Source: a virus. Taken from it: DNA of 64,000 bases. Positions 1 through 64,000 of this stretch are shown one piece after another. The notes under the pieces are model-generated. The model had not been told where the DNA came from and made no database searches. It saw only the letters and a program-made list of their open reading frames with translations. The stretch lies in the IMG/VR virus record IMGVR_UViG_3300045988_147522, one strand, 5' to 3'. A program made the translations under genes and the position numbers. Position 1 is the first letter of the stretch; each line of letters starts with the position of its first letter.

Positions 1-316
1 GCATTTGCATTGTCGAAAGACTGCTTTACTTAAAGTAAAGTATTAGAAAGGTTAGGAGCAGAAGACTCATCCGGATGGAGGATGCTGATGGAGGCGAAGT
101 GAATGAAATGCACGGTGATGAAAACGAGGAGCGGCGAGTATCTCACAAACACAAGGGTTACAATTGAAAGGAGATGTCGAATCCACGATTGGCCGCTGAA
201 ATAGCCACATCGAAGCTATGATTACATCAACCAATCCCAATGACCAAGCTTCCAGAAGCGTCTTCTCACTGCTACAATTGTATTTAGAAATGCCAAAATC
301 TAAGGAGGAATAGAAA
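1..316 (+). repeat. Copy A of a ~315-nt composite leader element (conserved arms, variable purine-rich core)
   Basis: Positions 1-66 match 13129-13194 at 65 of 66 nt. Blocks 232-255 and 279-311 are identical to blocks in copy B. The core is divergent. The element ends in the SD of the 317 ORF. Confidence 0.9.
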
Positions 317-1600
317 ATGGATTTAATTACAAATTTATACACTCGGAGTTGTTTTGATAGCCGTCTTACATTTGGAGATGGTTGCCCCAAGATAATCGAA
401 ACATTTGTCAAATGTGTTTACGAACCTTATTACACTAAGAACAGTGATTTACCATCTATATTTTTTGGTTGTGTTTCCGGCACACAGCCACCACAGAGAG
501 CCGCAACAGACAAAGCTGTTTATATATGGTATAACAACACAGAACCCACTATAGAGGGAATTAATAAGAAATTTAACTGTAGTGTGGAATCGTATGAGAA
601 TTATGATAAATATTGCGAATTAACCCACAATAAATCAAAAGGATGGGTTGGCGGTAATCAGTATATTTTTTGGACAGATCCGTTTAATGCAAAATGTGTA
701 GAAGAAACGATAGCTGTTTTTCTTATTCCGCTGTTTGACTTTGTTTGCACAGCAAAAGAGATCAAAAACAAATTCAAACCAATTGTTGATGAAATAAGCC
801 AAGGTTCGTATGATAAATTGTTCGAGTTAGCCGACAAAATTTCAGAAGAAAAAGGATTATTGAAAGTTGTGTTAAATGCTCAAATTGCCGATTTTACGCA
901 GTATAAAAAGAAACGCACTCTTGATCGACTACACGATAGGATTAAGAATTATGAATCGGATTATCGATATTATGTAGCAAATGCGACAAAGGTTTACGAA
1001 AACTTGTTGGATTGTAAAAAACAATTATCATTATATAACGACAACGATAATGATAATGCTGCATTGATAGATATGCTTACAAACAACAGTGTGATTTCTG
1101 ATGTAAAAATTGATGGAGGCGTCCTTGAGTTTGTAGTATGTAACCCGATTACTCAGTATGATGAGGATGCTTTTGCCGAAATATTAAAATCAGAAAATTC
1201 CACTATTAATAATATGCCAAGCGTAGGTAAGGATGTTTTATGTTGGATGGTTGATGGCAGAATTGATTTACTAACCGAATGTAGAATCTGTATAAATCTT
1301 GATAATAATTCTGTTGATGCTTATGAGACAAATCTATACGGTTATATGCCTCATCCTCATTTGGCTTTATTTAATTGTTTTGGGGGTTTTAGAATAGATA
1401 TTGAAACTGCATTAGCAGAAGGCAATATCTGCTATGCAATACAGCTTATTCTTACTGCGTCACAAAATTTGAATTTTATGGATTCTACGGTGATGAGCGA
1501 ATTGGGAACTCGGCTTAATGGGGCAGACTACTCGTGTATTATGGATAAGGAGTCTGGAGAAGTTATGACAGTAGACGAATGGAACGAAAGGAGAAAATAA
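317..1600 (+). CDS. Hypothetical protein with C-terminal E2/UBC-like domain (putative catalytic Cys354)
   Basis: SD AAGGAGG lies 8 nt upstream. The segment YMPHPHLALFNCFGGF...ICYAIQLILTASQNLNFMDS resembles the UBC HPN-loop-Cys followed by the helix ...SIQSLL..PN. First gene of the operon with JAB and E1. Confidence 0.45.
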   Translation: MDLITNLYTRSCFDSRLTFGDGCPKIIETFVKCVYEPYYTKNSDLPSIFFGCVSGTQPPQRAATDKAVYIWYNNTEPTIEGINKKFNCSVESYENYDKYCELTHNKSKGWVGGNQYIFWTDPFNAKCVEETIAVFLIPLFDFVCTAKEIKNKFKPIVDEISQGSYDKLFELADKISEEKGLLKVVLNAQIADFTQYKKKRTLDRLHDRIKNYESDYRYYVANATKVYENLLDCKKQLSLYNDNDNDNAALIDMLTNNSVISDVKIDGGVLEFVVCNPITQYDEDAFAEILKSENSTINNMPSVGKDVLCWMVDGRIDLLTECRICINLDNNSVDAYETNLYGYMPHPHLALFNCFGGFRIDIETALAEGNICYAIQLILTASQNLNFMDSTVMSELGTRLNGADYSCIMDKESGEVMTVDEWNERRK

Positions 1601-1601
1601 A

Positions 1602-2417
1602 ATGCAACTTTTAAAGATACCGACAGATATAGAAACACCTACAATATCTTTCACCCCATTAGCTTTTGCCAAAATGATGATGCTTGTTGAGGTAAATGAC
1701 AAAGAGGTGGGGTGGCATGGTACAGTCGAAAGGCAGAACAACAATTTTGTTATTACTGATATCTTTGTATATCCTCAAGTAGTTACTCCAACAACCGTTG
1801 AGCCTTCTCAGGAAGAGTATAACGAATGGCAGACTGAGTTACCAGACGATATACATAACAGTCTTAGATTCCACGGGCATTCTCATGTAAATATGGGAAC
1901 ATCGGCGTCATCTGTTGATGCTAAATTTCAGGAAGACATCGTGAAAATGATTGATAATACTGATTTTTATATCTTTATGATTATAAATAAAAAAGGTGAT
2001 TTTAATATATATCTTTATGATGGTGTGCTTAATTTAGCATATAAATCTACAAATAAGGACACTCAGCCTGAGATAACATTAAACACAAATAATATTCAAT
2101 CGTTTGGAAAAATACTTTGTGTTTCGCCTGAAGTTTACGACACATTGATGTCTTTCAAGGAAGAATCAAAAGATATGGTTACAGAACCAAAACCAGTATC
2201 GTATTCGTATCATGAATATCCTTACAACTACGGTAATGCTGGTGTAAAAAGCCAGAGTTCTATTAAACTATCTATTGGAGAGATTCAAGATATATTTGGT
2301 GTTGCTTATTTGGACGCCAAAGATGTACATGATGAGTTGAGTAATCTTGTACATAAAGGAGCGATAACTAACGATAGGGATTCATTGATTGAACAGGCAA
2401 GTCTGTATATATATTAA
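1602..2417 (+). CDS. JAB/MPN (JAMM) metallopeptidase
   Basis: Exact JAMM motif H93-S-H95-x7-S103-x2-D106 (HSHVNMGTSASSVD). An upstream Glu sits in KEVGWHG. Start is 1 nt after the previous stop. Confidence 0.8.
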   Translation: MQLLKIPTDIETPTISFTPLAFAKMMMLVEVNDKEVGWHGTVERQNNNFVITDIFVYPQVVTPTTVEPSQEEYNEWQTELPDDIHNSLRFHGHSHVNMGTSASSVDAKFQEDIVKMIDNTDFYIFMIINKKGDFNIYLYDGVLNLAYKSTNKDTQPEITLNTNNIQSFGKILCVSPEVYDTLMSFKEESKDMVTEPKPVSYSYHEYPYNYGNAGVKSQSSIKLSIGEIQDIFGVAYLDAKDVHDELSNLVHKGAITNDRDSLIEQASLYIY

Positions 2418-2431
2418 GGAGGTCTTACGGA

Positions 2432-3100
2432 ATGGATTTAAGTAAATTAGGAGATATTAACCCATATCAGAAGGAGTTGTCAACCACTATACATATAGTT
2501 GGATGCGGAAGCGTAGGTAGTACGCAGGCAGAGCTTCTTGCAAGATATGGCTTTTGCAAGTTTAAATTATATGATTTTGATTTCGTTGAAAGTAAAAATC
2601 TTTGCAACCAGATGTTTTTTAATTCTGATTTAAACCACAACAAAGCAGAGTCGTTAAAAAACATCTTGCTTTCCGTTAATCCTGATATTGAAGTTCAGGT
2701 GTTTGGTAAAGGTTATATTGATCAGCGACTTAACGGAATCGTAATTCTTTGTGCTGACAATATTGATTTGTGCAGAAATATTTGCAAGCAGAATAGACTT
2801 AATCCATACATAAAAGTAATGTTGAATTACCGTACTGCAAGATATGATGCACAGCACTATGCAGTAGAGTGGAGAGATAAACCAAGTGTGGATAATTTGA
2901 TTAAAACAATGAATTTCACACACGAAGAAGCAAAAGCCGAAACTCCAGTGTCAGCATGTGGAGTAGAGATTGGTGAATCTATTGTTGTAAGAGATATTGT
3001 ACTTAAAGGTACAACAAATCTGTTTAAATGGATTACCGAAAGAAAATTAAGCTCTTTGATTATATCTTCTCCATATAAATTTGACACGGTAGTGATGTAA
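2432..3100 (+). CDS. ThiF/MoeB/E1-like adenylyltransferase (short, Rossmann domain only)
   Basis: IHIVGCGSVGS (GxGxxG) followed by LYDFDFVESKNLCNQ, the D-x-D-x-V-x-x-S-N-L-x-R/N-Q type E1 signature. SD AAGGAGG. Confidence 0.75.
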   Translation: MDLSKLGDINPYQKELSTTIHIVGCGSVGSTQAELLARYGFCKFKLYDFDFVESKNLCNQMFFNSDLNHNKAESLKNILLSVNPDIEVQVFGKGYIDQRLNGIVILCADNIDLCRNICKQNRLNPYIKVMLNYRTARYDAQHYAVEWRDKPSVDNLIKTMNFTHEEAKAETPVSACGVEIGESIVVRDIVLKGTTNLFKWITERKLSSLIISSPYKFDTVVM

Positions 3101-3113
3101 AGGAGGGACAAGT

Positions 3114-4259
3114 ATGTGCTACTATGTGTGTTTGCCAAAAACCGAATCGAAGCCTAACATTTGGAGTTGGCTTGAAGGAGATATACATTCTCCGCAGTGG
3201 TTATGGGGTACTAAATCTGCGGCAGCCACAGTGACTCGCAGAGTTGATTTTATACCTGCGAGTGCAAAAGACAAATACAATGTCAATTTTATTGTTGGCA
3301 CATTGGACGCCTTTAATAAAAAATGGAGTTATCTTGGACAAGAAATTGAAAAACATTATTCTCATTTCTATATTCCAAAAAAGAAATTAGATGAATGTGG
3401 CAGAGTTAAATGGAGAGAAATCTGTGCTCCGGATGATGAATTATCTGAAGCATTGAAGGACTTAAAAGAGATTTTCGAGACTGCGGGTGTTTCATTACAT
3501 CACACCAACGCATACGCTTATGTTCGACATAGAACAGCCTCGGATGCGGTTTCCAAGCATCAGTATAACCATAGTCGCTGGTGGATAACAACTGATTTTC
3601 AAAACTTTTTTGGTAATACCACCAAAGAGTTTCTTATGTCTATGATGGCACAAATATTTCCATTTAGTGCAGTTATTGAACGAGATTTTGGAAAAGAGTG
3701 TTTAAGCAGGGCATTAGATTTATGTTTTCTTAATGGGGGTTTGCCACAAGGAACTCCAATCAGTCCAATGCTTACTAATATTATGATGATACCGTTTGAC
3801 TACATAATGACAAAAAAGTGTCGTGAAAAAGACTATATATATACCCGATATAGCGATGATATACAAGTTTCACACCGTAGGAAGTTTAATCCAGACGAAG
3901 TTCTTAGATTTATCCACGAAACACTAACTCAAATTCACGCTCCGTTTACAATTGAGAAAGAAAAAACAAAGTTTAAAAGTGGAAATCAGTTCGTATTAGG
4001 TGTTATGTATAATCAAAATTGCGACATTACAGTCGGTCATAAGAACAAAAAAGAGTTCAAAGCTACATTATTTAATTATATGTGCGATAGGCTAAACGGT
4101 AAAGTTTGGGAGTTACCACAACTCCAACAAATGATGGGTAAATTTGCATATTATTCGATGATTGAAAAAGAGTATTTTGAAAATGTAATGAAGGAATATT
4201 CTCGTAAATTTAAACAGGATGTTATGAAATGTATCAAAGCAGACTTGCGTAGATGCTAA
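3114..4259 (+). CDS. Reverse transcriptase (stand-alone, retron/Abi/DRT-like; not DGR-type)
   Basis: RT motifs in order: YIPKKK..GRVKWREICAP, TDFQNFF, LPQGTPISPMLTN, YTRYSDD (Y246-S-D-D), VLGV. SD AAGGAGGG. Confidence 0.85.
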   Translation: MCYYVCLPKTESKPNIWSWLEGDIHSPQWLWGTKSAAATVTRRVDFIPASAKDKYNVNFIVGTLDAFNKKWSYLGQEIEKHYSHFYIPKKKLDECGRVKWREICAPDDELSEALKDLKEIFETAGVSLHHTNAYAYVRHRTASDAVSKHQYNHSRWWITTDFQNFFGNTTKEFLMSMMAQIFPFSAVIERDFGKECLSRALDLCFLNGGLPQGTPISPMLTNIMMIPFDYIMTKKCREKDYIYTRYSDDIQVSHRRKFNPDEVLRFIHETLTQIHAPFTIEKEKTKFKSGNQFVLGVMYNQNCDITVGHKNKKEFKATLFNYMCDRLNGKVWELPQLQQMMGKFAYYSMIEKEYFENVMKEYSRKFKQDVMKCIKADLRRC

Positions 4260-4340
4260 TAACATCTGGTGGGATTTTATTAAATTCTTAATGAAAATTC
4301 ATTGCAAGTTTTTCGGAAACCATTTTGCTTGCAAATATAT

Positions 4341-4415
4341 TGAGCAGTCGCCAAGCGGTTAAGGCACTGGACTTTGACTCCAGTATCGTGGGTTCAATTC
4401 TCACCTGCTCAGCCA
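4341..4415 (+). tRNA. tRNA-Gln (anticodon TTG), CCA encoded
   Basis: Hand-folded cloverleaf. Acceptor tgagcag/ctgctca with U1-A72, D arm gcc-aagcggttaa-ggc, anticodon stem ctgga/tccag with loop cTTTGac, T arm gtggg-ttcaatt-ctcac. Confidence 0.85.
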
Positions 4416-4417
4416 AA

Positions 4418-4572
4418 CGGTATTGTGTAGCTTTATAACCTTGCGGTTCAAAATAAAAATCTACTATCATGGTAGAAAGACTTTATACTGATCAGTTACT
4501 CAGTTTGGCGTTGAATGGAACGGTGGTGTCCCTTGACTGTTGTTCCGTCAGCCTTCAATCTACACAATACCG
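4418..4572 (+). ncRNA. Candidate structured RNA nested between tRNAs, closed by a 13-bp perfect helix
   Basis: cggtattgtgtag (4418-4430) is the exact reverse complement of ctacacaataccg (4560-4572). The interior has at least 4 local hairpins. No SD-led ORF. It starts 2 nt after tRNA-Gln and ends 5 nt before the next tRNA. Confidence 0.4.
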
Positions 4573-4577
4573 AATAT

Positions 4578-4653
4578 GACACAGTAGTCCAACGGCAGAG
4601 ACAGCAGACTTAAAATCTGTACAGTGAGAGTTCAAATCTCTTCTGTGTCACCA
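4578..4653 (+). tRNA. tRNA with anticodon TAA (Leu by anticodon) but class-I architecture (5-nt variable loop), CCA encoded
   Basis: Perfect 7-bp acceptor gacacag/ctgtgtc, A73, anticodon stem gcaga/tctgt with loop cTTAAaa, T arm gagag-ttcaaat-ctctt. 76 nt in total. Confidence 0.7.
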
Positions 4654-4656
4654 TAT

Positions 4657-4733
4657 GGACTGTTAGCTCAACTGGTTAGAGCGTCAAACTCATAATTTGA
4701 GGGTACAGGGTTCGACTCCCTGACAGTCCACCA
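4657..4733 (+). tRNA. tRNA with anticodon CAT (elongator Met or Ile2/lysidine type), CCA encoded
   Basis: Acceptor ggactgt/acagtcc, D arm gctc-aactggtta-gagc, anticodon stem tcaaa/tttga with loop cTCATaa, T arm caggg-ttcgact-ccctg. Confidence 0.85.
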
Positions 4734-4870
4734 TTTACAAGTGAGTGCAATCGGCACAAACTCATTTTGTAACCTCCTTGACGCATGACGGATAAGCGTC
4801 ACCATAACGGTCTGTGGTTGTTCATCAGAATGAACTGAGTCCGTCCAAATAAAAGAAAGGAAAGAATCCA

Positions 4871-5170
4871 ATGAAGAAGTTAAAAGCTGAACTACATAGA
4901 ATGCGATTCTGGATAAGTGCAATATCAATTTCTATTACGGTTCCATTGTTTATAATTGCTCGATTAGGAGCAGTGAATGAACGAAAATCAGAAATGCTTG
5001 GTGGCGAATTATTGATTTTGTTCATTCCATTCATTGCAAATATGATATACATAAACATCAAAGATACAATAGTTGAGCATCGCAGAATGACGATGATTCT
5101 CAAAAGGAAGAAAGTTCCAAAGCCCACAATTGTGGTTAAAAATATTAAGAGCGTAAAGGAGAATACATAA
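4871..5170 (+). CDS. Small membrane protein (2 predicted TM segments)
   Basis: SD-like aaggaaag upstream. Two hydrophobic stretches. The stop overlaps the next start (TAATG). Confidence 0.55.
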   Translation: MKKLKAELHRMRFWISAISISITVPLFIIARLGAVNERKSEMLGGELLILFIPFIANMIYINIKDTIVEHRRMTMILKRKKVPKPTIVVKNIKSVKENT

Positions 5171-5862
5171 TGTCCAAAGTAGTTAAAAGTTACAAAGGTT
5201 TTAATAAAGATATGACTTGCAGAGGCTTTCAGTATAAAGAAGGAAAAGAATATGAAACAAGTAAAGCTGTTGTTTGCAATGAAGGTTTTCATGCATGTGG
5301 ACACCCTTTAGATTGTTTAAATTATTATCCGCCAAGTACAAGTGTATATCATGAAGTTGAACAGACAGGCGAATTTTCATCCGATTCTGGTAGTAGAGAT
5401 TCAAAAATTGCATCAACTAAGATTAAAATTGGTGCAAAATTAAGCATAGTTGGACTCGTTTAGGCTGCAATAGATTTCACCAAATCCAAAATCGTCACAA
5501 TACAGGATATTACAGGCTATAAGGGTGCGTCCTCAGCTACAGGCTATAAGGGTGTGTCCTCAGCTACGGGAGATTACGGTGCGTCCTCAGTTACGGGAGA
5601 TTGTAGTGTATCCTCAGTTACAAGCTATAATGGTGTATCCTCAGCTGATAATTCTACATCTGTTGCAGTAGCGTGGGGTTATGAAAGCAAGGCAAAAGGT
5701 TGTATTGGTGCGCATATTGTTTGTGCTGAATGGAAATATGATAATCTTAATAACGATTGGGGTTTTGTTGGGGCAAAGATGTCAATAGTTGACGGCGTAA
5801 AGATTAAAGCAGATACATATTACACTTTACGAGACGGCGAATTTGTGGAGGTAAAAGAATGA
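5170..5862 (+). pseudogene. Repeat-containing protein (Cys/His-rich N-domain KGF..DMTCRGFQY..GFHAC, 9-aa TG(Y/D)xGxSS(A/V) repeats) interrupted by one in-frame TAG at 5461-5463
   Basis: ORFs 5170-5463 and 5554-5862 share a frame. There is no other stop between 5464 and 5553, and the repeat array starts in that interval. The second part has no SD. Confidence 0.65.
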
Positions 5863-6128
5863 AGAAAAGAATACTTGCTTGTGTTGTGATTATTGCAACA
5901 ATCTCAATGTTAATGATTGGTTGCACATCTGTAAACAGTACAAACGAAACATCAGACAGAATAGATAATATGTTCGTGCGTGTAGGATGGAATGGTTGTT
6001 TAGATGCAGGGATAGTGTATGATACTGAAACTAAAGTAATGTACGCAAAATCAGAAGCAGCATATAATAAAGGAACAATGACTTTACTCGTTGATGAAGA
6101 TGGTAAACCAAAACTTTGGAAAGAATAA
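5859..6128 (+). CDS. Lipoprotein (paralog of 47070-47315)
   Basis: Signal peptide plus lipobox MLMIGC. C-terminus VYDTETKVMYA...LLVDEDGKPKLWKE is shared with the 47070 ORF. Confidence 0.7.
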   Translation: MKKRILACVVIIATISMLMIGCTSVNSTNETSDRIDNMFVRVGWNGCLDAGIVYDTETKVMYAKSEAAYNKGTMTLLVDEDGKPKLWKE

Positions 6129-6142
6129 TACAGAGGATGTGA

Positions 6143-6433
6143 TTGATAATATTCGTAGAGAAAAACCAACTTTTTAAGGTTGGCGATAAGGTTAAAATAC
6201 TTCCAACAATACTAACAGACTATCCTGATTTTCCGTATGTAGGAGTAGTAGGCAGAGTGTGTGTCGTGAAGGATAGTGATGTAAATATAGGTGTTGAGTT
6301 TTCGACTCCTTGCGATTACTTACACAGCTGTGACGGAGCAGCTAAGTCCCATTCTAGCTGGTGGTGTCTTAGGAGGCATTTGGAATTTATACCTGATGAT
6401 AATTTGCCAGATATTTGGGAATATATTAAATAA
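6143..6433 (+). CDS. Hypothetical protein
   Basis: TTG start after agagga. Codirectional packing. Confidence 0.45.
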   Translation: MIIFVEKNQLFKVGDKVKILPTILTDYPDFPYVGVVGRVCVVKDSDVNIGVEFSTPCDYLHSCDGAAKSHSSWWCLRRHLEFIPDDNLPDIWEYIK

Positions 6434-6516
6434 AAGTGAGGTTTTATTGGAATTTAACTGATAAGAACCAAGAATAAATTCAACATTTAAATAAGATAGT
6501 ATAGAGGTGTAAAAAA

Positions 6517-6945
6517 ATGATTGATTGCTCAAAAACAGAGAATTATTTCGCTGAAAAGCTGAGAATGACGAAAATGCGTAAACTATATGCTGGTATGTAT
6601 AAGTGCGAACTTGGTTGTCCTGACTGTCCTTTAAGTAGTTTTAATAATGATGCAACCGATAGGATGACATGCCAAGAGTTTGAAATGTATTACCCTGAAA
6701 AGGCAATCGAAATAGTTCAAAAGTGGAGTGATGAGCATCCGCAGAAAACATATCTTACGGAGCTTTTGAAAATCTTTCCAAACACTCCGCTTAAGGATGA
6801 CGGAACTCCTAAAGGTATATGTCTATATGAATTAGGGGCGACGAGTTTAGATAATTGCGAAGTGGACAATGCGTGTGCTAAATGTTGGAATCAGCCTTTG
6901 CCAGAAAGAGAAGAAGAGGAAGAAAATGACAGTAATGACACCTGA
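6517..6945 (+). CDS. Cys-rich hypothetical protein (paralog of 35599-35988)
   Basis: Shares MIDC(S/T)KTENYFAEK.RMTK, WSDEHPQKTYLT.LL and C..CWNQ with the 35599 ORF. SD agaggtg. Confidence 0.65.
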   Translation: MIDCSKTENYFAEKLRMTKMRKLYAGMYKCELGCPDCPLSSFNNDATDRMTCQEFEMYYPEKAIEIVQKWSDEHPQKTYLTELLKIFPNTPLKDDGTPKGICLYELGATSLDNCEVDNACAKCWNQPLPEREEEEENDSNDT

Positions 6946-7108
6946 CGAATACAGAAAAAAGCACCCTCGTTGTGCTACCTGTAAATATTTTGTTCCTAAG
7001 TATAAAAATGGTTATAGTGGTATTTGTGATGTTAAAGAGCAATCAACGAAAAGAACTAAAGGCAGATTTTGTAAAATATATAAGTTTATCAGTTTTAATG
7101 AAAGTTAA
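6926..7108 (+). CDS. Small Cys-rich protein
   Basis: Internal ATG preceded by gaagaggaag. Overlaps the end of the upstream gene. Confidence 0.5.
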   Translation: MTVMTPDEYRKKHPRCATCKYFVPKYKNGYSGICDVKEQSTKRTKGRFCKIYKFISFNES

Positions 7109-7121
7109 GGAGGGTTAAATA

Positions 7122-7220
7122 ATGATTACATATGATACACAAGTAATGAAAATTATGCTTGATGAAGGTGCAAACCGTGTGTCGGGTGAAAAGCTCAAAT
7201 TTATTAAAAAAGAGGGTTAA
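7122..7220 (+). CDS. Small ORF (32 aa)
   Basis: Strong SD AAGGAGGG 7 nt upstream. Below the cutoff of the supplied ORF track. Confidence 0.4.
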   Translation: MITYDTQVMKIMLDEGANRVSGEKLKFIKKEG

Positions 7221-7224
7221 AATT

Positions 7225-7554
7225 ATGTTAGATGTTACCACAGCTAATGAAATTGTTAATGCTTTACAATGTAAAGGACACAATATTGAATGGGTGAAAG
7301 ACCATTATCTCAAAAATTTTATAACAATAGATTCATGTGTTAATGTTTCCATATGTAATGTTGATTATTGGGTTATGCCAATAATCGCATTTAAAAACAC
7401 AAATGCAACTGTATTAGGTTTTGTTTATGAGCGTACTGTTTATGAAGTTGGCAAATATAGTCGTAAAACCTCAAGACTGTTCACGAACTTTTATAATGCC
7501 TATTTTTTCAATAATAATTATGATAGAGTTTATATAAAAAGACGGTGTCAATAA
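7225..7554 (+). CDS. Hypothetical protein
   Basis: ATG preceded by aaagaggg. The track ORF 7159 start lacks an SD. Confidence 0.55.
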   Translation: MLDVTTANEIVNALQCKGHNIEWVKDHYLKNFITIDSCVNVSICNVDYWVMPIIAFKNTNATVLGFVYERTVYEVGKYSRKTSRLFTNFYNAYFFNNNYDRVYIKRRCQ

Positions 7555-8180
7555 TGGTTTCATATAATACACAAATTGACAATACAACATTCTGCGAGAA
7601 ATTTAACACACATAAAGCAACGCTTATTCAGGACACAGACCGTTACCTAATTATTGATTGGCGAAGGGCTGATGGAAGCGGAGATTATTATGTGAATTAC
7701 ATAGTAGATAAGAAAAGAGGTAGTTTAATAGTTAGCGGTGATTTGGGTGATAGCATTGCTACTTGGTATAATAAGATTAAGCCGTCAGATCTTAAAAATT
7801 ATGTAAAAAATGATATTGGGTATTACATAAGCAAGATTCAAACAGCATCAGATTTGTTTTATTATGATGAAAAAAATGTTGTAGAGAGTATTAAATACAA
7901 TCTTGAGGATTTTGATTCCGATGACATAATATCTTCGTATAGCGACCATAGTTCGTGTTATATGGAATCGGAAGATGATGTTTGGGAAGAACTTGAACAT
8001 GAAGTTTCAAACTGCATTTACGGCGACAAGTTTATACCGTCAGAACTGATTGTAGATTTTTGTTCTGAACTTGATACTGATTACTTTGAGTGGCTTGATT
8101 CTTGTGGTAAACGAATACATCCTCGTGTTTATTTATGGGCAGAAGGATTTTATCGTGCATGTAATCAGCTTGGTATATAA
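7554..8180 (+). CDS. Hypothetical acidic protein
   Basis: TAATG overlap with the upstream gene. Alternative GTG start at 7545. Confidence 0.55.
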   Translation: MVSYNTQIDNTTFCEKFNTHKATLIQDTDRYLIIDWRRADGSGDYYVNYIVDKKRGSLIVSGDLGDSIATWYNKIKPSDLKNYVKNDIGYYISKIQTASDLFYYDEKNVVESIKYNLEDFDSDDIISSYSDHSSCYMESEDDVWEELEHEVSNCIYGDKFIPSELIVDFCSELDTDYFEWLDSCGKRIHPRVYLWAEGFYRACNQLGI

Positions 8181-8199
8181 TATGCAGAGGTAATTAACA

Positions 8200-8577
8200 A
8201 TGAAACTGTATGAAATATATCAAGGCGAACAATTAAAAATAGCTGAATTGATTTTGCAAAGGCGATCGCAAATGTTAGTACATTCTTATATTTATTATGA
8301 ATTAAATGATAATATGATATCAGATGCTACTTGGAGTAAATGGGCGGTAGAATTAGCTGATTTGCAAAATAAATATCCTGAGATAGCTAAAACAGTTAAA
8401 TGGTCAGAAGCATTTAAAGACTGGGACGGCAGTACAGGAGCATTTTTGCCTTTGCATAATGAATGGGTAATAACTAAAGCATATCAATTAACAGGTAGAG
8501 TGTTGCCTGATGTTTCAAAATCTGAAACCCCTAAAGTCAATAAAAAATCAAAAAATAAATCTAAGAAATTGTTTTAG
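8200..8577 (+). CDS. Hypothetical protein
   Basis: SD agagg. Ends in TAG followed by the next SD. Confidence 0.55.
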   Translation: MKLYEIYQGEQLKIAELILQRRSQMLVHSYIYYELNDNMISDATWSKWAVELADLQNKYPEIAKTVKWSEAFKDWDGSTGAFLPLHNEWVITKAYQLTGRVLPDVSKSETPKVNKKSKNKSKKLF

Positions 8578-8594
8578 AGTTTAAGGAGGATATA

Positions 8595-8846
8595 ATGGCA
8601 AAATTTGCGATAACTTATGAAAATGAAACAATCAAATATGAGCTTACTTTTAGAGACAAAGTGTATGATTTTACAATGTATAAAGATGATTGCGGTATGC
8701 ACTCTGATAAACAATTATTTAGCTATCAGTTGGAAAACGATGGTATTGACACCTCTGTGTTAGATTGGGATATAGATAATGTAGCATTTACAAACGATGA
8801 AGTAGAAATCTTTGATACACTTAAAATGTTAGAAACAATTGAGTAG
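8595..8846 (+). CDS. Hypothetical protein
   Basis: SD AAGGAGG. Confidence 0.55.
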   Translation: MAKFAITYENETIKYELTFRDKVYDFTMYKDDCGMHSDKQLFSYQLENDGIDTSVLDWDIDNVAFTNDEVEIFDTLKMLETIE

Positions 8847-8856
8847 GAGGTAAAAA

Positions 8857-10302
8857 ATGAAAATAGTTTATCACAATGACGCTGACGGCAAATGTGCAGG
8901 TTTCTGGGTTAAGGAACTTGCCTATGCAAAGGAACTCGCCTATGTAACAGAATATATCGGTTATATAAAAATGGATTATGGTAGAAAATTTCCATTTGAT
9001 AAAATTAAGAAAAATGAAACAGTATATATTGTTGATTACTCAATTGAACCAAATGAAATGGATAAACTTCTTGAAATCACACCAAATGTTACTTGGATCG
9101 ACCACCATATTTCAGCAATTAAAAAATATGAAAACTATGACAAAGAAATTCGTGGTGTCAGATATGATGGAGTAGCAGGCTGTATGCTCACATATTGTTA
9201 TTTGAAGCACATGACGAATGGTGGTATTGGTGACATTAAACCATTCGAGGAAAGTATGACGAAGGATGCTCCAATGTTTACAAAACTGATAGCTGATTAC
9301 GATGTATGGACTTTCAACTATGGACATTTAACTAAAGAATTTCACGCAGGATTTAAAGCAATGCCGAATACAGAACCAAACAGTAATTGCTGGCTGGAAT
9401 TAAATGATCCTGTATATGGTTATGGTGCTACAAACGCTTTAATCAAGGAAGGTGTTTCAAGAATTCAGTATCGCAAAGAAACAATGACACATTATTGTGA
9501 GGCTTTCGGTTTTGAGGTCATGTTTAACGGTTACAAATGCTTTGCTGTCAATATGGGAATGATAAGTAGTGACGATTTTGTTATTAATAACATTGACGAT
9601 TATGATATGCTGATTGGTTTTGCTTTCAATGGTCACGAATGGAGATATTCTCTGCGTTCAACAAAGGTTGATTGTTCAAAGGTTGCTATGTTGTATGGCG
9701 GTGGCGGTCATAAAGGTGCTGCTGGGTTTAATACCAAAGAATGTGTGCTGATTAATAATAATTGCAATCCAACCGATGATGAACTCGAACTGATTAACCG
9801 CTTTACAAGGCGAAATCTTGCAAAAAATGAGGTATATGCGTTTTCGGTTGTGCTGTGTGACAACGATGTTGACCGTGACGGCGAACGCTTTACCACAGAT
9901 TCGCTTTATGAGCTTGAAAAGCTTTTTGTCGGCAAGACAGGAATTATTGACCACAATCCGAGTGCCGCAAGAATTTTCAGTTGTAAGGTTGAGAAAATTG
10001 ATGGTCAGAAAACGGCTTTGGGTGACGATTACTACAGGCTCAAGGCAAGGGCATATCTTCCCGTTTGCGAGAGCAACAAGGATATTATCCTTGCGATTGA
10101 CAGCAGAATTATCAAGGAAGTAAGCATTGGCTGTGCCGTTGGCAGGATTGTGTGCAATGTGTGCGGTGAGAATATTGCGATGTGTACTCACAAAAGGGGT
10201 GAGGCTTACGGTTCAAAGCTTTGTTGCGGTGAACTTGTGAACCCGTATGACGCATACGAATGGAGCTTTGTTTTGCCATCAAAGGGAGAAAACAATGATT
10301 AA
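8857..10302 (+). CDS. DHH/DHHA1 phosphoesterase fused to a Cys-rich C-terminal domain
   Basis: DHH-family motifs HNDADGKCAG, IVDYS, WIDHH and GGGGHKGAAGF (DHHA1). The C-terminal ~170 aa (from about 9780) sits in visibly GC-richer DNA and carries CNVCGENIAMCTH. Confidence 0.7.
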   Translation: MKIVYHNDADGKCAGFWVKELAYAKELAYVTEYIGYIKMDYGRKFPFDKIKKNETVYIVDYSIEPNEMDKLLEITPNVTWIDHHISAIKKYENYDKEIRGVRYDGVAGCMLTYCYLKHMTNGGIGDIKPFEESMTKDAPMFTKLIADYDVWTFNYGHLTKEFHAGFKAMPNTEPNSNCWLELNDPVYGYGATNALIKEGVSRIQYRKETMTHYCEAFGFEVMFNGYKCFAVNMGMISSDDFVINNIDDYDMLIGFAFNGHEWRYSLRSTKVDCSKVAMLYGGGGHKGAAGFNTKECVLINNNCNPTDDELELINRFTRRNLAKNEVYAFSVVLCDNDVDRDGERFTTDSLYELEKLFVGKTGIIDHNPSAARIFSCKVEKIDGQKTALGDDYYRLKARAYLPVCESNKDIILAIDSRIIKEVSIGCAVGRIVCNVCGENIAMCTHKRGEAYGSKLCCGELVNPYDAYEWSFVLPSKGENND

Positions 10303-10501
10303 GATTATTAAAAACGGTACAGATTGTGTGACGAAATTGTTTCATCAGGATGACAGTTTAATTAAGTTTGAGTGCAGAATGTGTGGTTGCATTTTTGAAA
10401 CCGATATTTACTCGATTAGAGCTTTTAGCAACCCTGTATATAGAGAATCAGTTTGTCCACAATGCTTGTCAACCACTAAGAAACTCGGTGCAATTGGATA
10501 A
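10295..10501 (+). CDS. Small zinc-ribbon protein (MI[KQ]II[KR].G family, paralog 1 of 4)
   Basis: SD aagggag. Contains CRMCGC...CPQC. N-terminus resembles the ORFs at 42774, 43239 and 43490. Confidence 0.6.
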   Translation: MIKIIKNGTDCVTKLFHQDDSLIKFECRMCGCIFETDIYSIRAFSNPVYRESVCPQCLSTTKKLGAIG

Positions 10502-10531
10502 TAAAATACATATTTTAAGGAGGTGTAAGAA

Positions 10532-10765
10532 ATGGATATAACGACAATTATATCAATTGTGGTTTCGGCAGTTGCGGTAATAATTGCAATCGTTTGCGAT
10601 ATTTGTATTGCTGTAAATCACAAAAAATTAAAGAAAGCTGAAAGAAAAATAAAAAGCCTTGATATATACATAAAAACTACAAAAGCATATATGAATGCTC
10701 TTGAGCAGGATTACAGAGAGGTGATTAAGAAAACCGAGAGGGGGCAGTGTAATGTTAGATTGTGA
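10532..10765 (+). CDS. Small N-terminally membrane-anchored protein
   Basis: SD AAGGAGG. Hydrophobic N-terminus. Confidence 0.55.
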   Translation: MDITTIISIVVSAVAVIIAIVCDICIAVNHKKLKKAERKIKSLDIYIKTTKAYMNALEQDYREVIKKTERGQCNVRL

Positions 10766-11024
10766 AAGAGAAGTAATGAAAAATTTATCAAATGAGCAAT
10801 TGATTTACATTATTGAACAGTTACTTCATAGTCAAGGGTTGATTAGCACTATCTGTGTGGAAGAGTCTAAACGACATATAAACTCTGATGAAGCTGTTGA
10901 ACAAATTCGTCTGAGTCTTTACGATATGCCCAGCATAGACAGTAGAACTCTGCCTGCGTATATTGATATGCAATTAGGTAAAGTTACTGACGAAGAGTTT
11001 AGATGTATTTTTTGTGGTAAATAA
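10752..11024 (+). CDS. Hypothetical protein
   Basis: SD gaggggg. Confidence 0.5.
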   Translation: MLDCEREVMKNLSNEQLIYIIEQLLHSQGLISTICVEESKRHINSDEAVEQIRLSLYDMPSIDSRTLPAYIDMQLGKVTDEEFRCIFCGK

Positions 11025-11041
11025 GGAGGATTGGATAAGAA

Positions 11042-11230
11042 TTGAGTAAGTGTATGTCATGTCTACATAAACAAATATGTCGATATAACGATGGAGTTAA
11101 TGAATGGTGCAAGTCAACATACAAATGTCCTCACTTTAACGATGACGATGTGTCATTTTGGCTTCATGCCGACATTGACGATATTATGGACTATATCAAG
11201 GCTAAGAATAATGTTACAAATACGCAGTAA
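11042..11230 (+). CDS. Small Cys-rich protein
   Basis: TTG start after AAGGAGGA. Alternative ATG at 11054. Confidence 0.45.
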   Translation: MSKCMSCLHKQICRYNDGVNEWCKSTYKCPHFNDDDVSFWLHADIDDIMDYIKAKNNVTNTQ

Positions 11231-11242
11231 AGGAGTGGAATA

Positions 11243-11395
11243 ATGTTACAGTTTGTATGTTTTGTTATTGGAGCGATATTCGGTGGTTGTTTTGCGGCTA
11301 CTGTAATGGCACTTATTTTTGCCCACACCGATTTATATGTAAAAGATGGTGATGATAACAATGAAGAAAAGTCTCCACAAGAGGGTGAAAGATAA
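11243..11395 (+). CDS. Small membrane protein (50 aa)
   Basis: SD aaggagtgg. Hydrophobic N-terminal half. Below the track cutoff. Confidence 0.5.
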   Translation: MLQFVCFVIGAIFGGCFAATVMALIFAHTDLYVKDGDDNNEEKSPQEGER

Positions 11396-11944
11396 ATGTC
11401 AATGTGGACTCACTTGCAAGGTGTGATTGAAGTTCGACCAATGTGTAGGACAGACATTGAGAGTAGATATATCTTAGAAACTGTGTTGGCTCATTTGCCG
11501 AAAGTCACAGGTAGTGAAAGGGATATGCGAATTAATATTGTTCAGCCTGATTTTACTGCTAAATCTTACTCGGAACACACTTATGACGAATTTGGCAATT
11601 GGACAAATTTAGGAGAAACTTGTGGAAGAGATTATGACAAACAGTATGCTTATTTACTAGTTGTCTATGGCGATTTTCGTGACCGAGTATTTGAAGAAAC
11701 TTTTTTAGAATTTGAAAAGTGGTTAGAGCGTTTAGCTAAAAGAATCTATATTGAGAATGGCGAGATGATTGTAAAACTTGATGGCTTTGATGAGGATTAT
11801 ATTGAGAAGTCTTACATTTTTACAAATGATAACTATAAATATTCAAATATTTATGAGCAGGAGGATAATTGGTGTGACTATCTTGTATGGGGTGATGGTA
11901 CGATAAAATTTCCAGATGAACTTTGTAAAAAATATCATAAGTAA
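11396..11944 (+). CDS. Hypothetical protein
   Basis: SD agagggtg. Abuts the upstream stop. Confidence 0.55.
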   Translation: MSMWTHLQGVIEVRPMCRTDIESRYILETVLAHLPKVTGSERDMRINIVQPDFTAKSYSEHTYDEFGNWTNLGETCGRDYDKQYAYLLVVYGDFRDRVFEETFLEFEKWLERLAKRIYIENGEMIVKLDGFDEDYIEKSYIFTNDNYKYSNIYEQEDNWCDYLVWGDGTIKFPDELCKKYHK

Positions 11945-11987
11945 TTTATAGGTTTTTGCTAATGCAAATAAAAGAGGAGTTTTAAAC

Positions 11988-12617
11988 ATGCCAACAGGAT
12001 TTACATCTTTTATTGAAAATGGAACAATAACAACAGGAAAAGATTTTCTTTTACTCTGTTCTCGCAATTTTGGTTTAGCAGCAGAAATAAGCAGAGATAA
12101 AGGGTTAAAAACACCTATACCAACGCATTTCACACCCGATAACTTTTATCAAAAACATTATGAAGAATCTGTAGAGAAATATAAGAAATTTTCTCAAATG
12201 ACAGATACAGAGTTTGCTAAATATGTGCGTACAGAACATGATTCGTGTATAGATAGAGCCAAACAGTGTTTAAATGAGATGATTGCAAAAGATAAAGTGT
12301 ATCAACACATCAAACAAGAAGTGGAGAAATGGAAACCACCGACTGACCTGCATGAAAACATTAAGACATTTGCGCTAAACCAGATTGACATGTGCATAAG
12401 TACAGATCACGACTATGATTATTATATGCGAATTATAAACAAGACATTTGACGATACTCCAGAAAGTGTCAAAGAATATAAGAAAAACTTTTTGAAGTCG
12501 TTAAAGGATGAAATACGGCAAGCTAAATCAGATCTGGACAGAGAAATCAAGCGAGTCGAAGATTACAACATTTTTATGAAACAGTTTTTGGAAAGTTTGG
12601 AAACAATAAAAGTATAG
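11988..12617 (+). CDS. Hypothetical protein
   Basis: SD agaggag. Confidence 0.55.
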   Translation: MPTGFTSFIENGTITTGKDFLLLCSRNFGLAAEISRDKGLKTPIPTHFTPDNFYQKHYEESVEKYKKFSQMTDTEFAKYVRTEHDSCIDRAKQCLNEMIAKDKVYQHIKQEVEKWKPPTDLHENIKTFALNQIDMCISTDHDYDYYMRIINKTFDDTPESVKEYKKNFLKSLKDEIRQAKSDLDREIKRVEDYNIFMKQFLESLETIKV

Positions 12618-12728
12618 TTTTACAGCTAAACCCGTGATTCTCGTTTTTAACCCCGAATAATTGCATTTATAGCAGTAAAACAGGCAGATAAAAACATATA
12701 TTGCGTAATTAACCAAAGAGGTGAAAGT

Positions 12729-13076
12729 GTGAAAATTTATATTATTACAAAAGGATGTTATTCAGACTATCATATTTGTAATGTAACAACCGATTATGAA
12801 AAAGCAAAACGATACAAAGAAGCTTACTCTGATAATTGGGGGGAAGCTTGTATTGAAGTATATGAAGATGGAGAAAATGGTAAAGACAACTATTGTTGGG
12901 CGTATAATCCTGTTAGCAATACAGCAGAACTAAGTGACTACAACGAAAAGGAAATCATGAAAAATAGAGAAGGTAAAATTTGCAGGATATATATTTACGC
13001 TCCAGACGAAAAACACGCCATTAAAATAGCACAAGATATGATTGCTAAACATAAAGCCGAACAGGCTGGATTGTAA
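12729..13076 (+). CDS. Hypothetical protein
   Basis: GTG start after aaagaggtg. Confidence 0.5.
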   Translation: MKIYIITKGCYSDYHICNVTTDYEKAKRYKEAYSDNWGEACIEVYEDGENGKDNYCWAYNPVSNTAELSDYNEKEIMKNREGKICRIYIYAPDEKHAIKIAQDMIAKHKAEQAGL

Positions 13077-13106
13077 ATCGTAAATACATATAAGAATTTG
13101 AAACAA

Positions 13107-13127
13107 GGGAGAGTACGCTCTCCCTTT
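13107..13127 (+). terminator. Hairpin terminator (gggagag-tacg-ctctccc, then ttt)
   Basis: 7-bp GC-rich stem followed by a short T run. Lies immediately upstream of leader copy B. Confidence 0.5.
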
Positions 13128-13128
13128 G

Positions 13129-13447
13129 GCATTTGCATTGTCGAAAGACTGCTTTACTTAAAGTAAAGTATTAGAAAGGTTAGAAGCAGAAGACACCCGG
13201 TAAGAATGATGCAGAATTCTCAAGTGATGCAGGCAGGTTCGACTGCGACCAAGAAAGCGAGAGATAACAATCAAGCCCAAGATTCGCTGCTGAAATGGAT
13301 TTACAAACCCACAATGTACAACTGAAAAAGCCACATACTGGTTACGATTACCTCAGCAATCCCAATGACCAAGCTTCCAGCATTCGTCATCTGGCTGCCA
13401 CCATCTGTATTTAGAAATGCCAAAATCTAAGGAGGAATTAAGTAAAT
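13129..13447 (+). repeat. Copy B of the ~315-nt composite leader element
   Basis: Same conserved 5' arm, the 24-nt block caatcccaatgaccaagcttccag and the 33-nt SD-proximal block as copy A. Confidence 0.9.
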
Positions 13448-13861
13448 ATGTTTACCTTAACTAAAATTGATAGTATACCAGACAATTATCAAAAATATCA
13501 TATACATAATAATTTACTAATATCTAATAGAATACGAAGTCATCTGGTTCAGAGATTTCCTGATTGTCATTGGGAAGTAACAAACAATGATATTTATATT
13601 AATGTGAGTCTTAAATCTTCACCTTGGGAGAAAAATAGTAAAATTGTTCATGCGATTGCTGATTATGCGTATTATTATGCAGATAGCTATAATTACGATC
13701 ACACTGATATAAATTCTGATTATTGTAATATGAATTTTTTCGGGGTGTACAAGAACAATATTATTGCGAAAGATTATACACAATTAGGAGCAACAAGCAA
13801 AACTCAACAGATGGAGCTTGAATTTATGCGTCAGTATAATGAAACATTTGCAAATGAATAA
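13448..13861 (+). CDS. Hypothetical protein (single gene behind leader copy B)
   Basis: Preceded by the leader SD. Flanked by terminators at 13107 and 13871. Confidence 0.6.
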   Translation: MFTLTKIDSIPDNYQKYHIHNNLLISNRIRSHLVQRFPDCHWEVTNNDIYINVSLKSSPWEKNSKIVHAIADYAYYYADSYNYDHTDINSDYCNMNFFGVYKNNIIAKDYTQLGATSKTQQMELEFMRQYNETFANE

Positions 13862-13870
13862 GAAATGAAA

Positions 13871-13900
13871 CAGCGAAGATTTTTGTCTTCGCTGTTTTTG
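13871..13900 (+). terminator. Rho-independent terminator
   Basis: cagcgaaga / tcttcgctg 9-bp stem, 6-nt loop, then TTTTTGTT. Confidence 0.75.
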
Positions 13901-13916
13901 TTGTAAGGAGACATCT

Positions 13917-14297
13917 ATGGAGAAATACAATTATGTCGAAGCAGTTAAAGAAAATGTCAGAAGTTATATTAGAGATAATATAAAAATTCTGGAATACATA
14001 AGCAGAGACGAAAAAGAAGAGATAATTGGTAATGGGGTACTAACTGAATATATGAATCCTTTGTTAGTGCAAGCAAATAAAAAGTTCGCAGACATTGAAA
14101 ATTGGACAGCCGAAGAACATTTGTGTCACAATTTTGATTTGCTATTCAAGGCAGTGAATGTGTTTGGTTTAAATTTTGAACAGACATTGACAGGACAACC
14201 GGCATATGCAGATGGCATAGTAAGATGTTATGTTGTAGAAAGAGCGGTATCTGAGGTTCTTGATGAGTATGAAGATTCATTAGATACGGAGGAATGA
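13917..14297 (+). CDS. Hypothetical protein
   Basis: SD aaggaga. Confidence 0.55.
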   Translation: MEKYNYVEAVKENVRSYIRDNIKILEYISRDEKEEIIGNGVLTEYMNPLLVQANKKFADIENWTAEEHLCHNFDLLFKAVNVFGLNFEQTLTGQPAYADGIVRCYVVERAVSEVLDEYEDSLDTEE

Positions 14298-14299
14298 AT

Positions 14300-14539
14300 A
14301 TGACAGATGTTTACAAGATATTGAACGATGGTACAGTAAACAAACACACATTTGCACTATCGGCAAAACAAGCTCTAATTGCTTGTATCATGCAAGAGAG
14401 GTTTCATAACTACAACACTTGGGAATATCCATGTGACATTAACGGCATTGTGTCTCACAAAAGAGGAAATGTTGTTCGTTTTGTGTATGACTGTGGTGAT
14501 TATTGCTTTTGGTGTAAACAAAAGAATGGGGTGTTGTAA
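14300..14539 (+). CDS. Hypothetical protein
   Basis: This ATG is better spaced from acggagga than the track start at 14294. Confidence 0.5.
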   Translation: MTDVYKILNDGTVNKHTFALSAKQALIACIMQERFHNYNTWEYPCDINGIVSHKRGNVVRFVYDCGDYCFWCKQKNGVL

Positions 14540-14827
14540 ATGAGTAAAATTATTTGTTTTGAAAAATGGGATTATGATTGTGACACGCTTAACCAGATGA
14601 GCTTTGAGTTTGATGATTCTATTACAATAAATCAGATTTCTAAGTTGGCAGACAGGATTTTAAATGACTACTACGATGAATCAGAAACCAATGACGAAAT
14701 CGAACTTGATGAAGTTTATATTTATAACAAATGTTATGAATTTTGCAAAGAGCAAGGACTTATATTTAACACAATCAAACCTGATATTACTGTCAGTTTA
14801 GACACACAGAAGGTGGAATCAATATGA
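14540..14827 (+). CDS. Hypothetical acidic protein
   Basis: TAAATG junction with the upstream gene. Confidence 0.55.
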   Translation: MSKIICFEKWDYDCDTLNQMSFEFDDSITINQISKLADRILNDYYDESETNDEIELDEVYIYNKCYEFCKEQGLIFNTIKPDITVSLDTQKVESI

Positions 14828-15235
14828 AAATATACGCAATTTTCCCTAATCCAAAAAGTGGATTAATTGAAGAACAGTCAATTGAAACTGAAAATTATAC
14901 ACAAGATGAATTAAGAGATATAGCATTTTATGACATTTTTTTTCAATAATTGGGGACGAGAAACTGACGCTGATACATTGTCTGATTATAGACTTAAAAT
15001 AAGTTTAGATGTTTACGATTTTGCAGGAACTAAATACTTGTATGTAGGAAATAAATATATGGATATTATTTCTGAAGATGACTTGGAAGAAATAACTGAT
15101 GTCGTAATACAAGAACTTACAGAAATTGCTGAATCTATATGGGAAGAAAAGGAATGGGAGGAAACTAAAACTCTCAAACACGCTGAAAGTTACATCAGAA
15201 AGTTACATCAATTTCATAAAAGAAGAATTTTATAA
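14824..15235 (+). pseudogene. Gene split by a frameshift at a T8 run (14936-14943)
   Basis: The 42-codon ORF 14824-14949 is ATGA-coupled to the upstream gene. ORF 14930-15235 has no convincing SD. Removing one T gives continuous ...AFYDIFFNNWGRETD... Confidence 0.55.
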
Positions 15236-15300
15236 ATAATTAAAATACGCTGTGATACCGGCGAAACGGTCAGAAAGGTTAAAATATTGCAGGTAAAACA

Positions 15301-15468
15301 ATGTTAAAAGCAACAAACATATTATGGGATACTGATTATGATGATGACGGAGAATTGCCGACAGAAATTGATATACCTGAAGGAATGACAGACGAGGACG
15401 AAATCTCAGACTATCTATCGGAAGTGACAGGATATTGCCATCAGGGCTATGTATTGGAGGGAAAATAA
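15301..15468 (+). CDS. Small protein (55 aa, ILWDTDYDDD...GYCHQGY)
   Basis: Uninterrupted ORF in an otherwise unassigned gap. Below the track cutoff. Confidence 0.45.
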   Translation: MLKATNILWDTDYDDDGELPTEIDIPEGMTDEDEISDYLSEVTGYCHQGYVLEGK

Positions 15469-15469
15469 A

Positions 15470-15658
15470 ATGCCAAAAGAATTGAAAACAGCTATTATCA
15501 AATGGCTTTTGGAAAATCAAAATCAGTGGCAGAGGGTGAATGCTTGCACGGAAGCATTCAGAGAATATATTTACAATAAAAACGGAAATTATCTCATCGG
15601 CGGAGAAGCCGTGGTGGAATTTATCGGGGCAGCCGACAAACTAATTTACAGTAAGTAA
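15470..15658 (+). CDS. Hypothetical protein
   Basis: ATG after ggaggga. Confidence 0.5.
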   Translation: MPKELKTAIIKWLLENQNQWQRVNACTEAFREYIYNKNGNYLIGGEAVVEFIGAADKLIYSK

Positions 15659-15671
15659 AGGAGAAAACGAA

Positions 15672-16166
15672 ATGAAAACACTTGCAGATTTTAAACGAGA
15701 TGCAGCAAGCGGAAAAATCAAACTTGAAATGGTGGAGCGCTTTGGCAAAACAGGAGAAGAAATCCCGGAAAGATGTAGAGGAATCAGAGCAATTCAATCT
15801 GTAAATACCGTAGAAATTATACTTGAAACCGCCGATGGATTGACAAGCAGTTTGGATTTTCCTCCAGCAAAGTTAATCGAATATGACGGAAAATCCTTGA
15901 CCATCTATGAGAGAGGTGAAAGGGATTTGACCGAGCAGGAGAGGAAAATTCTTGCAGACTGGCAGAAAATCGAGGATGACTACTACAAGCAGAATCTATA
16001 CGGTGATGCCTACTGGAAAAAGAAGGACTATTTCAAGAAATGCCCTTGCCCTTGGCTTGCTGGTTATGAACCCGTAAAAGGCAAGTATTATAACTACAAC
16101 GGAAAAATTCTTGATAATCAGGTTAGAGGAAATGCAATTTTGAAGTACAATGTGTATGAACAGTAA
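15672..16166 (+). CDS. Hypothetical protein
   Basis: SD aaaggaga. Locally GC-richer DNA. Confidence 0.55.
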   Translation: MKTLADFKRDAASGKIKLEMVERFGKTGEEIPERCRGIRAIQSVNTVEIILETADGLTSSLDFPPAKLIEYDGKSLTIYERGERDLTEQERKILADWQKIEDDYYKQNLYGDAYWKKKDYFKKCPCPWLAGYEPVKGKYYNYNGKILDNQVRGNAILKYNVYEQ

Positions 16167-16177
16167 GGGGTGAAAAT

Positions 16178-16441
16178 ATGAACAACAGAGATATTGAAAT
16201 CCTAAAACAAAACTACGAAAGGTATAGAGAAAAGTTAAAAAATAGCATATACAAAGAGGATATGGATATATCAAGCAGTTGCTTTGTATCCTTCGGAACA
16301 TCTGGCTTGACGGCTTTCAAATTCAACAGAGCAAAAAGCAGATGGAAGAAGAAAACAATCAATGACTGGAAAAATCTTTCTTTTGATGAGTTTATGAAGA
16401 AGTTTAGAGAAACGGAATGGGAGTGGGAATGCAGGGGTTAG
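16178..16441 (+). CDS. Hypothetical protein
   Basis: SD aaggggtg. Confidence 0.5.
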   Translation: MNNRDIEILKQNYERYREKLKNSIYKEDMDISSSCFVSFGTSGLTAFKFNRAKSRWKKKTINDWKNLSFDEFMKKFRETEWEWECRG

Positions 16442-16466
16442 AAATTATCGAGGAGGAATAATCAAA

Positions 16467-16691
16467 ATGTTTGTTGTGAAGTATCACGCAAAAGGACATC
16501 GGACGAAATATCTGGGAGACAAAAAGGGAGTTGTAAATAAAAGATGTGCTATTGCTTTTGGTGAGGGCTTGCGGGAGCAATTCGAGCAGGTAGAGTCCGA
16601 GCATTGCACTTTGGAAGATATAAAGGTATCCGATACTGCTGAAATGATGTATGAAAATAGTTATATCAAAGTCGAAAACATTAAATGGTAA
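16467..16691 (+). CDS. Hypothetical protein
   Basis: SD gaggagg. Confidence 0.5.
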   Translation: MFVVKYHAKGHRTKYLGDKKGVVNKRCAIAFGEGLREQFEQVESEHCTLEDIKVSDTAEMMYENSYIKVENIKW

Positions 16692-16729
16692 TAAAACTAA
16701 TATTTCATTGATATTAAGGAGGAATTATA

Positions 16730-17236
16730 ATGCTACGGAAAATAATCACAAAATCAGATGCAGCTCATGAATGGGTAAAAGAATTTAATGCTATTGACAG
16801 AGGCATTATTAAAAAACTTATGTCAATAGATATTGATGACTGGCAGGAGGTTACAACGCCTCGTGTATGCGATAGAGTGTATTGCTTTGATTCGGAAACA
16901 TATGGAGAGGTGGTCGATATTGATAAAAATGATTATACAATTAACCTTGATGATGGAATAGAAATCACTTTAAGTATTTCTGATTTTGAGGTTGAAAGGT
17001 ATGACTTATTGCCGATGTGGGGAACGATATGGTCGTTTGGCGATGGTCTGGATGATGAATGGTTGTCAGACTATGACGGCATTAAATTAATGTCAGAATG
17101 TGGTTTCAGAATTTTTTACTCAGGAGAGTTCGGGTATTTCTTCGGCATTGATGGAGCAGGATATGATTTTTACGAAGCACACTGGATACCTCTTTACGAA
17201 GCAAGAGGATTACATTGGCACGAAGAGGAGTGTTAA
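16730..17236 (+). CDS. Hypothetical protein
   Basis: SD AAGGAGG. Confidence 0.55.
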   Translation: MLRKIITKSDAAHEWVKEFNAIDRGIIKKLMSIDIDDWQEVTTPRVCDRVYCFDSETYGEVVDIDKNDYTINLDDGIEITLSISDFEVERYDLLPMWGTIWSFGDGLDDEWLSDYDGIKLMSECGFRIFYSGEFGYFFGIDGAGYDFYEAHWIPLYEARGLHWHEEEC

Positions 17237-17239
17237 AAA

Positions 17240-17683
17240 ATGAGAATATATAGTGAATTGGACTTAAATACATTTGAAGCTTGGAGCGGAGCAGTTAATA
17301 CTCTTGACAGAATACGCCGTGAAGGCAAGTGTGAGGAATTGGAAAGTGTTCTTGAAGAAAACTACCCTGAAGGAATTGATGAAACAGAGTTAAATGATTT
17401 ATTGTGGTTTGAATCAGAAACAGTTTATGAATGGGTGGGTTTACGAACAGAATCGCAGATTGAATCTGAAATCGAAGAAGCTAAATCAGAGCTTGCTGAT
17501 TTAGAAGATGACTTAAAAAATTTAGATGAAGATTACAACACCGATTGTGAAGATGTTTCAGAAATCGAGCGTGAGAGAATTTGGATAGAATCTTACAAAG
17601 ACGATCACAATTCTTTAATCAATGATATTGCAGAAATTAAAGAAAACATTGCCGAGTTAGAGGAAGAGCTGAAGGAGATTTAA
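17240..17683 (+). CDS. Highly acidic coiled-coil protein
   Basis: SD agaggag. Very Asp/Glu-rich composition. Confidence 0.55.
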   Translation: MRIYSELDLNTFEAWSGAVNTLDRIRREGKCEELESVLEENYPEGIDETELNDLLWFESETVYEWVGLRTESQIESEIEEAKSELADLEDDLKNLDEDYNTDCEDVSEIERERIWIESYKDDHNSLINDIAEIKENIAELEEELKEI

Positions 17684-17685
17684 CT

Positions 17686-18027
17686 ATGAAAAAATATATT
17701 GAGGTAAAGGAAAATCCAGCAAAGGTTACACACTTGAGGATTGAATTATATTATAGTCTTGGTGGAATGAATTATTTTACAGGCAGGACAGAAAATCGAG
17801 GATATTACTTATCTGTTACACCAGTCGAAAGAAAAACAAGCGATGGAGGTTATACATCAGAGAGTTGCACAGCATTCTCAGGAATAAAACAGAATGTTAA
17901 AGAGGTAACAAGAAAAAGTAAAAAGGCTGAAATTGAAGCTGAAAAGCTGGCAACTGATGTGGTGAATAATTTGATTGATTATGTATTAAGGAACAATGGT
18001 CTTGAAATTGCAGCACAGGAGATTTAA
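17686..18027 (+). CDS. Hypothetical protein
   Basis: Conserved junction GGAGATTTAACTATG. Confidence 0.55.
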   Translation: MKKYIEVKENPAKVTHLRIELYYSLGGMNYFTGRTENRGYYLSVTPVERKTSDGGYTSESCTAFSGIKQNVKEVTRKSKKAEIEAEKLATDVVNNLIDYVLRNNGLEIAAQEI

Positions 18028-18029
18028 TT

Positions 18030-18269
18030 ATGCTTACACCTGACGCATATTACTTTAAAGATTTGCCTGTTCTTTTAGAATCCGATACTGGCAAAAAGAT
18101 ATATGGGAAATTCATGAATATTGCAGATGAAACAGCACAAGCTTGGTTACAAGGTATTGTAGATTTGGTTGAAATTTTGCATATAGACATACAAGGGTTG
18201 GATGTGCTTTGGAATCTTGTTCAAGAGTATGGTGTACCAACCGCAAAGAAAATGTATAGGGAGATTTAA
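18030..18269 (+). CDS. Hypothetical protein
   Basis: Conserved junction GGAGATTTAATTATG. Confidence 0.55.
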   Translation: MLTPDAYYFKDLPVLLESDTGKKIYGKFMNIADETAQAWLQGIVDLVEILHIDIQGLDVLWNLVQEYGVPTAKKMYREI

Positions 18270-18271
18270 TT

Positions 18272-18475
18272 ATGTTTGCAGTAAGATACTATCCAGAAGA
18301 TGTAGCTGAAACTTTATGTTTGATTGCTTTTTATAATCCAAGCAGGCGAACTATAATGGAATGTACAGACGGTTTACTCAGATTATTAGCAGCAGCTAAA
18401 AATTCATATAATCCAGAAGGGTACAGAGTATTGTATAGAGTGCTTGAAACAATTGCAGGTGTACAGGAGGTTTGA
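18272..18475 (+). CDS. Hypothetical protein
   Basis: Conserved junction GGAGATTTAATTATG. Confidence 0.55.
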   Translation: MFAVRYYPEDVAETLCLIAFYNPSRRTIMECTDGLLRLLAAAKNSYNPEGYRVLYRVLETIAGVQEV

Positions 18476-18477
18476 TT

Positions 18478-19020
18478 ATGGGACAGCATTATAATGTTGT
18501 AATTAAGAATAAGAATATAATAATCGCATACAACAGAGAAGTTGATGGCATGTACACAATGGCAAAATTGACAGAACATTCGTGGTGGTATAATGCATTT
18601 GTTTCTTCAATTACAAAATTGTTATATAAAAACCCTTGTAAAGTGGCGTGGATAGGTGATTATTCTAAAACGGAATGTACAGAAGAAATCAATCAGATAC
18701 TCTTTGAATTTGCTTGGGGAGATGAGGTTGAAAAACACAGCATACATCAGGATGAAATGTATCTTGACGGTAAGTATCTTGTTAATCATACAATAGAAGC
18801 ATATCTCGATTGTGACAAGTATAAAGCAAGATGCAATAATAATGATTGGGTTTTACATCCGTTGCCATTATTGACAGCCGTAGGCAACGGTTTGGGTGGC
18901 GGAGATTATTATGGCATCAATAAAGATCAAGTTGGCGGTTGGGCTTGGTGTACAATATCCGTTGAAAATGATATTCCGGTTGGATATGAAGAGCTTGAAT
19001 ATATATTCAGAGAAGATTAA
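18478..19020 (+). CDS. Hypothetical protein
   Basis: ATG 7 nt after caggagg. The track TTG start at 18472 is too close to the SD. Confidence 0.55.
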   Translation: MGQHYNVVIKNKNIIIAYNREVDGMYTMAKLTEHSWWYNAFVSSITKLLYKNPCKVAWIGDYSKTECTEEINQILFEFAWGDEVEKHSIHQDEMYLDGKYLVNHTIEAYLDCDKYKARCNNNDWVLHPLPLLTAVGNGLGGGDYYGINKDQVGGWAWCTISVENDIPVGYEELEYIFRED

Positions 19021-19046
19021 AACGGCACTTTTAAGGAGAAATATAA

Positions 19047-19244
19047 ATGAATAAATCAGAGTTTTTGTTATACATTGAAGAAAACTTCAATATAACTGGT
19101 GAGAGTTATCGACTGATTAGTAATATTCTTGATTTCGTTTCAAACAATGCTACTAATGAGAATGAGCAATATAATATGTTATACAATCTTCTTGATGGAA
19201 CAATCGGATTATCAGATATGGAGTTGCGTAAAGTGTATCTGTAA
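19047..19244 (+). CDS. Hypothetical protein
   Basis: SD aaggaga. Confidence 0.5.
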   Translation: MNKSEFLLYIEENFNITGESYRLISNILDFVSNNATNENEQYNMLYNLLDGTIGLSDMELRKVYL

Positions 19245-19296
19245 GTAATTACTTTTAAGATTGTTTAATAGTTATATTCATAAATGAGGTGCAAAA

Positions 19297-19569
19297 ATGT
19301 TATATAAATGGTATGACGGCAAAAAGTATAGAGCTAATAAAAAAACAGAAGCAATCTTTATAAAATGGAAATCAATTGATAATGCTGTGGATATGAGAAA
19401 AAATAAATTAACTTTAGTACAATATGAAACTATACCATATATTTGGCACGATTTGGTGCAATTAGGTGTAGGGAGAACAATCTCACCAGAAGTTGTAAAT
19501 TGGTTTAAGAAACAAGACTGTAAGGTTCAGATGGATTCAGATGGCATTAATTATATAATAATAATTTGA
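19297..19569 (+). CDS. Hypothetical protein
   Basis: SD gaggtg. Confidence 0.5.
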   Translation: MLYKWYDGKKYRANKKTEAIFIKWKSIDNAVDMRKNKLTLVQYETIPYIWHDLVQLGVGRTISPEVVNWFKKQDCKVQMDSDGINYIIII

Positions 19570-19641
19570 TTACGGCAAACAGAGATTATAACTCAAACTT
19601 GTTTATATAACATTATATTAAGAAATTAAGGAGAGAAAGTA

Positions 19642-19845
19642 ATGGACTATGGTGAATTTAAAGAGAAAATAAGTCTTGATGTAGATGACGCTATTGGAGT
19701 GTGCAATGATTTATTGAACAGGTATCGTGATGATGAGAAAGCGGAAAATATTATTTTGGAAGCTTTTGCTGAGTTATTCGATTGTTCTGTGGACAGCTTA
19801 TTGGATTTTATTTATCAGGAATACAATGAGGAGGTGGACGATTGA
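19642..19845 (+). CDS. Hypothetical acidic protein
   Basis: SD aaggaga. Confidence 0.5.
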   Translation: MDYGEFKEKISLDVDDAIGVCNDLLNRYRDDEKAENIILEAFAELFDCSVDSLLDFIYQEYNEEVDD

Positions 19846-19847
19846 AT

Positions 19848-20075
19848 ATGAAAAGTTTAATGCTATGGAAAGATGATTTTAAAAATGAAAGAGATTGGAT
19901 TGCACTTTGCAAAGCACTTGATATACCAAAAAATACAGTTGAAATTGAAATGAACTGCAATGTGTGTGTACACAAATCGCACTATACTTCAAAAAAGAGA
20001 GATGGGGATTATGAAACATTAGGCGAACGAATATTAGAAATAGAGCATAACAAGGAAAGGATGTACGCAGAATGA
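19848..20075 (+). CDS. Hypothetical protein
   Basis: ATG after gaggaggtgg. Alternative TTG at 19842. Confidence 0.5.
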   Translation: MKSLMLWKDDFKNERDWIALCKALDIPKNTVEIEMNCNVCVHKSHYTSKKRDGDYETLGERILEIEHNKERMYAE

Positions 20076-20515
20076 CTAAGGATGAGAAAACACAAGCATT
20101 AATCGACAAAGTTTCCAAGTGTTGGCAAAAGATTGCAGATTTTTATGAAATTTCGACTTCAAAGGTTAGATGGATGGGCACAAATAGATTTAAGGTTATC
20201 AAAAACAACGAAGAAATTATAGTGTTTTATTTGAAAAACGGTACAATTATAACCAAGGAAGAGCGAGACAAAAAGAGATATGAGACATTTAAGTTAAAAT
20301 GGCTGATAGAGCATGGTTATGGTTTAACAGATGTGCTAAAAGAAGTAGATTGGCATTTACAAGACAATTTCTATAATATAAGTATTTGGCGCGCTTTTGA
20401 TTTGTTTGAACATTATGGTTTTGAGGATGGTATGATTTATCCTTGTTTTAAAGAATGGATAGATAACGAAGGTAAAGCAACACAACCGTGCGATTATGAT
20501 AATTACTGGATATAA
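20072..20515 (+). CDS. Hypothetical protein
   Basis: ATGA overlap with the upstream gene. Confidence 0.55.
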   Translation: MTKDEKTQALIDKVSKCWQKIADFYEISTSKVRWMGTNRFKVIKNNEEIIVFYLKNGTIITKEERDKKRYETFKLKWLIEHGYGLTDVLKEVDWHLQDNFYNISIWRAFDLFEHYGFEDGMIYPCFKEWIDNEGKATQPCDYDNYWI

Positions 20516-20701
20516 AACCGATATTTTAATAGAGATACATTTAAGTGGTTTTTAGATTGCTTAAAATCAGATGATTATACACCTATGTACAATACCGACC
20601 TATATAATAAAAATAGTGTATGCTATTGTATATTATTAGAGCCTATACAGGATCATAATATACCTGTATAAATAGCAACAACAGTGAGGAGGAGTGAACA
20701 A

Positions 20702-20878
20702 ATGAAAACTAACGCAAAAATAACTATTTCTCGTAATATCAATAATATAAATCAAATTATTATATCTATTACAGATGATGACTTTAAAAAAGATATTGAC
20801 ATTTTAATTGCTCCCGAACAGTTTGCACTCGCATTAACAGGTTTAGGCTATCAAGATTGCATTATTGACAGGCAGTAA
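20702..20878 (+). CDS. Hypothetical protein
   Basis: ATG after gaggagg. The track start at 20684 precedes the SD. Confidence 0.5.
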   Translation: MKTNAKITISRNINNINQIIISITDDDFKKDIDILIAPEQFALALTGLGYQDCIIDRQ

Positions 20879-20976
20879 TAATTGTTGAGGACTAATCTTA
20901 AAGTTTTCAAAACAGTACATAAATTAAGGCAAGACGAGTAAAGGAGGAATCAAAATGTTAAAAGGAGTGTGTAACA

Positions 20977-21507
20977 ATGAATAAAACAGAATTAAGAAGT
21001 GCTACAAGTGCAGCTAATAAGATTATTAAACTAACATCGGCAGCGAGAAAAGACTATGCAGGTTGTTTCTATGACAAACAAGGTCGGCAGATTATTATAT
21101 CAGACTATATTGCGATAAGATTAAATGAACATTTGTCTATTCCAGAGGTAAGCATTCCGCCCAGTAATGTTGATAGTTTGTTCTTGTCGGCTTGTCAAAA
21201 CACTGAACAGTTAGATTTGTTAAATTTGGAATACTTAAAGGATTATATCCAGAACGCTAAAGATGATGAACCGCAAAGATATAAGGGTAGAGGACATGAA
21301 TCTATTGTTTACGATTTTGGTGAGAGGTTGCGTATGGTAAATTCTGAATATATGTTGCTTATTTATAAGGTTTTAGGTTGGCAGAATCTGACAGCTAAAA
21401 TTAATGAAGATAAATGGGAAACAAGTCCAATATATTTCTTTTCAGATAGAGGTGATGGCATTTTAATGCCGATAAAGAAAAAGGAGTGCGTAAAGTGGAC
21501 AAGATAG
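20977..21507 (+). CDS. Hypothetical protein
   Basis: SD aaaggag. Confidence 0.55.
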   Translation: MNKTELRSATSAANKIIKLTSAARKDYAGCFYDKQGRQIIISDYIAIRLNEHLSIPEVSIPPSNVDSLFLSACQNTEQLDLLNLEYLKDYIQNAKDDEPQRYKGRGHESIVYDFGERLRMVNSEYMLLIYKVLGWQNLTAKINEDKWETSPIYFFSDRGDGILMPIKKKECVKWTR

Positions 21508-21716
21508 AGAGCATATTTAGTGTTAATGGTTATAATAAAGATGCTGACACATATGTGCCATACGGATTGTTTGAAACATATATCGAAGCCAAGACTCATC
21601 TTAATACATTATTACCCTTACTAAGAAAAGATTTACTCACAGACAGGAGAACCAAAGAACCGATAGATTGGCTTAATATTGTGGAAAATGATAAAATATT
21701 GGCAAGCTTTACTTGA
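21495..21716 (+). CDS. Hypothetical protein
   Basis: GTG 8 nt after aaggag. The track GTG at 21486 abuts the SD. Confidence 0.45.
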   Translation: MDKIESIFSVNGYNKDADTYVPYGLFETYIEAKTHLNTLLPLLRKDLLTDRRTKEPIDWLNIVENDKILASFT

Positions 21717-21756
21717 TTTATTGTTGATATTATGATATAATAAAGGAGAATACAAA

Positions 21757-22083
21757 ATGAGAAAATATACAATTGAAGATGCAAAACAGTTGATAACTGA
21801 TTTTTGCGAAGAAGAATATGGAACAGAGAATGTTGACTTTTCAAACCTTGAATGTATCGGTATTGCCTATACAACAACAGAAGATGAACGGTTTGAAATC
21901 CAAACAAACATTGATTTGATACACAATACAATAGATTATTGGTTGTATGACAAATGTATTAAAACAGAAAAATATTTTTCGACTACTGATTTGTGTGTTA
22001 GGGCGTTAAATTGTTTGGCTTTTGATTGGTTGATTGAACCGCAGACAAGTTATTATGATGTGGTTTACGGATATAATGATTGA
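21757..22083 (+). CDS. Hypothetical protein
   Basis: SD aaaggaga. Confidence 0.55.
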   Translation: MRKYTIEDAKQLITDFCEEEYGTENVDFSNLECIGIAYTTTEDERFEIQTNIDLIHNTIDYWLYDKCIKTEKYFSTTDLCVRALNCLAFDWLIEPQTSYYDVVYGYND

Positions 22084-22135
22084 CATATGAGTATGCTGGT
22101 TTGGTAAAATGTAGTTCTGAAAGGAAAAGGACAAA

Positions 22136-22426
22136 ATGAAAAAAGAATTGACAACAAAAATCTATAAAAATGTATTTGATGTAGAAGAAAATCACAAAAA
22201 TGTAAATAAGTTCGTGAAAGCCGTAGTTATTAATTTCGGCGATAGTAGAGGTGATATTATCGTAAAAAATGATAATTTCGGTACAAGAAGAAAATACGCA
22301 GATTTCACCAATGGTAAAAAAGAAGCAGGGCTATACCCTTTACAGATTGTTTTCACAGGTTTAGAGATTGCAAGAATAACGCACGAAAGATATATGAATG
22401 AAAAGAATGAAATTTGCTATTTCTAA
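22136..22426 (+). CDS. Hypothetical protein
   Basis: SD aaaggac / gaaagg. Confidence 0.5.
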   Translation: MKKELTTKIYKNVFDVEENHKNVNKFVKAVVINFGDSRGDIIVKNDNFGTRRKYADFTNGKKEAGLYPLQIVFTGLEIARITHERYMNEKNEICYF

Positions 22427-22520
22427 CGCAGAGTGACCACCTGAAAGGGTAGGGGGTGCAGACGGTCACAATCCCGACAGGTAAACGCAAAATAAAAAAA
22501 AACAAAAAGGAGAAAACACT

Positions 22521-23090
22521 ATGTACAAAATCGCAACAGATACAGAATATGTTTTCGACAATAAATGCCTTACTTATGACGAGGCAGTTGAAACTAAAAA
22601 GAACCTCGAAAAAGAAAACCCAACTTGCAGATTATTCATCTACAAGGAACAGTTTATTGTGTATTGCAACAAAGCAATGTGCGATAAGATATTACTTTAC
22701 AATGATGAGATTGAAGAATGTAACGGGCTTTATCACTTTGACGGTCACAAAATGGCTGAATATTTTTTCACAGACTCGGAGGAAAACAATTGTAATCCTT
22801 CCAACTACGATTGCCCACATAAAATCTTCGATACAAAAGAAGATGCAGTCGCTTTCATTGAGAGCCAACTGAAAGAAGGTAAATACAGAATCCATAACAT
22901 AGAATATGTGAAACAGGATTGTCTCGGTGATACAATTGGTAAAGAAATCACATTCTCTGCTCCGATGTTAGCCCTTGAACAATATTTGTACTCTGTTGAC
23001 GAGGCAGGCAACATTGATGACGAATACTTCTTCGCAATGGACATTCCAAATGAATTCTATTCTCTGTCATTTGACATCAGGTTGCGGTAA
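22521..23090 (+). CDS. Hypothetical protein
   Basis: SD aaaggaga. Preferred over the overlapping ORF 22456-22872, which has Arg/Lys/Thr-rich low-complexity translation. Confidence 0.55.
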   Translation: MYKIATDTEYVFDNKCLTYDEAVETKKNLEKENPTCRLFIYKEQFIVYCNKAMCDKILLYNDEIEECNGLYHFDGHKMAEYFFTDSEENNCNPSNYDCPHKIFDTKEDAVAFIESQLKEGKYRIHNIEYVKQDCLGDTIGKEITFSAPMLALEQYLYSVDEAGNIDDEYFFAMDIPNEFYSLSFDIRLR

Positions 23091-23103
23091 GGGGAAATAT
23101 ACA

Positions 23104-23559
23104 ATGAATAAATCATTTTGCAAAGTTATTGATTCCGTTATTGTATTTAATTGTAAGATACTTAACTTAGAACAGCCTACAGTTAAATATGAACCGCCAG
23201 ATAAATTCGCCACACCAACCACGAAAGCAGGCATTAATCCTAACAAGAATGTAATCGCTATCAATATTGACACCATATGGGAAAGCTCCGTAGAAATATG
23301 GTGGGTGATATCACACGAAATGAGACATTTGTGGCAGGTGAAAAATGGACAGTTTAATGCCGATCACTACAATCCATCACAAGAAAACAATCTAACATCC
23401 TATGCAATGCAATTTGAGGAAGTTGATGCTAATGCTTGGGGTGTATATGTGATCATTTCGTTATTTCACACACGACCTTTATTAGAAAACATCTACGGCG
23501 AACAGGTTTGGCAACAAATTATGAAGAGGGTTGAAGAAATAAAGGCAGAATATAAATAA
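23104..23559 (+). CDS. Putative zinc metallopeptidase (HExxH)
   Basis: Internal ATG after aagggga. Motif VISHEMRHLW. Confidence 0.45.
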   Translation: MNKSFCKVIDSVIVFNCKILNLEQPTVKYEPPDKFATPTTKAGINPNKNVIAINIDTIWESSVEIWWVISHEMRHLWQVKNGQFNADHYNPSQENNLTSYAMQFEEVDANAWGVYVIISLFHTRPLLENIYGEQVWQQIMKRVEEIKAEYK

Positions 23560-23605
23560 AATTCTTGTTTTAGAACAGATTCGTCATAAGGAGGAATGTA
23601 GTTTT

Positions 23606-23824
23606 ATGCAAAGTAAATATAGAGAAATCAGAAGCAACTTTATTGATTATGATAAAAATATAATGTACATTGATGCTTGGAAAACGACAAATTCCAACGA
23701 AGAGGGTAAAGTGATTGCGAAAATCAATCTCTCTAATTCCGAGGTGGAATATGTTGATGAGAAAGCTAAAACTGATGCTTATGCTCAGACAGTAATAAGG
23801 AGGGTACTAAATGCCGTGGTTTGA
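23606..23824 (+). CDS. Hypothetical protein
   Basis: SD AAGGAGG. Confidence 0.5.
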   Translation: MQSKYREIRSNFIDYDKNIMYIDAWKTTNSNEEGKVIAKINLSNSEVEYVDEKAKTDAYAQTVIRRVLNAVV

Positions 23825-24095
23825 TAATAACGATAAACCAATCGAAGTTAATCATACCGAGATGATAGAAAGAGTAGAAAATGACATTCGGCTCTATGGT
23901 AAAAATTTGAAATGTTATGTTATTATTTCGTCTCGCTCTGTTGCAAATTCGCCTGACATACAGATAGTAAGCAGATTTAGTCTTAAAAAATCTATTATAG
24001 GCGGTATGACAGACAAAGAATACGCCCTATCAATTACGCTTGAGGAATTGTTAAATAGGTTACGGTATGAACATTATGTACCGGAAGATGTTTAA
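23811..24095 (+). CDS. Hypothetical protein
   Basis: SD aaggaggg. Confidence 0.5.
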   Translation: MPWFDNNDKPIEVNHTEMIERVENDIRLYGKNLKCYVIISSRSVANSPDIQIVSRFSLKKSIIGGMTDKEYALSITLEELLNRLRYEHYVPEDV

Positions 24096-24113
24096 AACAA
24101 AGGTTTTATACAT

Positions 24114-24214
24114 AAAAAAATAGACATCACTTCGACCTGCGAAAATCTGGTGATGTCTATACCAAGTAAGCTATCGAAAGATGGTCAGCGTTAGCCTACC
24201 CATTTTCAAAGCCT
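24114..24214 (-). ncRNA. Candidate ~100-nt small RNA
   Basis: Minus-strand promoter TTGACA (24249-24244), 17-nt spacer, TATCAT (24226-24221). An 11-bp hairpin (24160-24150 / 24130-24120) is followed by a 7-nt T run. No SD-led ORF. Confidence 0.45.
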
Positions 24215-24409
24215 AATATGATGATACACTATTGGGAAAATTTTGTCAATGTTATTTCCATATTTTGTGGGTTGATTATAATAAAGAAAAAATTTACAAT
24301 AATAATGAAAGGCGAATGAACACATATGAATAATTTGAACTACGATTTAAGAGGTGGATAAGTATATTTACTTAGTAGGTGATGTAATTGCACAATATAA
24401 CAAACTCTA

Positions 24410-24438
24410 TTGACAATAGCTTATTCTCTTGTTATAAT
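24410..24438 (+). promoter_or_regulatory. Consensus sigma-A-type promoter
   Basis: TTGACA, 17-nt spacer, TATAAT. Confidence 0.7.
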
Positions 24439-24480
24439 AAATAATCGAACAGATGTTCCACATACAAAGGTGATATATAT

Positions 24481-24735
24481 ATGATAGTTGCATTAAAAGA
24501 TTGGGAGAGTGTACTGAAAAACTATTATTTTGTATTCAACGACAAAAATTATGATACGGTAAAATGGTCGATATTGAATGATAGAGTAATACAATTCAGT
24601 AATCAAAAAGAACCTGTAAGCAGCAGTGTAGTGTTTGCAGGAGTAAGATACATAGATATTAATTGTGCAAAATTACTAATTGTGCTTAATAATGGCGATA
24701 AATATTTAGCATACAAATATGAAAAACGAACTTGA
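24481..24735 (+). CDS. Hypothetical protein
   Basis: SD aaaggtg. Downstream of the consensus promoter. Confidence 0.55.
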   Translation: MIVALKDWESVLKNYYFVFNDKNYDTVKWSILNDRVIQFSNQKEPVSSSVVFAGVRYIDINCAKLLIVLNNGDKYLAYKYEKRT

Positions 24736-24759
24736 CATTTACGAACTGTGTGATATAAT
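24732..24759 (+). promoter_or_regulatory. Sigma-A-type promoter with extended -10
   Basis: TTGACA, 16-nt spacer, TGaTATAAT. Overlaps the end of the 84-aa ORF. Confidence 0.6.
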
Positions 24760-24790
24760 AAAGCCAAGAAATCCAGAAAGGAGGGCTTGA

Positions 24791-25219
24791 ATGTTAGGAA
24801 TCAAGCCAAAGATTGGCGAAGTATATCTCATAGATTTTCCACAAGATGGACACACACAGGGCGGAATAAGACCGGGTGTAATTTTTCAAAATGATGTTGG
24901 TAATAAATACAGTCCTAATGTTGTTGTTCTTCCTTTGACTACTTCGATAAAAAAGATATCTCAGCCTACGCATGTGTATATTAGCAGTAAAAATTCTGGT
25001 CTTAGGTATGACAGCATGGTACTGTGTGAAAACCCAATATCTATTTCTAAAGATCGAATCTCCAAAAAACTTACAAAACTCAGTTCATATCATATGACTC
25101 GCATCACAGAAGCAAATTTACTTGCTTCTTCTGCGATTGCGTATTTGTCATTTGATGAGCTACTGCATGTTTGGGAGAAAAGTCAAGATTTTGCAGACAA
25201 AAGGTTGGTGATGGCGTGA
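24791..25219 (+). CDS. MazF/PemK-family toxin-like endoribonuclease with C-terminal extension
   Basis: GEVYLIDF...GGIRPGVIFQNDVGNKYSPNVVVLPLTTS...PTHVYI...LRYDSMVLCENPISISKDRI matches the PemK/MazF core pattern. SD aaaggaggg. Confidence 0.75.
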   Translation: MLGIKPKIGEVYLIDFPQDGHTQGGIRPGVIFQNDVGNKYSPNVVVLPLTTSIKKISQPTHVYISSKNSGLRYDSMVLCENPISISKDRISKKLTKLSSYHMTRITEANLLASSAIAYLSFDELLHVWEKSQDFADKRLVMA

Positions 25220-25302
25220 CTTTTGGTCAATTAATCCTCTGCTTAGTTGTTTTGGCAGTAGGATATATATGGATAAAACTTAAATAAGAAGAGGTGTTAT
25301 AT

Positions 25303-25635
25303 ATGATAGGAGAATTATTATTGGTTGGTTTGGCAACAGTAACGGAAGGTTTGAAGACCACTTTGCATTATTCAAAATCCGAATGGGCTAAAGATCGAGT
25401 GAATTCCAGACATAAATACAATAAAGAAAGACAGTCCGAAATTGAGGACGCTTTGTTTGGGTATTATACATCGGAACGAGGACGCAAAAGAGAGGAATAT
25501 CAGCAGATATTAGATGATGCAGGTGTTACTTATTATGATGATTACGATATAATAAAAAAGATTGCCATTATTGAAGGATGGGAGTATTATGATTTTTGCG
25601 AATGGAATCGTGAAGTGCAAAGAGAAATGCGTTAA
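25303..25635 (+). CDS. Hypothetical protein with N-terminal TM segment
   Basis: ATG after agaggtg. Confidence 0.5.
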   Translation: MIGELLLVGLATVTEGLKTTLHYSKSEWAKDRVNSRHKYNKERQSEIEDALFGYYTSERGRKREEYQQILDDAGVTYYDDYDIIKKIAIIEGWEYYDFCEWNREVQREMR

Positions 25636-25725
25636 TATGTAACTTTTCAGCGATTGTTTCTGTTTACAAATAATGCCAAATGTGATACATTATACATATA
25701 TAATTTTATTCGAGGTGCTGATGAT

Positions 25726-26667
25726 ATGTATAATGAGACTACGAAAATGGCTTTTGTTTCGACATTATCGTCGAAACAAAATATACTGTTAGCGACGGCA
25801 TTGTTTAATAGTATAGAAATTTTTGAACAAGAATCTGAAAAGGACATTTCACGGTTCACAGAAGAAAATCTTCAGAAAGTTCAGGCTAAAGTGGCGGGCA
25901 GTAAAACATATGCTTCACGGAGACAAGACGCTTCGATGCTAAGGAATTACTTAGATTGGGCGTATAAGAATCATATTTGTGATACAAATATATCTTCATA
26001 TGTGTTGCAGGCTATGGATATTAATGCTAATACGGTATTAGTTTCGTCTCCACAACACTTACAATTTCAACTCGATGCTGTATTTTCACCGGAAATAGAA
26101 GATAATGTTGATTTGTTGTCGAGAGGGTTTGTTTGGATGGCTTATATGGGCATCCCAAAAGGAGACACGATAAAGATTACAAGCAATCATGTATCTATAG
26201 ATAACAATAACAAAAAGAAAATTATTGCATACAATAATACGCTCTACGAGATTCCAACTGAAGCTTATATAACGATCAACAAATTGTGTTCTTTGAAATA
26301 TTTAACCACTACAACAAGGGGCGGTATTGTTCGTAAATTCGACAGAGTTCAAGGTTGTGAATTGTTAAGAGGTACAACCCGTCTTAACAATATAACAGTG
26401 GAATATTTAAGAACTCGTATAACCCGCAAATCAAAAGCATATCGTTTATCGAAATTATTATCTTATGATTCGTTATATAAAAGCGGAGTGTTTTACAGGC
26501 AGTACATATTGGAACAGCAGGGTTTCATGCCTACATTTGCTGAACTAATGCATTCTCGGAGTTATACCGAACACGATGGGAAAACAGATGTTTATTTCCA
26601 AGATAAACTAAAAACTATACACGCAGAATACACTGCTTGGAAGGATAAGTATTATTCACTTATATAA
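25726..26667 (+). CDS. Hypothetical protein
   Basis: ATG after gaggtg. No catalytic motif recognised. Confidence 0.55.
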   Translation: MYNETTKMAFVSTLSSKQNILLATALFNSIEIFEQESEKDISRFTEENLQKVQAKVAGSKTYASRRQDASMLRNYLDWAYKNHICDTNISSYVLQAMDINANTVLVSSPQHLQFQLDAVFSPEIEDNVDLLSRGFVWMAYMGIPKGDTIKITSNHVSIDNNNKKKIIAYNNTLYEIPTEAYITINKLCSLKYLTTTTRGGIVRKFDRVQGCELLRGTTRLNNITVEYLRTRITRKSKAYRLSKLLSYDSLYKSGVFYRQYILEQQGFMPTFAELMHSRSYTEHDGKTDVYFQDKLKTIHAEYTAWKDKYYSLI

Positions 26668-26818
26668 AGTTTAATAAAGATTTTTAAAGGCGGTACAGTT
26701 CGCCTTTAAAAAATAATCATTAAGTCAGTTTTGTATATTAGAAAGTATAAAACTGCAAGGAGGTGGTGCTTATGATTGTGCTAATTTAACAAAAAAATAA
26801 TATATAGGGGGAATTATT

Positions 26819-27427
26819 ATTTCTGACAACAAGTCAATTTATCAAACATTATCATCAATTGATGTGTCTGACAAGGTTAAGCCAAAAAATGGTATGAATT
26901 ATTTACCATGGGCGTCTGCATGGGCATACATAAAAGAGTATTTTCCAAGGTCGTCATATACCGTAGTCAGAGACGATAACGGTAATCTTTACCATACTGA
27001 CGGAAAAACTTGTTGGGTTGAAACATTATTATCCATTAATGGGGAAACTCAAGGAGAGCAGTTGGCTATTATGGATAACCGTAATAAGTCTGTACCAGTC
27101 GATCAGGTAGAATCTACGATGGTAAACAAAGCTATCAAGAGATGCCTAACAAAAAATGCAGCATTATTTGGTCTTGGTTTGAATCTTTGGTATGGTGAAG
27201 AATTGAGTGATGAAGCAAAGCGTACCAAAGCTAAGAAAGTATCTGATTTAGATGTGCTTAAAGGTAAAGTAGTGTCTATTTGTAAAGAACTGGTGTCCAA
27301 AGGCGTTGATAGCAAAAAATTATATGCTTCTATTGCAGATATGTCAGGACATCAAAATCCGACCAAAATTACAGATATAGAGACGCTAAAAATTGTGCTC
27401 GAGCGACTTGAACAGTGGGAGGTTTAA
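26819..27427 (+). CDS. Rad52-family/DUF1071-like single-strand annealing protein; probable ATT start
   Basis: NYLPWASAWAYIKEYFPRSSYTV resembles the YLSWAWAW signature. The frame is open from 26801, SD tagggggaa is followed by ATT codons, and the GTG at 26864 has no SD. Confidence 0.6.
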   Translation: MSDNKSIYQTLSSIDVSDKVKPKNGMNYLPWASAWAYIKEYFPRSSYTVVRDDNGNLYHTDGKTCWVETLLSINGETQGEQLAIMDNRNKSVPVDQVESTMVNKAIKRCLTKNAALFGLGLNLWYGEELSDEAKRTKAKKVSDLDVLKGKVVSICKELVSKGVDSKKLYASIADMSGHQNPTKITDIETLKIVLERLEQWEV

Positions 27428-27428
27428 T

Positions 27429-27821
27429 ATGAATCAAGTATGTGAAATTGGAAGAATTGTAAACGAACTCGAACTTAAAACAACACCTAATGGAAAGTCG
27501 GTTGTTAATTTTAGAATTGCAGTAAGGTCTTATGGCAAAGACAACGATGATTACTTTTTTAACTGTGTAGCATGGGGAAGTGTTGCAGAATTTATCTGTA
27601 AGCATTTTTCAAAAGGAAGAAAGATTGGAATTGATGGTGAACTGACTTCTCGCACATACGAAACAGAAAAAAAAGAGAAGCGTCAGGTTGTAGAAATTAT
27701 GATACGGGATGCAGAGTTTTGTGACGACAAGCGTGACGAAAGTGGTGATGACGCAAATATAACTACGCCGTCAAAGGCAGAATCTACTACATCTGAAACA
27801 GAGGACGAGTTACCATTTTGA
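27429..27821 (+). CDS. ssb: Single-stranded DNA-binding protein
   Basis: OB-fold N-terminus (IGRIVNELELKTTPNGKSVVNFRIAV). Acidic tail ends in DELPF. SD gggagg. Confidence 0.85.
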   Translation: MNQVCEIGRIVNELELKTTPNGKSVVNFRIAVRSYGKDNDDYFFNCVAWGSVAEFICKHFSKGRKIGIDGELTSRTYETEKKEKRQVVEIMIRDAEFCDDKRDESGDDANITTPSKAESTTSETEDELPF

Positions 27822-28654
27822 TTAACTTAAAACAATTAAAAAACCGATACTGGTCGTTTTCCAGTATAAATTCTTATCAGACTTGTCCTCGTATGTTCTT
27901 CTTATCATATATTGACAGGAAACCCCAAGAGGAAAACGCTTTTAGTCAATGGGGTTCTTTATGTCACAAATTGTTAGAAAGTTATTACAAAGGTCAAAGC
28001 AGCATTTTCGATCTTGAAGAGCAGTACAAAAATGCTTATAAAAGAACGGTTTTATCTGATTTTCCTAAAAACCGCTATGTTGATATGAATAAGAAGTATT
28101 ACCAAATAGGTCTTGAATATTTTCGAGGTTTTGAGGATACTTTTCCTGAATATCAAGTAGTCGGTGTTGAGCAGAAGATTAAAACCAAAATTGGCGAGTA
28201 TAACTTTGTTGGTGTTATCGACTTAATACTTGAGAAGAATGGCGAGTATATTATCTGCGACCACAAAAGCAAAGGAGCTTTTAAGAACGAACAAGAGCTA
28301 CGGAAGTATCTTTTTCAGTTGTACCTGTATTCCAAATACATATACGAAACATATCACACATATCCTACAAAATTGATTTTTAACATGTTTAAGCTCGGAG
28401 AAATGAAAATCGTAGATTTTAACAAGAGTGAATATGAGAAAGCTTTATCTTGGGCTGAGGCTTCCATAAATGAAATTCTTGAAGAAGAATGCTGGTTAGA
28501 TAAAGTGTTCGTGCAGTACGCTGCTAAAGACAAAAATATCAATGATTACAAGTGCGATGATTTCTTTTGTAATAACCTTTGTTCGGTACGGGCGTTTTGT
28601 GAGCGTTCTAAAAGCTATACTGAAGAGGACGATTTTGATTTTCTTGAGGAGTGA
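27818..28654 (+). CDS. PD-(D/E)XK exonuclease, Cas4/RecB-like with Fe-S cysteine cluster
   Basis: N-terminal Cys (YQTCP), GVIDLILE...ICDHKS, QLYLY, C-terminal CDDFFCNNLCSVRAFC. Confidence 0.75.
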   Translation: MINLKQLKNRYWSFSSINSYQTCPRMFFLSYIDRKPQEENAFSQWGSLCHKLLESYYKGQSSIFDLEEQYKNAYKRTVLSDFPKNRYVDMNKKYYQIGLEYFRGFEDTFPEYQVVGVEQKIKTKIGEYNFVGVIDLILEKNGEYIICDHKSKGAFKNEQELRKYLFQLYLYSKYIYETYHTYPTKLIFNMFKLGEMKIVDFNKSEYEKALSWAEASINEILEEECWLDKVFVQYAAKDKNINDYKCDDFFCNNLCSVRAFCERSKSYTEEDDFDFLEE

Positions 28655-28660
28655 TTATGT

Positions 28661-30580
28661 TTGCTTATTGAAAAGGACAAAATTCATAAAGCAAAAGAGA
28701 AATTAGGAGAGAAGAATGCTTTTGAAATAGCTCAAATTTTGGAAGTTGAAAATTTTGATGAGAGTCGTTTGAGAGCATGTTGCCCTTTCCACGAGGAAGA
28801 TACTCCAAGTTGGATTTACAATCCAAAAACATATAATTTTCATTGTTTCGGATGTGGTATATCGACTGACATTATTGATGCTTATATGATTAAAGGACAT
28901 ACATATTTGGAAGCAGTTCAGTATTTATTTGAAAAAGCAGGCATTAAATATGCGTTTGGAGAGATGGGCGTAAAGACTAAAACCCAGTACCGATACCCAA
29001 GACCTGTAGAATGTCACTCAAAGAACAAAATCGAAGAATACTTAGGTTTACGAAAAATATCACCAAGCACAATTGACTATTGCGATATCAGACAAGACTC
29101 TCATGAAAATATAGTGTTTAACTATTACGACACGAACGATGTGCTTACTTTGGTTAAATACCGACCAAGCCATAAGATAGATAAGAGCAAAGGCGAAGTA
29201 AAAACATGGTGTCAAAAAGATGCAGATACAAGTCCAATATTGTTCAATATGAATCGTGTTAATGTTGACAGTCCTTTGCTAATATGTGAAGGAGAAATTG
29301 ATTGTGCTTCAGCTATAGAAGCGGGATTCACTAATGCAGTTAGTGTCCCGCTTGGGGCTGGAAACTTTCATTGGATTGAACATAATTGGGACTGGTTAGA
29401 ACAATTCACCGATATTATTGTATGTGCAGATAATGATGAAGCGGGACAAAAAATGATTAAAGAGGTTTCAAGTAGACTCGGAAACTGGCGTACAAAGATT
29501 GTACAGTTGCCCACAAAGGTAACAAAATCAGATGGCAGTCAAGCTTTTATTAGTGACCTCAATGAGACATTGTATTGGTTTGGAAAAGAATATGTGCTAA
29601 AACTTATACTGGATGCAAAAGATTCGCCTGTTGATAGCGTTATTGACTTTTCAGACATTGAAGATGTTGACCTTTCGCAAATTGATGGTATTTATACTGG
29701 CATTACAGAGTTAGACAATAAGCTAATGAAAATGTTTTATGGTACAGTTACAATTCTGACGGGTACTAATGGCAGTGGTAAATCATCTTTACTGTCACAG
29801 TTTATATGTCAATCACTTGACCAACAAAAGTCTGTTTGGTTGTATTCTAAAGAGCTGCCTAATTCGATGATGAAAAACTGGATTGATTTTATATTTGCGG
29901 GTAGACATAATATCGATCAGTTTCATGACAGCAAAGGAAGTGTATATTACAAAGTTAGTAAAAGTGCTCGTACTCAAATTGATGGATATTATAAAAATCG
30001 TCTTTATATTTATAAAGACGATTATGACAACTCAGTCGATAATATCAAAAAATCAATGGAGGATTGTGTTAGGAAGTATGGCTGTAAAATGCTTATATTG
30101 GACAATCTTACGGTCATCAATCTTGGAGCTACCGACAACAATAAAAACGAAACACAAAACGCATTCATGTCTTGGTTGACCAAATTTGCAGCCACATTTC
30201 AAGTTGTTATTATTTTGGTTATTCATCCACGAAAAGGACAGCAGGTTACTCGCCTTTGTAAATATGATATTGGTGGTTCTGGAGGTATGTTAGATCTCGC
30301 TCATCGAAGTTTCTCGTTATATAGAGTGAAGCCCAATGAAAAGCAAACTGGTGACGAATTAGTTAAAAATTATGATGTTATATTGGATGTTTTGAAAGAC
30401 AGGATGAGAGGACAGGAGAATTTATCAATTCCAATGTGGTACGATCCGCCATCTCGTAGATTTTACACCAACGAAATGGAGTTTGGAAAACAATACGCAT
30501 GGGATAAGAATAAGTACACAGAGTCTATTCCTTTTCCGCATCCAAACGAGACAAGTGAAGTATTCGGAAAGGAAGATTAA
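28661..30580 (+). CDS. Bifunctional primase-helicase (zinc finger, Toprim, P-loop)
   Basis: CCPFHEEDTPSW...HCFGCG, ICEGEIDCASA...CADNDEAGQ, ILTGTNGSGKSS. TTG start after gaggag. Confidence 0.8.
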   Translation: MLIEKDKIHKAKEKLGEKNAFEIAQILEVENFDESRLRACCPFHEEDTPSWIYNPKTYNFHCFGCGISTDIIDAYMIKGHTYLEAVQYLFEKAGIKYAFGEMGVKTKTQYRYPRPVECHSKNKIEEYLGLRKISPSTIDYCDIRQDSHENIVFNYYDTNDVLTLVKYRPSHKIDKSKGEVKTWCQKDADTSPILFNMNRVNVDSPLLICEGEIDCASAIEAGFTNAVSVPLGAGNFHWIEHNWDWLEQFTDIIVCADNDEAGQKMIKEVSSRLGNWRTKIVQLPTKVTKSDGSQAFISDLNETLYWFGKEYVLKLILDAKDSPVDSVIDFSDIEDVDLSQIDGIYTGITELDNKLMKMFYGTVTILTGTNGSGKSSLLSQFICQSLDQQKSVWLYSKELPNSMMKNWIDFIFAGRHNIDQFHDSKGSVYYKVSKSARTQIDGYYKNRLYIYKDDYDNSVDNIKKSMEDCVRKYGCKMLILDNLTVINLGATDNNKNETQNAFMSWLTKFAATFQVVIILVIHPRKGQQVTRLCKYDIGGSGGMLDLAHRSFSLYRVKPNEKQTGDELVKNYDVILDVLKDRMRGQENLSIPMWYDPPSRRFYTNEMEFGKQYAWDKNKYTESIPFPHPNETSEVFGKED

Positions 30581-33500
30581 TATTATCGACAATTATGTTG
30601 CTTACCATATACATACAGACTATTCTCTTAAAGACAGTGCTACCAATTACAAAGATTATGTTGATAAAGCAGTAGAGTTGGGACAGCATGCAATTGCATT
30701 TTCGGAACACGGCAATATACAAGGTTGGGTTAAGAAGAAAATATATTGTGACTTAAAAGGTATTAAGTATATACATGCAGTTGAGTGTTACTTAACAAAA
30801 AATCATACAGACAAAATCCGAGACAATTATCATACAGTTCTTATTGCGAAAAACTATGAAGGTGTTAAGGAACTCAACCGGCTTATAAGTTTGTCAAGAA
30901 CTGACAAAAATCATTTTTATTATGTTGGCAGAATCTCGTTTGAAGAATTTCTTTCATTGTCTGACAACATTATCAAAACAAGTGCCTGTCTTGCTTCTCC
31001 TTTAAATAAATTACCTGTAGAAGATGCATGGTATGAACAATTAGTTAAAGGGTATGATTATCTCGAAATTCAACCACACAATTGCAAAGAACAAATTGAA
31101 TACAATAGACATTTAGCATATCTGTCTGAGAAATATCATATTCCGCTAATAGCTGCAACAGACGCTCACTCAGTTAATTCTTACAAAGCAGAGTGTAGGC
31201 AAGTAATCTTAGATGCTAAAAAACAACATTACGAAGGCGAAGATAAGATGGACTTAGTGTATAAGTCTTACGATGAATTAGTGAAAGCTTTCGCAACACA
31301 GGACGCAATACCGAGTTCTTTATACATAGAGGCTATTAACAATACCAATGTTATGGCAGATAGTGTCGAAGAGTTTACGCTTGATACATCGATTAAGTAT
31401 CCTATTTTGTATGGCAGTGCTGAAAAAGACGAACAAAAATTTACTTCATTGGTATATCAAAAATATCAAGAGAAGCTTGATAATGGTGTTATTTCATCAG
31501 AAGAAAAGGATAGATTTGATAAAGCAATACCTGAAGAACTGAGAGTCTTTAAGAAAGTAGGTATGTCGGGTTTTATGCTTTCAATGAGTGAAATTCTCTC
31601 ACATTTTAGAAATCAAGGAAAACCAATAGGCTTTTCAAGAGGTTCAGTTGGTGGCTCAAGAACAGCGTATGTTACCGATATTATTGACCTAAACCCTGAA
31701 AAATGGGGTACAGTATTTTCTCGATTCTGTAATGAAGACAGAGTAGAAGTAGGAGATATTGATGTTGATGTTGTAGAATCGGATAGACCAGAAATGTTTG
31801 AGTATATTATAGATAAATTCGGTAAAACAAAAACAGCCAGAGTTCCTACATATTCGACACTGAAAGATTTGGCTGCTATTGATCTGATAGGACAAGCATT
31901 TCGACTTAATTGGAAATTAAGCCATCCAAAAACCGATTTTAGTGAGTGTGAATATTCTATTCAAAAAGTCAAAGAAATTAAGCAATGTTTTAACACCGAT
32001 CCTGATTTAGCAAGACAAAAGTATCCGAAATTGTTTTATTACTATGATGGCTTGTTAGGTATTAAGCATGCACAGTCGGTACATCCAGCAGGAATTGTTA
32101 TTAGTCCAATTACTTTAGCTGACAATTACGGTGTGTTCGAGAAAGATGGCTACTGTACTCTTCAGATTGATATGGATGAAATTCATGATGTAGGGTTGAC
32201 CAAGTATGATTTGCTTGTATTAAAGACAGTGCAAGTTATTAGTGAAACTTGCAAATTCGCTCATTTACCTTATCCAAAATCTCACGAGATTGATTGGGAT
32301 GATCAAAATGTATGGGAAAGCATGTTAGAAACTACAGGTTCTATTTTTCAGTTTGAGTCTCCATTTGCTATAGATTGTTTAAAAAAATATAAGCCTAAAA
32401 GTATTTTGGATATGGCAATAGTCACGGCTGCTATTAGACCATCAGGTTCTTCTTACAGAGAGGAGCTATTTAAGCATATACCTCATAAAAATCCGTCAGA
32501 GGTTATAGATAAACTGCTTAATAAAAACAATGGATATTTAATATTTCAAGAGGACACAATTAAGTTTCTTCAAGAAATATGCGGACTGTCGGGCAGCGAA
32601 GCTGACAATGTGCGTAGAGCAATCGGACATAAAGATGAAAAGAGATTGGCTAAAGCATTGCCGTCAATACTTGAAGGTTATTGTCATAAATCAAACTCTC
32701 CAAGAAATGTTGCAGAACTGGAAGCTAAAGAGTTTCTTCAGATTATTCAAGACAGTGCCAGTTATCAATTTGGTATGAATCACGCCATTGGATACTGTAT
32801 GATTAGTTATTTGTGTGCTTATTATTACTACTATTATCCGTATGGGTTTTGCACAGCATATTTAAACTGTGCAAAGAATGATGAACAAATACAGACGGGA
32901 GAAAAAGCTGCTAAAGCAAAAGATATTGAAATTACATTACCTAAATTCGGAATTTCGTTAGGAAACTATTATTTTAACAAAGACCTTCATGCAATTGCAA
33001 AAGGTATTGGTTCAGTTAAGTTTTTATCTGAAGAGGTTGCCACAGAACTTTTTAAAGTTTACAACCAACAACCGACCAGTTTTATAGATGTAATTCGTCT
33101 CTCTGACCAAGAGACTTCTGTGGGACTATCTAAAATAGAAATTTTAATTAAAATAGGTTTCTTCGACCACTACGGAATTCAATCGAAACTATTATACATA
33201 CTTGCAACTTATCAATTCTTTAGAGCATCTACCGGCAAGGGATTTCGCAAGAATATTAAGAAGTCCGTATTACAAACAGAGCATTTTGAATTGTACGACA
33301 TAGTAAAAAATAATAGTACAGACTTAAAGAAAGATAACACTATTAAAGAATCGTTCACTATTCAAAACATAGATAACATACTAAATGGCATCGAAACTAT
33401 TGCAAATCAAATGAATTTCAAGTCTTGGAATTATAAACGCATTATTCAAACACAGGAAGAATATTTGGGGTATATTGATTTAACCACACACAAAGCTGAA

Positions 33501-33746
33501 GATAGGCAGAAACTGCTCGTAAAGAATGTCTACCCTCTTAAAAACAAACAAACTAACGAGGAATTTGCAAAAAGAATTTCGTATCGTTCGGTTGGTACTG
33601 GAAAAGAAGGAAGTTTAACATTAAAACACTATCTTTTTGTATCATTGCCATTGAAACAATATGATGTAATTTATGTGCCTTTAGATGGTATTTACAAAGA
33701 TAGAAGGGGGTATTGGAATTTAACCAAATATAAATTGCTAAATTAA
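30555..33746 (+). CDS. dnaE: DNA polymerase III alpha-like replicative polymerase (PHP plus polymerase core)
   Basis: YHIHTDYSLKDS (PHP domain) and HAQSVHPAGIVISP. Start is uncertain: GTG at 30555, or ATT at 30576/30582 after ggaaaggaag. Confidence 0.8.
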   Translation: MKYSERKINIIDNYVAYHIHTDYSLKDSATNYKDYVDKAVELGQHAIAFSEHGNIQGWVKKKIYCDLKGIKYIHAVECYLTKNHTDKIRDNYHTVLIAKNYEGVKELNRLISLSRTDKNHFYYVGRISFEEFLSLSDNIIKTSACLASPLNKLPVEDAWYEQLVKGYDYLEIQPHNCKEQIEYNRHLAYLSEKYHIPLIAATDAHSVNSYKAECRQVILDAKKQHYEGEDKMDLVYKSYDELVKAFATQDAIPSSLYIEAINNTNVMADSVEEFTLDTSIKYPILYGSAEKDEQKFTSLVYQKYQEKLDNGVISSEEKDRFDKAIPEELRVFKKVGMSGFMLSMSEILSHFRNQGKPIGFSRGSVGGSRTAYVTDIIDLNPEKWGTVFSRFCNEDRVEVGDIDVDVVESDRPEMFEYIIDKFGKTKTARVPTYSTLKDLAAIDLIGQAFRLNWKLSHPKTDFSECEYSIQKVKEIKQCFNTDPDLARQKYPKLFYYYDGLLGIKHAQSVHPAGIVISPITLADNYGVFEKDGYCTLQIDMDEIHDVGLTKYDLLVLKTVQVISETCKFAHLPYPKSHEIDWDDQNVWESMLETTGSIFQFESPFAIDCLKKYKPKSILDMAIVTAAIRPSGSSYREELFKHIPHKNPSEVIDKLLNKNNGYLIFQEDTIKFLQEICGLSGSEADNVRRAIGHKDEKRLAKALPSILEGYCHKSNSPRNVAELEAKEFLQIIQDSASYQFGMNHAIGYCMISYLCAYYYYYYPYGFCTAYLNCAKNDEQIQTGEKAAKAKDIEITLPKFGISLGNYYFNKDLHAIAKGIGSVKFLSEEVATELFKVYNQQPTSFIDVIRLSDQETSVGLSKIEILIKIGFFDHYGIQSKLLYILATYQFFRASTGKGFRKNIKKSVLQTEHFELYDIVKNNSTDLKKDNTIKESFTIQNIDNILNGIETIANQMNFKSWNYKRIIQTQEEYLGYIDLTTHKAEDRQKLLVKNVYPLKNKQTNEEFAKRISYRSVGTGKEGSLTLKHYLFVSLPLKQYDVIYVPLDGIYKDRRGYWNLTKYKLLN

Positions 33747-33759
33747 GAAAGGTGATTGA

Positions 33760-34044
33760 ATGAGACAAAAAATTGAACTTGTTACACTTAAGGATGTGTC
33801 TGATTTTACAGAGGCTGTAAGTCAGATTGACGAAGAAGTAACTCTTATCGGTAAAGACGAAAACGGTAAAGATTGGTCTATCAGTGGTAAATCATTTCTT
33901 GCAAGTCTTGTTCTTGCAAACGGTGTTGAAAGAGCAAAAACCAAAGCGGCACATAATGTCGATTGGAATACTATTACTTGTGTGTGCGACAAGGACATTT
34001 ACTCAGTAATTAGTAAATGGGCAGTAGGCTCGGTTATGGAGTAA
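33760..34044 (+). CDS. HPr-like small protein (no phospho-His motif seen)
   Basis: LKDVSDF...ISGKSFLASLVL resembles the HPr-fold ..AKSI..L..L region. Confidence 0.35.
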   Translation: MRQKIELVTLKDVSDFTEAVSQIDEEVTLIGKDENGKDWSISGKSFLASLVLANGVERAKTKAAHNVDWNTITCVCDKDIYSVISKWAVGSVME

Positions 34045-34047
34045 ACC

Positions 34048-34305
34048 ATGGAAAACAAAATACATAGAACAGTAATGTTACACATTCAGCTTCAGCGAGA
34101 TGATTTTGACGATTTTCTTCACATAGCAGATGAATTAATGAGTGGCATTATTGAAGTAGCGCAAGGTAAGGAAGTGTTGTCTGGTAAAAGTCTACTTGGA
34201 TTAATGCTTATAGACACAAATAAACCACAAACACTTATTATCAGAGGTTTTTTCACTGATGATTATGTGGATAAATTTAGAAAATGGGAAATTAAGGAAG
34301 GGTGA
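34048..34305 (+). CDS. HPr-like small protein (tandem paralog)
   Basis: LSGKSLLGLMLID...LIIRG pattern. Confidence 0.35.
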   Translation: MENKIHRTVMLHIQLQRDDFDDFLHIADELMSGIIEVAQGKEVLSGKSLLGLMLIDTNKPQTLIIRGFFTDDYVDKFRKWEIKEG

Positions 34306-34309
34306 TTAT

Positions 34310-34960
34310 ATCCGATTTGGTAAGAAGATAGTAAGTTTATGGGTAATGTTAGGTATGATGTTTGGCTTTTCGGCTTGTGGAGAATCAAACATCTCCACCC
34401 CTGACACTGCAACACGAGATACAGCCACTAAAGATACGGCAGTCAAATCAACAACGCAACCTACAACCGTCCATGTCACAACACAATCAACAACAGTAAA
34501 ACCAACTGAGAAAACTAAAAAAGACAAGAAGAAGTTTAAAACAACCTCTTCTCCTACAGCACCGCCAACAGAAAAAGTTGAAGTTCAAGCAGAAACAAAA
34601 ACTGTTACAAAATCAAATAATACATATAACACATCGTCAGATGAGGTAGATTTGTTGGCAAGAGTAATTTATTGCGAAGCAGGTAATTGTAGCGAGTATT
34701 GTCAGTGGTTGGTAGGTTCAACGGCAATGAATTTAGCTGACAGTAACGGTGGATTGAGAGCAGTAGCTTTTGATTATAATACATTCAATGTGGCAGGTAT
34801 TCTTTACACGAGAGATCCGAGCGAGTTGTCTTATTCAGTTGCTCAAAGGATATTGAGTGGTGATAGAGATCATAATGTCAGAGCTTTCAGAATGAGTTAT
34901 TATCATTCATTTGGAACACCGTATGCAGTGGTAGATAATGTTTATTTCAGCAGTTACTAA
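34310..34960 (+). CDS. Secreted lipoprotein cell-wall hydrolase (SleB/Hydrolase_2-like); probable ATC start
   Basis: LLARVIYCEAGNCSEYCQWLVGSTAMN. From 34310 the N-terminus reads (M)RFGKKIVSLWVMLGMMFGFSAC, a textbook lipobox signal. SD aaggaaggg lies 7 nt upstream. The track ATG at 34259 would bury the signal peptide. Confidence 0.6.
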   Translation: MRFGKKIVSLWVMLGMMFGFSACGESNISTPDTATRDTATKDTAVKSTTQPTTVHVTTQSTTVKPTEKTKKDKKKFKTTSSPTAPPTEKVEVQAETKTVTKSNNTYNTSSDEVDLLARVIYCEAGNCSEYCQWLVGSTAMNLADSNGGLRAVAFDYNTFNVAGILYTRDPSELSYSVAQRILSGDRDHNVRAFRMSYYHSFGTPYAVVDNVYFSSY

Positions 34961-34969
34961 AAGGAGGCA

Positions 34970-35578
34970 ATGATGGCTGTTAAATCAATTGTATTAGTTC
35001 TCGGAGCTTCAGGCTCTGGTAAGGATTACTTAGTAGACAAAGTTTGTAAGGAATATAATCGCAAAAAGGTTGTGTCTTATACGACACGACCAAGAAGAGA
35101 TAATAAATCTCCAAGCTCACACATTTTTGTAACAGATGAGGAGTTTGATAAACTGACCAATATCGTGGCTTATACCGAATTTAATGGCTATAGATATTGT
35201 GCAACTCAGCAGCAAATTGATGACGCTGATTTTTACATAATTGATCCGAGAGGGTTTGAAGATTTCAAGAATAATTACAAAGGCGATAAACTAATTGAAT
35301 CTGTACTGATAGATTGCCCTGCTGTTGAAAGATTTTTGAGAATGAAGAAAAGGTATAAAGACAGCAAAACAGGAACTGTAAAAGCTATGGAGCGTATTAT
35401 TAACGACCGTAAAGAGTTTAAAGATATTGAAGAAAAAGTTGACTATGTAATCTCAAATCGCACTGAGGAAGATGTTAAAGACTGTGTGTCTTTTCTCAAA
35501 GCAATGCCAGAAACTACAGAATGGATGAACAAGTTTGTAGAAGGACAGGCAAAATATGATAAAGAGAAAATACAATGA
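34970..35578 (+). CDS. Guanylate/dNMP kinase-like P-loop kinase
   Basis: VLGASGSGKDYL...SYTTRPRR...HIFVTDEEF. Confidence 0.65.
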   Translation: MMAVKSIVLVLGASGSGKDYLVDKVCKEYNRKKVVSYTTRPRRDNKSPSSHIFVTDEEFDKLTNIVAYTEFNGYRYCATQQQIDDADFYIIDPRGFEDFKNNYKGDKLIESVLIDCPAVERFLRMKKRYKDSKTGTVKAMERIINDRKEFKDIEEKVDYVISNRTEEDVKDCVSFLKAMPETTEWMNKFVEGQAKYDKEKIQ

Positions 35579-35598
35579 AGTTAATAGAGGTGAATTAA

Positions 35599-35988
35599 AT
35601 GATTGATTGTACGAAAACAGAGAATTACTTCGCCGAAAAGCGAAGGATGACGAAATTAACAAACACAGGTGTTTGTAAAATTAAATGCACAAACTGCCCT
35701 TTGAGCGACAAAAATAATGGTGAAGGAAGGTTTTGTGTAGATTATGAATCACACTATCCTGAAAGGGCTATTGCAATAGTACAACAGTGGAGTGACGAAC
35801 ATCCACAGAAAACTTATCTTACGGATTTATTAGAGAAATATTCAAATATTCCTCTTGATAATAACGGTATACCCGCCTATGTGTGTCCTCATGATTTAGG
35901 GTTGATGAGTGTAGAGGATTGCAAAAAAGATTCCGACAAATGTGTTGAGTGTTGGAATCAGCTTATTAAGGATGGTGAAGAGCGATGA
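35599..35988 (+). CDS. Cys-rich hypothetical protein (paralog of 6517-6945)
   Basis: See the 6517 ORF. Confidence 0.65.
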   Translation: MIDCTKTENYFAEKRRMTKLTNTGVCKIKCTNCPLSDKNNGEGRFCVDYESHYPERAIAIVQQWSDEHPQKTYLTDLLEKYSNIPLDNNGIPAYVCPHDLGLMSVEDCKKDSDKCVECWNQLIKDGEER

Positions 35989-36197
35989 GAGTCTATCAGT
36001 GTGATAGTTGTAATAAAGTTATCACAAATCCGTACATAGTTAAAATGAAGGAATTTTATGTAAAGATTGATATTGAATACTTTAGTCAGATTGGAAGTCC
36101 TATTGAAAGTAAGAGAAAAATTAAAATACAGCTATGTAATGATTGTTACAAGGGTTTACATCTTATTGCTGAAAAAAAAGAGCGTGATATGGATTGA
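35985..36197 (+). CDS. Small zinc-ribbon-like protein
   Basis: CDSC...CNDC. ATGA overlap with the upstream gene. Confidence 0.5.
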   Translation: MRVYQCDSCNKVITNPYIVKMKEFYVKIDIEYFSQIGSPIESKRKIKIQLCNDCYKGLHLIAEKKERDMD

Positions 36198-36254
36198 CAG
36201 TTAAAGAGATTGACAGATATGAAGTTTAAAAATCAACAAAAAAGGAGAACTTAA

Positions 36255-36503
36255 ATGGCAGAATATCATGTTGGTTGTGGTGCTTTTGGCATATACGCTG
36301 GCACATTAAACCATAAAAACAAACATATGTGGCAAAACAAATCTGAAGTTACAGATGAAGCAATTGGAGCTGTTAGAGATTATATGGTAGATAAATTGTT
36401 GGGTGGATTTTCTTCTTCAAAGCAAATCTCAAGTGGGTATGAATGGGATTTAAAGGATGGTAAAACAGTAGAGTTGCGAATTACAATCAAAAATAAAGAC
36501 TAA
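36255..36503 (+). CDS. Hypothetical protein
   Basis: SD aaaggaga. Confidence 0.5.
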   Translation: MAEYHVGCGAFGIYAGTLNHKNKHMWQNKSEVTDEAIGAVRDYMVDKLLGGFSSSKQISSGYEWDLKDGKTVELRITIKNKD

Positions 36504-36586
36504 TACAGGGTTCAAGGTAACAATAAAAGGAGGTGATGCGTATGCTTTGAATTTACTGATAGTAAAAAATAAATAGGAGGAATTGA

Positions 36587-37297
36587 ATGAAGCAATTTGC
36601 AAAAACAGTGTATGTTAGCCACAAATACGGTGGTGACAAAAATAACCTCAAAGAGGTTGAAGAAATAATTAAAACACAACAAAAGAAACATCCGAATTAT
36701 ATGTTTATTTCACCGTTACATATGTTCAGCTTTCTGTATGACGATATGTCTTATGAAGATGGGCTTGAACTTTGCCTATATCAGCTTGCCGAGTGTGATG
36801 AAATATGGGTAACAGGCGAAAAATGGTACGATTCGACAGGTGTTATTAAGGAAATTGAGTACGCAAACGCACATAAAATTGATGTTTTATTCGTAAAAAA
36901 TGCAGAAGATAATCCGCACAAAGTTGAAGGTTATGATTATGTCAAAGGTTTGATTGATGGAATAAAGACAAACAAAGTTAGTAGCGATAAGACACCTGTA
37001 CCAGTAGCACCAGTTATACATAAATATAACAATGGATGCGAGAACACTAAAAGTGCATACATAAATGAGGACAATATTATTCGTACATATATAGCTCGTA
37101 ATGTTGTTGATCCTTTTGCAGGGAATTTTATGAATATACGTAGTGTGCAGATTCTCACCAAATGTCCTTTCTGCAAATCTGTAAATAAAATCACACTTAA
37201 GGATAGAAGTCCAGTAAGCATACCTTGTAACAATTGTCATAACTTGCTTGACTTTAGTCATCTTATATTTGGTGATATTCTCAGGAAGAATGGGTGA
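36587..37297 (+). CDS. DUF1937/DUF4406-like (nucleoside 2-deoxyribosyltransferase-like fold) protein with C-terminal zinc ribbon
   Basis: FISPLHMF...LAECDEIWVTGEKWYDSTGVIKEIEYA pattern. C-terminal CPFC...CNNC. Confidence 0.4.
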   Translation: MKQFAKTVYVSHKYGGDKNNLKEVEEIIKTQQKKHPNYMFISPLHMFSFLYDDMSYEDGLELCLYQLAECDEIWVTGEKWYDSTGVIKEIEYANAHKIDVLFVKNAEDNPHKVEGYDYVKGLIDGIKTNKVSSDKTPVPVAPVIHKYNNGCENTKSAYINEDNIIRTYIARNVVDPFAGNFMNIRSVQILTKCPFCKSVNKITLKDRSPVSIPCNNCHNLLDFSHLIFGDILRKNG

Positions 37298-39400
37298 CAG
37301 GTATGAAAGTAATTAAACGAGATGGTCGAGAAGTTGATTTTGACCGCAATAAGATTATTTCTGCAATTGGAAAAGCAAACAGTGAATCCCATGTAAACCA
37401 CGAAAAAACATTGTCTGATGATGAAATTAAAAATATTGCTACAAGAATTTATGTCAAGCTCAGACGAAGTAAGAGAATTTACTCAGTTGAAGATATACAG
37501 GACTTAATTGAAGAATACATAGATAAATACGGCTGTTTTTCTTTGGCAAAAAGATACACACTTTACCGATACAAGCAGAGTTTAATCCGTAAGAAGAACA
37601 CTACTGATGATGCAATCCTTTCACTGATTGATTTAAGCAACGAAAACATCAAACAGGAAAACTCAAATAAAAACCCCACTATCATTCCTACACAGCGTGA
37701 CTATATGGCTGGTGAGGTCAGTAAGGATTTGACTGATAGAGTTTTACTTCCTCAAGATATTGTTGAGGCTGACAGAGAAGGAATTATTCATTTCCACGAC
37801 AAGGATTATTTTGCACAACATACTTATAATTGCTGCTTATGTAATCTTGATGATATGCTCCAGAACGGAACGGTTATCAGTGGCACTATGATTGAGAAAC
37901 CACACAGTTTTTCAACGGCTTGTACAATTGCAACACAGATTATAGCTCAGGTCGCCAGCAGTCAATATGGTGGACAGAGTATCAGTCTTACTGCTCTCGC
38001 ACCGTTTGTGGATATTAGCCGACAGCACATTAAAGATGGGTTGAGAAGAGAATGGAGTCAGTGTGGATTTGAAACTGACGAAAATAAGATTGCCGAGATA
38101 GCCGAAGAAAGACTTCGGAAGGAAATTAACAAAGGTGTTCAGACAATCCAATATCAAGTAGAAACACTTTTAACAACTAATGGACAAGCTCCTTTCATCA
38201 CAGTGTTTATGTATCTTAATGAAGCTAACAATGAGCAAGAGAAACACGACCTCGCTATGATTATCGAAGAAACACTTAATCAAAGGTATGAAGGTGTAAA
38301 AAATGAAAAGGGTGTATGGATTACACCTGCGTTTCCAAAGCTTATTTATGTGCTTGAGGAGGATAACATAACAGAGAACAGCAAGTATTGGTATTTAACA
38401 AAATTAGCTGCAAAGTGCTCGGCTAAAAGGCTTGTTCCAGATTATATATCCGAAAAGGTGATGAAAAAGCTAAAAGAAGGAAATTGTTTCCCTTCGATGG
38501 GTTGTAGAAGCTTTTTATCACCGTACAAAGAAAATGGTGAATACAAATTTTATGGCAGATTCAACAAAGGCGTAGTTACAATCAATCTTGTTGATGTAGC
38601 CTTATCGTCAGGTAAAGATAAAGAGAAGTTTTGGAAGATTTTCGATGAGAGATTGGAGTTGTGTCATAAAGCCCTCTTGTGCAGATATGAGAGGTTGAAA
38701 GGAACAGTGTCGGATGTAGCTCCGATTATTTGGCAACACGGTGCATTAGCAAGACTTCAGAAAGGTGAAACCATTGATAAGTTACTTGTTGGTGGTTATT
38801 CGTCAATATCACTTGGCTATGCAGGATTGTATGAGTGTGTAAAGTATATGACAGGCAAATCTCATACAGATCCGGAAGTAACACCGTTCGCACTTGATAT
38901 TATGAGATATATGAACAAAAAGTGTGATAAATGGAATGAGCAACTTGATTTAGGTTTTTCGCTGTATGGTTCTCCAATTGAAAGCACAACTTATAAATTT
39001 GCAAAATGTTTACAGCGAAGATTTGGTATTATCGAAGGTATTACAGATAAAAACTATATCACAAATAGTTATCATGTAAATGTCAGAGAGCCTATTGACG
39101 CCTTTGCAAAACTGAAACTTGAATCACAATTTCAGGCATTAAGTTTGGGCGGTGCAATTAGTTATATTGAAACTTCTAATTTGCAAAATAACACAGAAGC
39201 TGTCCTGTCTGTTATGCAATTCATCTACGACAATATCATGTATGCTGAGCTCAACACTAAAAGTGATTACTGTCAAGTGTGCGGATATGACGGAGAGATT
39301 GAGGTAATAGAAAATAAAAACGGTAAACTTGTGTGGAAGTGTCCAAACTGTGGCAACACAGATGAAAGTAAATTGAACATCTGTCGGAGAACTTGTGGGT
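37294..39400 (+). CDS. nrdD: Anaerobic ribonucleoside-triphosphate reductase, exon 1
   Basis: N-terminal ATP-cone-like VIKRDGREVDFDRNKI. Zinc site CQVCGY...CPNCG. Ends ...RRTCG plus the first nt of a Tyr codon. Alternative ATG start at 37303. Confidence 0.85.
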
Positions 39401-40166
39401 TTGCTATAAGCCCACTTTAAACCGAATAAACTGCGGGGAAGTCCCCATAACCTTAATGGCTACAACATAGCTGGAAACGGCAAGTGTGAATGCGGTATAG
39501 GATTAAATCTGTCAGTCCGATAGGATAGAAACCATAAAAACATTAAGCAAGGGATTACCGAGTGTGCAAGTCACTCTTACGCAACGAAACTCCTTAACAG
39601 GCAATGCTGATGGAGGACGCTCAACGACTATAATTTCGGGGAATTGTTTCTTGCTTATATAAAAAGAGAAAAAGAGGGGCGTAGTAAATAATAAAAGAAA
39701 TTAATGATTATACGGGGTATTTTATTTCCGATACTGGAGAAGTATTTTGCAATTTAGGAAGGGGAAATCGAAATAGAGGAAAAATTATTCCTTTGTATAA
39801 GCTAAAACCTCGCATGACAACGAATGGATATGCTCGCATTTGTGCCAGACAAAATTCTACTGGCAAAAGAAAAGATTTATATATTCATCGACTTGTGGCA
39901 GAGAATTTTATCCCAAATCCTCATCATAAACAATATGTTAATCACAAAAACACTATTCGTAATGATAATCGAGTAGAAAACCTCGAATGGTGTACAGCAA
40001 AAGAAAACACTGAATATACATTACAAGTCAATCATGTTATAAGAAACCCTAACAACGGACAATATATCAGTAATTATACATACAAAGCATAAATTAAGTT
40101 GAAGAAACAATGAGATTGTATAGTCTACTCCCCTAATAAATATCGGGAAACCGAGGGTATAAAAGG
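39401..40166 (+). mobile_element. Group I self-splicing intron with internal HNH homing-endonuclease ORF
   Basis: P1: exon gtgggt (39395-39400) pairs with gcccac (39410-39415), with U.G at the splice site. P10: ctata (39404-39408) pairs with exon-2 tatag (40168-40172). The intron ends in G40166. Splicing restores RRTCG-Y-IGTNFWNQGRTQEIKERYVHL. Confidence 0.8.
39688..40092 (+). CDS. HNH homing endonuclease (NUMOD4-like N-terminus plus HNH_3-like core); probable ATA/ATT start
   Basis: HRLVAENFIPNP...VNHKN.IRNDNRVENLEWCTAKEN. The frame is open from 39688 and encodes YTGYFISDTGEVF upstream of the track TTG at 39793. SD aagagggg precedes 39688. Confidence 0.65.
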   Translation: MIKEINDYTGYFISDTGEVFCNLGRGNRNRGKIIPLYKLKPRMTTNGYARICARQNSTGKRKDLYIHRLVAENFIPNPHHKQYVNHKNTIRNDNRVENLEWCTAKENTEYTLQVNHVIRNPNNGQYISNYTYKA

Positions 40167-40246
40167 ATATAGGAACTAACTTCTGGAATCAAGGAAGAAC
40201 ACAAGAAATCAAAGAAAGATATGTGCACTTGGGTGGTAACGAGTGA
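40167..40246 (+). CDS. nrdD: Anaerobic ribonucleotide reductase, exon 2 (glycyl-radical C-terminus)
   Basis: (Y)IGTNFWNQGRTQEIKERYVHLGGNE* is in phase with exon 1 (2107 nt = 702 codons plus 1 nt). Confidence 0.8.
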
Positions 40247-40743
40247 ATTACATCAAAATCACTAAACACGATATCGCCAATGGAATCGGAATCAGAGTTG
40301 TACTATGGGTAAGCGGTTGTACCGTTCATTGTTACAACTGTCACAATCCTTCGACTTGGGATTTTACAGCCGGACAACCATTTACTAATGGCACTATGGC
40401 TGAATTACTTGAAGCGTTAAGTCCTGATTATATATCGGGGCTAACGCTCTCAGGTGGGCATCCATTGGAGCAAGTAAATCAACAACAAATATCTAATATT
40501 GTAAAAACGGTCAAGACCAAATTACCAAGCAAAACAATATGGCTATATACAGGTTATACATATGAACAGATATTGAAATCTAAGTTTATTGTAAACAAAA
40601 TCTTACCTTATATAGATATTCTTGTTGACGGTAAATATGATGAGTCGCAAAGAGATATTTCTCTTGCTTGGTGTGGCTCAAGAAACCAAAGGGTAATCAA
40701 AGTTCAAGAAAGTTTGAAATCAGAACAAGTAGTAACACTATAA
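40243..40743 (+). CDS. nrdG: Anaerobic RNR activating radical-SAM enzyme
   Basis: GIGIRVVLWVSGCTVHCYNCHN (CxxxCxxC). GTG start overlaps the nrdD stop. Confidence 0.85.
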   Translation: MNYIKITKHDIANGIGIRVVLWVSGCTVHCYNCHNPSTWDFTAGQPFTNGTMAELLEALSPDYISGLTLSGGHPLEQVNQQQISNIVKTVKTKLPSKTIWLYTGYTYEQILKSKFIVNKILPYIDILVDGKYDESQRDISLAWCGSRNQRVIKVQESLKSEQVVTL

Positions 40744-40762
40744 GGAGATGATATTTTAGAAT

Positions 40763-41233
40763 ATGGCTACCGCAAATAATTTTCCTATCTCTAAGGAAAA
40801 TATAGGAAAGTATTGTGATACACTAATTGCTCTTAGACATCATTTAGAAATATTGCAACTTTACTCAGAAAGATATTGTGAGCTTAAATCACAATTCAAT
40901 TCATATTATGGGCAAATTGATGATTTATTACATCAAATTTCTTTAGAAAATACAACTGATAGTCAAAAAGCGATCTTGATTGATAAACTGTGTGAAGTAA
41001 AGGCGGAGCAAGCAATAATAAAAGATTTTATGGAAGTGTTTACTCCTATAAAGGAGTGGTATTCTATTCATTATTGTGAACTTGATAGTTTTAAATCAGT
41101 AGTCGATAAAATAATAAAAATCAGAGAAAAACAATCTAAAAGGCACTATGTCCAAAGAACCAATGTTGTGAAAGAGACATTGGGGAGAGAGTCACAAATT
41201 ATTAAAGGAGATGACGAAAATCAAAACAGCTAA
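40763..41233 (+). CDS. Hypothetical coiled-coil protein (tandem paralog A)
   Basis: C-terminus KQSKRHYVQRTNVVKETL resembles the next ORF. Confidence 0.5.
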   Translation: MATANNFPISKENIGKYCDTLIALRHHLEILQLYSERYCELKSQFNSYYGQIDDLLHQISLENTTDSQKAILIDKLCEVKAEQAIIKDFMEVFTPIKEWYSIHYCELDSFKSVVDKIIKIREKQSKRHYVQRTNVVKETLGRESQIIKGDDENQNS

Positions 41234-41594
41234 AGAGTTAGAAGATACAATCAATTTTTTTACACAAACAACAGAAGATTATCAAAACAATACTGAAAAC
41301 GAATCATTACACGACTACGAAACACAAGATATCTTACATAAACTTGAACTTGAAGATGTGTCGTATCACGACACTGCCAAACTTGGAAAAACCCTAATGA
41401 AAGTTAGAGAGAACCGTAGAAAAGCAAAAGATAGTGTAGAACTTAACGCTCCATTAGCAGAATGGATTCAGTCACATTCTGATGTGTTGAAATCATTACA
41501 GAAAGTTCTTGGAGAGACCAGAAAAATTGAGGACAAACAGCGTAGAAGAATGTATGTCCCAAGAACGAAGATTGTCGAGGAGGTAATTCATTGA
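41211..41594 (+). CDS. Hypothetical coiled-coil protein (tandem paralog B)
   Basis: C-terminus KQRRRMYVPRTKIVEEVI. Confidence 0.5.
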   Translation: MTKIKTAKELEDTINFFTQTTEDYQNNTENESLHDYETQDILHKLELEDVSYHDTAKLGKTLMKVRENRRKAKDSVELNAPLAEWIQSHSDVLKSLQKVLGETRKIEDKQRRRMYVPRTKIVEEVIH

Positions 41595-41911
41595 TAAATA
41601 CAGGGTGGGCATTTAAGCCTAATGAGAATGAACTTCACGAAGAAAATCTTGCAATACATAAGAAACTTGCACCGAAAGCAAAATTGATTTGGCTGAACTT
41701 TTACACAAAGAAGTATGATGTTACACAAGATGATTTGCAGAATTATATGTGTTACACGCAGAAGGGATATGGTTACGGTAACATTACATACAAGGTGTTA
41801 AGTAATCCGTTCAATTTCACAGAAGATGAACAGGCTCTGATTTGCGATGGTGGCAATCTTTGTTTTGGTTATCGTAAATTGGGCAACTTAATTACGATTT
41901 ATACAGATTAA
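41591..41911 (+). CDS. Hypothetical protein
   Basis: TTG start 7 nt after gaggagg. Confidence 0.5.
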   Translation: MINTGWAFKPNENELHEENLAIHKKLAPKAKLIWLNFYTKKYDVTQDDLQNYMCYTQKGYGYGNITYKVLSNPFNFTEDEQALICDGGNLCFGYRKLGNLITIYTD

Positions 41912-41923
41912 GGAGAATGATAA

Positions 41924-42262
41924 ATGAACATTGTACAAGTAAGACACATACAGGACAAAAACGCAAAAAGATATACATACAAAGTCCCAGATAATGAATC
42001 TCTTAATAAAGGAGATATGGTTCTAACACGAAATGTTAATGGTAAAGAGAGTGTTGCGATTTGTGTTACAGATAGCGAAAACCTTTCGACTAATGCCATT
42101 GATATGATTATGTGTGGTGCTGAAGTGCTGAGTGAAGTTATTGGCGAGTATAAGTTTTATAAATTTGAGACTAATGACGCAATCCACAAGGAAGATATAT
42201 CAGTACACAACAATCCAGCATTACTTATACATGCAACTCCATTGCCAATTAAGGAGGCATAA
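41924..42262 (+). CDS. Hypothetical protein
   Basis: SD aaggaga. Confidence 0.5.
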   Translation: MNIVQVRHIQDKNAKRYTYKVPDNESLNKGDMVLTRNVNGKESVAICVTDSENLSTNAIDMIMCGAEVLSEVIGEYKFYKFETNDAIHKEDISVHNNPALLIHATPLPIKEA

Positions 42263-42301
42263 AAATGACAAATAAAACACGAGTTTTACAGGGGTGATGT
42301 A

Positions 42302-42754
42302 ATGCTTTCAAAACCACATTTCGGTTGGACAGATATTACAATTGGCGATTGGGCAGGCAAATTGAGTTATATAGACGATGTTTCTGTAGTTCTACTGAAT
42401 GCCTTCTACAATGTTTTTAGCAATCAAAAACCCGAAGTTGTATGTTTCGATGCCGAAGGTATCAACTATTGGATTGTGTTTGATTTATTTGACACAATTA
42501 TCGTAACCGAAGATGAAAATTGTCAATACAGTGTAAGTCATCAAGATATCAATATTAAAGAATTGTCTCTGGAACTTTGCAACGATATCCACACTAATTT
42601 AGAAGAATGGGCACATTGGACAGCAGAATATGATTATAACGGTTCTGTCGATTCCGATCATTTCAATCAGTATAAGAAGAGATTATGTTATGATGTTTTT
42701 AACCTATTAGACATCTTGAATAACAAAGATGATGTAACTGAGATTGTTTGTTGA
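42302..42754 (+). CDS. Hypothetical protein
   Basis: SD ggggtg. Confidence 0.5.
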   Translation: MLSKPHFGWTDITIGDWAGKLSYIDDVSVVLLNAFYNVFSNQKPEVVCFDAEGINYWIVFDLFDTIIVTEDENCQYSVSHQDINIKELSLELCNDIHTNLEEWAHWTAEYDYNGSVDSDHFNQYKKRLCYDVFNLLDILNNKDDVTEIVC

Positions 42755-42773
42755 AGAAGGTGAAAATACAACA

Positions 42774-42977
42774 ATGAAAATCATCAAACAAGGTAAATCT
42801 GAGTTGCAAATCAAACCATCAAAACCAAATACAATATCCTGTTCAGAATGTGGATGTGTATTTCAATATTGCGATTATGACATACATTATGCCACAAGCA
42901 TAAGTCACGACTGGGAGTGCTGGGAGGAATGGCTTGTTTGTCCTTGGTGTAACATAGAAATTTATGGAATTTTTTAA
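42774..42977 (+). CDS. Small zinc-ribbon protein (paralog 2 of 4)
   Basis: MKIIKQGK...CSECGC...CPWC. Confidence 0.55.
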   Translation: MKIIKQGKSELQIKPSKPNTISCSECGCVFQYCDYDIHYATSISHDWECWEEWLVCPWCNIEIYGIF

Positions 42978-43054
42978 TGTGGACATGAAATTCAAGAATA
43001 TTTTTAAAAGAAAGATTTTAATATGTTGCAAATGCAACGAAAGGAAAGGTCGTA

Positions 43055-43237
43055 ATGACACACAAGAGACTTAGAAAGCTTTTACAAGCAACAGGTATAC
43101 AAAGAAACAATGTAGAAGATGTTATTCGCAAATACCGAGAAGATTATTTTTATACAACAAATGAAGATGTTTACAATCGCTATTGTGTGCGTGAACTGTT
43201 TAGTGTGGTAGTTGAATTTGCAAACAGGAGCGAATGA
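43055..43237 (+). CDS. Hypothetical protein
   Basis: SD gaaaggaaagg. Confidence 0.5.
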   Translation: MTHKRLRKLLQATGIQRNNVEDVIRKYREDYFYTTNEDVYNRYCVRELFSVVVEFANRSE

Positions 43238-43238
43238 A

Positions 43239-43427
43239 ATGATTCAAATTATTAGACAAGGTAATTTAAAAGAACCTGTATTTAGATTTGTTTGTCGCAA
43301 TTGCGGGTGTGTATTTGAAGCCGACAGAGAAAGCTATAAACAATGTTTTACATCATATAATACATTTATTTTTTCGGCAAATTGTCCTTGTTGTAAAACT
43401 AATGTGAGCTATGAAGAATCATTGTAA
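43239..43427 (+). CDS. Small zinc-ribbon protein (paralog 3 of 4)
   Basis: MIQIIRQGN...CRNCGC...CPCC. SD caggag. Confidence 0.6.
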   Translation: MIQIIRQGNLKEPVFRFVCRNCGCVFEADRESYKQCFTSYNTFIFSANCPCCKTNVSYEESL

Positions 43428-43489
43428 CAGATAGGAGATATATGACACAGAAGGAGTATGACAATGATAATAATGGCAAGGAGTATTAA

Positions 43490-43690
43490 ATGATTCAAGT
43501 TCTCAGAGAAGGCGATCTTAAATCACCAATAATTAGATTTAATTGTCTTAGATGTAAGTGTGTTTTTGACGCAGATAAGGATGACTACAAACTGATAGCA
43601 ACTTCAGGTGGCTTAGCATGTATAACAGATTGTCCGCATTGTCACAAAAGAGTGGCTCATATGATGACAACAGATAGGAGATATATATGA
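43490..43690 (+). CDS. Small zinc-ribbon protein (paralog 4 of 4)
   Basis: MIQVLREGD...CLRCKC...CPHC. Confidence 0.6.
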   Translation: MIQVLREGDLKSPIIRFNCLRCKCVFDADKDDYKLIATSGGLACITDCPHCHKRVAHMMTTDRRYI

Positions 43691-44067
43691 TTTACTATTT
43701 AACAGATAGAACTCTTGCAAGAGCAATTAAGCGTTGCAGTAATGAAAATTACAACTACCTTATTGTCCTTAAAGATAACAAAGATTTTGACGACATGTCT
43801 GTTTCGATTCTCGAACAGGCGATTATGAGCGATACATACTGGGGCACTTCGTCATATTTAACCTATGACCATATTTCTTTTCAAACAGGCACAATCACCA
43901 TCTATAAAGATTCGTTAATTACAAACGATTTTAGGGGCGTTTATGACGAAATACTCGTTGACGAATTGGTAGAAAATAGCAAATGGGAAATCCTTGCCAA
44001 GCATACAAATAGTCACGGTTCATATAAGGAAAAGTATAAGTCAAAGGAGGAGTTCAGTTTTGCATAA
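43687..44067 (+). CDS. Hypothetical protein
   Basis: ATGA overlap with the upstream gene. Confidence 0.5.
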   Translation: MIYYLTDRTLARAIKRCSNENYNYLIVLKDNKDFDDMSVSILEQAIMSDTYWGTSSYLTYDHISFQTGTITIYKDSLITNDFRGVYDEILVDELVENSKWEILAKHTNSHGSYKEKYKSKEEFSFA

Positions 44068-44302
44068 GGATATTGATTATGAGTCCTTACTTCGTTTTGT
44101 ACAGGACAACCCTAACGCCGGTATATCACTGACAATATCAGAGAATGAATTTGACCAAGTAATTGAAACTATTATATCGGCATTGATTACCAATGAAACA
44201 CCACCAACACAATTAGTTAGTTATTTGGAATATAGAACTCATCATATCTACATTGAATTTGTCAACGAAGCAACGCTTAAAATAAACACAATTGAGGGGT
44301 GA
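44060..44302 (+). CDS. Hypothetical protein
   Basis: TTG start after aaaggaggag. The track ATG at 43994 lies inside the upstream gene. Confidence 0.45.
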   Translation: MHKDIDYESLLRFVQDNPNAGISLTISENEFDQVIETIISALITNETPPTQLVSYLEYRTHHIYIEFVNEATLKINTIEG

Positions 44303-44306
44303 TAAA

Positions 44307-44657
44307 ATGAAAAGAAAACCTATCCCTCAACCAGTAAGATTTAAAGTATATGAAAAATACAACGGACATTGTGCATATTGTGGTTGTGAACTTGAACTAA
44401 AGGATATGCAAGTTGACCATATTGAAAGTATTTATTGGTATAACGGTGCAAATGATATTGAAAACTACAATCCTGCTTGCAGAATGTGTAATTTTTATAA
44501 ATCAACAATGCCTATTGAAGATTTTAGAGGACAGTTAGGCAAACTCACTTCAAGACTCGAAAAGACTTTTATTTATCGTTTAGCGAAAAAATATGGTTTA
44601 ATTCAGGAAGTTGAAAAGCCTGTGAAATTTTATTTTGAAAAGGAGAACAACCAATGA
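44307..44657 (+). CDS. HNH endonuclease (free-standing)
   Basis: GHCAYCGCEL....VDHIESI......N..PACRMCN. Confidence 0.8.
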   Translation: MKRKPIPQPVRFKVYEKYNGHCAYCGCELELKDMQVDHIESIYWYNGANDIENYNPACRMCNFYKSTMPIEDFRGQLGKLTSRLEKTFIYRLAKKYGLIQEVEKPVKFYFEKENNQ

Positions 44658-44884
44658 ACGACTATAAAACCAGACTTTTATCCGAGCACAAAGAAGTCGT
44701 AGATAAAATCAATAAACTGAGGGTATTTCTTAATAAATGGGACAACGGACAACTTTCGTTTATCCCAAGGCTCTCAAGGGCAAACTATTCAAAAACACTT
44801 GAAGCAATGTGTAATTACAAGATGCTTCTTGAAAGTAGAATGCTGATGGACAAAATATCCTTTAAGGAGGTCGAAAATGTTTAA
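44654..44884 (+). CDS. Small helical protein (paralog of 54713-54985)
   Basis: Shared pattern ...L..L..FL..WD...L.F.P..........A M..Y...LE.R. Confidence 0.5.
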   Translation: MNDYKTRLLSEHKEVVDKINKLRVFLNKWDNGQLSFIPRLSRANYSKTLEAMCNYKMLLESRMLMDKISFKEVENV

Positions 44885-45236
44885 ATTTAAGCCATACATA
44901 ACGGTTATTGGGGAAAACGGTTTAACGGTAGATTTTGAGTTGTCACAACTCGGCACCTTTATGGTAAACAATATTGATATTGATAACGGGTTAGTTTGGT
45001 GTAATGAAGTTTATATTGAAACTAAGGCGATTGATTTATCAGTTCTCGAACGCAGAAGTTCTCGTTTTAAGTTATTTGCTAACACTGTTACACAGATTAT
45101 TCTTCATCCTTATAGAGCAAAAAGCAAATCTCTAATCTTACATTTAGACATCGATGCCAGAGTTATACATAATAAAGACACGAACACAATTATTATTTCA
45201 AACTTATCAGATACAAAGGAGGTGGAGAATGGGTAA
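44877..45236 (+). CDS. Hypothetical protein
   Basis: SD ggaggtcg. Confidence 0.5.
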   Translation: MFKFKPYITVIGENGLTVDFELSQLGTFMVNNIDIDNGLVWCNEVYIETKAIDLSVLERRSSRFKLFANTVTQIILHPYRAKSKSLILHLDIDARVIHNKDTNTIIISNLSDTKEVENG

Positions 45237-45897
45237 AATCACAATCTTACCAGAAACAACCATTGATCCAATTTCGTTAATGGGTAGACGAGCAGGTATA
45301 TGTTGGGGAAAAGATATTACAGACAGCGAAAAAAACTACAAACGAGGTCTTGATTGTATTAAATCCAATCACGGTAGAGTGTTTGAATTTGTAAATATTG
45401 AAGCAATTATTGAAGGTTACTCAGCAAGAGTAATTAGGGAATGGTATACACATATTGGCGGCAGTCCTACACGACTTCAAAGTAGCACAAGATATGTCAA
45501 CTACGATAACTTTGAATACATAGTCCCCAAAACAGTACAAACCGAAGAACAGAAAACTTGGTACAACAACGCTATTAACACTATCAGCCAAACACTTAAG
45601 AATCTTGAAGAAAGTGGTGTCAAGAGAGAGGATGCTGCAATGTTACTCCCGTTGGGTATGATTACTAAAATTGTAGATAAGCGAAATGTTAGAAGTGTTA
45701 TCAGTATGGCAGAACAGAGAATGTGTTCGAGAGCGTATTGGGAATATAGAGAACTCTTTAATGAATACATAAAGCAGTTAAGACTCTATTCAGAAGAGTG
45801 GGTAACACTAATTCCTATGGTTATGAAGCCAAAATGTGAGACACTTGGATATTGCCCTGAGAAATACAGTTGTGGAAGAAAACTACAGAAGAAGTGA
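45229..45897 (+). CDS. thyX: Flavin-dependent thymidylate synthase (ThyX-like)
   Basis: HGRVFEF, YSARVIREWYTH....S...QSSTRY (a divergent RHR..S....S.RY motif), RMCSRAYWEYRELF. ATG after aaggaggtgg. Confidence 0.7.
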   Translation: MGKITILPETTIDPISLMGRRAGICWGKDITDSEKNYKRGLDCIKSNHGRVFEFVNIEAIIEGYSARVIREWYTHIGGSPTRLQSSTRYVNYDNFEYIVPKTVQTEEQKTWYNNAINTISQTLKNLEESGVKREDAAMLLPLGMITKIVDKRNVRSVISMAEQRMCSRAYWEYRELFNEYIKQLRLYSEEWVTLIPMVMKPKCETLGYCPEKYSCGRKLQKK

Positions 45898-45970
45898 TAA
45901 ATTGTGGGGAGCAAATATATCCTACTTAATAGTAATCTGTTCCCCAATACATTAATAAAGGAGAGATTAT

Positions 45971-46582
45971 TTGAAAGATTGGACAGGAAATAGTAAAAGT
46001 GTTCATTCCGTTTTAGGAGCTTCTAACCACTCTCTTAAAGAGAGGGGAACAAATGATTATTATGCCACAGAACCTAAAGCTGCTGAACTTCTACTTGAAG
46101 TAGAAGATTTCGCTCTTGATATTTGGGAATGTGCTTGTGGAGAATGCTATTTGTCTAAAGTATTTGAGGCTCACGGTTATAATGTTAAGTCAACAGATTT
46201 GATTTACCGTGACGGAGGAATGTCTGAAACATTCGATTTTTTAGCAGAGTCAAAACCTAATTCGTGGAACGGCAGTATTGTTACAAACCCACCTTATAAA
46301 TATGCTTATGAATTTGTAGAAAAAGCGTTAGATACAGTTACCGAAGGCAACAAAGTGGCAATGTTTCTTAAACTGCAATTTCTTGAGGGCAAAAAAAAAC
46401 GAAGAAAATTATTTGACAGCAATCCGCCACAAACAGTTTATGTATCGAGTTCAAGACTTTTGTGTGCCAAAAATGGAGAATTTGATAAAATGCGAGCAGA
46501 TGGTGGTAGTGCCGTAGCTTATGCTTGGTATGTGTGGCAAAAAGGGTATAAAGGAAACACAATTGTTAAGTGGATTAATTGA
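45971..46582 (+). CDS. DNA methyltransferase (NPPY class, N6-adenine or N4-cytosine)
   Basis: IWECACGECYL (motif I-like) and IVTNPPYKY (motif IV). No partner restriction enzyme seen. Confidence 0.7.
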   Translation: MKDWTGNSKSVHSVLGASNHSLKERGTNDYYATEPKAAELLLEVEDFALDIWECACGECYLSKVFEAHGYNVKSTDLIYRDGGMSETFDFLAESKPNSWNGSIVTNPPYKYAYEFVEKALDTVTEGNKVAMFLKLQFLEGKKKRRKLFDSNPPQTVYVSSSRLLCAKNGEFDKMRADGGSAVAYAWYVWQKGYKGNTIVKWIN

Positions 46583-46592
46583 GGAGAATGAT

Positions 46593-46790
46593 ATGCGAAT
46601 TATTGTTGATATGATAACAATTATAGTGCTACTGGTATGTGTAGCACTTAACATAGGTGCTACTGTTTACGAACATAAAACTATATATCCAAACAAAAAA
46701 GCATTACAAAACATTTATTGGTACACATACCTTATTGTACTCGTAGATCTTGGTATTATGTGGGGTGCGCAGATAGGAAGTCATTTTTAA
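46593..46790 (+). CDS. Small membrane protein (2 TM)
   Basis: ATG after gaggaga. Confidence 0.5.
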   Translation: MRIIVDMITIIVLLVCVALNIGATVYEHKTIYPNKKALQNIYWYTYLIVLVDLGIMWGAQIGSHF

Positions 46791-46800
46791 GGAGGTATAT

Positions 46801-47073
46801 ATGAAATACATCAAAAAAGCAATACCAATTGAAGCCTTCCAGTATAAAGGCGATTTTATTGAAAATGGGGAATATTGTATTCCTGAATGGGCGATTAAAG
46901 CGTATGAAGATGGCTTGCTTTATTATAAAGATGAAGGAGATTTATATATCCATACGCTTGAAGGTGAAATGAAATGCAGTTTTAACAGCTACATAGTTCA
47001 GGGTGTAAGAGGTGAGATTTTTCCTTGTAGACAGAACATTTTTGAGAAAAGATATATGAAGGTGGAAGAATGA
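46801..47073 (+). CDS. Hypothetical protein
   Basis: SD AAGGAGG. Confidence 0.5.
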   Translation: MKYIKKAIPIEAFQYKGDFIENGEYCIPEWAIKAYEDGLLYYKDEGDLYIHTLEGEMKCSFNSYIVQGVRGEIFPCRQNIFEKRYMKVEE

Positions 47074-47315
47074 AGAAAAGAATATCTGCTTGTGTTGTAA
47101 TTATTATTATGATTTCGGTATTATTTAGTGGTTGTGCATCTATCAAAGCATCAATTAAAACCAGCGATATGTTTGAATACATAGGGTATAGTCCAGAAGC
47201 CAACTCTGAAATTGTCTATGATACAGAAACTAAAGTTATGTACGCTGTTCTTAGTAACAGATGTATGACTTTGCTCGTTGATGAAAACGGTAAGCCAAAA
47301 CTTTGGAAAGAATAA
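47070..47315 (+). CDS. Lipoprotein (paralog of 5859-6128)
   Basis: Lipobox LFSGC. Shared C-terminus LLVDENGKPKLWKE. Confidence 0.7.
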   Translation: MKKRISACVVIIIMISVLFSGCASIKASIKTSDMFEYIGYSPEANSEIVYDTETKVMYAVLSNRCMTLLVDENGKPKLWKE

Positions 47316-47348
47316 AATTTAGGATTTAAAAGGAAAGAGGTGAAATAT

Positions 47349-48041
47349 ATGTTTTACATTACTGGTGATTTACATGGTGAATATGACATACATAAACTGA
47401 GTTCTAAACGATTTCCAATGGGCAACAATCTAACACGAGATGATTACCTAATTATTTGTGGTGACTTTGGTTTAGTATGGAACAATGGAAATTCTGAAGT
47501 GTATTGGCGAGATTGGCTTAATAATAAACCGTGGACAACCTTGTTTGTAGATGGTAACCACGAAAAATTCCCTTTGCTGAATCATTATCCTATAACTACA
47601 AAGTGGGGTGGAAAAGTGCATCAGATTGAAGATAATATTTATCATCTAATGCGTGGACAAGTATTTGAAATTGATAGCAAAACATTTTTTACAATGGGCG
47701 GTGCATCGAGCCACGATATACAGTATCGCACAAAGAATGTTGATTGGTGGGAAGAAGAACTACCCAATGAAGCTGAAATGCAGGAAGGGTTGGCAAATCT
47801 TGATAAGTATAACTGGAAGGTAGACTGTGTAATTACGCACTGTGCTCCAACCGAATTTATCGCCAGTTGTATCAATATGAGGTACAGTCCAGACACTTTA
47901 ACCGAATACCTACAGCACATTGATGACAAGTTGGATTATAAACATTGGTATATGGGACATTATCACCTTGATGTTGCATTTGGTTCGGATTCAGAAAAGC
48001 AAAAGCATATTTTGTATAACTATGTGGATATGATTGATTAA
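47349..48041 (+). CDS. Calcineurin-like metallophosphoesterase
   Basis: GDLHG, GDFG and GNHE motifs. Confidence 0.75.
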   Translation: MFYITGDLHGEYDIHKLSSKRFPMGNNLTRDDYLIICGDFGLVWNNGNSEVYWRDWLNNKPWTTLFVDGNHEKFPLLNHYPITTKWGGKVHQIEDNIYHLMRGQVFEIDSKTFFTMGGASSHDIQYRTKNVDWWEEELPNEAEMQEGLANLDKYNWKVDCVITHCAPTEFIASCINMRYSPDTLTEYLQHIDDKLDYKHWYMGHYHLDVAFGSDSEKQKHILYNYVDMID

Positions 48042-48062
48042 TATAGAAAGGACGACAAATAT

Positions 48063-48212
48063 ATGGGAATAGTAGTTTACCTTATATCGCTTTATTTATT
48101 AAACGCAAATGGGACTATAGCACCTGAATCATATTTGTTTTCAGTATGGTGCTTTACTATTGTAGGTGTGATAGTAGATATAATTTTCAGCAGTTTTAAG
48201 AGTCTTGAATAA
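48063..48212 (+). CDS. Small membrane protein (49 aa)
   Basis: SD aaaggac. Two hydrophobic segments. Below the track cutoff. Confidence 0.45.
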   Translation: MGIVVYLISLYLLNANGTIAPESYLFSVWCFTIVGVIVDIIFSSFKSLE

Positions 48213-48235
48213 AAAATAATTAAGGAGAATTAAAT

Positions 48236-48661
48236 ATGGAAATTAAAATTAAATACTTTACAGACATCGAAAAGATTAAACAAATTCCAAACGGAGATTG
48301 GGTTGACTTAAGGTCGGCTATTGATATTACACTCAAAAAGGGTGAGTTTACTATTATTCCACTCGGAGTAGGAATGAAGTTGCCGTTTGGCTACGAGGCT
48401 CACATTGTACCAAGAAGTAGCACTTACAAGAATTATGGCATTATTCAGACAAATCACATGGGAGTAATTGACAACTCCTATTCGGGCGATAACGACCAAT
48501 GGGGTATGCCCGTAATTGCAATGAGAGATACAACCATACATAAAAACGATAGGATTTGTCAGTTTCGCATCACACAGAAACAGCCTGATTTTGAGTTTAC
48601 AGAAGTAGAATGTCTTGACACAAAAAGCCGTGGTGGCTTTGGCTCAACAGGCAAGCAGTAA
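48236..48661 (+). CDS. dut: dUTP diphosphatase
   Basis: [35 protein letters not shown]. Confidence 0.85.
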
Positions 48662-48673
48662 GGAGGAATAACT

Positions 48674-49030
48674 GTGATTACATATAATGATTTTGAAAGA
48701 TATCTTGCCAAAATTCAAAGAATCCATGAACTTGAAGATAAGATTTTGAATCTTGGTGACGAGTATAGTGATTTGGTTTTAGAGTATGTGTCGCCATTTG
48801 CATATCATGGCGTAACTATGGAAGATGAACTTATTGACTGTCTCGAAAAAGGTTTAAACCTTAAGCCTGATGAATACGGTGACACTTGGGTATCATATTG
48901 GGTTTGGGAGACAGATTGTGGTCAAAGAAATACAATTGTAGAAATTGACAATAAAGAAGTAAGCATTGCAGAAATTGCTAACTTGTGGAAAGTTATCGAA
49001 TGGGAAAAGTCGGGAGAATTGAATGAATAA
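48674..49030 (+). CDS. Hypothetical protein
   Basis: GTG start after AAGGAGG. Confidence 0.5.
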   Translation: MITYNDFERYLAKIQRIHELEDKILNLGDEYSDLVLEYVSPFAYHGVTMEDELIDCLEKGLNLKPDEYGDTWVSYWVWETDCGQRNTIVEIDNKEVSIAEIANLWKVIEWEKSGELNE

Positions 49031-49640
49031 ACAAACGATTGTAGTTAATCTTTATGGTCAGCCTTCCTGTGGTAAATCCACAGGGGCTGCTTATATATTT
49101 AGTCAGTTGAAAATGAGGGGTATTGACACGGAACTTGTAACCGAAACGGCTAAAGATATAGTATGGGAGCATAATGATACTGCCTTAACTAACCAATTAT
49201 ATATACTTGGCTTACACTCACAAAGATTTTGGAGACTGAGAAATCAGGTTAGAGTAATTGTAACTGACTCACCAATCCTGTTGACCGAAATTTATAACGC
49301 ATTTGAAAAGTGTGGTTTTTACCCCTCAAAATCCATTGAAAAGTGTGTAAATGATACCGCCGAAGCGTTTAGTTCTCTCTTTGATAACTTAAATTTCTTT
49401 GTTAAGTCTGCTAAAAAATATAATCCAAATGGTAGATTACAAACCGAAATTGAAGCAAATAATATAGGTACACGAATTGAATCAATGCTAATTGACAAGA
49501 ATATCCCATATGAAATTATCAAAGGTAACCAAAAGGGGTACGATAAAGCCGTACAACTAATTGTGGATTACATTGACCGAGAGGACAAAATGGATGCTAT
49601 TAAAGAGGATAGAGAAAGGAACGGATTGAATGTTGTTTGA
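49023..49640 (+). CDS. P-loop NTPase/kinase-like protein
   Basis: LYGQPSCGKST Walker A. VIVTDSP Walker-B-like. Confidence 0.5.
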   Translation: MNKQTIVVNLYGQPSCGKSTGAAYIFSQLKMRGIDTELVTETAKDIVWEHNDTALTNQLYILGLHSQRFWRLRNQVRVIVTDSPILLTEIYNAFEKCGFYPSKSIEKCVNDTAEAFSSLFDNLNFFVKSAKKYNPNGRLQTEIEANNIGTRIESMLIDKNIPYEIIKGNQKGYDKAVQLIVDYIDREDKMDAIKEDRERNGLNVV

Positions 49641-49797
49641 GGTTTATAAAGACGGACAAGGCAAATTTATGTGTAGTGATACAAGCTGTTTGCCAACAGA
49701 AAATCAGCTTAAAAGCATGAACAAAAATGGGTATGAATTTAAGTTGAACGGTAAGAAAGCAACGCTAAAAAGTGTATTGAAATTAATTGGAAAGTAA
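49630..49797 (+). CDS. Small ORF (55 aa)
   Basis: Fills an otherwise unassigned gap and overlaps the upstream stop. Below the track cutoff. Confidence 0.4.
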   Translation: MLFEVYKDGQGKFMCSDTSCLPTENQLKSMNKNGYEFKLNGKKATLKSVLKLIGK

Positions 49798-49840
49798 ATA
49801 GAGATAATAACAATTTAATATTAGTTAGGTAGGTGTTCAT

Positions 49841-50038
49841 ATGAAACCAATGCTTACTCCAAAGGATATTATGGAAATTTTTGGTGTCAGTAAAAACACT
49901 GCGTATAAAATGGTTAGACAAAAAGGCTTTCCTTCGATTAAGGTGGGGAATAGGTATGTTGTTAGAGAAAGTTCCCTTGAGAAATGGATTGAAACGAACG
50001 AAGGTCGAGAATTTATTTTACTTGAAAGAAAAATTTGA
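49841..50038 (+). CDS. xis: Excisionase-type helix-turn-helix DNA-binding protein
   Basis: LTPKDIMEIFGVSKNTAYKMVRQKGFPSIKVGNRYVV..S.LEKWI. Adjacent to attP and int. Confidence 0.7.
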   Translation: MKPMLTPKDIMEIFGVSKNTAYKMVRQKGFPSIKVGNRYVVRESSLEKWIETNEGREFILLERKI

Positions 50039-50077
50039 AATTACAAAAAATTTTACCATAAATTTTTTCAAAAACTC

Positions 50078-50106
50078 TTGACTTTATTCGCTCCATCCGT
50101 TATAAT
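50078..50106 (+). promoter_or_regulatory. Sigma-A-type promoter reading into attP
   Basis: TTGACT, 17-nt spacer, TATAAT. Confidence 0.6.
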
Positions 50107-50229
50107 AGTCACTGTTGAGTTGAGAACAGACAACATTTTCAAAGTCACAACTGTTGTCAAACTGTTGTCAAATTCAAATTTTGAATTCAAAAAATGTAGT
50201 GTTTAAGCCAAAAGTAGACACTTCGACTA

Positions 50230-50279
50230 ACTGCCTTCTAAGCAGTAGGTCAGGGGTTCGAGTCCCTTTTGGCGCGCCA
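50230..50279 (+). other. 3' half of tRNA-Arg(TCT): anticodon arm through CCA (attP core)
   Basis: actgc-cTTCTaa-gcagt, variable loop aggtc, T arm agggg-ttcgagt-ccctt, then ttggcgc-g-cca. No matching 5' acceptor strand or D arm upstream. Confidence 0.75.
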
Positions 50280-50292
50280 ACCTAACAAATTA

Positions 50293-50348
50293 GAAAACCC
50301 TTGAAAAGTGGCTTAAATAGTGGCTTTTTGAGGGTTTTCTTGTTTTTG
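50293..50348 (+). terminator. Putative terminator supplied for the regenerated tRNA
   Basis: gaaaaccct / agggttttc stem with a large loop, followed by a T-rich run. Confidence 0.4.
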
Positions 50349-50501
50349 TCATTATACATAGCCTCGTTCACAGCGTGGCAAAACCTACTTGTTTTACCAA
50401 GTAGTACCAAGTAATACCAAATAAACTGTTGTCAAAACTGTTGTCAAAGTTTCAAAATTCTCTGACAACAGTTTTCAAAACACAAAATCGGAGGTCAATT
50501 T

Positions 50502-51731
50502 ATGAAAAACACAAAAAATGACAAAAACGCAAATCAACCAGTTCGTACCAGAAGAGACAACGGAGCAGGTTCAATTACCCTACGAAAAGACGGAAGATGG
50601 ATGGGTTCAATTCAGTACGGATATAAAGCTGACGGTAAACCAAAGCGCATTACCATCTACGGAAAAACACAGCAAGAAGTAAAGAAAAAACTAAGAGAGA
50701 AAAGTGAAGAGTTTGTTAAAAACGATGGCAATATCATATTAGCTAAATCAATTAAGGATTGGTTTTCAGAATGGTTGTATAAGGAATTAAAATACACCTT
50801 AAAACCGAAAAGTTTTGATGCAAAAGAAAGAACAATCAATAAATTTATTATTCCAAATTTTGGTTATATACAAATCAACCAGTTGACATCTAAAGATGTT
50901 CAAGCCCTTATAAACAAAATGGTAAAACAAGGGTATTCTTTATCCCAAATAGATAAAGTAAGATCAACAATAGTGCAAAAATATCGCTTAGGTATGCAAA
51001 ATAATGAAGTAACAATAAACCCAGCACTAAATGTGAAATTGCCAGCATCATTAAAAGCCGAGGTAGAAACCAAACAAGTGTTAGCGTTGAGCGAAGAAGA
51101 AGTAAAAAAATTAACCGAACAGGCGTATAAAACATATCCTAATGGAACAAAAGTATACTCAAGAGGAGAATTTATTGTTTTCTTACTAAATACCGGATTA
51201 AGACTCGGAGAAGCAACCGCTTTAACATGGGACGATGTTGATTTTGATAACCATACAATTACTGTAAATAAAAGTTATGTTCAAGTGTTAAATCGGGACA
51301 AAAATAATATCAATCCGCAAACACAAAAACCTTATGCCTATACGATGATATTACAAAAGTCTCCGAAGACAACACGCAGTACAAGAGTTATACCACTAAA
51401 CAAAGAAGCCCAGAGAGCTTTAAAAGGATTGTGGGATTGTAACAAAAAATACGAATTGGTATGTGCTAACGAGAAAGGCAAACCTAATGATTCATCCAAC
51501 TTGAATAGAAGCTTAAAATATATGCTTAAGCAAGCAGGCATAAGCACCTCATACAGTGTTCATTCATTGCGTCACACCTTTGCCACACAGTTATTTCGTA
51601 ATCATGTAGACATAGAAATAATTAGTCAATTATTAGGACACGCAGACACTACGACAACCTATAACACCTACATTCATGTTATTCAGGCAGAAAAAATTGA
51701 AGCAGTTGGTTCGTTGGATTTTGTGAAATAA
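50502..51731 (+). CDS. int: Tyrosine recombinase / phage integrase
   Basis: TGLRLGEATAL, HSLRHTFATQL, LLGHADTTTTYNTYIH (R..HxxR..Y). Confidence 0.9.
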   Translation: MKNTKNDKNANQPVRTRRDNGAGSITLRKDGRWMGSIQYGYKADGKPKRITIYGKTQQEVKKKLREKSEEFVKNDGNIILAKSIKDWFSEWLYKELKYTLKPKSFDAKERTINKFIIPNFGYIQINQLTSKDVQALINKMVKQGYSLSQIDKVRSTIVQKYRLGMQNNEVTINPALNVKLPASLKAEVETKQVLALSEEEVKKLTEQAYKTYPNGTKVYSRGEFIVFLLNTGLRLGEATALTWDDVDFDNHTITVNKSYVQVLNRDKNNINPQTQKPYAYTMILQKSPKTTRSTRVIPLNKEAQRALKGLWDCNKKYELVCANEKGKPNDSSNLNRSLKYMLKQAGISTSYSVHSLRHTFATQLFRNHVDIEIISQLLGHADTTTTYNTYIHVIQAEKIEAVGSLDFVK

Positions 51732-51744
51732 AATACAAAAAAAA

Positions 51745-51773
51745 TAGGGGTAACTCAAATCGAGTTACCCCTA
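51745..51773. terminator. Bidirectional terminator between convergent int and cargo gene
   Basis: 12-bp perfect stem taggggtaactc / gagttaccccta, flanked by an A run and T-rich sequence. Confidence 0.7.
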
Positions 51774-51929
51774 AAATTTTAAAAACTATGTGAAGGTCAT
51801 TAACCCTCTCAATGCAAAACCTAATGGTTTTTGATACCTTATTTTGTTTCATCTCTGAGAACTTTACGCAGAGATTCTGCTCGTTTCTCAATAATGTTGT
51901 CAAAAATCATAACAATAACCTCTTGTAAA

Positions 51930-52967
51930 TCATTTTGTATTAACAGCATCACCATTGGTGCTTAGCCGTTGCATATAATAGTTACATAATTCGATACCAA
52001 TACGATTTCTGTAATTATCAACAAGACTGTTATTGAGATTATAAGCAAGAGTATTGCAGGCGTCTTGGATTACCTTTTGTGCATCAACTTTCTTACCAAG
52101 TGTTTTTAATAATTCATCTTCATCTACAATATGTTTTTTATAGGTTGCTATTGTAATTATCGCCTTAATATATTCTCCACTTGAATTACGAAGTGTTAGC
52201 AAGAAACACCCTATTGAACCTTTAAGATTTCCGTTTCCGTCAACTTGGTCTAAATTAGTAGTATAATAATGCCTATCGTTAAGTGCTTTTTGCTTGTCAT
52301 TAAAGAATACATAAGGACGCCCTATGTCTAATAAATGAGCAAAAGTAGATTGTTTATTAGAAATAATGTGTGAAATCGAAGCCGAATATTCGTCAATGTT
52401 GTACCAAGTATCTTTATCGGTAAATGGGAAATTACAGATTAAATTCGTGTGTATTTCTGATTTAGCGAAACTATGAGTTTTGTCCTTTAGCAAAACACTA
52501 ACACTGCGTGACAACTCATCTAATATATTTTGGATTTGACGACAAGGGTTAGTGTAAATCAACGGAGCGATTTGTCTACCTCTTACTACATTTTCTATTT
52601 CATGAATCTGTGTGTGTAACTTGTGTTTACATATCGTGTCTACACTGGAATTCACTTCAAGAAGTAAATCCCGCTCTGCTGTAATCTTATCCAACTCTTC
52701 TTTATCTTTGGTATGTATTTCACAATAGCGATCTACCACAGATATGCCTAAATTGAGCAACAGTACGACTACAGTTAATATCCACCCCAAAACTGTAAGA
52801 TACCGTCCTTTTGCACTATTCTCTGTTAGCCATCCGTTTCCAAAGAAAGCTAAAATTAAAGAGAACCATACGCCTGATAGTTTAACCAAAAACAAAGACA
52901 CTATCCAATTATCTTCAACTGCTTGATGAACCTTTAATATTGCAGTACCTAATTTATTATTTTCCAT
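51930..52967 (-). CDS. Two-TM membrane protein with cytoplasmic domain of unknown function (lysogeny-side cargo)
   Basis: Two N-terminal hydrophobic helices followed by a ~260-aa soluble domain. SD aagagga. Confidence 0.6.
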   Translation of the reverse strand: MENNKLGTAILKVHQAVEDNWIVSLFLVKLSGVWFSLILAFFGNGWLTENSAKGRYLTVLGWILTVVVLLLNLGISVVDRYCEIHTKDKEELDKITAERDLLLEVNSSVDTICKHKLHTQIHEIENVVRGRQIAPLIYTNPCRQIQNILDELSRSVSVLLKDKTHSFAKSEIHTNLICNFPFTDKDTWYNIDEYSASISHIISNKQSTFAHLLDIGRPYVFFNDKQKALNDRHYYTTNLDQVDGNGNLKGSIGCFLLTLRNSSGEYIKAIITIATYKKHIVDEDELLKTLGKKVDAQKVIQDACNTLAYNLNNSLVDNYRNRIGIELCNYYMQRLSTNGDAVNTK

Positions 52968-53115
52968 TCCTCTTGTTTTCTCCCTTACGAGGACTAATCG
53001 TCATCAAAATGGAATATTCTCTTACCTTAATGTTTCGCTTAACATTAAGTTTTTCACTTATCGCATATTGATACATTGTCCTATTTGGTTTTGCAACCAT
53101 ATCTTTAACACCCAT
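52957..53115 (-). CDS. Small basic protein (52 aa), first gene of the cargo cassette
   Basis: ATG after GGAGGA. The track start at 53145 precedes the SD. Overlaps the start of the downstream gene. Confidence 0.5.
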   Translation of the reverse strand: MGVKDMVAKPNRTMYQYAISEKLNVKRNIKVREYSILMTISPRKGENKRNGK

Positions 53116-53150
53116 AATTATCCTCCAAAAAACCAATCCTGACACCTCTC

Positions 53151-53179
53151 ATTTTACAATTTTTTACAATATATGTCAA
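53151..53179 (-). promoter_or_regulatory. Sigma-A-type promoter for the cargo cassette
   Basis: Minus strand: TTGACA, 17-nt spacer, TAAAAT. Confidence 0.65.
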
Positions 53180-53262
53180 TGGGTTTATTACATAAATGTA
53201 TCATAACACATTTATTTCAAAAAATATTTTATTTTATGTCAAATATATTTAAAAGGATTATT

Positions 53263-53409
53263 TTAATCCCATTTGATTTCATTTTTATTATACTTAGACA
53301 GCCTATCTAATATCCATTGCTTTTTATGGTGAGACTGATTGTCAAAATCCTTAACTTTATTTTTATCTACCTCAAAAGGCTGACTTGTCTGTACTGCAAG
53401 CACTGACAT
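53263..53409 (-). CDS. Small ORF (48 aa)
   Basis: SD aaaggatg region. Located after a T-run terminator. Below the track cutoff. Confidence 0.35.
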   Translation of the reverse strand: MSVLAVQTSQPFEVDKNKVKDFDNQSHHKKQWILDRLSKYNKNEIKWD

Positions 53410-53825
53410 TTTTAACATCCTTTCAAAAAAACAAAATTGGCGTTTATGACCATTGGTACGCCATAAACCAACCCACCTCTTTATCTTCCTCTATGTTGGT
53501 CAACCATAGTCTTATCTTCGCTCGTTGTCCAATTATTTTGAGTCGCTGGCATCGTGCTACGACCAAGAATCTAAGCTATTTTATCTGTATTCTACAGAAA
53601 GGTAGTTGCGTTCGCATTCCTGACATCTAAAGGTAGATGTTACCACTATATAAATCTGCTCAAGTGAGCTGACACTAAATGTCATAATTGCCTGTGAGTC
53701 CTCAGATTATCACAGGGCGATCACTAATATATTATACCCCATAAGCTCGAAAAGCATTGCAAGAATACCAAGACCGTGTACCCTAAAGTATCACAGTACG
53801 AACTTATGTGTTACCTTTTGGTATG

Positions 53826-54710
53826 TCAGCCGAGTGCCTTTTTTGCGTTGGCAATTTTCTTGTCTTTAGACCAATTGCAATCATTGATAAGATGATAGAT
53901 AACATTGATTGTTTTTTCATCTACAACGCCGCTAACCGTGATATTACCTGCTTTCTGTGCCTCTTTTACAGCTTTCAAAGTGCCGTCACCGAAACCGTTT
54001 GAATTATCGACTTTCGTCTTGATGATACCCATATTGTAGAGTGTAATCAACAGTTTCTTGAATGCAAGTGTTGCCGTATTATGTGAACCGTATTTAATCA
54101 TTTCCTCATTCTCCTCTGACTTTGATTTGATAATGTTTTTATTAATGATGACATCGGTATCAACATTACCGCTGATACCGCTGATTCTGCCGTTATCGGC
54201 GTTCTGCCATATATCGCAAGACTTGGATGGGTTGGATGACCACTGTGCAAGCCAAATACTGTACTTACTCCTGAGCCTTTCATAATCAAGATGATTATTG
54301 AGCCAGTTAAGATTACTGTACACTCCTGCACGATATCCGCCTGATTTGATAGCATCACAAAAAGCAATTGCAATGTTTGTCAGAGCAGACATACCGAGCC
54401 TTGTCTGACCGCTCTCTTCAAGGTCGTAATATACAGGTAATTCAAGCGTTTTGCCCTTAATACACGCAAGGCATACTTTAGCCTCCTGCTTTGCTTCTTC
54501 AGCAGAATAAGCATAAGAGTACCAGTATACACCGACCGCAAGACCTGCCCTCTTAGCGTTCTTGTAATGCGTTTCAAATTCAGAGTCTTTCTGATAGGTT
54601 TCTTTACCAAATCCTGCACGGATAATCACGGCGTCAATACCGCTGTTCTTAACTTTGTTGTAGTCAACCCCTGTTTGACAATAGCTAACATCAATAGCAG
54701 TAACTTTCAT
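53826..54710 (-). CDS. Endolysin: GH25 muramidase plus C-terminal peptidoglycan-binding domain
   Basis: IDVSYCQTGVDYNKV...DAVIIRAGFG...VGVYWYSYA. The C-terminal repeat resembles PG_binding_1. Confidence 0.85.
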   Translation of the reverse strand: MKVTAIDVSYCQTGVDYNKVKNSGIDAVIIRAGFGKETYQKDSEFETHYKNAKRAGLAVGVYWYSYAYSAEEAKQEAKVCLACIKGKTLELPVYYDLEESGQTRLGMSALTNIAIAFCDAIKSGGYRAGVYSNLNWLNNHLDYERLRSKYSIWLAQWSSNPSKSCDIWQNADNGRISGISGNVDTDVIINKNIIKSKSEENEEMIKYGSHNTATLAFKKLLITLYNMGIIKTKVDNSNGFGDGTLKAVKEAQKAGNITVSGVVDEKTINVIYHLINDCNWSKDKKIANAKKALG

Positions 54711-54712
54711 TG

Positions 54713-54985
54713 TTATTCCTCGCTTTCTGTAAATGATTTTTCCAAATCAATACCTTCCATAACCGCTCTTGCTTCAAGTACAGCGATATAATCTGTCATT
54801 GCTTTAATCTGCATATTGTATGTACTGCGTGGACAAGCCGGTGTAAATGCTAATTCGTTCTTGTCCCAATTATCAAGCATTTTCTTCAATCCCTTATAAC
54901 GAATTACCAATTGCTGATACTCGGCTATAAATCTTTCCTTGTAGTCCTCACTCATCATACCGTTAATTGTTTCTGCTAAAACCAT
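54713..54985 (-). CDS. Small helical protein (paralog of 44654-44884)
   Basis: See the 44654 ORF. Sits in the lysis cassette. Confidence 0.5.
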   Translation of the reverse strand: MVLAETINGMMSEDYKERFIAEYQQLVIRYKGLKKMLDNWDKNELAFTPACPRSTYNMQIKAMTDYIAVLEARAVMEGIDLEKSFTESEE

Positions 54986-55074
54986 AATAATTATTCCTCG
55001 CTTTCATCTGTTTTAAATTACAAAGCACCCACCTCAATTAAGAGATGAGTGCTAATTTTATGTATTGTATTTAA

Positions 55075-55326
55075 TTACTTAGGTTCACCATAGGTCATAG
55101 CCTGTTCACTGTCTGATGTACCCTTAGTTGTAGGATCAACTACAACGCCAAGCACTGCAAGCAAAGCAAATACAGTGTTCACTACTGCCGTAAGGTTATT
55201 GCCAAGCTCACCAAAATCAAGCTCAAAACCAAACACTTTAGCTACCGCCTGAATCAGCAGAAGTGCCGCAGGAATAAGTGCAAGCCAAAATGTTTTATTT
55301 TTAAATCTTACTGTCCAGTTAATCAT
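55075..55326 (-). CDS. Holin (phi LC3-like)
   Basis: MINWTVRFKNKTFWLALIPAALLLIQ...VVDPTTKGTSDS. ATG after aaggag. The track start at 55434 is upstream of the SD. Confidence 0.75.
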   Translation of the reverse strand: MINWTVRFKNKTFWLALIPAALLLIQAVAKVFGFELDFGELGNNLTAVVNTVFALLAVLGVVVDPTTKGTSDSEQAMTYGEPK

Positions 55327-55339
55327 ATAACCAACTCCT

Positions 55340-55768
55340 TTAAATATTCTTTTCTGGCAAATGTAATGCCAGTTTATATCTATCAGTACAATATGTGTCT
55401 CCGCCAAGATTGTGATACTCTTTATACAGGTCAATCAAATTGAGTTTTTGGATTGAGGTGATACTATTCTTTGCAAGACACTTGTCACACAACTCTAAGA
55501 TACTATTTCTCAAACCTGCCTTCACTGCTTCAGCTAACTTAACCGACATATCCCACTTTTCTGTATCAAGAGCAATGTGAGACTCTAACATTTCTTCAAT
55601 TTTGTTAAGCTTCTCTATTGTGTCGTTAGTGTTGTTTGTATTTCGCACCCAACCGATTATTTTACGGCGTAGAGGGGTGACTATAGCAGTCAACACTGTC
55701 AGTATAGCAGTAGCACAACCAAAGCATACACTAATAGTCTTAATGATTTCAATTATTTCATTACTCAT
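55340..55768 (-). CDS. N-terminally membrane-anchored protein in the lysis cassette
   Basis: One TM segment followed by a helical region. Confidence 0.5.
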   Translation of the reverse strand: MSNEIIEIIKTISVCFGCATAILTVLTAIVTPLRRKIIGWVRNTNNTNDTIEKLNKIEEMLESHIALDTEKWDMSVKLAEAVKAGLRNSILELCDKCLAKNSITSIQKLNLIDLYKEYHNLGGDTYCTDRYKLALHLPEKNI

Positions 55769-55787
55769 TCAATCACCACATTGATTA

Positions 55788-58241
55788 TTACTCCTTTGTT
55801 TGTATTATTTTTTCAAGTGCTGCAACTCTTGCCTCAAGATTGCCTTTTAAGACTTTATTGCGATTAGCAAGAGATACAGTACATTGCATATCAATTGTTT
55901 TGTTCGCTGCAAGCTTCACTCGTAAATATGTAATAGGTTTAGTTACACCATCTACAATCAGCGACTTGGAAGTCTTGTTTAACGCCAACTCCAGAGATGT
56001 ATCAATTATGTTATAAGACGAATCTGCGAAAGTAATTGTCACATCTGATGAAACTGGTGTAATATTATCTATATAGAAATTATATGTACCGCCTTTCAAT
56101 TCCAATGAATCGAGCTTAACATAGACGAAAGACTTGCCACTGGTGTATGCTGTATCGCATTTAATACTCAATGTATTGTCTGTTGCTACGACACTAAAGT
56201 GAGTATTGGTTTTGCTTGTGTATGTACCATTAGTACACGATAAAATATTTGGAGCATCCTCTAACACATCTGATACATTAGCTTTTGGTTCACCAAAGTC
56301 GCTATCTAACAAGTCGTACATTCTAAACATTTTATTATAATCATCTGTAAGATTATTGGTGTATATCATATGATTAGGCTTAACATATGTTGTTGAACCA
56401 ATATCGAGAGTATTACCACTATTCGTCAAACCAAAGTATTGATTATTTGCAGTTTGTACCTCGTTTTCAGTTGTACCATACTTATAATTAACATCAGATA
56501 AAGATAATTTATTAATTGCCGAAATCATACTTGCATCAAACATAATTGCAGATGCACCACGATAATGTCCTATTTGACAATCATCAAAAATGACGGACTG
56601 ATATTGATAAGTCAATCCTGCTGCATACCCTGATCTTAACGGACTTGTCACATTTTCAATTGTACAATTTCGTGCAATAACACTGCACGGTTCATTGGTA
56701 TAATATGTACCTGTTACAGACAGTCTCTGATTAAGCACAATACCATTGCCAATGTATTTGTCTCCATGCGTAGATGTTTCAGTTTTATCTGCTCCATAAA
56801 GTTTACAGTTATCAATATAATTAGTGCCGTTATCCCAATCAAGAGTTAAACAACTTGCATACTTATTGTGTATTGTTGAGTCTCTAAGTATCATCTTGCC
56901 GTATTGTGCTTCAATTGCCGCACCCCAACCATCAATATCAATGTAACAATTATTAATGTTGGTATGTCTTGTGCTTACTTTAATGCCTCTTTTTGCACAG
57001 TCAGTAATTGTGCAGTTGGATACAGTAATATAGCTATCACCACTACAGTCAGCAGAAGGTCTTTGAATTAAATAAATACCATCTCCATCAGGCTCTTTGT
57101 CACCAACTTTGTATCCATTGATATTGCTGATTTGAGAATTACTGATATATCCGTGTTGACTAAACTCACCATTCACACTTGACACTCCTATGCCGACCGC
57201 GTGAATAAATGTATCCTCAGATACAGTACCAGCCTTAATGTCAGATACAATAACATTATTGATATTAAACTGAGAACAATCTCTAATTAAATTAATGCCA
57301 GCAGCAAATGAAGATACTTTGTTTCCTGCACCTTTAATGGTTGCATTTGTGATATTACTGTTTTGACAACCAACTAATGTAATGCACTGAGACACTTTGT
57401 GCTGCCCATCGAAACAACCCCCGATAATTGTTAAATTATTACAATTAGTAAACTTAAAAAACGAACCTTGCACAGTCGTTTCAGCAGCGTCTGTCGAATT
57501 AGTAGTTTGATTGTAAAATACAAAATTAGTATTATCACAAATAATGGTCAAGTCATCAATATTAGACAAAGCAATACCATTGCACTTATAAGTACCTACT
57601 GGAAAATAAAGACATCTTTTTCTTAACGAAGCTGTCGGTATTTTCGATAAACTTGTCACCCCTCCTGAATTACTAACACCATACGCAGTTGCACTCAATA
57701 GTGACAAATCATTGTTACTCCAAAAATTATTTAGAAGATACTTAAGGCTTGGATAATTCTTAGCCGTGTCCGTAATATCAGAATTATCCAAAATCTTCAA
57801 ATCCTTATTTTCAGGATTAATGTTAGAATATTTGGATAGCAAGGTTAATAATGCACTAAACTGTTCGCTTGCTTCAATTGCATGACCACTGGTTGACTTG
57901 TTAATAGTGAGATTAATACCGCTAATTTTCAGAACCTTGTTATTAATGGTGATATTAAGTTCACCTTCACCCACACCTGCATAAACAGTCATAGAGGGTT
58001 TAACTTCAAATTCAACAATACCTCGTTTAACATCTATAATTGTTGCGTCAACAATTTCTTCAGAACCACGAGGGAGAGTTATTGTGTATGTAACCGCCGA
58101 ACCAGTTAAGTCAATTGCTCCTTTATCATCCACAACCATAAGGCGAGGATATTTGATACCACCCTCGCCTTGTGTTACAGTAAAAAACTTGTTGTTGTCT
58201 TTCCAAGCGTGTACTGTATATATTTTATTGTAGGTTTTCAT
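55788..58241 (-). CDS. Tailspike / receptor-binding protein with parallel beta-helix (pectate-lyase-like) repeats
   Basis: Repeated NxxI(x)N / NCxI motifs (NCNNLTIIGG, QNSNITNATI, INNVIVSD, VSNCTITD, INNCYIDI). ATG after aaggagga. Confidence 0.65.
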   Translation of the reverse strand: MKTYNKIYTVHAWKDNNKFFTVTQGEGGIKYPRLMVVDDKGAIDLTGSAVTYTITLPRGSEEIVDATIIDVKRGIVEFEVKPSMTVYAGVGEGELNITINNKVLKISGINLTINKSTSGHAIEASEQFSALLTLLSKYSNINPENKDLKILDNSDITDTAKNYPSLKYLLNNFWSNNDLSLLSATAYGVSNSGGVTSLSKIPTASLRKRCLYFPVGTYKCNGIALSNIDDLTIICDNTNFVFYNQTTNSTDAAETTVQGSFFKFTNCNNLTIIGGCFDGQHKVSQCITLVGCQNSNITNATIKGAGNKVSSFAAGINLIRDCSQFNINNVIVSDIKAGTVSEDTFIHAVGIGVSSVNGEFSQHGYISNSQISNINGYKVGDKEPDGDGIYLIQRPSADCSGDSYITVSNCTITDCAKRGIKVSTRHTNINNCYIDIDGWGAAIEAQYGKMILRDSTIHNKYASCLTLDWDNGTNYIDNCKLYGADKTETSTHGDKYIGNGIVLNQRLSVTGTYYTNEPCSVIARNCTIENVTSPLRSGYAAGLTYQYQSVIFDDCQIGHYRGASAIMFDASMISAINKLSLSDVNYKYGTTENEVQTANNQYFGLTNSGNTLDIGSTTYVKPNHMIYTNNLTDDYNKMFRMYDLLDSDFGEPKANVSDVLEDAPNILSCTNGTYTSKTNTHFSVVATDNTLSIKCDTAYTSGKSFVYVKLDSLELKGGTYNFYIDNITPVSSDVTITFADSSYNIIDTSLELALNKTSKSLIVDGVTKPITYLRVKLAANKTIDMQCTVSLANRNKVLKGNLEARVAALEKIIQTKE

Positions 58242-58365
58242 TATTTTCCTCCTTATCACTTCGTTAATATATACATTGTATTTTCATAAATAGAAACATT
58301 ACTTGTACACTATAACGAATAATTTGGCTTTAAAACCCTCCTTTTAAAACTCTTCAAATTCGCTG

Positions 58366-58476
58366 TCATTCCATGTAATTATTTAGAATTTCCTGCACCT
58401 GCGCCCTAATTTTTTCAGGAACATCGTCGATTGTTTTTAATCCTTTACGGATTAATTCCGCATAAATTTTCGCCAT
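58366..58476 (-). CDS. Small protein (36 aa) typical of clostridial phage tail-fibre/lysis junctions
   Basis: MAKIYAELIRKGLKTIDDVPEKIRAQVQEIL. SD ggaggga. Below the track cutoff. Confidence 0.5.
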   Translation of the reverse strand: MAKIYAELIRKGLKTIDDVPEKIRAQVQEILNNYME

Positions 58477-58481
58477 TTACA

Positions 58482-58748
58482 TCATCCCTCCGTAATTCCT
58501 TCATATATTTCACATAATGCAAGTTGAGTGTCGGTAAGCTGTGATTCAAGCGTTGTGTTTCGCTCATCAATCATTTTAATGTATTCATCCTTTGTATAAC
58601 GTAGCTGATTGAACTCATACTCAGTATGGCTTTCATCTTCTGACTGCACAACAATTTCTGTGATGTCGCTGTTCACCCACACTGAGTACTCGTCAATTTC
58701 GACTTTCTCAGGCTTTACAGTGCTTCTTACTGCGCCGTAATCAATCAT
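58482..58748 (-). CDS. Tail-fibre-associated small protein
   Basis: SD agaggagg. Follows the fibre gene. Confidence 0.5.
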   Translation of the reverse strand: MIDYGAVRSTVKPEKVEIDEYSVWVNSDITEIVVQSEDESHTEYEFNQLRYTKDEYIKMIDERNTTLESQLTDTQLALCEIYEGITEG

Positions 58749-58762
58749 AACTATTCCTCCTC

Positions 58763-61384
58763 TTATACTTTAGCAGTCGGAACATACACCAAGCGGCCGC
58801 CGACAACCCGACTACGGTAGCCAACACCGTCAATACCGCGCCAATTGAAACCGCCCGCCTGACTGGAAGTGTTGAAACAACCACCAAAACGGGTAATACG
58901 ATAACCGTTCAAATTTGATTCGGCATAGAAGTAATCGCCAACAGGAAGTGCGTTTGTTCCGCCGATTTCTGACGGCATCAGCAACCAATCATAATTCTCA
59001 CCGCCATAACCCATTGCGTTAATAAAACCACTTGCATTTGCAAGAGTGAATCCAACAGGCTCATAGTTATCAGAATGCTTTGATTCATTGAATGCGAAGT
59101 TGTTCGCAACATAGGGTTGACCACCGCACATAGAACCGTCACCCCAAATGTTGATTCCCTGAATATGTTTCCATAGGTTACCCCAAGGATTTTCGACGCC
59201 ACGATAGGAAACGGAAACTTTTCCGCTTTTTGTATAAGCTGTTTGAGTTCCTCCAATTTCATTTGTGGTTTTGGTTGCCTGACCTGTGCCATTACCAAGG
59301 TCAGCGGTTGAGCCTGTCAGACTGGAACAGTTGTATGCTGAATTATCTGCGATGCTGACAACACCCTGTCCGACGCCCGTTTGTGAGTTCATCATACCAA
59401 ACTCAATCATCATAAGAAGTTGGTTTGCAGAAGTAGCATGGATGGTTTCAAGATGCCAACCCGGTCCTCTGTTCTGTGCCATTGTTTCAAGGTTTGTCTT
59501 CGTTCCAATCCCTTTTCTCAAACCGCTGATAGGTTTCTTTCCGGCGACTGAACAGAGTAAGTCGCCGTCCTCATAAGTGATAGATTCGTCAACGTTATCA
59601 TTCACATAGGCTTTTGCGGAAACATCGTACATGCTTCCCTCATCAGCTGAATACAGGATGTAGTCAATCTCGTTACCGTTTTCGTCATAGAATGCTGGAT
59701 GCAGTTTGAACCCTGTTTTTGGCTTTGAGCTTACATAATAGTTCGCCTTCCGTAGATGATAGCCGATTCCTGAATTGGTGTTTTTTTCCAACTTTAGCGG
59801 AACAACTTTATAATAAAATGCTGACTGATACACCATTACCTGACCGTTTGAGCCGTCCTCCGTATAGCCTTCATCGCCGTAGTATGCCGTGATTGTTCCG
59901 TCATCAGAAACATTACATCTTCTTCTGCCGCCGTACATTGTAAATTTATTAAAGTCTGAACCTTGCGACAGTCCGACTGCACCTGCAAGTCTGGTAAATG
60001 TCTTATTTTCAAAATCAACGCAAAGTCCTACTATGTCATCATCTGTATAGCCGATGTATGCCTTAATGTCCTCAACCTCGTTCGATAAGTCAGCTCCGTC
60101 TTTTCCGTCATCTCCGACAACCTTTCCGAGATTTGCAGATGTACCGTCTGAATAGGTAAGTATCAGTTCGCCCGAAATATTAATCTCAGCATTAGTTATA
60201 CCAATACCGTCCTTACCGTTTGTGCCGTCAATGCCATTTATTCCGTTAGTGCCGTCTTTACCGTCTGCACCTACTACAACACCCAGATTATCAACAGTAT
60301 TGTTGGAGTAAGTTATGAGAAGCTCACCGTTTTTGTTAATTTTAGAGCTTGCTATTCCAATTCCGTCTGTACCATTTTGACCTTTTTCACCCTGTTCGCC
60401 TTTAAGAAATTTTAACCAATCTTCTTCAGTACCGATAAAACCACCATTTTTTGCGATTTCATAAGCTGATAAACCATTTTGTCCATTTGTACCGTTAAGA
60501 CCGTCTTTACCTACGATTTTGCCAAGATTTGTTGAATCTCCATTCGAGTATGTAATCACAAGCTCTCCACTTGTATTAACTTCGGATTTGGCAACACCTA
60601 CACCATCGTTTCCGTTCATGCCGTTTGTACCTTGTGACGGTTTATTTGTATCTATTTCGCCAATGAACCAATTGCCGTTATCACCAATATGCGGAGTAAT
60701 TCCGTCAGCACCCGAAACGCCATCTTGTCCTTTTAGTTCACCATTGTTGAATTTCTGCTGAAAAGTTTCGCCATCTGCAAACGGAATATCATCGGCAGTG
60801 TAGGTTTGCTTGATGTTCAAATCTTCAAGCGACTTATCTCCGTTAAGTTCAACACCATTGATAGAAGGTCTGTTGTTCAAATGCGCATAATCACCATCAA
60901 ACTCTTTAAGTGTTCGCCAAATAGTGTTACCGTCACTGTCTATAGACAATACCTGTCCGACAACACCGTCTGTAGTCGGTTTAGAGACAAAGTTTTCTAA
61001 AACATTAAAATCATCAGTGCTTTCAACCTTTGTGTCATCTGGCGCAAAAGAAACCTTAAAATTAACACCTGAAAATCTTACATTGCCTTCAGGAAACTGT
61101 AATTCTACAATACCTTTTAATACACCTTCAGCCGTTGTCATCTGTAAATACAAAGGTAAATAAATCAAACCTTTATCTTTATCTACTCTGCACTCAACAC
61201 CTACCTTGTGTTCGTCTGGCTTTAATCCATAATAGGCGGCAAGCGTACATTCTGAAAGGTTGATATCAGCACCATGATTTTTAATCTCAATTTCAAACTC
61301 AGTCACACCGTGCTCTCTTTGTGTGATTGGTTCAAGAACCTTGTTAATATAAGCACAGTCAATGCTTAAATGTCTAATAATCAT
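58763..61384 (-). CDS. Tail fibre with collagen-like Gly-X-Y tracts and three ~50-aa repeat modules
   Basis: GxDGxxGxxG runs alternate with G(V/I)G(V/I)..(S/A)(E/K)(V/I)N..GEL(V/L/I)(I/L)TYS(N/D)...(T/D/A)NLG modules. Confidence 0.75.
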   Translation of the reverse strand: MIIRHLSIDCAYINKVLEPITQREHGVTEFEIEIKNHGADINLSECTLAAYYGLKPDEHKVGVECRVDKDKGLIYLPLYLQMTTAEGVLKGIVELQFPEGNVRFSGVNFKVSFAPDDTKVESTDDFNVLENFVSKPTTDGVVGQVLSIDSDGNTIWRTLKEFDGDYAHLNNRPSINGVELNGDKSLEDLNIKQTYTADDIPFADGETFQQKFNNGELKGQDGVSGADGITPHIGDNGNWFIGEIDTNKPSQGTNGMNGNDGVGVAKSEVNTSGELVITYSNGDSTNLGKIVGKDGLNGTNGQNGLSAYEIAKNGGFIGTEEDWLKFLKGEQGEKGQNGTDGIGIASSKINKNGELLITYSNNTVDNLGVVVGADGKDGTNGINGIDGTNGKDGIGITNAEINISGELILTYSDGTSANLGKVVGDDGKDGADLSNEVEDIKAYIGYTDDDIVGLCVDFENKTFTRLAGAVGLSQGSDFNKFTMYGGRRRCNVSDDGTITAYYGDEGYTEDGSNGQVMVYQSAFYYKVVPLKLEKNTNSGIGYHLRKANYYVSSKPKTGFKLHPAFYDENGNEIDYILYSADEGSMYDVSAKAYVNDNVDESITYEDGDLLCSVAGKKPISGLRKGIGTKTNLETMAQNRGPGWHLETIHATSANQLLMMIEFGMMNSQTGVGQGVVSIADNSAYNCSSLTGSTADLGNGTGQATKTTNEIGGTQTAYTKSGKVSVSYRGVENPWGNLWKHIQGINIWGDGSMCGGQPYVANNFAFNESKHSDNYEPVGFTLANASGFINAMGYGGENYDWLLMPSEIGGTNALPVGDYFYAESNLNGYRITRFGGCFNTSSQAGGFNWRGIDGVGYRSRVVGGRLVYVPTAKV

Positions 61385-61398
61385 ATAATCACCACCTA

Positions 61399-63981
61399 TT
61401 ATTCTGTAAAATTAAATGTTGTGTTTTTAACACTTGTTTGTGAAATCGTATTGAAACAATCAATAAATCTCTTCTTAAGAGGCTTAGCAGAATAGTTTGT
61501 ATTAAATATCAAACTGAAATCTGATACATCATCATAATTTATAGGAATTGAAAGCAAAATAGGATACTGCCAATCACCGTCTTTTACTTCAAGAGATACT
61601 GCTGTACCAAGTGTTAAATCTGCAATGTTATCCTTCATTTCAGGAATTGCCAATATATTCGCTGACTCAATCTCAAATTCATAACACTGCTTGCTGAGAT
61701 AATTGTCGTGGTCAGATTTAGCTTGAACCCTTACTTCTTGCAATGTTGTTATAATATCATTAGCGGAATAGGTATCACTAAATACAACATTGTCATTTGT
61801 CCAATCTCCTTCAGTAATGTAATTTTGGAGTTCCAAAATTTCAGCAGGGGAGAGGATTGTTGCAATACCGTCTTTGTTTGCCTGCAATGCCGTCTTGTAG
61901 TTTAGTGTAAACTTTTTAGCTACTGTTTGCATCTCGTTATAACATGTATTGTATTTGGCTACTGCGTTATCATAATCATTTTTTATATTCCAATATGTCT
62001 CTGCTGCCGAATACAATTTTGTATATAAAGATTTGGAGTAATAGCAATCGTAATTGATGTAATCATATGGTGGGTTTCTCATTCCACTCGGAATACGCAC
62101 ATAGTCATCCACAAGCACTTGATAAGCATAACGCAACTCTCCACTTGAAGAGTTAGGGAGCGGTTTGTCACTAAACCCATATTTGTCTATTAGATGTGTA
62201 TTAATTGTATCTGCGACTGTTAAGTATGTTGTTAAAGCTTTTGACACTTTAGAAGCTTGCTTTATTTTCTTTTGATTATACTCAATCAATAATGCCCCTT
62301 TATTAGCATATTTTACAGACTGTTTCTCAATGTTTGTTTGCCACACCGTAAGAGCTTCTTTTAAGGTTCTATTTTTAGTATCATCAGCCACATAGTCTAA
62401 TTGATTTTCAATATTACTAAAATTGTACAATATATTATTTCCTGTAGGGTTGATTAACCCTAATCCATATTGATCGTTAGATGTATGCACTCTTAATGCA
62501 CTAATACACCTATCATCAGTTGTGTGGATATTCGTATTTTTGATTGCATTTTGCCATGTTAATATCGCCTTAGAATGAGTGCCTAAATATTTTTTATCAG
62601 TATCATAATACCGTCGTTCTTCTGTCTCTATATTGCCATCTATTATATTAATTGTCATATTTTCTGAATCAAAAATGAAATAGCATTGATACGACGAAGC
62701 GATATCATTATTTAAAAAAGTATAGACATTTGCATTATCAACATCGTCAAGTGTTCTATATCTAACGCACACCGCTTGAGAAATGTATCCTATTTTCCAC
62801 TGTGGGAGATAATCAAGTATTTGATTCAACAATCCTCGGACAAACTTTTGTTTATGTCTTGTGTTGCCATAACAATCGTAATACCAATTATCACTGGTAA
62901 CAAGGTCGTTAATATGATCAGGTACAAATAGTGGTAATGTACTGTTCGATAGAGAAAACGCTCTTTTTGATAAAGTCATCTCATAAGACTGGGCTGTTAC
63001 TTTTAGCACAACATTACTTCCGTTATCATTTATTTCTTCCGTGTTAGTAATAACCCACCATACATTTCGTATGCCATAGTTTTTATTTTTATTTGTTTCA
63101 AAGTGTGTACACAATCTTTCTCTTGAAAAAATTTGCACCCAAGAGGCATTGGGAATATATGTACGATAAGTATTGTCGCTATATGTTGCTTGACTACATA
63201 CAAGACTTATTCGGATATACCCTTCGTCAATAGTATCAGTATTGTCTTCAATGTTACCATCGCTATCTCTTACTGTAAAATCTACATATCTTCGGAATGG
63301 TTTTTTTGATGTTTCATAATAATAATTATCATCAGATTTAAGCCAACTATCTGCGTTAGCTTCCTTATAGTAATGAATCTTGAATGAATATCGTAAAGTG
63401 TCACCATTAAAACATTTTGTCGAAATGACATCGCCTTTATGAACAGGTATAAAACTTTTACAGGCTAAATACTGGTAGGCATACCAATTTTGCTTGTACA
63501 AGTCTAAGCTTTCTGAATAATCTTTAAATACCCCATCATTAATAGTGCCGCCCCATACCCACTCGTAACCGTATGTAGTGCCAATATCAAAAAGCATAGT
63601 TTCGTTTTTAATACTAAAATTGCTAATTGCTGTATTAACATCAAACGATAACTCATAATCTTTTCGTGTGCCTCCGCCTTTTAAATTATACAGATAATCT
63701 GAATAATAACTTTCTCCTGTAAACTTAAAATATTCGGTTGAATCGTTGAGGTACAAAAGCATATCAGGCTTTAGATCATCATAATTAGGATTGTCCATCC
63801 AACTGTTAGTACGAGTGTCATAAACTTTTTTAGGCACTTCAAAACTCATTTCCGAAGCTGCTCCGAAATTATAATCAGCAGTCCAATTGTGTATATTCTT
63901 GACATAGCCAAGCGAGGTCTTTTTATTCTGTCTATACAACACCATGTCAGGAGTCTCTTGTGCGTAATTTCGTGTTTGCAT
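61399..63981 (-). CDS. Large tail-tip/baseplate structural protein
   Basis: 860-aa ORF immediately upstream of the fibre genes. SD ggtgg. No enzymatic motif recognised. Confidence 0.55.
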   Translation of the reverse strand: MQTRNYAQETPDMVLYRQNKKTSLGYVKNIHNWTADYNFGAASEMSFEVPKKVYDTRTNSWMDNPNYDDLKPDMLLYLNDSTEYFKFTGESYYSDYLYNLKGGGTRKDYELSFDVNTAISNFSIKNETMLFDIGTTYGYEWVWGGTINDGVFKDYSESLDLYKQNWYAYQYLACKSFIPVHKGDVISTKCFNGDTLRYSFKIHYYKEANADSWLKSDDNYYYETSKKPFRRYVDFTVRDSDGNIEDNTDTIDEGYIRISLVCSQATYSDNTYRTYIPNASWVQIFSRERLCTHFETNKNKNYGIRNVWWVITNTEEINDNGSNVVLKVTAQSYEMTLSKRAFSLSNSTLPLFVPDHINDLVTSDNWYYDCYGNTRHKQKFVRGLLNQILDYLPQWKIGYISQAVCVRYRTLDDVDNANVYTFLNNDIASSYQCYFIFDSENMTINIIDGNIETEERRYYDTDKKYLGTHSKAILTWQNAIKNTNIHTTDDRCISALRVHTSNDQYGLGLINPTGNNILYNFSNIENQLDYVADDTKNRTLKEALTVWQTNIEKQSVKYANKGALLIEYNQKKIKQASKVSKALTTYLTVADTINTHLIDKYGFSDKPLPNSSSGELRYAYQVLVDDYVRIPSGMRNPPYDYINYDCYYSKSLYTKLYSAAETYWNIKNDYDNAVAKYNTCYNEMQTVAKKFTLNYKTALQANKDGIATILSPAEILELQNYITEGDWTNDNVVFSDTYSANDIITTLQEVRVQAKSDHDNYLSKQCYEFEIESANILAIPEMKDNIADLTLGTAVSLEVKDGDWQYPILLSIPINYDDVSDFSLIFNTNYSAKPLKKRFIDCFNTISQTSVKNTTFNFTE

Positions 63982-64000
63982 TAAATACCACCCAACCTGT

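What the first reader, a model, noticed from the sequence alone, without database searches (positions are those of the whole stretch)
1..316. Two copies of a ~315-nt composite leader with conserved arms, a variable purine-rich core and retained long-range pairings
Copy A (1-316) precedes the E2/JAB/E1/RT operon. Copy B (13129-13447) precedes a different gene.

Conservation:
- The first 66 nt are 65/66 identical and include the 17-bp palindrome ctttacttaaagtaaag.
- A 24-nt block (232-255) and a 33-nt SD-proximal block (279-311) are identical.
- The ~165-nt core and a ~23-nt segment between the 3' blocks are strongly divergent and GC-richer than their surroundings.

Pairings readable in both copies:
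- 5' gcattt (1-6) pairs with aaatgc (288-293), which lies in the loop of a ttaga/tctaa hairpin (284-288 with 299-303) abutting the SD.
- The conserved gcagaagac (58-66) pairs with the variable 3' segment. In A this is gtcttc plus tgc across a 4-nt bulge. In B it is gtcatctg with one mismatch. The 3' partner differs between copies yet stays complementary.

I could not find a canonical sigma-A promoter in the conserved arm. This looks like a cis-acting structured RNA: a translational or antitermination leader, or a template/guide RNA for the downstream RT.
Basis: seen in the sequence. Interest (0 to 1): 0.68.

Follow-up and report, generated by a model that had tools for sequence, protein, structure and literature searches.

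The report
Multi-copy retron-like RNA in a phage
The repeated ~315-nt "leader" is most likely the structured non-coding RNA that partners the phage's retron-type reverse transcriptase; it has three copies per genome and a hypervariable middle, which would make it an undescribed retron variant carried by gut Clostridia phages.

Summary
The two copies are real, but the element is larger and more numerous than reported. It starts upstream of window position 1. A third, diverged copy lies about 1 kb upstream of the window.

Each copy has these parts:
- a 10-bp helix joining its two ends, about 300 nt apart
- an unpaired G immediately after the 5' strand
- two adjacent hairpins and a conserved GGTYAGGAG motif
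- a variable domain
- a 3' strand that abuts the Shine-Dalgarno sequence

The same architecture, with entirely different helix sequences, occurs in at least 12 lineages of phages and Clostridia MAGs that carry a homologous retron-type RT. In most of them it is single-copy and sits directly upstream of the RT gene. All 108 helix cells pair, all 9 pairs show compensatory change, and the G is invariant.

The variable domain is 3-10 times more diverse than flanking or four-fold sites. It is non-coding, has no consistent fold, and is not adenine-biased.

Best reading: a retron-like msr-msd RNA, triplicated in this lineage. The RT sits in an operon with a ThiF/E1 protein, a weak JAB match, and proteins I only infer to be E2-like and ubiquitin-like.

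The second is no better than chance. No msDNA has been shown.

The parts
1..6 (+). Copy A: last 6 nt of the 5' strand (a2-like) of the closing helix. The full strand TTTGGCATTT starts 4 nt before the window.
   Evidence: L001:9681-9690 shows the complete strand. It pairs with 288-297. Covariation is shown.
7..7 (+). Copy A: unpaired G directly 3' of the closing-helix strand; candidate priming (branching) G.
   Evidence: Invariant in 12 of 12 lineages (column 10 of A6). Its function is inferred from retron biology (PMC7736814).
12..21 (+). Copy A: hairpin P1, GTC-GAAA-GAC (GNRA loop).
   Evidence: Base-pair probability about 0.9 in all variants. One variant has loop GCAA. It is replaced by other hairpins in copy C and other lineages.
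22..42 (+). Copy A: hairpin P2. The 17-bp 'palindrome' at 24-40 is its core.
   Evidence: 7 pairs, 5 of them with compensatory changes, none broken across alpha lineages. The G.U pair works only on the + strand.
44..64 (+). Copy A: conserved single-stranded motif TAGAAAGGTTAGGAGCAGAAG after P2.
   Evidence: GGTYAGGAG-like sequence recurs after P2 in distant lineages: L150, L151, L154, L146, L148.
67..278 (+). Copy A: hypervariable, non-coding domain, proposed msd-like template. Includes the semi-conserved block 232-255.
   Evidence: Diversity pi is 0.18-0.37 against 0.005 in the arms and 0.06-0.08 in flanking genes. No conserved ORF. No consistent fold.
279..287 (+). Copy A: conserved TGTATTTAG. 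G287 directly precedes the 3' helix strand.
   Evidence: The G before the 3' strand is invariant in 12 of 12 lineages, mostly as AG.
288..297 (+). Copy A: 3' strand (a1-like) of the closing helix, AAATGCCAAA.
301..319 (+). Copy A: Shine-Dalgarno TAAGGAGG and the ATG (317) of the 427-aa gene, 3 nt after the helix strand.
   Evidence: The 3' helix strand lies 0-15 nt from the SD in all lineages.
13107..13124 (+). Copy B: GC-rich hairpin P0 (GGGAGAG-TACG-CTCTCCC) abutting the element. It is part of the repeat.
   Evidence: The stem is kept while the loop varies among about 30 phages. L150 and L151 carry analogous hairpins of different sequence. It is not called as a terminator.
13125..13134 (+). 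Copy B: 5' strand of the closing helix, TTTGGCATTT.
13135..13135 (+). Copy B: invariant G after the helix strand.
13140..13170 (+). Copy B: hairpins P1 (13140-13149) and P2 (13150-13170).
13172..13192 (+). Copy B: conserved motif TAGAAAGGTTAGAAGCAGAAG.
13195..13405 (+). Copy B: hypervariable domain of a different sequence type from copy A.
   Evidence: The identical core sits at the A position in L007 and L013.
13406..13424 (+). Copy B: TGTATTTAG plus the 3' helix strand AAATGCCAAA (13415-13424).
13428..13450 (+). Copy B: Shine-Dalgarno and ATG (13448) of a 137-aa gene with a weak superinfection-exclusion-like match.
3114..4259 (+). Retron-type reverse transcriptase, the proposed protein partner of the element.
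   Evidence: PADLOC RT_II-A 5.9e-42. NCBIfam retron_St85_RT 1.5e-46, below its cutoff. The best PDB matches are retron RTs.
317..3100 (+). Three genes between copy A and the RT: a 427-aa protein (E2-like unverified), a 271-aa protein (weak JAB match), and a 222-aa ThiF/E1.

Best explanation
The element is the non-coding RNA partner of the phage's retron-type reverse transcriptase, built like a retron msr-msd RNA.

Proposed mechanism:
- It is transcribed on the + strand as part of a long polycistronic message.
- Its two ends pair (TTTGGCATTT/AAATGCCAAA, equivalent to retron a2/a1).
- This places the invariant G after the 5' strand next to the invariant G at the 3' end of the variable domain.
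- The two 5' hairpins and the GGTYAGGAG motif form the msr-like module the RT recognises.
- The hypervariable ~210-nt domain is the msd-like template, copied into single-stranded DNA primed from that G.

In most relatives there is one such RNA directly upstream of the RT gene. In this lineage it sits ahead of the 427-aa/JAB-like/E1/RT genes (copy A) and has been duplicated ahead of two other genes (copies B and C). One RT would therefore serve three RNAs. Because the 3' strand abuts each downstream ribosome-binding site, reverse transcription might also influence translation of those genes.

Shown: the anatomy, the covariation, the association with the RT and the hypervariability. Inferred: RT binding, priming from the G, cDNA synthesis and any translational effect.
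For: Closing helix:
- It is present in both window copies.
- Copy C keeps it with three compensatory pairs (TGTAACATTT/AAATGTTACA). Its single-sided variants give G.U only on the + strand.
- Across 12 lineages, 108 of 108 cells pair and 9 of 9 pairs change on both sides. The covariation score is 1.31 against 0.25+/-0.06 in shuffles, and 31-43% of cells pair when the partner is slid.
- A perfect helix of at least 9 bp arises in only 1-4% of shuffles.
- The G after the 5' strand and the G before the 3' strand are invariant.

5' module:
- Two adjacent hairpins follow the G in 9 of 11 lineages by minimum-free-energy folding.
- P2 has 5 of 7 pairs compensatory.

Association with the RT:
- The RT is retron-like.
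- In the L076 group, L077, L145, L146 and L152-L155 the element fills the 300-390-nt gap directly upstream of the RT.
- In the window, L150 and L151 it sits between the ~77-aa gene and the 427-aa gene, an ncRNA-effector-RT order.

Variable domain:
- In short forms it is replaced by a 16-bp hairpin with a compensatory change, like a canonical msd stem-loop.
- It is hypervariable while the arms are nearly invariant, in two lineages.
- It is non-coding.
Against: - No msDNA, RNA ends or RT binding were observed.
- The long variable domain has no consistent stable stem-loop, which retrons normally have. Fold z-scores are -0.04 and -0.77, and RNAalifold and base-pair probabilities find nothing conserved in the core.
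- The RT scores below NCBIfam's retron cutoff, and its region X and Y motifs deviate: DAVxKH instead of NAXXH, and (V/N)LG instead of VTG.
- Copies B and C are 13 kb and 1 kb from the RT operon and head unrelated genes, which also fits an RT-independent leader.
- L075, L148 and L151 have only weak or ambiguous closing helices.
- I picked the helices by searching for them, so the count is partly by construction.
Confidence: 0.62

Rival explanations
1. It is an RT-independent cis-regulatory leader RNA placed at the head of several phage operons. It would control translation, RNA stability or processing, or processive antitermination of the downstream genes. Its neighbourhood with the RT would be incidental.
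For: - Three copies precede three different genes.
- The 3' helix strand always abuts the Shine-Dalgarno sequence.
- A GC-rich hairpin with a short U run sits just 5' of copies A and B.
- No promoter is nearby, so the element lies inside a polycistronic RNA.
Against: - In at least 8 other lineages the element is single-copy and sits exactly between the E1 gene (or an extra gene) and the RT gene.
- The invariant G at the helix junction and the hypervariable middle have no role in a simple leader.
- No Rfam leader family matches.
Confidence: 0.14
2. It is an RT-partner RNA that works by a non-retron mechanism. It could be a scaffold or template for a different product, such as concatemeric or homopolymeric cDNA as in the DRT2 and DRT9 defence RTs. 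Alternatively it could be a hyRNA-like switch in which reverse transcription mainly derepresses translation.
For: - The long variable domain lacks the msd stem-loop.
- The RT is a divergent retron-like enzyme below family cutoffs and also has a weaker Drt2 match.
- YAG occurs at both ends of the variable domain.
- The type VI retron hyRNA is a precedent for translation control by cDNA (bioRxiv 10.1101/2025.10.22.683967).
Against: - No stop-free frame exists on either strand, and the unit between the two YAG motifs is 232 nt, not a multiple of 3, so there is no neo-like ORF.
- The best protein matches are retron RTs, not DRT enzymes.
- The end helix plus G is the retron priming geometry.
Confidence: 0.14
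3. It is a DNA-level element: a repeated operator or promoter region (like the SPBRE operator of SPbeta bound by MrpR), or a recombination cassette whose conserved arms mediate exchange of the middle.
For: - The palindrome and near-invariant arms fit a protein-binding site.
- Cores swap between the A and B positions and look mosaic.
- Many assemblies break at the arms.
- SPBRE is a precedent (PMC10516654).
Against: - Compensatory changes join two strands 300 nt apart, and G.U-only variants occur on one strand.
- The hairpin stems covary while their loops vary.
- There is no promoter consensus.
- The single-copy group-2 element is just as hypervariable.
Confidence: 0.05
4. It is the template or variable repeat of a diversity-generating retroelement. 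The RT would mutagenise the core and copy it between the repeats.
For: - An RT sits next to repeats that have conserved ends and a variable middle.
- The core's substitution spectrum differs from that of the flanks.
Against: - Variability is not adenine-specific. The non-consensus fraction is A 0.12-0.15, C 0.14-0.19, G 0.15-0.20 and T 0.15-0.17.
- Copies within one genome are only about 50% alike in the core.
- The variable region is non-coding.
- The RT groups with retrons.
- Group 2 has a single copy.
Confidence: 0.03

Closest known systems
Retron msr-msd non-coding RNA, especially the type II-A layout (ncRNA, effector, RT; e.g. Retron-Sen2/St85)
   Same: - Terminal inverted repeats pair the two ends.
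- An unpaired G follows the 5' strand.
- One to three 5' hairpins are present.
- An internal domain varies freely between relatives.
- The RT is retron-like, with RT_II-A/St85 as best match.
- The RNA lies at the head of the operon or directly before the RT.
   Different: - The element is about 300 nt long.
- The long variable domain has no stable stem-loop.
- That domain is hypervariable among near-identical phages.
- There are three RNA genes for one RT in this lineage.
- It is phage-borne.
- The neighbours are ThiF/E1, a JAB-like protein and putative E2 and Ubl proteins, which appear in none of the 13 retron types of PMC7736814.
- The RT motifs deviate from the retron consensus.
Type VI retron hybrid RNA (hyRNA, Retron-Vpa2; bioRxiv 10.1101/2025.10.22.683967)
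   Same: A retron RNA is physically joined to the ribosome-binding site of a downstream ORF. This gives a precedent for cDNA synthesis controlling translation.
   Different: In the hyRNA the ORF lies inside the closing helix. Here the ORF starts after the 3' strand, and no small conserved ORF lies within the element.
DGR template-repeat RNA
   Same: It is an RT-associated non-coding RNA with a variable segment, carried by phages.
   Different: - There is no adenine-specific pattern.
- There is no coding variable repeat.
- The RT is not of the DGR type.
DRT2 non-coding RNA (rolling-circle template for the neo gene)
   Same: A structured RNA of about 300 nt lies next to a defence-type RT, with a template segment bounded by short repeats.
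   Different: No stop-free frame exists, the unit length is not a multiple of 3, and the RT is closer to retrons.
SPBRE, the MrpR operator of phage SPbeta (PMC10516654)
   Same: It is a short conserved sequence repeated at the heads of several operons of a large temperate Firmicutes phage.
   Different: SPBRE is a 15-bp DNA-binding site at promoters. Here the conserved parts form RNA helices that covary, and no promoter is present.

Membership tests
Retron (RT plus msr-msd ncRNA) | RT belongs to the retron clade | tested here: met
   PADLOC best hits are retron RTs (RT_II-A 5.9e-42). NCBIfam best hit is retron_St85_RT at 1.5e-46, but 159 bits is below the 235-bit cutoff. The top five PDB matches are retron RTs.
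Retron (RT plus msr-msd ncRNA) | Region X NAXXH motif and region Y VTG triplet in the RT (PMC7736814) | tested here: inconclusive
   The H and the G, the most conserved residues, are invariant in four divergent homologues (H149, G296). The motifs read (D/S)A(V/A)xxH and (V/N)LG.
Retron (RT plus msr-msd ncRNA) | ncRNA gene contiguous with the RT or its operon | tested here: met
   It lies directly upstream of the RT in the L076 group, L077, L145, L146 and L152-L155. It heads the operon in the window, L150 and L151.
Retron (RT plus msr-msd ncRNA) | Inverted repeats a1/a2 that pair the two ends of the RNA | tested here: met
   Helices of 9-14 bp occur in 12 lineages with 108 of 108 cells paired and 9 of 9 pairs compensatory. 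The helices were chosen by search.
Retron (RT plus msr-msd ncRNA) | Conserved branching G at the 3' end of a2 | tested here: met
   A G follows the 5' strand in 12 of 12 lineages. Whether it primes synthesis cannot be tested here.
Retron (RT plus msr-msd ncRNA) | msr region with one to three hairpins | tested here: met
   Two adjacent hairpins follow the G. P2 covaries.
Retron (RT plus msr-msd ncRNA) | msd region forming a long stable stem-loop | tested here: not met
   The long forms, including both window copies, have no consistent fold and z-scores of -0.04 and -0.77. Only the short form has a 16-bp hairpin.
Retron (RT plus msr-msd ncRNA) | Production of msDNA branched to the RNA | not testable with these tools
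   Needs nucleic-acid extraction or cDNA sequencing.
Diversity-generating retroelement | Template and variable repeats that differ at adenines, with the variable repeat inside a gene | tested here: not met
Type VI retron hyRNA | Effector ORF enclosed within the RNA closed by the inverted repeats | tested here: not met
   No conserved ORF lies inside the element. The downstream ORFs start after the 3' strand.
Any Rfam family | Match at the gathering score | tested here: not met
   Only tRNAs reach the gathering score in the window. Window 1-400 in E-value mode gives nothing below E = 7.
Operator or promoter repeat (SPBRE-like) | Protein-binding DNA motif at promoters | tested here: inconclusive
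   No promoter consensus is present and RNA-type covariation argues against it. Protein binding cannot be tested here.

The most novel reading that the evidence does not exclude
This is a new class of retron carried by temperate phages of gut Clostridia. A retron-type RT would work with a ubiquitin-like conjugation module (Ubl, E2-like, JAB-like, E1). Its ~300-nt RNA would carry a hypervariable, unstructured template under diversifying selection. In one lineage the RNA gene has been triplicated, so that one RT makes several different cDNAs. Each RNA is fused to the ribosome-binding site of a different phage gene, whose translation it may gate.
Probability: 0.3. Interest if true: 0.85.

Novelty: new variant of a known kind. 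Interest (0 to 1): 0.72.

Why it matters
- Retrons are known as bacterial anti-phage systems with one RNA per RT and a hairpin template. Here a large family of retron-like RTs (about 2,800 members at E<=1e-10) sits in phages and prophages of human-gut Clostridia.
- The RT lies next to an E1-type enzyme and putative conjugation proteins. I found no such association in the retron classification or in the literature searches.
- Its RNA has a template-like domain that evolves several times faster than silent sites.
- If the RNA is reverse transcribed, this extends retron biology to phage-encoded systems. It would link reverse transcription with ubiquitin-like conjugation.
- The tolerated variability and the interchangeable short and long forms would offer a natural scaffold for long, sequence-flexible cDNA production.
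- The hypervariability also gives a concrete, testable question about what selects on retron DNA sequence.

Tried and rejected
- Known phage match: the INPHARED phage collection has no match to the element, and only a 2% match to the first 20 kb.
- Rfam: no family matches.
- Small ORF or leader peptide in the core: rejected. The frames are broken by 1-nt indels, and no conserved open frame exists on either strand.
- Neo-like endless ORF (DRT2 type): rejected.
- DGR-type adenine mutagenesis: rejected.
- Conserved fold of the core: RNAalifold, averaged base-pair probabilities and a mutual-information scan gave no consistent helices.
- Sigma-70 promoter or intrinsic terminator in the arms: none called.
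- SD/anti-SD switch with the P0 hairpin: possible in this lineage but not conserved in L150, so dropped.
- Extra copies in the window: none found by motif search.
- Identity of the 427-aa 'E2': no Pfam, PDB or profile hit, and the AlphaFold model was too poor (pLDDT 48) to search with.
- First diversity profiles were spoiled by mixing A and B sites and by misalignment. I redid them with anchored segments.
- Whether phages lacking the RT keep the element: could not be decided, because contigs with only copy B mostly start just upstream of it.

Full report
**Observation**

The window holds two direct copies of the element, A at 1-316 and B at 13129-13447.
- The first 66 nt are 65/66 identical. 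The 24-nt and 33-nt blocks are identical, and the middle is only about half identical.
- Searches with up to 3 mismatches find no further copy in the window.
- The core is GC-richer than the window (about 47% against 35%). It is only mildly purine-rich.
- No sigma-70-type promoter or canonical terminator is called in or next to the arms.

**True extent**

A contig carrying the identical first gene (L001) supplies 10 kb upstream of window position 1.
- The repeat starts earlier than the window. Both copies share ATTTGAAACAAGGGAGAG-NNNN-CTCTCCCTTTGGCATTTGC, that is, a GC-rich hairpin (P0) followed by TTTG before the window's first base.
- Many public contigs begin or end at these arms. The window probably starts there because assemblies break at the repeat.

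**A third copy and a short form**

Exact-pattern scans of IMG/VR returned about 45 related loci.
- About 1.09 kb upstream of copy A there is a third, diverged copy C (L001:8637-8895). It lies ahead of a 128-aa gene and a 77-aa gene that I read by eye as ubiquitin-like.
- Copy C keeps the closing helix with three compensatory pairs (TGTAACATTT/AAATGTTACA).
- It keeps hairpin P2 with one compensatory pair (CCTTACT...AGTAAGG).
- Variants of copy C with single-sided changes give G.U pairs on the + strand only.
- In seven relatives the B position carries a ~135-nt short form. The whole variable domain is replaced by a 16-bp AT-rich hairpin, which itself shows a compensatory change.

**Structure**

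- Across 27 distinct long variants, RNAalifold and averaged base-pair probabilities agree on three features only: the closing helix and the two small 5' hairpins, P1 and P2.
- The core has no consistent fold. Whole-element folding energies are not better than shuffles, with z-scores of -0.04 and -0.77.
The best helix averages 5.7 bp against 5.3 bp in shuffles, and 5' changes are not compensated.
- The ttaga/tctaa hairpin is not conserved.

**Link to the reverse transcriptase**

The gene at 3114-4259 is a retron-type RT.
- PADLOC gives RT_II-A at 5.9e-42.
- NCBIfam gives retron_St85_RT at 1.5e-46, below its cutoff.
- The best PDB matches are retron RTs.

The preceding gene is a ThiF/E1. The 271-aa protein has only a weak JAB match. 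The 427-aa 'E2' could not be verified. It has a conserved P-x-P-H-x5-C-x-G motif.

RT relatives at 36-53% identity occur in other large phage contigs and in Clostridia and Lachnospiraceae MAGs. They share the same gene set in two layouts.
- Layout alpha (this window, L150, L151): a gap of about 340-360 nt lies between the ~77-aa gene and the 427-aa-type gene, and the RT follows the E1 directly.
- Layout beta (L076 group, L075, L077, L145, L146, L152-L155): a 300-390-nt non-coding gap lies directly upstream of the RT.

**Same architecture, different sequence**

- In 12 lineages these gaps have a perfect 9-14-bp helix joining their ends, and each lineage has a different helix sequence.
- The 5' strand is always followed by G. 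The 3' strand is always preceded by G, mostly as AG. It ends 0-15 nt from the Shine-Dalgarno sequence.
- Counted on the nine inner pairs, all 108 cells pair and all 9 pairs change on both sides. The covariation score is 1.31 against 0.25+/-0.06 in shuffles. Sliding the partner gives 31-43% paired.
- I selected these helices by search, so that count is partly by construction. Independently, a perfect helix of at least 9 bp appears in only 1-4% of shuffled gaps.
- L075, L148 and L151 are weaker or ambiguous.
- After the G come 4-6 unpaired bases and two adjacent hairpins in 9 of 11 minimum-free-energy folds.
- P2 has 5 of 7 pairs compensatory among alpha lineages.
- A GGTYAGGAG-like motif then follows, shared across both layouts.
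- This matches the retron ncRNA design described in PMC7736814: hybridising end repeats, a branching G and msr hairpins.

**Hypervariable middle**

| Region | Group 1, A site (19 distinct loci) | L076 group (32 loci, single copy per contig) |
|---|---|---|
| Arms | 0.005 | 0-0.03 |
| Core | 0.18-0.37 | 0.21-0.51 |
| Flanking genes | 0.06-0.08 | 0.04 |
| Four-fold sites of the RT gene | not reliable | 0.10 |

All values are nucleotide diversity (pi).
- The core carries many indels, yet group-1 length stays at 313 nt in 21 of 27 variants.
- Its transition/transversion ratio is 1.1, against 7.2 in the adjacent RT gene.
- Variability is not adenine-specific.
- No ORF or stop-free frame is conserved on either strand.
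- Cores fall into at least two sequence types, look mosaic, and swap between the A and B positions. The window's B core is identical to the A-position core of L007 and L013.

**Interpretation**

The best-supported reading is a retron-like msr-msd RNA for this RT.
- It is single-copy and adjacent to the RT in most lineages.
- In this lineage it has moved to the operon head and been triplicated.

The steps from anatomy to mechanism are inferred, not shown. These are RT binding, priming from the G and cDNA synthesis from the variable domain.

Three things keep confidence moderate: the missing msd stem-loop in the long forms, the divergent RT motifs, and the remote B and C copies.

Because each 3' strand abuts a ribosome-binding site, coupling to translation is conceivable, by analogy with the type VI retron hyRNA. 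It was not tested.

**Novelty**

- None of the 13 retron types in PMC7736814 involves ThiF, JAB or ubiquitin-like partners.
- A 2026 metagenome survey of retrons does not mention them.
- Full-text searches found no description of this combination.
- SPBRE of SPbeta is a 15-bp repressor operator. It serves only as an analogue for the rejected DNA-level reading.

Noticed in passing
window 4341-4733: Three tRNA genes (Gln-TTG, Leu-TAA, Met-CAT) lie immediately downstream of the RT gene. A fourth weak tRNA call is at 50207-50274.
   Followed up: partly
window 5511-5672: Five tandem copies of a 27-nt unit (TACAGGCTATAAGGGTGCGTCCTCAGC-like). Identity to the 54-nt reference falls from 100% to 63% along the array. 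They overlap the start of the ORF at 5554-5862.
   Followed up: no
window 5841-6138 and 47052-47325: Two diverged paralogous segments (75-81% identical) include an RBS and the start of a small ORF beginning MKKRI, possibly a lipoprotein-like signal. They lie 41 kb apart. A further paralogous pair is at 6515-6914 and 35597-35981.
   Followed up: no
L001:9414-9647 (just upstream of window position 1) and L076:1399-1626: A ~75-77-aa ORF precedes the operon in both lineages. It looks like a ubiquitin-like beta-grasp protein by eye and has no Pfam, NCBIfam or PHROG hit. If real, the operon is Ubl/E2-like/JAB-like/E1 plus RT.
   Followed up: partly
L076-L109, RT gene flanks: Substitutions among group-2 RT genes are 71% C<->T on the + strand, with a transition/transversion ratio of 7.2. 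This is a strongly skewed spectrum.
   Followed up: no
L150:540-615: Copy C of this relative carries a tandem duplication of about 45 nt covering its 3' arm (GGATTATCCAAACCAACC...CAACAATTTAGAACGCTA appears twice). L045 has an 8-nt duplication (CGCTGCCA) in its 3' variable segment.
   Followed up: no
IMG/VR loci L005, L011, L012, L025, L030, L034 and the window itself: Many contigs start or end within or just beside the repeated arms. The multi-copy element appears to break metagenome assemblies.
   Followed up: partly
window 13448-13861: The gene headed by copy B has weak matches to superinfection-exclusion protein families (Pfam GP17 2e-4, PHROG 1510 3.7e-4) and to LPD29.
   Followed up: partly
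L001:1-2037: A YonV_C-domain protein and a phage integrase lie about 8 kb upstream of the element. Close homologues of the 427-aa protein also occur on ~500-kb contigs. Both fit an SPbeta-like temperate phage integrated in Clostridia genomes.
   Followed up: no

Follow-up and report, generated by a model that had tools for sequence, protein, structure and literature searches.

The four abutting genes at positions 317 to 4259 of the window (the whole stretch of DNA analysed, 64,000 nucleotides from a gut prophage) belong to a conserved phage cassette of six genes, of which they are the last four; the cassette is widespread and undescribed. In order, the cassette encodes a ~130-aa protein ('up'), a 75-77-aa ubiquitin-like (Ubl-like) protein, a 430-500-aa Cys-domain protein, a JAMM peptidase, a minimal ThiF-type E1 and a retron-clade reverse transcriptase (RT), and the RT is neighboured by structured non-coding RNA elements. 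We regard it as reasonably probable that the Ubl, the E1, the JAMM peptidase and a Cys carrier are tied to the retron-type RT as one phage cassette system, the function of which we infer from sequence. The initial annotation had recognised the four genes, considered them phage-borne and known of no system combining an RT with E1, E2 and JAB proteins. Indeed, all four ORFs are present (Table 1), gene context places the element in a phage or prophage, and no description of an RT together with E1/JAB was found in the searchable literature. The genes lie on the plus strand with gaps of 1, 14 and 13 nt, and the abutment of the four genes in clade A (1-14 nt gaps) suggests a single operon with translational coupling.

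Table 1. Coordinates of the features described in the window.
Feature	Position	Strand	Basis
Non-coding leader, copy 1 of a two-copy element	1-316	+	second copy, clade A comparison
427-aa Cys-domain protein; candidate thioester carrier ('E2-like', unproven)	317-1600	+	ORF, family alignment, AF2 model
JAMM/JAB metallopeptidase, 271 aa	1602-2417	+	JAMM residues, profile matches
Minimal ThiF/MoeB-type E1-like adenylating enzyme, 222 aa	2432-3100	+	Pfam ThiF 3e-19
Retron-clade RT, 381 aa	3114-4259	+	Pfam RVT_1, PADLOC, NCBIfam, PDB
tRNA-Gln (UUG), first of the tRNA cluster after the RT	4341-4415	+	ARAGORN, Rfam
Structured non-coding element between tRNA-Gln and tRNA-Leu	4418-4572	+	folding z-score
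tRNA-Leu (UAA) and tRNA-Met (CAU)	4578-4733	+	ARAGORN, Rfam
Leader element copy 2, upstream of an unrelated 137-aa ORF (13448-13861)	13096-13445	+	similarity to copy 1

The linkage of these genes was surveyed in 136 unique E1-anchored loci, 110 of which had room upstream, and the RT was counted over 110 loci with room downstream. The large protein and JAB were found in all 110 assessable loci, 'up' in 109 and a Ubl homologue preceding the large-protein gene in 107. The RT was located downstream of the E1 in 108 of 110, with E1 identities down to ~40%. In a synteny control across 55 other diverse loci, homologues of the module genes occurred in 58-98%, while the 959 flanking ORFs averaged 3% and none exceeded 50%. 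As the flanking ORFs are not widely conserved, the genes form a cassette and do not merely reflect genome-wide synteny, and the co-occurrence of JAB, ThiF-type E1 and RT that the initial annotation wished to see surveyed is thus a persistent one. Possibly all the loci come from a single broad family of phages of gut Clostridia.

The same annotation had reported that no ubiquitin-like gene was present, having searched for small ORFs ending in Gly or Gly-Gly. In relatives, however, a 75-77-aa Ubl-like gene is located directly upstream together with the gene for 'up', an arrangement that four clades share and that independent gene calls reproduce. The apparent absence results from the window cut, which includes only 316 nt upstream of the first gene; in close relatives (e.g. 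L003 and L242) a 77-aa Ubl-like gene stops ~38 nt before the base matching window position 1. No Ubl copy was detected by tblastn elsewhere in the 64-kb window. The search rule was in any case unfit and would have missed the gene, since the protein ends in Ala. Among 81 distinct sequences the C-terminal core is K-A-D-[N/G]-[A/G] followed by 0-3 extra residues, so that the end is mostly Asn-Ala, or else Gly-Ala, rather than Gly-Gly; the penultimate residue is Asn in many sequences and Gly or Cys in many others. These variable tails resemble precursors trimmed by a peptidase. The best PDB matches of the Ubl profile are SAMP2 (0.008), PF1061 (0.011), which we take to be MoaD/ThiS-like, and ubiquilin UBLs, and there are weak Pfam matches to DUF2604 and TUG-UBL1; together with the C-terminus, they make the protein Ubl-like. 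The 'up' and Ubl genes duplicate together as pairs. With a Ubl-like gene in the cassette, the earlier idea that the RT serves as cargo in place of a Ubl or CD-NTase loses its basis, and yet the RT could be a conjugation target.

In the large protein, the N-terminal region is variable, the centre forms a coiled coil (~180-245), and Cys354 lies in a domain of ~185 aa at the C-terminus. The motifs noted earlier are all in place, namely P345-H346-P347-H348 and C354, then AIQLILTASQNLNFMDS. The family forms 2,121 clusters at 50% identity, and among 143 sequences Cys354 is the sole invariant column, N346, H348, G356, S381 and N386 being nearly invariant. Some features agree with the assignment as an E2 with a UBC fold: the Cys is invariant, it has Asn at -8 as in E2 enzymes, and the AF2 model of the C-terminal domain (pLDDT 95, pTM 0.89) predicts a UBC-like sequence of elements (alpha, beta1-2, insert, beta3-4, loop, Cys, three helices). 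The check suggested for this protein, AlphaFold with Foldseek, gave no significant PDB match despite the good model (best E 0.24; RWD domains at TM 0.3-0.4). Similarly, hhalign against canonical E2s reached a probability of 0.3% (E 0.2), its sole local match aligning N-x7-C with the HPN-x7-C of E2s; Prok-E2 and UQ_con of Pfam matched none of 59 members; the 427-aa protein had no match in Pfam, PADLOC, PHROG or NCBIfam; and no PDB match was obtained by sequence. As an E2 the protein is therefore unproven, failing every statistical test run.

The remaining enzyme calls of the initial annotation were upheld. In the JAB protein, a metallopeptidase part of ~150 aa at the N-terminus is followed by a variable C-terminal extension, and the JAMM residues H93-x-H95-x7-S103-x2-D106 with the upstream E35 are invariant in 17 diverse homologues. 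Its profile matches Rpn11 (1e-4) and CSN5 (0.3) in the PDB, and the Pfam JAB match (0.005) is under the cutoff. It is likely an enzyme that trims the Ubl C-terminus and/or deconjugates the Ubl. The E1 has the nucleotide-binding fold of ThiF and contains GCGSVGS and DFDFVESKNLCNQ. Its best curated matches are ThiS adenylyltransferases (NCBIfam ThiF 1.3e-20, under cutoff), then MoeB, SAMP-activating E1 and TcdA; relatives in the PDB are UBA5 (1.7e-14), MoeB, Uba1, MccB (4e-10), Cap2, ThiF and PaaA (2e-7). Cys176 is invariant within a PxSxCG motif, and Asn59, also invariant, occupies the position of the canonical NxxR arginine in the alignment with UBA5. No E2-recruiting domain is recognisable in its 222 aa, nor do CxxC zinc motifs occur in the sequence.

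The RT carries QGTPISP and YSDD (Pfam RVT_1 3e-16) after an N-terminal extension of ~70 aa that is conserved within the family. A profile search against RT clades had been proposed, and the closest are retron RTs: RT_II-A (6e-42) and RT_I-A (1e-37) in PADLOC, retron_St85_RT in NCBIfam (1.5e-46; 159 bits vs a curated cutoff of 235) and, in the PDB, the Ec83 RT (3e-15) followed by Ec78, Ec67 and Ec86. On these sequence matches the RT is assigned to the retron clade.

The non-coding DNA taken earlier for a shared leader is indeed non-coding, but it is a repeated element, the two copies of which are 75-77% identical; recombination between them accounts for the rearranged relative L016. Conservation is confined to the 5' ~95 nt and the 3' ~90 nt, between which the sequence varies. 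In clade A (n=3), identity is 0.60-0.69 in the most divergent ~120 nt of the interior and 0.78-0.82 in the next ~90 nt, compared with 0.93-1.0 in the conserved leader ends and the Ubl 3' end and 0.84-1.0 at the start of the large-protein gene. GGCATTT (from 1 nt before the window) may pair with AAATGCC (~289-295) over 7 bp to close the element, and a Shine-Dalgarno sequence, AAGGAGG, is found at ~303-309. The leader is not significantly structured (z -0.2 and -0.5), and with 3.7 bits it is no match to R1, a covariance model derived from the units that other clades carry.

Three tRNAs lie downstream of the RT, and other clades also have tRNA arrays there; a Thg1-like gene occurs near the cassette in relatives. 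Within the window, the element following tRNA-Gln is the strongest candidate for an ncRNA template of the retron type. Its predicted 13-bp closing stem, CGGTATTGTGTAG / CTACACAATACCG, surrounds three small hairpins and one longer (MFE -49.2 kcal/mol, z = -4.2, 0/200 shuffles as good). The stem is kept in 14/14 clade-A variants, with no compensatory changes among them, and the element has no Rfam match. The same layout is seen in the other short-gap clade directly after the RT stop (L198, 9841-10025; 15-bp stem, z = -10.7), where a G follows a1 and a G precedes a2. In other clades the candidate templates are multi-copy units of ~300 nt with hypervariable interiors. In pre-RT units the a1/a2 stems covary and hairpin 2 has compensatory changes in 6/6 predicted pairs; as the unit scan selected for a G after a1, the invariance of this G in alignment A11 is by construction. 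Since they occur in several copies and are not confined to the RT, the units of these other clades may be something other than retron templates.

According to the mechanism we propose, the JAMM peptidase would trim the Ubl tail to expose ...D-(N/G)-(A/G), and the E1 would adenylate the trimmed C-terminus. The Ubl would then pass as a thioester, possibly via Cys176 of the E1, to Cys354 of the large protein, acting as an E2-like carrier or ligase, and be joined to a target, for which the candidates are 'up' (whose gene duplicates with that of the Ubl), the RT, and a host or competing-phage protein. As in retrons, the RT and its ncRNA might give rise to a product, cDNA or RNA-DNA, by which the Ubl activity is sensed or gated. 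The cassette would thus be a retron-like system with a Ubl-conjugation machine as effector or regulator. Its role is most likely inter-phage exclusion or counter-defence, preferred because the carriers are temperate and large gut phages; this is the least certain step, and being present almost universally, at a fixed position, within a single broad lineage of phages would also suit a core role in the life cycle rather than accessory defence.

It is conceivable, but unlikely, that two independent neighbours, a Ubl/Cys-protein/JAB/E1 system and a separate RT/RNA retroelement or defence gene, have been kept together by shared descent. The E1-RT distance indeed ranges from 11 nt to 7.2 kb, unrelated ORFs may intervene (e.g. 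one of 275 aa in L052), L103 and L161 have the five other genes with no RT within the available sequence, and a single phage family may underlie all loci. Against such a coincidence stand the near-constant RT at E1 identities down to ~40%, no flanking gene being present in even half of the loci, and the operon-like abutment in clade A.

Quite unlikely, too, is a sulfur-carrier or biosynthetic pathway instead of protein conjugation, in which a ThiS/MoaD/SAMP-like carrier is adenylated and converted to a thiocarboxylate by the ThiF-like E1, JAB exposes its C-terminus as in Mec+/CysO and QbsD/QbsE, and the Cys-domain protein relays persulfide or sulfur to a tRNA or nucleic-acid modification. The minimal ThiF- and MoeB-like E1 with its best curated matches, the SAMP2 and PF1061 matches of the Ubl, the tRNA arrays and the nearby Thg1-like gene agree with this pathway. 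The mostly Asn-Ala or Gly-Ala terminus, in place of the Gly-Gly typical of sulfur carriers, does not, and neither do the lack of CxxC motifs in the E1 and of any detected rhodanese, cysteine desulfurase or thiolase domain in the cassette; the tight RT linkage and the co-duplicating 'up'/Ubl pairs would be left unexplained. MccB and PaaA among the E1 relatives, the frequent penultimate Asn and the atypical E1 active-site motif might instead point to peptide-nucleotide or tailoring chemistry at the end of the small protein, on its C-terminal Asn or Ala (succinimide, phosphoramidate adduct), rather than activation for transfer to proteins. This we find highly improbable, given that Asn is not required, that the substrate is a folded domain of 75 aa and not a short peptide, and that the cassette showed no genes for export or immunity.

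Taken as Ubl conjugation coupled to a retron-type RT, the cassette can be compared with four known kinds of systems. Sulfur-carrier and SAMPylation systems with JAMM partners include CysO-Mec+, TtuB-TtuC-TtuD and SAMP-UbaA. Like them, the cassette has a small beta-grasp protein, a minimal ThiF/MoeB-like E1 and a JAMM peptidase, and the best sequence matches of both its Ubl and E1 are in this group; it differs in having no Gly-Gly terminus or sulfurtransferase partners and in possessing the Cys-domain protein, 'up' and the RT. Retrons, of which Mestre et al. reportedly distinguished 13 types in 2020 (RT, msr-msd ncRNA and effector), share with it the nearest RT relatives and structured RNAs beside the RT that are closed by a stem with a G following its 5' arm, and the tightly linked accessory genes could be the effector. 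To our knowledge, E1, JAB or Ubl partners occur in no described retron type. Furthermore, the cassette RT falls below the curated retron cutoff, the RNA units of most clades are ~300 nt long, multi-copy and internally hypervariable, and msDNA is only predicted.

Type II CBASS likewise has E1-like and JAB enzymes that regulate a nucleotide-polymerising enzyme from their own operon, a CD-NTase there and putatively an RT here. The E1 region matches PADLOC Cap2 models at about 1e-15 (3e-15 to the E1 part of Cap2); these E1-E2 models and NCBIfam 6A-MBL cap2_3, under cutoff, are the sole defence-model matches and reflect the shared E1 fold. The cassette, however, has no CD-NTase, its E1 and Cys protein are separate genes (vs the Cap2 E1-E2 fusion, accompanied by the Cap3 JAB), and its Ubl is free-standing, so that the polymerase need not be the conjugated species. 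The Bil (bacterial ISG15-like) operon class of Ubl, E2, JAB and E1 is said to have been described by Iyer, Burroughs and Aravind, and its defence function was reportedly established by Millman in 2022 and by Hor and Chambers in 2024. The cassette resembles it in the small Ubl, the Cys-bearing carrier, the JAMM peptidase, the ThiF-type E1, a similar gene order and C-terminally tailed Ubl precursors that JAB could trim. In contrast to Bil, the carrier is long (430-500 aa), contains a coiled coil and has a Cys domain in which neither Foldseek nor hhalign recognises a UBC fold. Asn-Ala or Gly-Ala forms the Ubl terminus, the minimal E1 has Asn instead of the canonical Arg, and the phage-borne cassette adds the retron-clade RT and, as a conserved partner, the ~130-aa 'up' gene.

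The four cassette genes of the window are separated by 1, 14 and 13 nt (see the table), and all the motifs that the initial annotation quoted for their products were found in the window. The window derives from a phage, as it also encodes a DNA polymerase, a primase-helicase, NrdD, integrases and tail proteins. Near-identical copies sit in contigs of 413-493 kb beside an integrase, and the clade of the window (clade A) is therefore regarded as temperate. When the GenBank phage collection was searched with the region, no relative was found beyond the tRNAs.

Coordinates of the cassette genes and neighbouring features in the window
Feature	Coordinates	Strand	Product	Remarks
Leader	1-316			non-coding, before the large-protein gene
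Large protein	317-1600	+	427 aa	
JAB	1602-2417	+	271 aa	
E1-like	2432-3100	+	222 aa	
RT	3114-4259	+	381 aa	
tRNA-Gln, tRNA-Leu, tRNA-Met	4341-4733			after RT
Structured candidate element	4418-4572			between tRNA-Gln and tRNA-Leu; z = -4.2
Second copy of leader	13096-13445			

Related loci (L-numbers below) were collected by scanning GTDB (one genome per species) and IMG/VR with an E1 profile, the family alignment of the large protein being too divergent for locus finding. The scan yielded 79 loci from genomes, mostly MAGs of gut Clostridia, and 306 viral ones, from which 80 were retained. The collection, comprising 136 unique E1 loci, was searched with HMMs for six proteins: the four of the window, a ubiquitin-like (Ubl-like) protein and a further small protein here called 'up'. 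Among the 110 E1 loci with enough upstream sequence the large protein and JAB are always present, 'up' is found in 109 and the Ubl-like protein in 107. The linkage of the RT with E1 and JAB that the initial annotation had noted in a single phage is thus borne out across genomes, the RT being present in 108 of the 110 loci with enough downstream sequence. In nearly every locus the genes run in the order up, Ubl, large protein, JAB, E1, RT; occasionally the first two are swapped, and in three loci (L087, L159, L161) this pair is tandemly duplicated. As a control for plain genome synteny, 56 diverse long loci were compared. For each module gene, homologues occur in 58-98% of the other loci, whereas among the 959 flanking ORFs the average is 3% and the maximum stays below 50%. 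The six genes therefore form a conserved cassette in variable surroundings, and this conservation amid variable flanks is the strongest argument for a putative functional tie between the RT and the rest. Judged from the sequences, the association of the RT with Ubl-type genes is real and widespread. It is also apparently new to the literature, in which a search turned up no paper describing an RT alongside E1, JAB or Ubl genes.

The view that no ubiquitin-like gene accompanies the operon was wrong. A gene for a Ubl-like protein of 75-77 aa lies upstream in the relatives, beyond the window edge, and it seemed to be missing because the cut of the window leaves only 316 nt before the large-protein gene. 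Among viral contigs, 27 close relatives were recovered first, and after these distant ones, whose RTs are 37-42% identical. In each of the four clades looked at initially, a 75-77-aa ORF lies before the large-protein gene, and an ORF of 130-150 aa, 'up', lies before that. The small ORF of L003 reads MKSIKVQ...ILASVVKADCA, and in the alignment of this locus with the window the stop codon of the small gene and a terminator-like hairpin end approximately 38 nt before window position 1. Independent gene calls in other assemblies gave 128 aa, 77 aa, a gap of 351 nt, and then 427, 271, 222 (ThiF) and 381 (RVT_1) aa. No copy of the small gene was found elsewhere in the 64-kb window. The adjacent Ubl gene is absent in some relatives for secondary reasons, either insertion of an IS200/IS605 TnpB or recombination between leader copies. 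The TnpB gene (336 aa, IS200/IS605-type) is located between the Ubl and large-protein genes in several close relatives (L004 327-1337; L013 120-935; L008 between 5622 and 8000), and the contigs of two relatives break within it.

The 81 distinct Ubl-like sequences share a C-terminal core, K-A-D-[N/G]-[A/G], often followed by one to three variable residues (...DNA/R, ...DGA/RC, ...DGG/CC, the slash marking the end of the core). The final residue is mostly Ala rather than Gly, and few of the sequences end in GG. Variable residues beyond a conserved core would fit the pattern of Ubl precursors trimmed by a peptidase. The best matches of the family profile in the PDB were SAMP2 (0.008) and PF1061 (0.011), both ubiquitin-like proteins, followed by ubiquilin UBLs (0.47), and weak matches to DUF2604 and TUG-UBL1 were obtained with Pfam. 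Profile searches with the 'up' protein, including Pfam and NCBIfam, gave nothing informative.

In the JAB family, 17 diverse members all keep E35, H93, H95, S103 and D106, leaving the E...HxHx7Sx2D motif intact; the family profile matches Rpn11 at 1e-4, and the 271-aa protein has a weak Pfam JAB match (0.005). The E1 was recognised by Pfam ThiF (3e-19) and matched the PADLOC Cap2 models in their E1 part only (3e-15), and its relatives in the PDB are UBA5, MoeB, Uba1, TcdA, MccB, Cap2 and ThiF. Invariant in the E1 family are the glycine-rich loop, DxD, Lys71, Asp109 and the cysteine of PxSxCG (Cys176), which lies in a C-terminal half specific to the family. In the alignment to UBA5, Asn59, also invariant family-wide, takes the place of the arginine of the canonical NxxR(Q) motif.

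The large protein, previously annotated as an E2-like enzyme, belongs to a family of 2,121 clusters at 50% identity, most members of which are 440-500 aa long; in each, a variable N-terminus is followed by a coiled coil and a C-terminal domain. Among 143 sequences Cys354 is the only invariant column; the consensus around it is Y-x-P-N-P-H-I-x-x-Y-x-C-L-G, with Asn at -8. A confident fold was obtained only for the C-terminal domain (188 residues) with the 143-sequence alignment (pLDDT 95, pTM 0.89); the AF2 model of the full-length 427-aa protein, made with a shallow alignment, had a pLDDT of 49 and its Foldseek matches were meaningless. The predicted domain consists of a helix, two strands, a two-helix insert, two strands and an N/H loop, after which come the cysteine, three helices, a small beta-hairpin and a helix. 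This order of elements and the Asn at -8 are UBC-like, N77 and C85 of UbcH5 having the counterpart spacing. This much speaks for an E2, as does the invariant cysteine, but no significant UBC match was obtained. Foldseek with the C-terminal model found nothing significant in the PDB (best E 0.24; RWD domains at TM 0.3-0.4), and from the viral library came one uncharacterised family member and nothing else. With hhalign, four canonical E2s were matched at a probability of 0.3%, the sole local alignment placing the N-x7-C motif over HPN-x7-C. None of 59 large-protein members matched the Pfam E2 families, nor did the 427-aa protein match anything in Pfam, PADLOC, PHROGs or NCBIfam. Because the statistical tests give no support, the protein is not called an E2 here, and we refer to it as a candidate thioester carrier, whose fold may be new or a divergent UBC-like one. 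Weak Foldseek matches to ChlaDUB and Ulp1 (TM ~0.2) raised the alternative of a CE-clan protease, which was rejected in view of the noise-level TM-scores and of the short distance, 6 residues, between the conserved His and the Cys.

The RT had been described as retron/Abi/DRT-like, and its best profile matches are indeed retron RTs. In PADLOC all the best matches are of this kind (RT_II-A 6e-42, RT_I-A 1e-37), and the nearest solved relatives are the RTs of retrons Ec83 (3e-15), Ec78, Ec67 and Ec86. The match to NCBIfam retron_St85_RT (1.5e-46, 159 bits), however, is below the curated cutoff of 235.

In most clades the RT gene is preceded by 250-450 nt of non-coding DNA holding a structured unit. 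The 5' part of the unit is composed of an arm of 7-14 nt (a1), a G (a selection criterion of the scan by which units were collected), a variable hairpin and a second hairpin starting with GCUU and ending with AAGUAAC. The 3' part contains a variable interior, (A/U)UAG and the arm complementary to a1 (a2), with 18-38 nt between the end of a2 and the RT start codon. Arm sequences vary from lineage to lineage, and even among the copies of a single genome, yet they remain complementary; the a1/a2 stems covary, and in hairpin 2 compensatory changes are seen in all six RNAalifold pairs. With a covariance model built from the 5' module (R1), each locus yielded several copies, always on the + strand; they lie behind E1, behind the RT stop codon and farther downstream. 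R1-type units are significantly structured (mean z -2.6), and Rfam has no family for the units, which are ~300 nt long, or for the structured element of the window. Among the 31 near-identical phages of clade B, the unit ends and flanking genes are 92-100% identical and the ~200-nt interior 48-65%. Multiple copies flank the RT in most clades, often in back-to-back arrays (L053 7580-7914; L131 9590-15650; L052 7461-9614; L108 2168-4316; and many other loci). At both junctions each unit looks like a retron ncRNA. Two other explanations of the units were rejected. As MITE-like elements with fixed terminal repeats they are unlikely, since copies in the same genome have different, self-complementary ends. 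As small protein genes they lack a coding signal, stop-free frames being little more frequent than in shuffles (20-23% against 8-9%; 61 units, both strands). Long stop-free frames occur on the minus strand across the leader (window 67-411) and a pre-RT unit (L053 7560-7895); these are probably non-coding, because the enrichment is small and found on both strands.

In clade A the E1-RT gap is 13 nt, and no R1 match was found in the 64-kb window, which offers two candidate elements. One is the leader with its second copy, in which the ends are conserved and the interior is variable, and which a 7-bp pair may close. The same terminator hairpin stands before both copies, which are near-identical over the 5' ~95 nt and the 3' ~90 nt and divergent in between, and in relatives (L016) recombination between them has led to genome rearrangement. 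By eye, a1, a G, two hairpins and a UAG before a2 can be traced in the leader as in the pre-RT units of other clades. The leader was nevertheless rejected as a retron ncRNA homologous to R1-type units, R1 scoring only 3.7 bits and folding being no better than in shuffles; the likeness is one of organisation only, and homology is not claimed. A hand-written descriptor (a1, G, hairpin 1, hairpin 2, a2) was useless, with 19 matches in the window and ~16 in shuffles. The best candidate for an RT template in the window is the structured element in the tRNA cluster, where three small hairpins and one longer one are closed off by a perfect 13-bp stem, the G being paired. It is preferred because L198, from the only other short-gap clade, has, immediately behind the stop codon of its RT gene, an element laid out in the same way; its stem is 15 bp long, a1 is followed and a2 preceded by a G, and one hairpin has arms of 27 nt (z = -10.7). 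Compensatory pairs were not found in the window element among clade A sequences, as these are too uniform. Alternatively, the element could be one of the small RNAs that accompany tRNA arrays, as the skipping-rope RNA does in L131.

The surroundings of the cassette have several features of their own. The RT is directly upstream of tRNA arrays in several clades; in L131 (11861-13607) the array has more than 12 genes and contains the skipping-rope RNA (RF02924, 69 bits). According to ARAGORN the third tRNA of the cluster is Met (CAU) in the window and Leu (UAA) in the close prophage relative L242 (14025-14412), which may be an anticodon switch between near-identical phages. Downstream of the tRNAs, two overlapping ORFs at 5525-5862 contain short periodic peptide repeats (PQLQAI/PQLREI, SSVTGD/SSATGD), indicative of a putative tandem DNA repeat of ~21 nt inside a small gene. 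Around the cassette there are also families of small paralogous ORFs (window 6143-6433; L003 5174-5982; L053 9874-11517). Those of clade A have an N-terminus of the 'KVGDKVKILP' type, and those of clade B form a series of ~95-140 aa ending in the motif 'SFD(E/D)L(I/L)'. In addition, the JAB gene of one prophage variant is broken up into ORFs of 63 and 174 aa, and a Thg1-like gene (tRNA-His guanylyltransferase family) is found near the cassette in several clade A relatives (coordinates for these two observations: L244 11286-12045; L016 1382-2164; L242 21146-21284).

In the best-supported reading, the phage cassette would couple a Ubl pathway to a retron-type RT and its RNA. The JAB would trim the Ubl, the E1 would activate it and Cys354 of the large protein would carry it, and the conjugation machine might serve as effector or regulator of the retron-like system, or the reverse. 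On the whole the initial annotation was largely right, and the association stands; the claimed absence of a Ubl does not, and the E2 is unproven. That two separate systems merely share a location is unlikely, as the conservation control speaks against it. A sulfur-carrier pathway of the ThiS/MoaD type, which the sequence affinities of the E1 and Ubl and the tRNA context favour, is rather improbable. Such pathways have a Gly-Gly carrier and sulfurtransferase partners, whereas the Ubl-like terminus is not Gly-Gly and sulfurtransferases are absent from the cassette, in the proteins of which Pfam and NCBIfam revealed no rhodanese or desulfurase domains. Peptide tailoring of the kind performed by MccB, one of the E1 relatives, seems very improbable.

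A more elaborate form of the coupling, by which the cassette would found a class of protein-tagging systems tied to a retroelement, is a long shot: the RT might read a repertoire of RNA units, the cDNAs of which would programme or gate a non-canonical Ubl conjugation on a Cys carrier of new fold. The units would then be conserved ends with exchangeable hypervariable interiors of ~200 nt, several per genome in most clades. The Ubl could, for example, be placed onto a sequence-specified nucleic-acid-protein complex, or onto the RT or cDNA itself. If the link between the two parts of the cassette is functional, it would represent a new type of retron or of Ubl system, a new candidate thioester-carrier fold and a tractable system for the mutual regulation of a nucleic-acid-making enzyme and a protein-tagging pathway. 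It would also suggest that ubiquitin-like chemistry is used by phages themselves, beyond their hosts. The Cys-protein family, with ~2,100 clusters at 50% identity, is without Pfam, PDB or literature annotation, and the RNA units, multi-copy and hypervariable between their conserved ends, are a puzzle in their own right.

Bacterial Ubl conjugation (Bil, CBASS Cap2/Cap3) and retron-type RTs are not known to have been reported together before, and here they meet in a cassette tightly conserved in hundreds of gut phage and prophage genomes. With Bil-type systems the cassette shares the JAMM/JAB metallopeptidase; an E2 with a UBC fold and catalytic Cys was not recognised in the large protein by Foldseek, hhalign or Pfam. 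The Ubl of a Bil-type system is a small beta-grasp protein whose C-terminal Gly is exposed or can be exposed by JAB, and its E1 is a ThiF-family adenylation domain with the canonical ATP-binding residues; the Ubl-like protein of the cassette mostly ends in Ala, and the E1 has Asn59 at the position of the canonical Arg. Type II CBASS is defined by a CD-NTase and Cap2, a fusion of E1 and E2. No CD-NTase match was found for the four window proteins, nor by Pfam or NCBIfam for 'up' and Ubl of the relatives, and unlike in Cap2 the E1 and the Cys protein are products of separate genes. The effector set of a described retron type is likewise lacking: the three window proteins upstream of the RT matched none of the PADLOC retron-effector models, and no described retron type is known to have E1, JAB or Ubl partners. 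Retrons also have an adjacent msr-msd ncRNA, marked by a1/a2 inverted repeats and a priming G, and produce branched msDNA. The R1-type units, too, differ from known retrons in being multi-copy and hypervariable.
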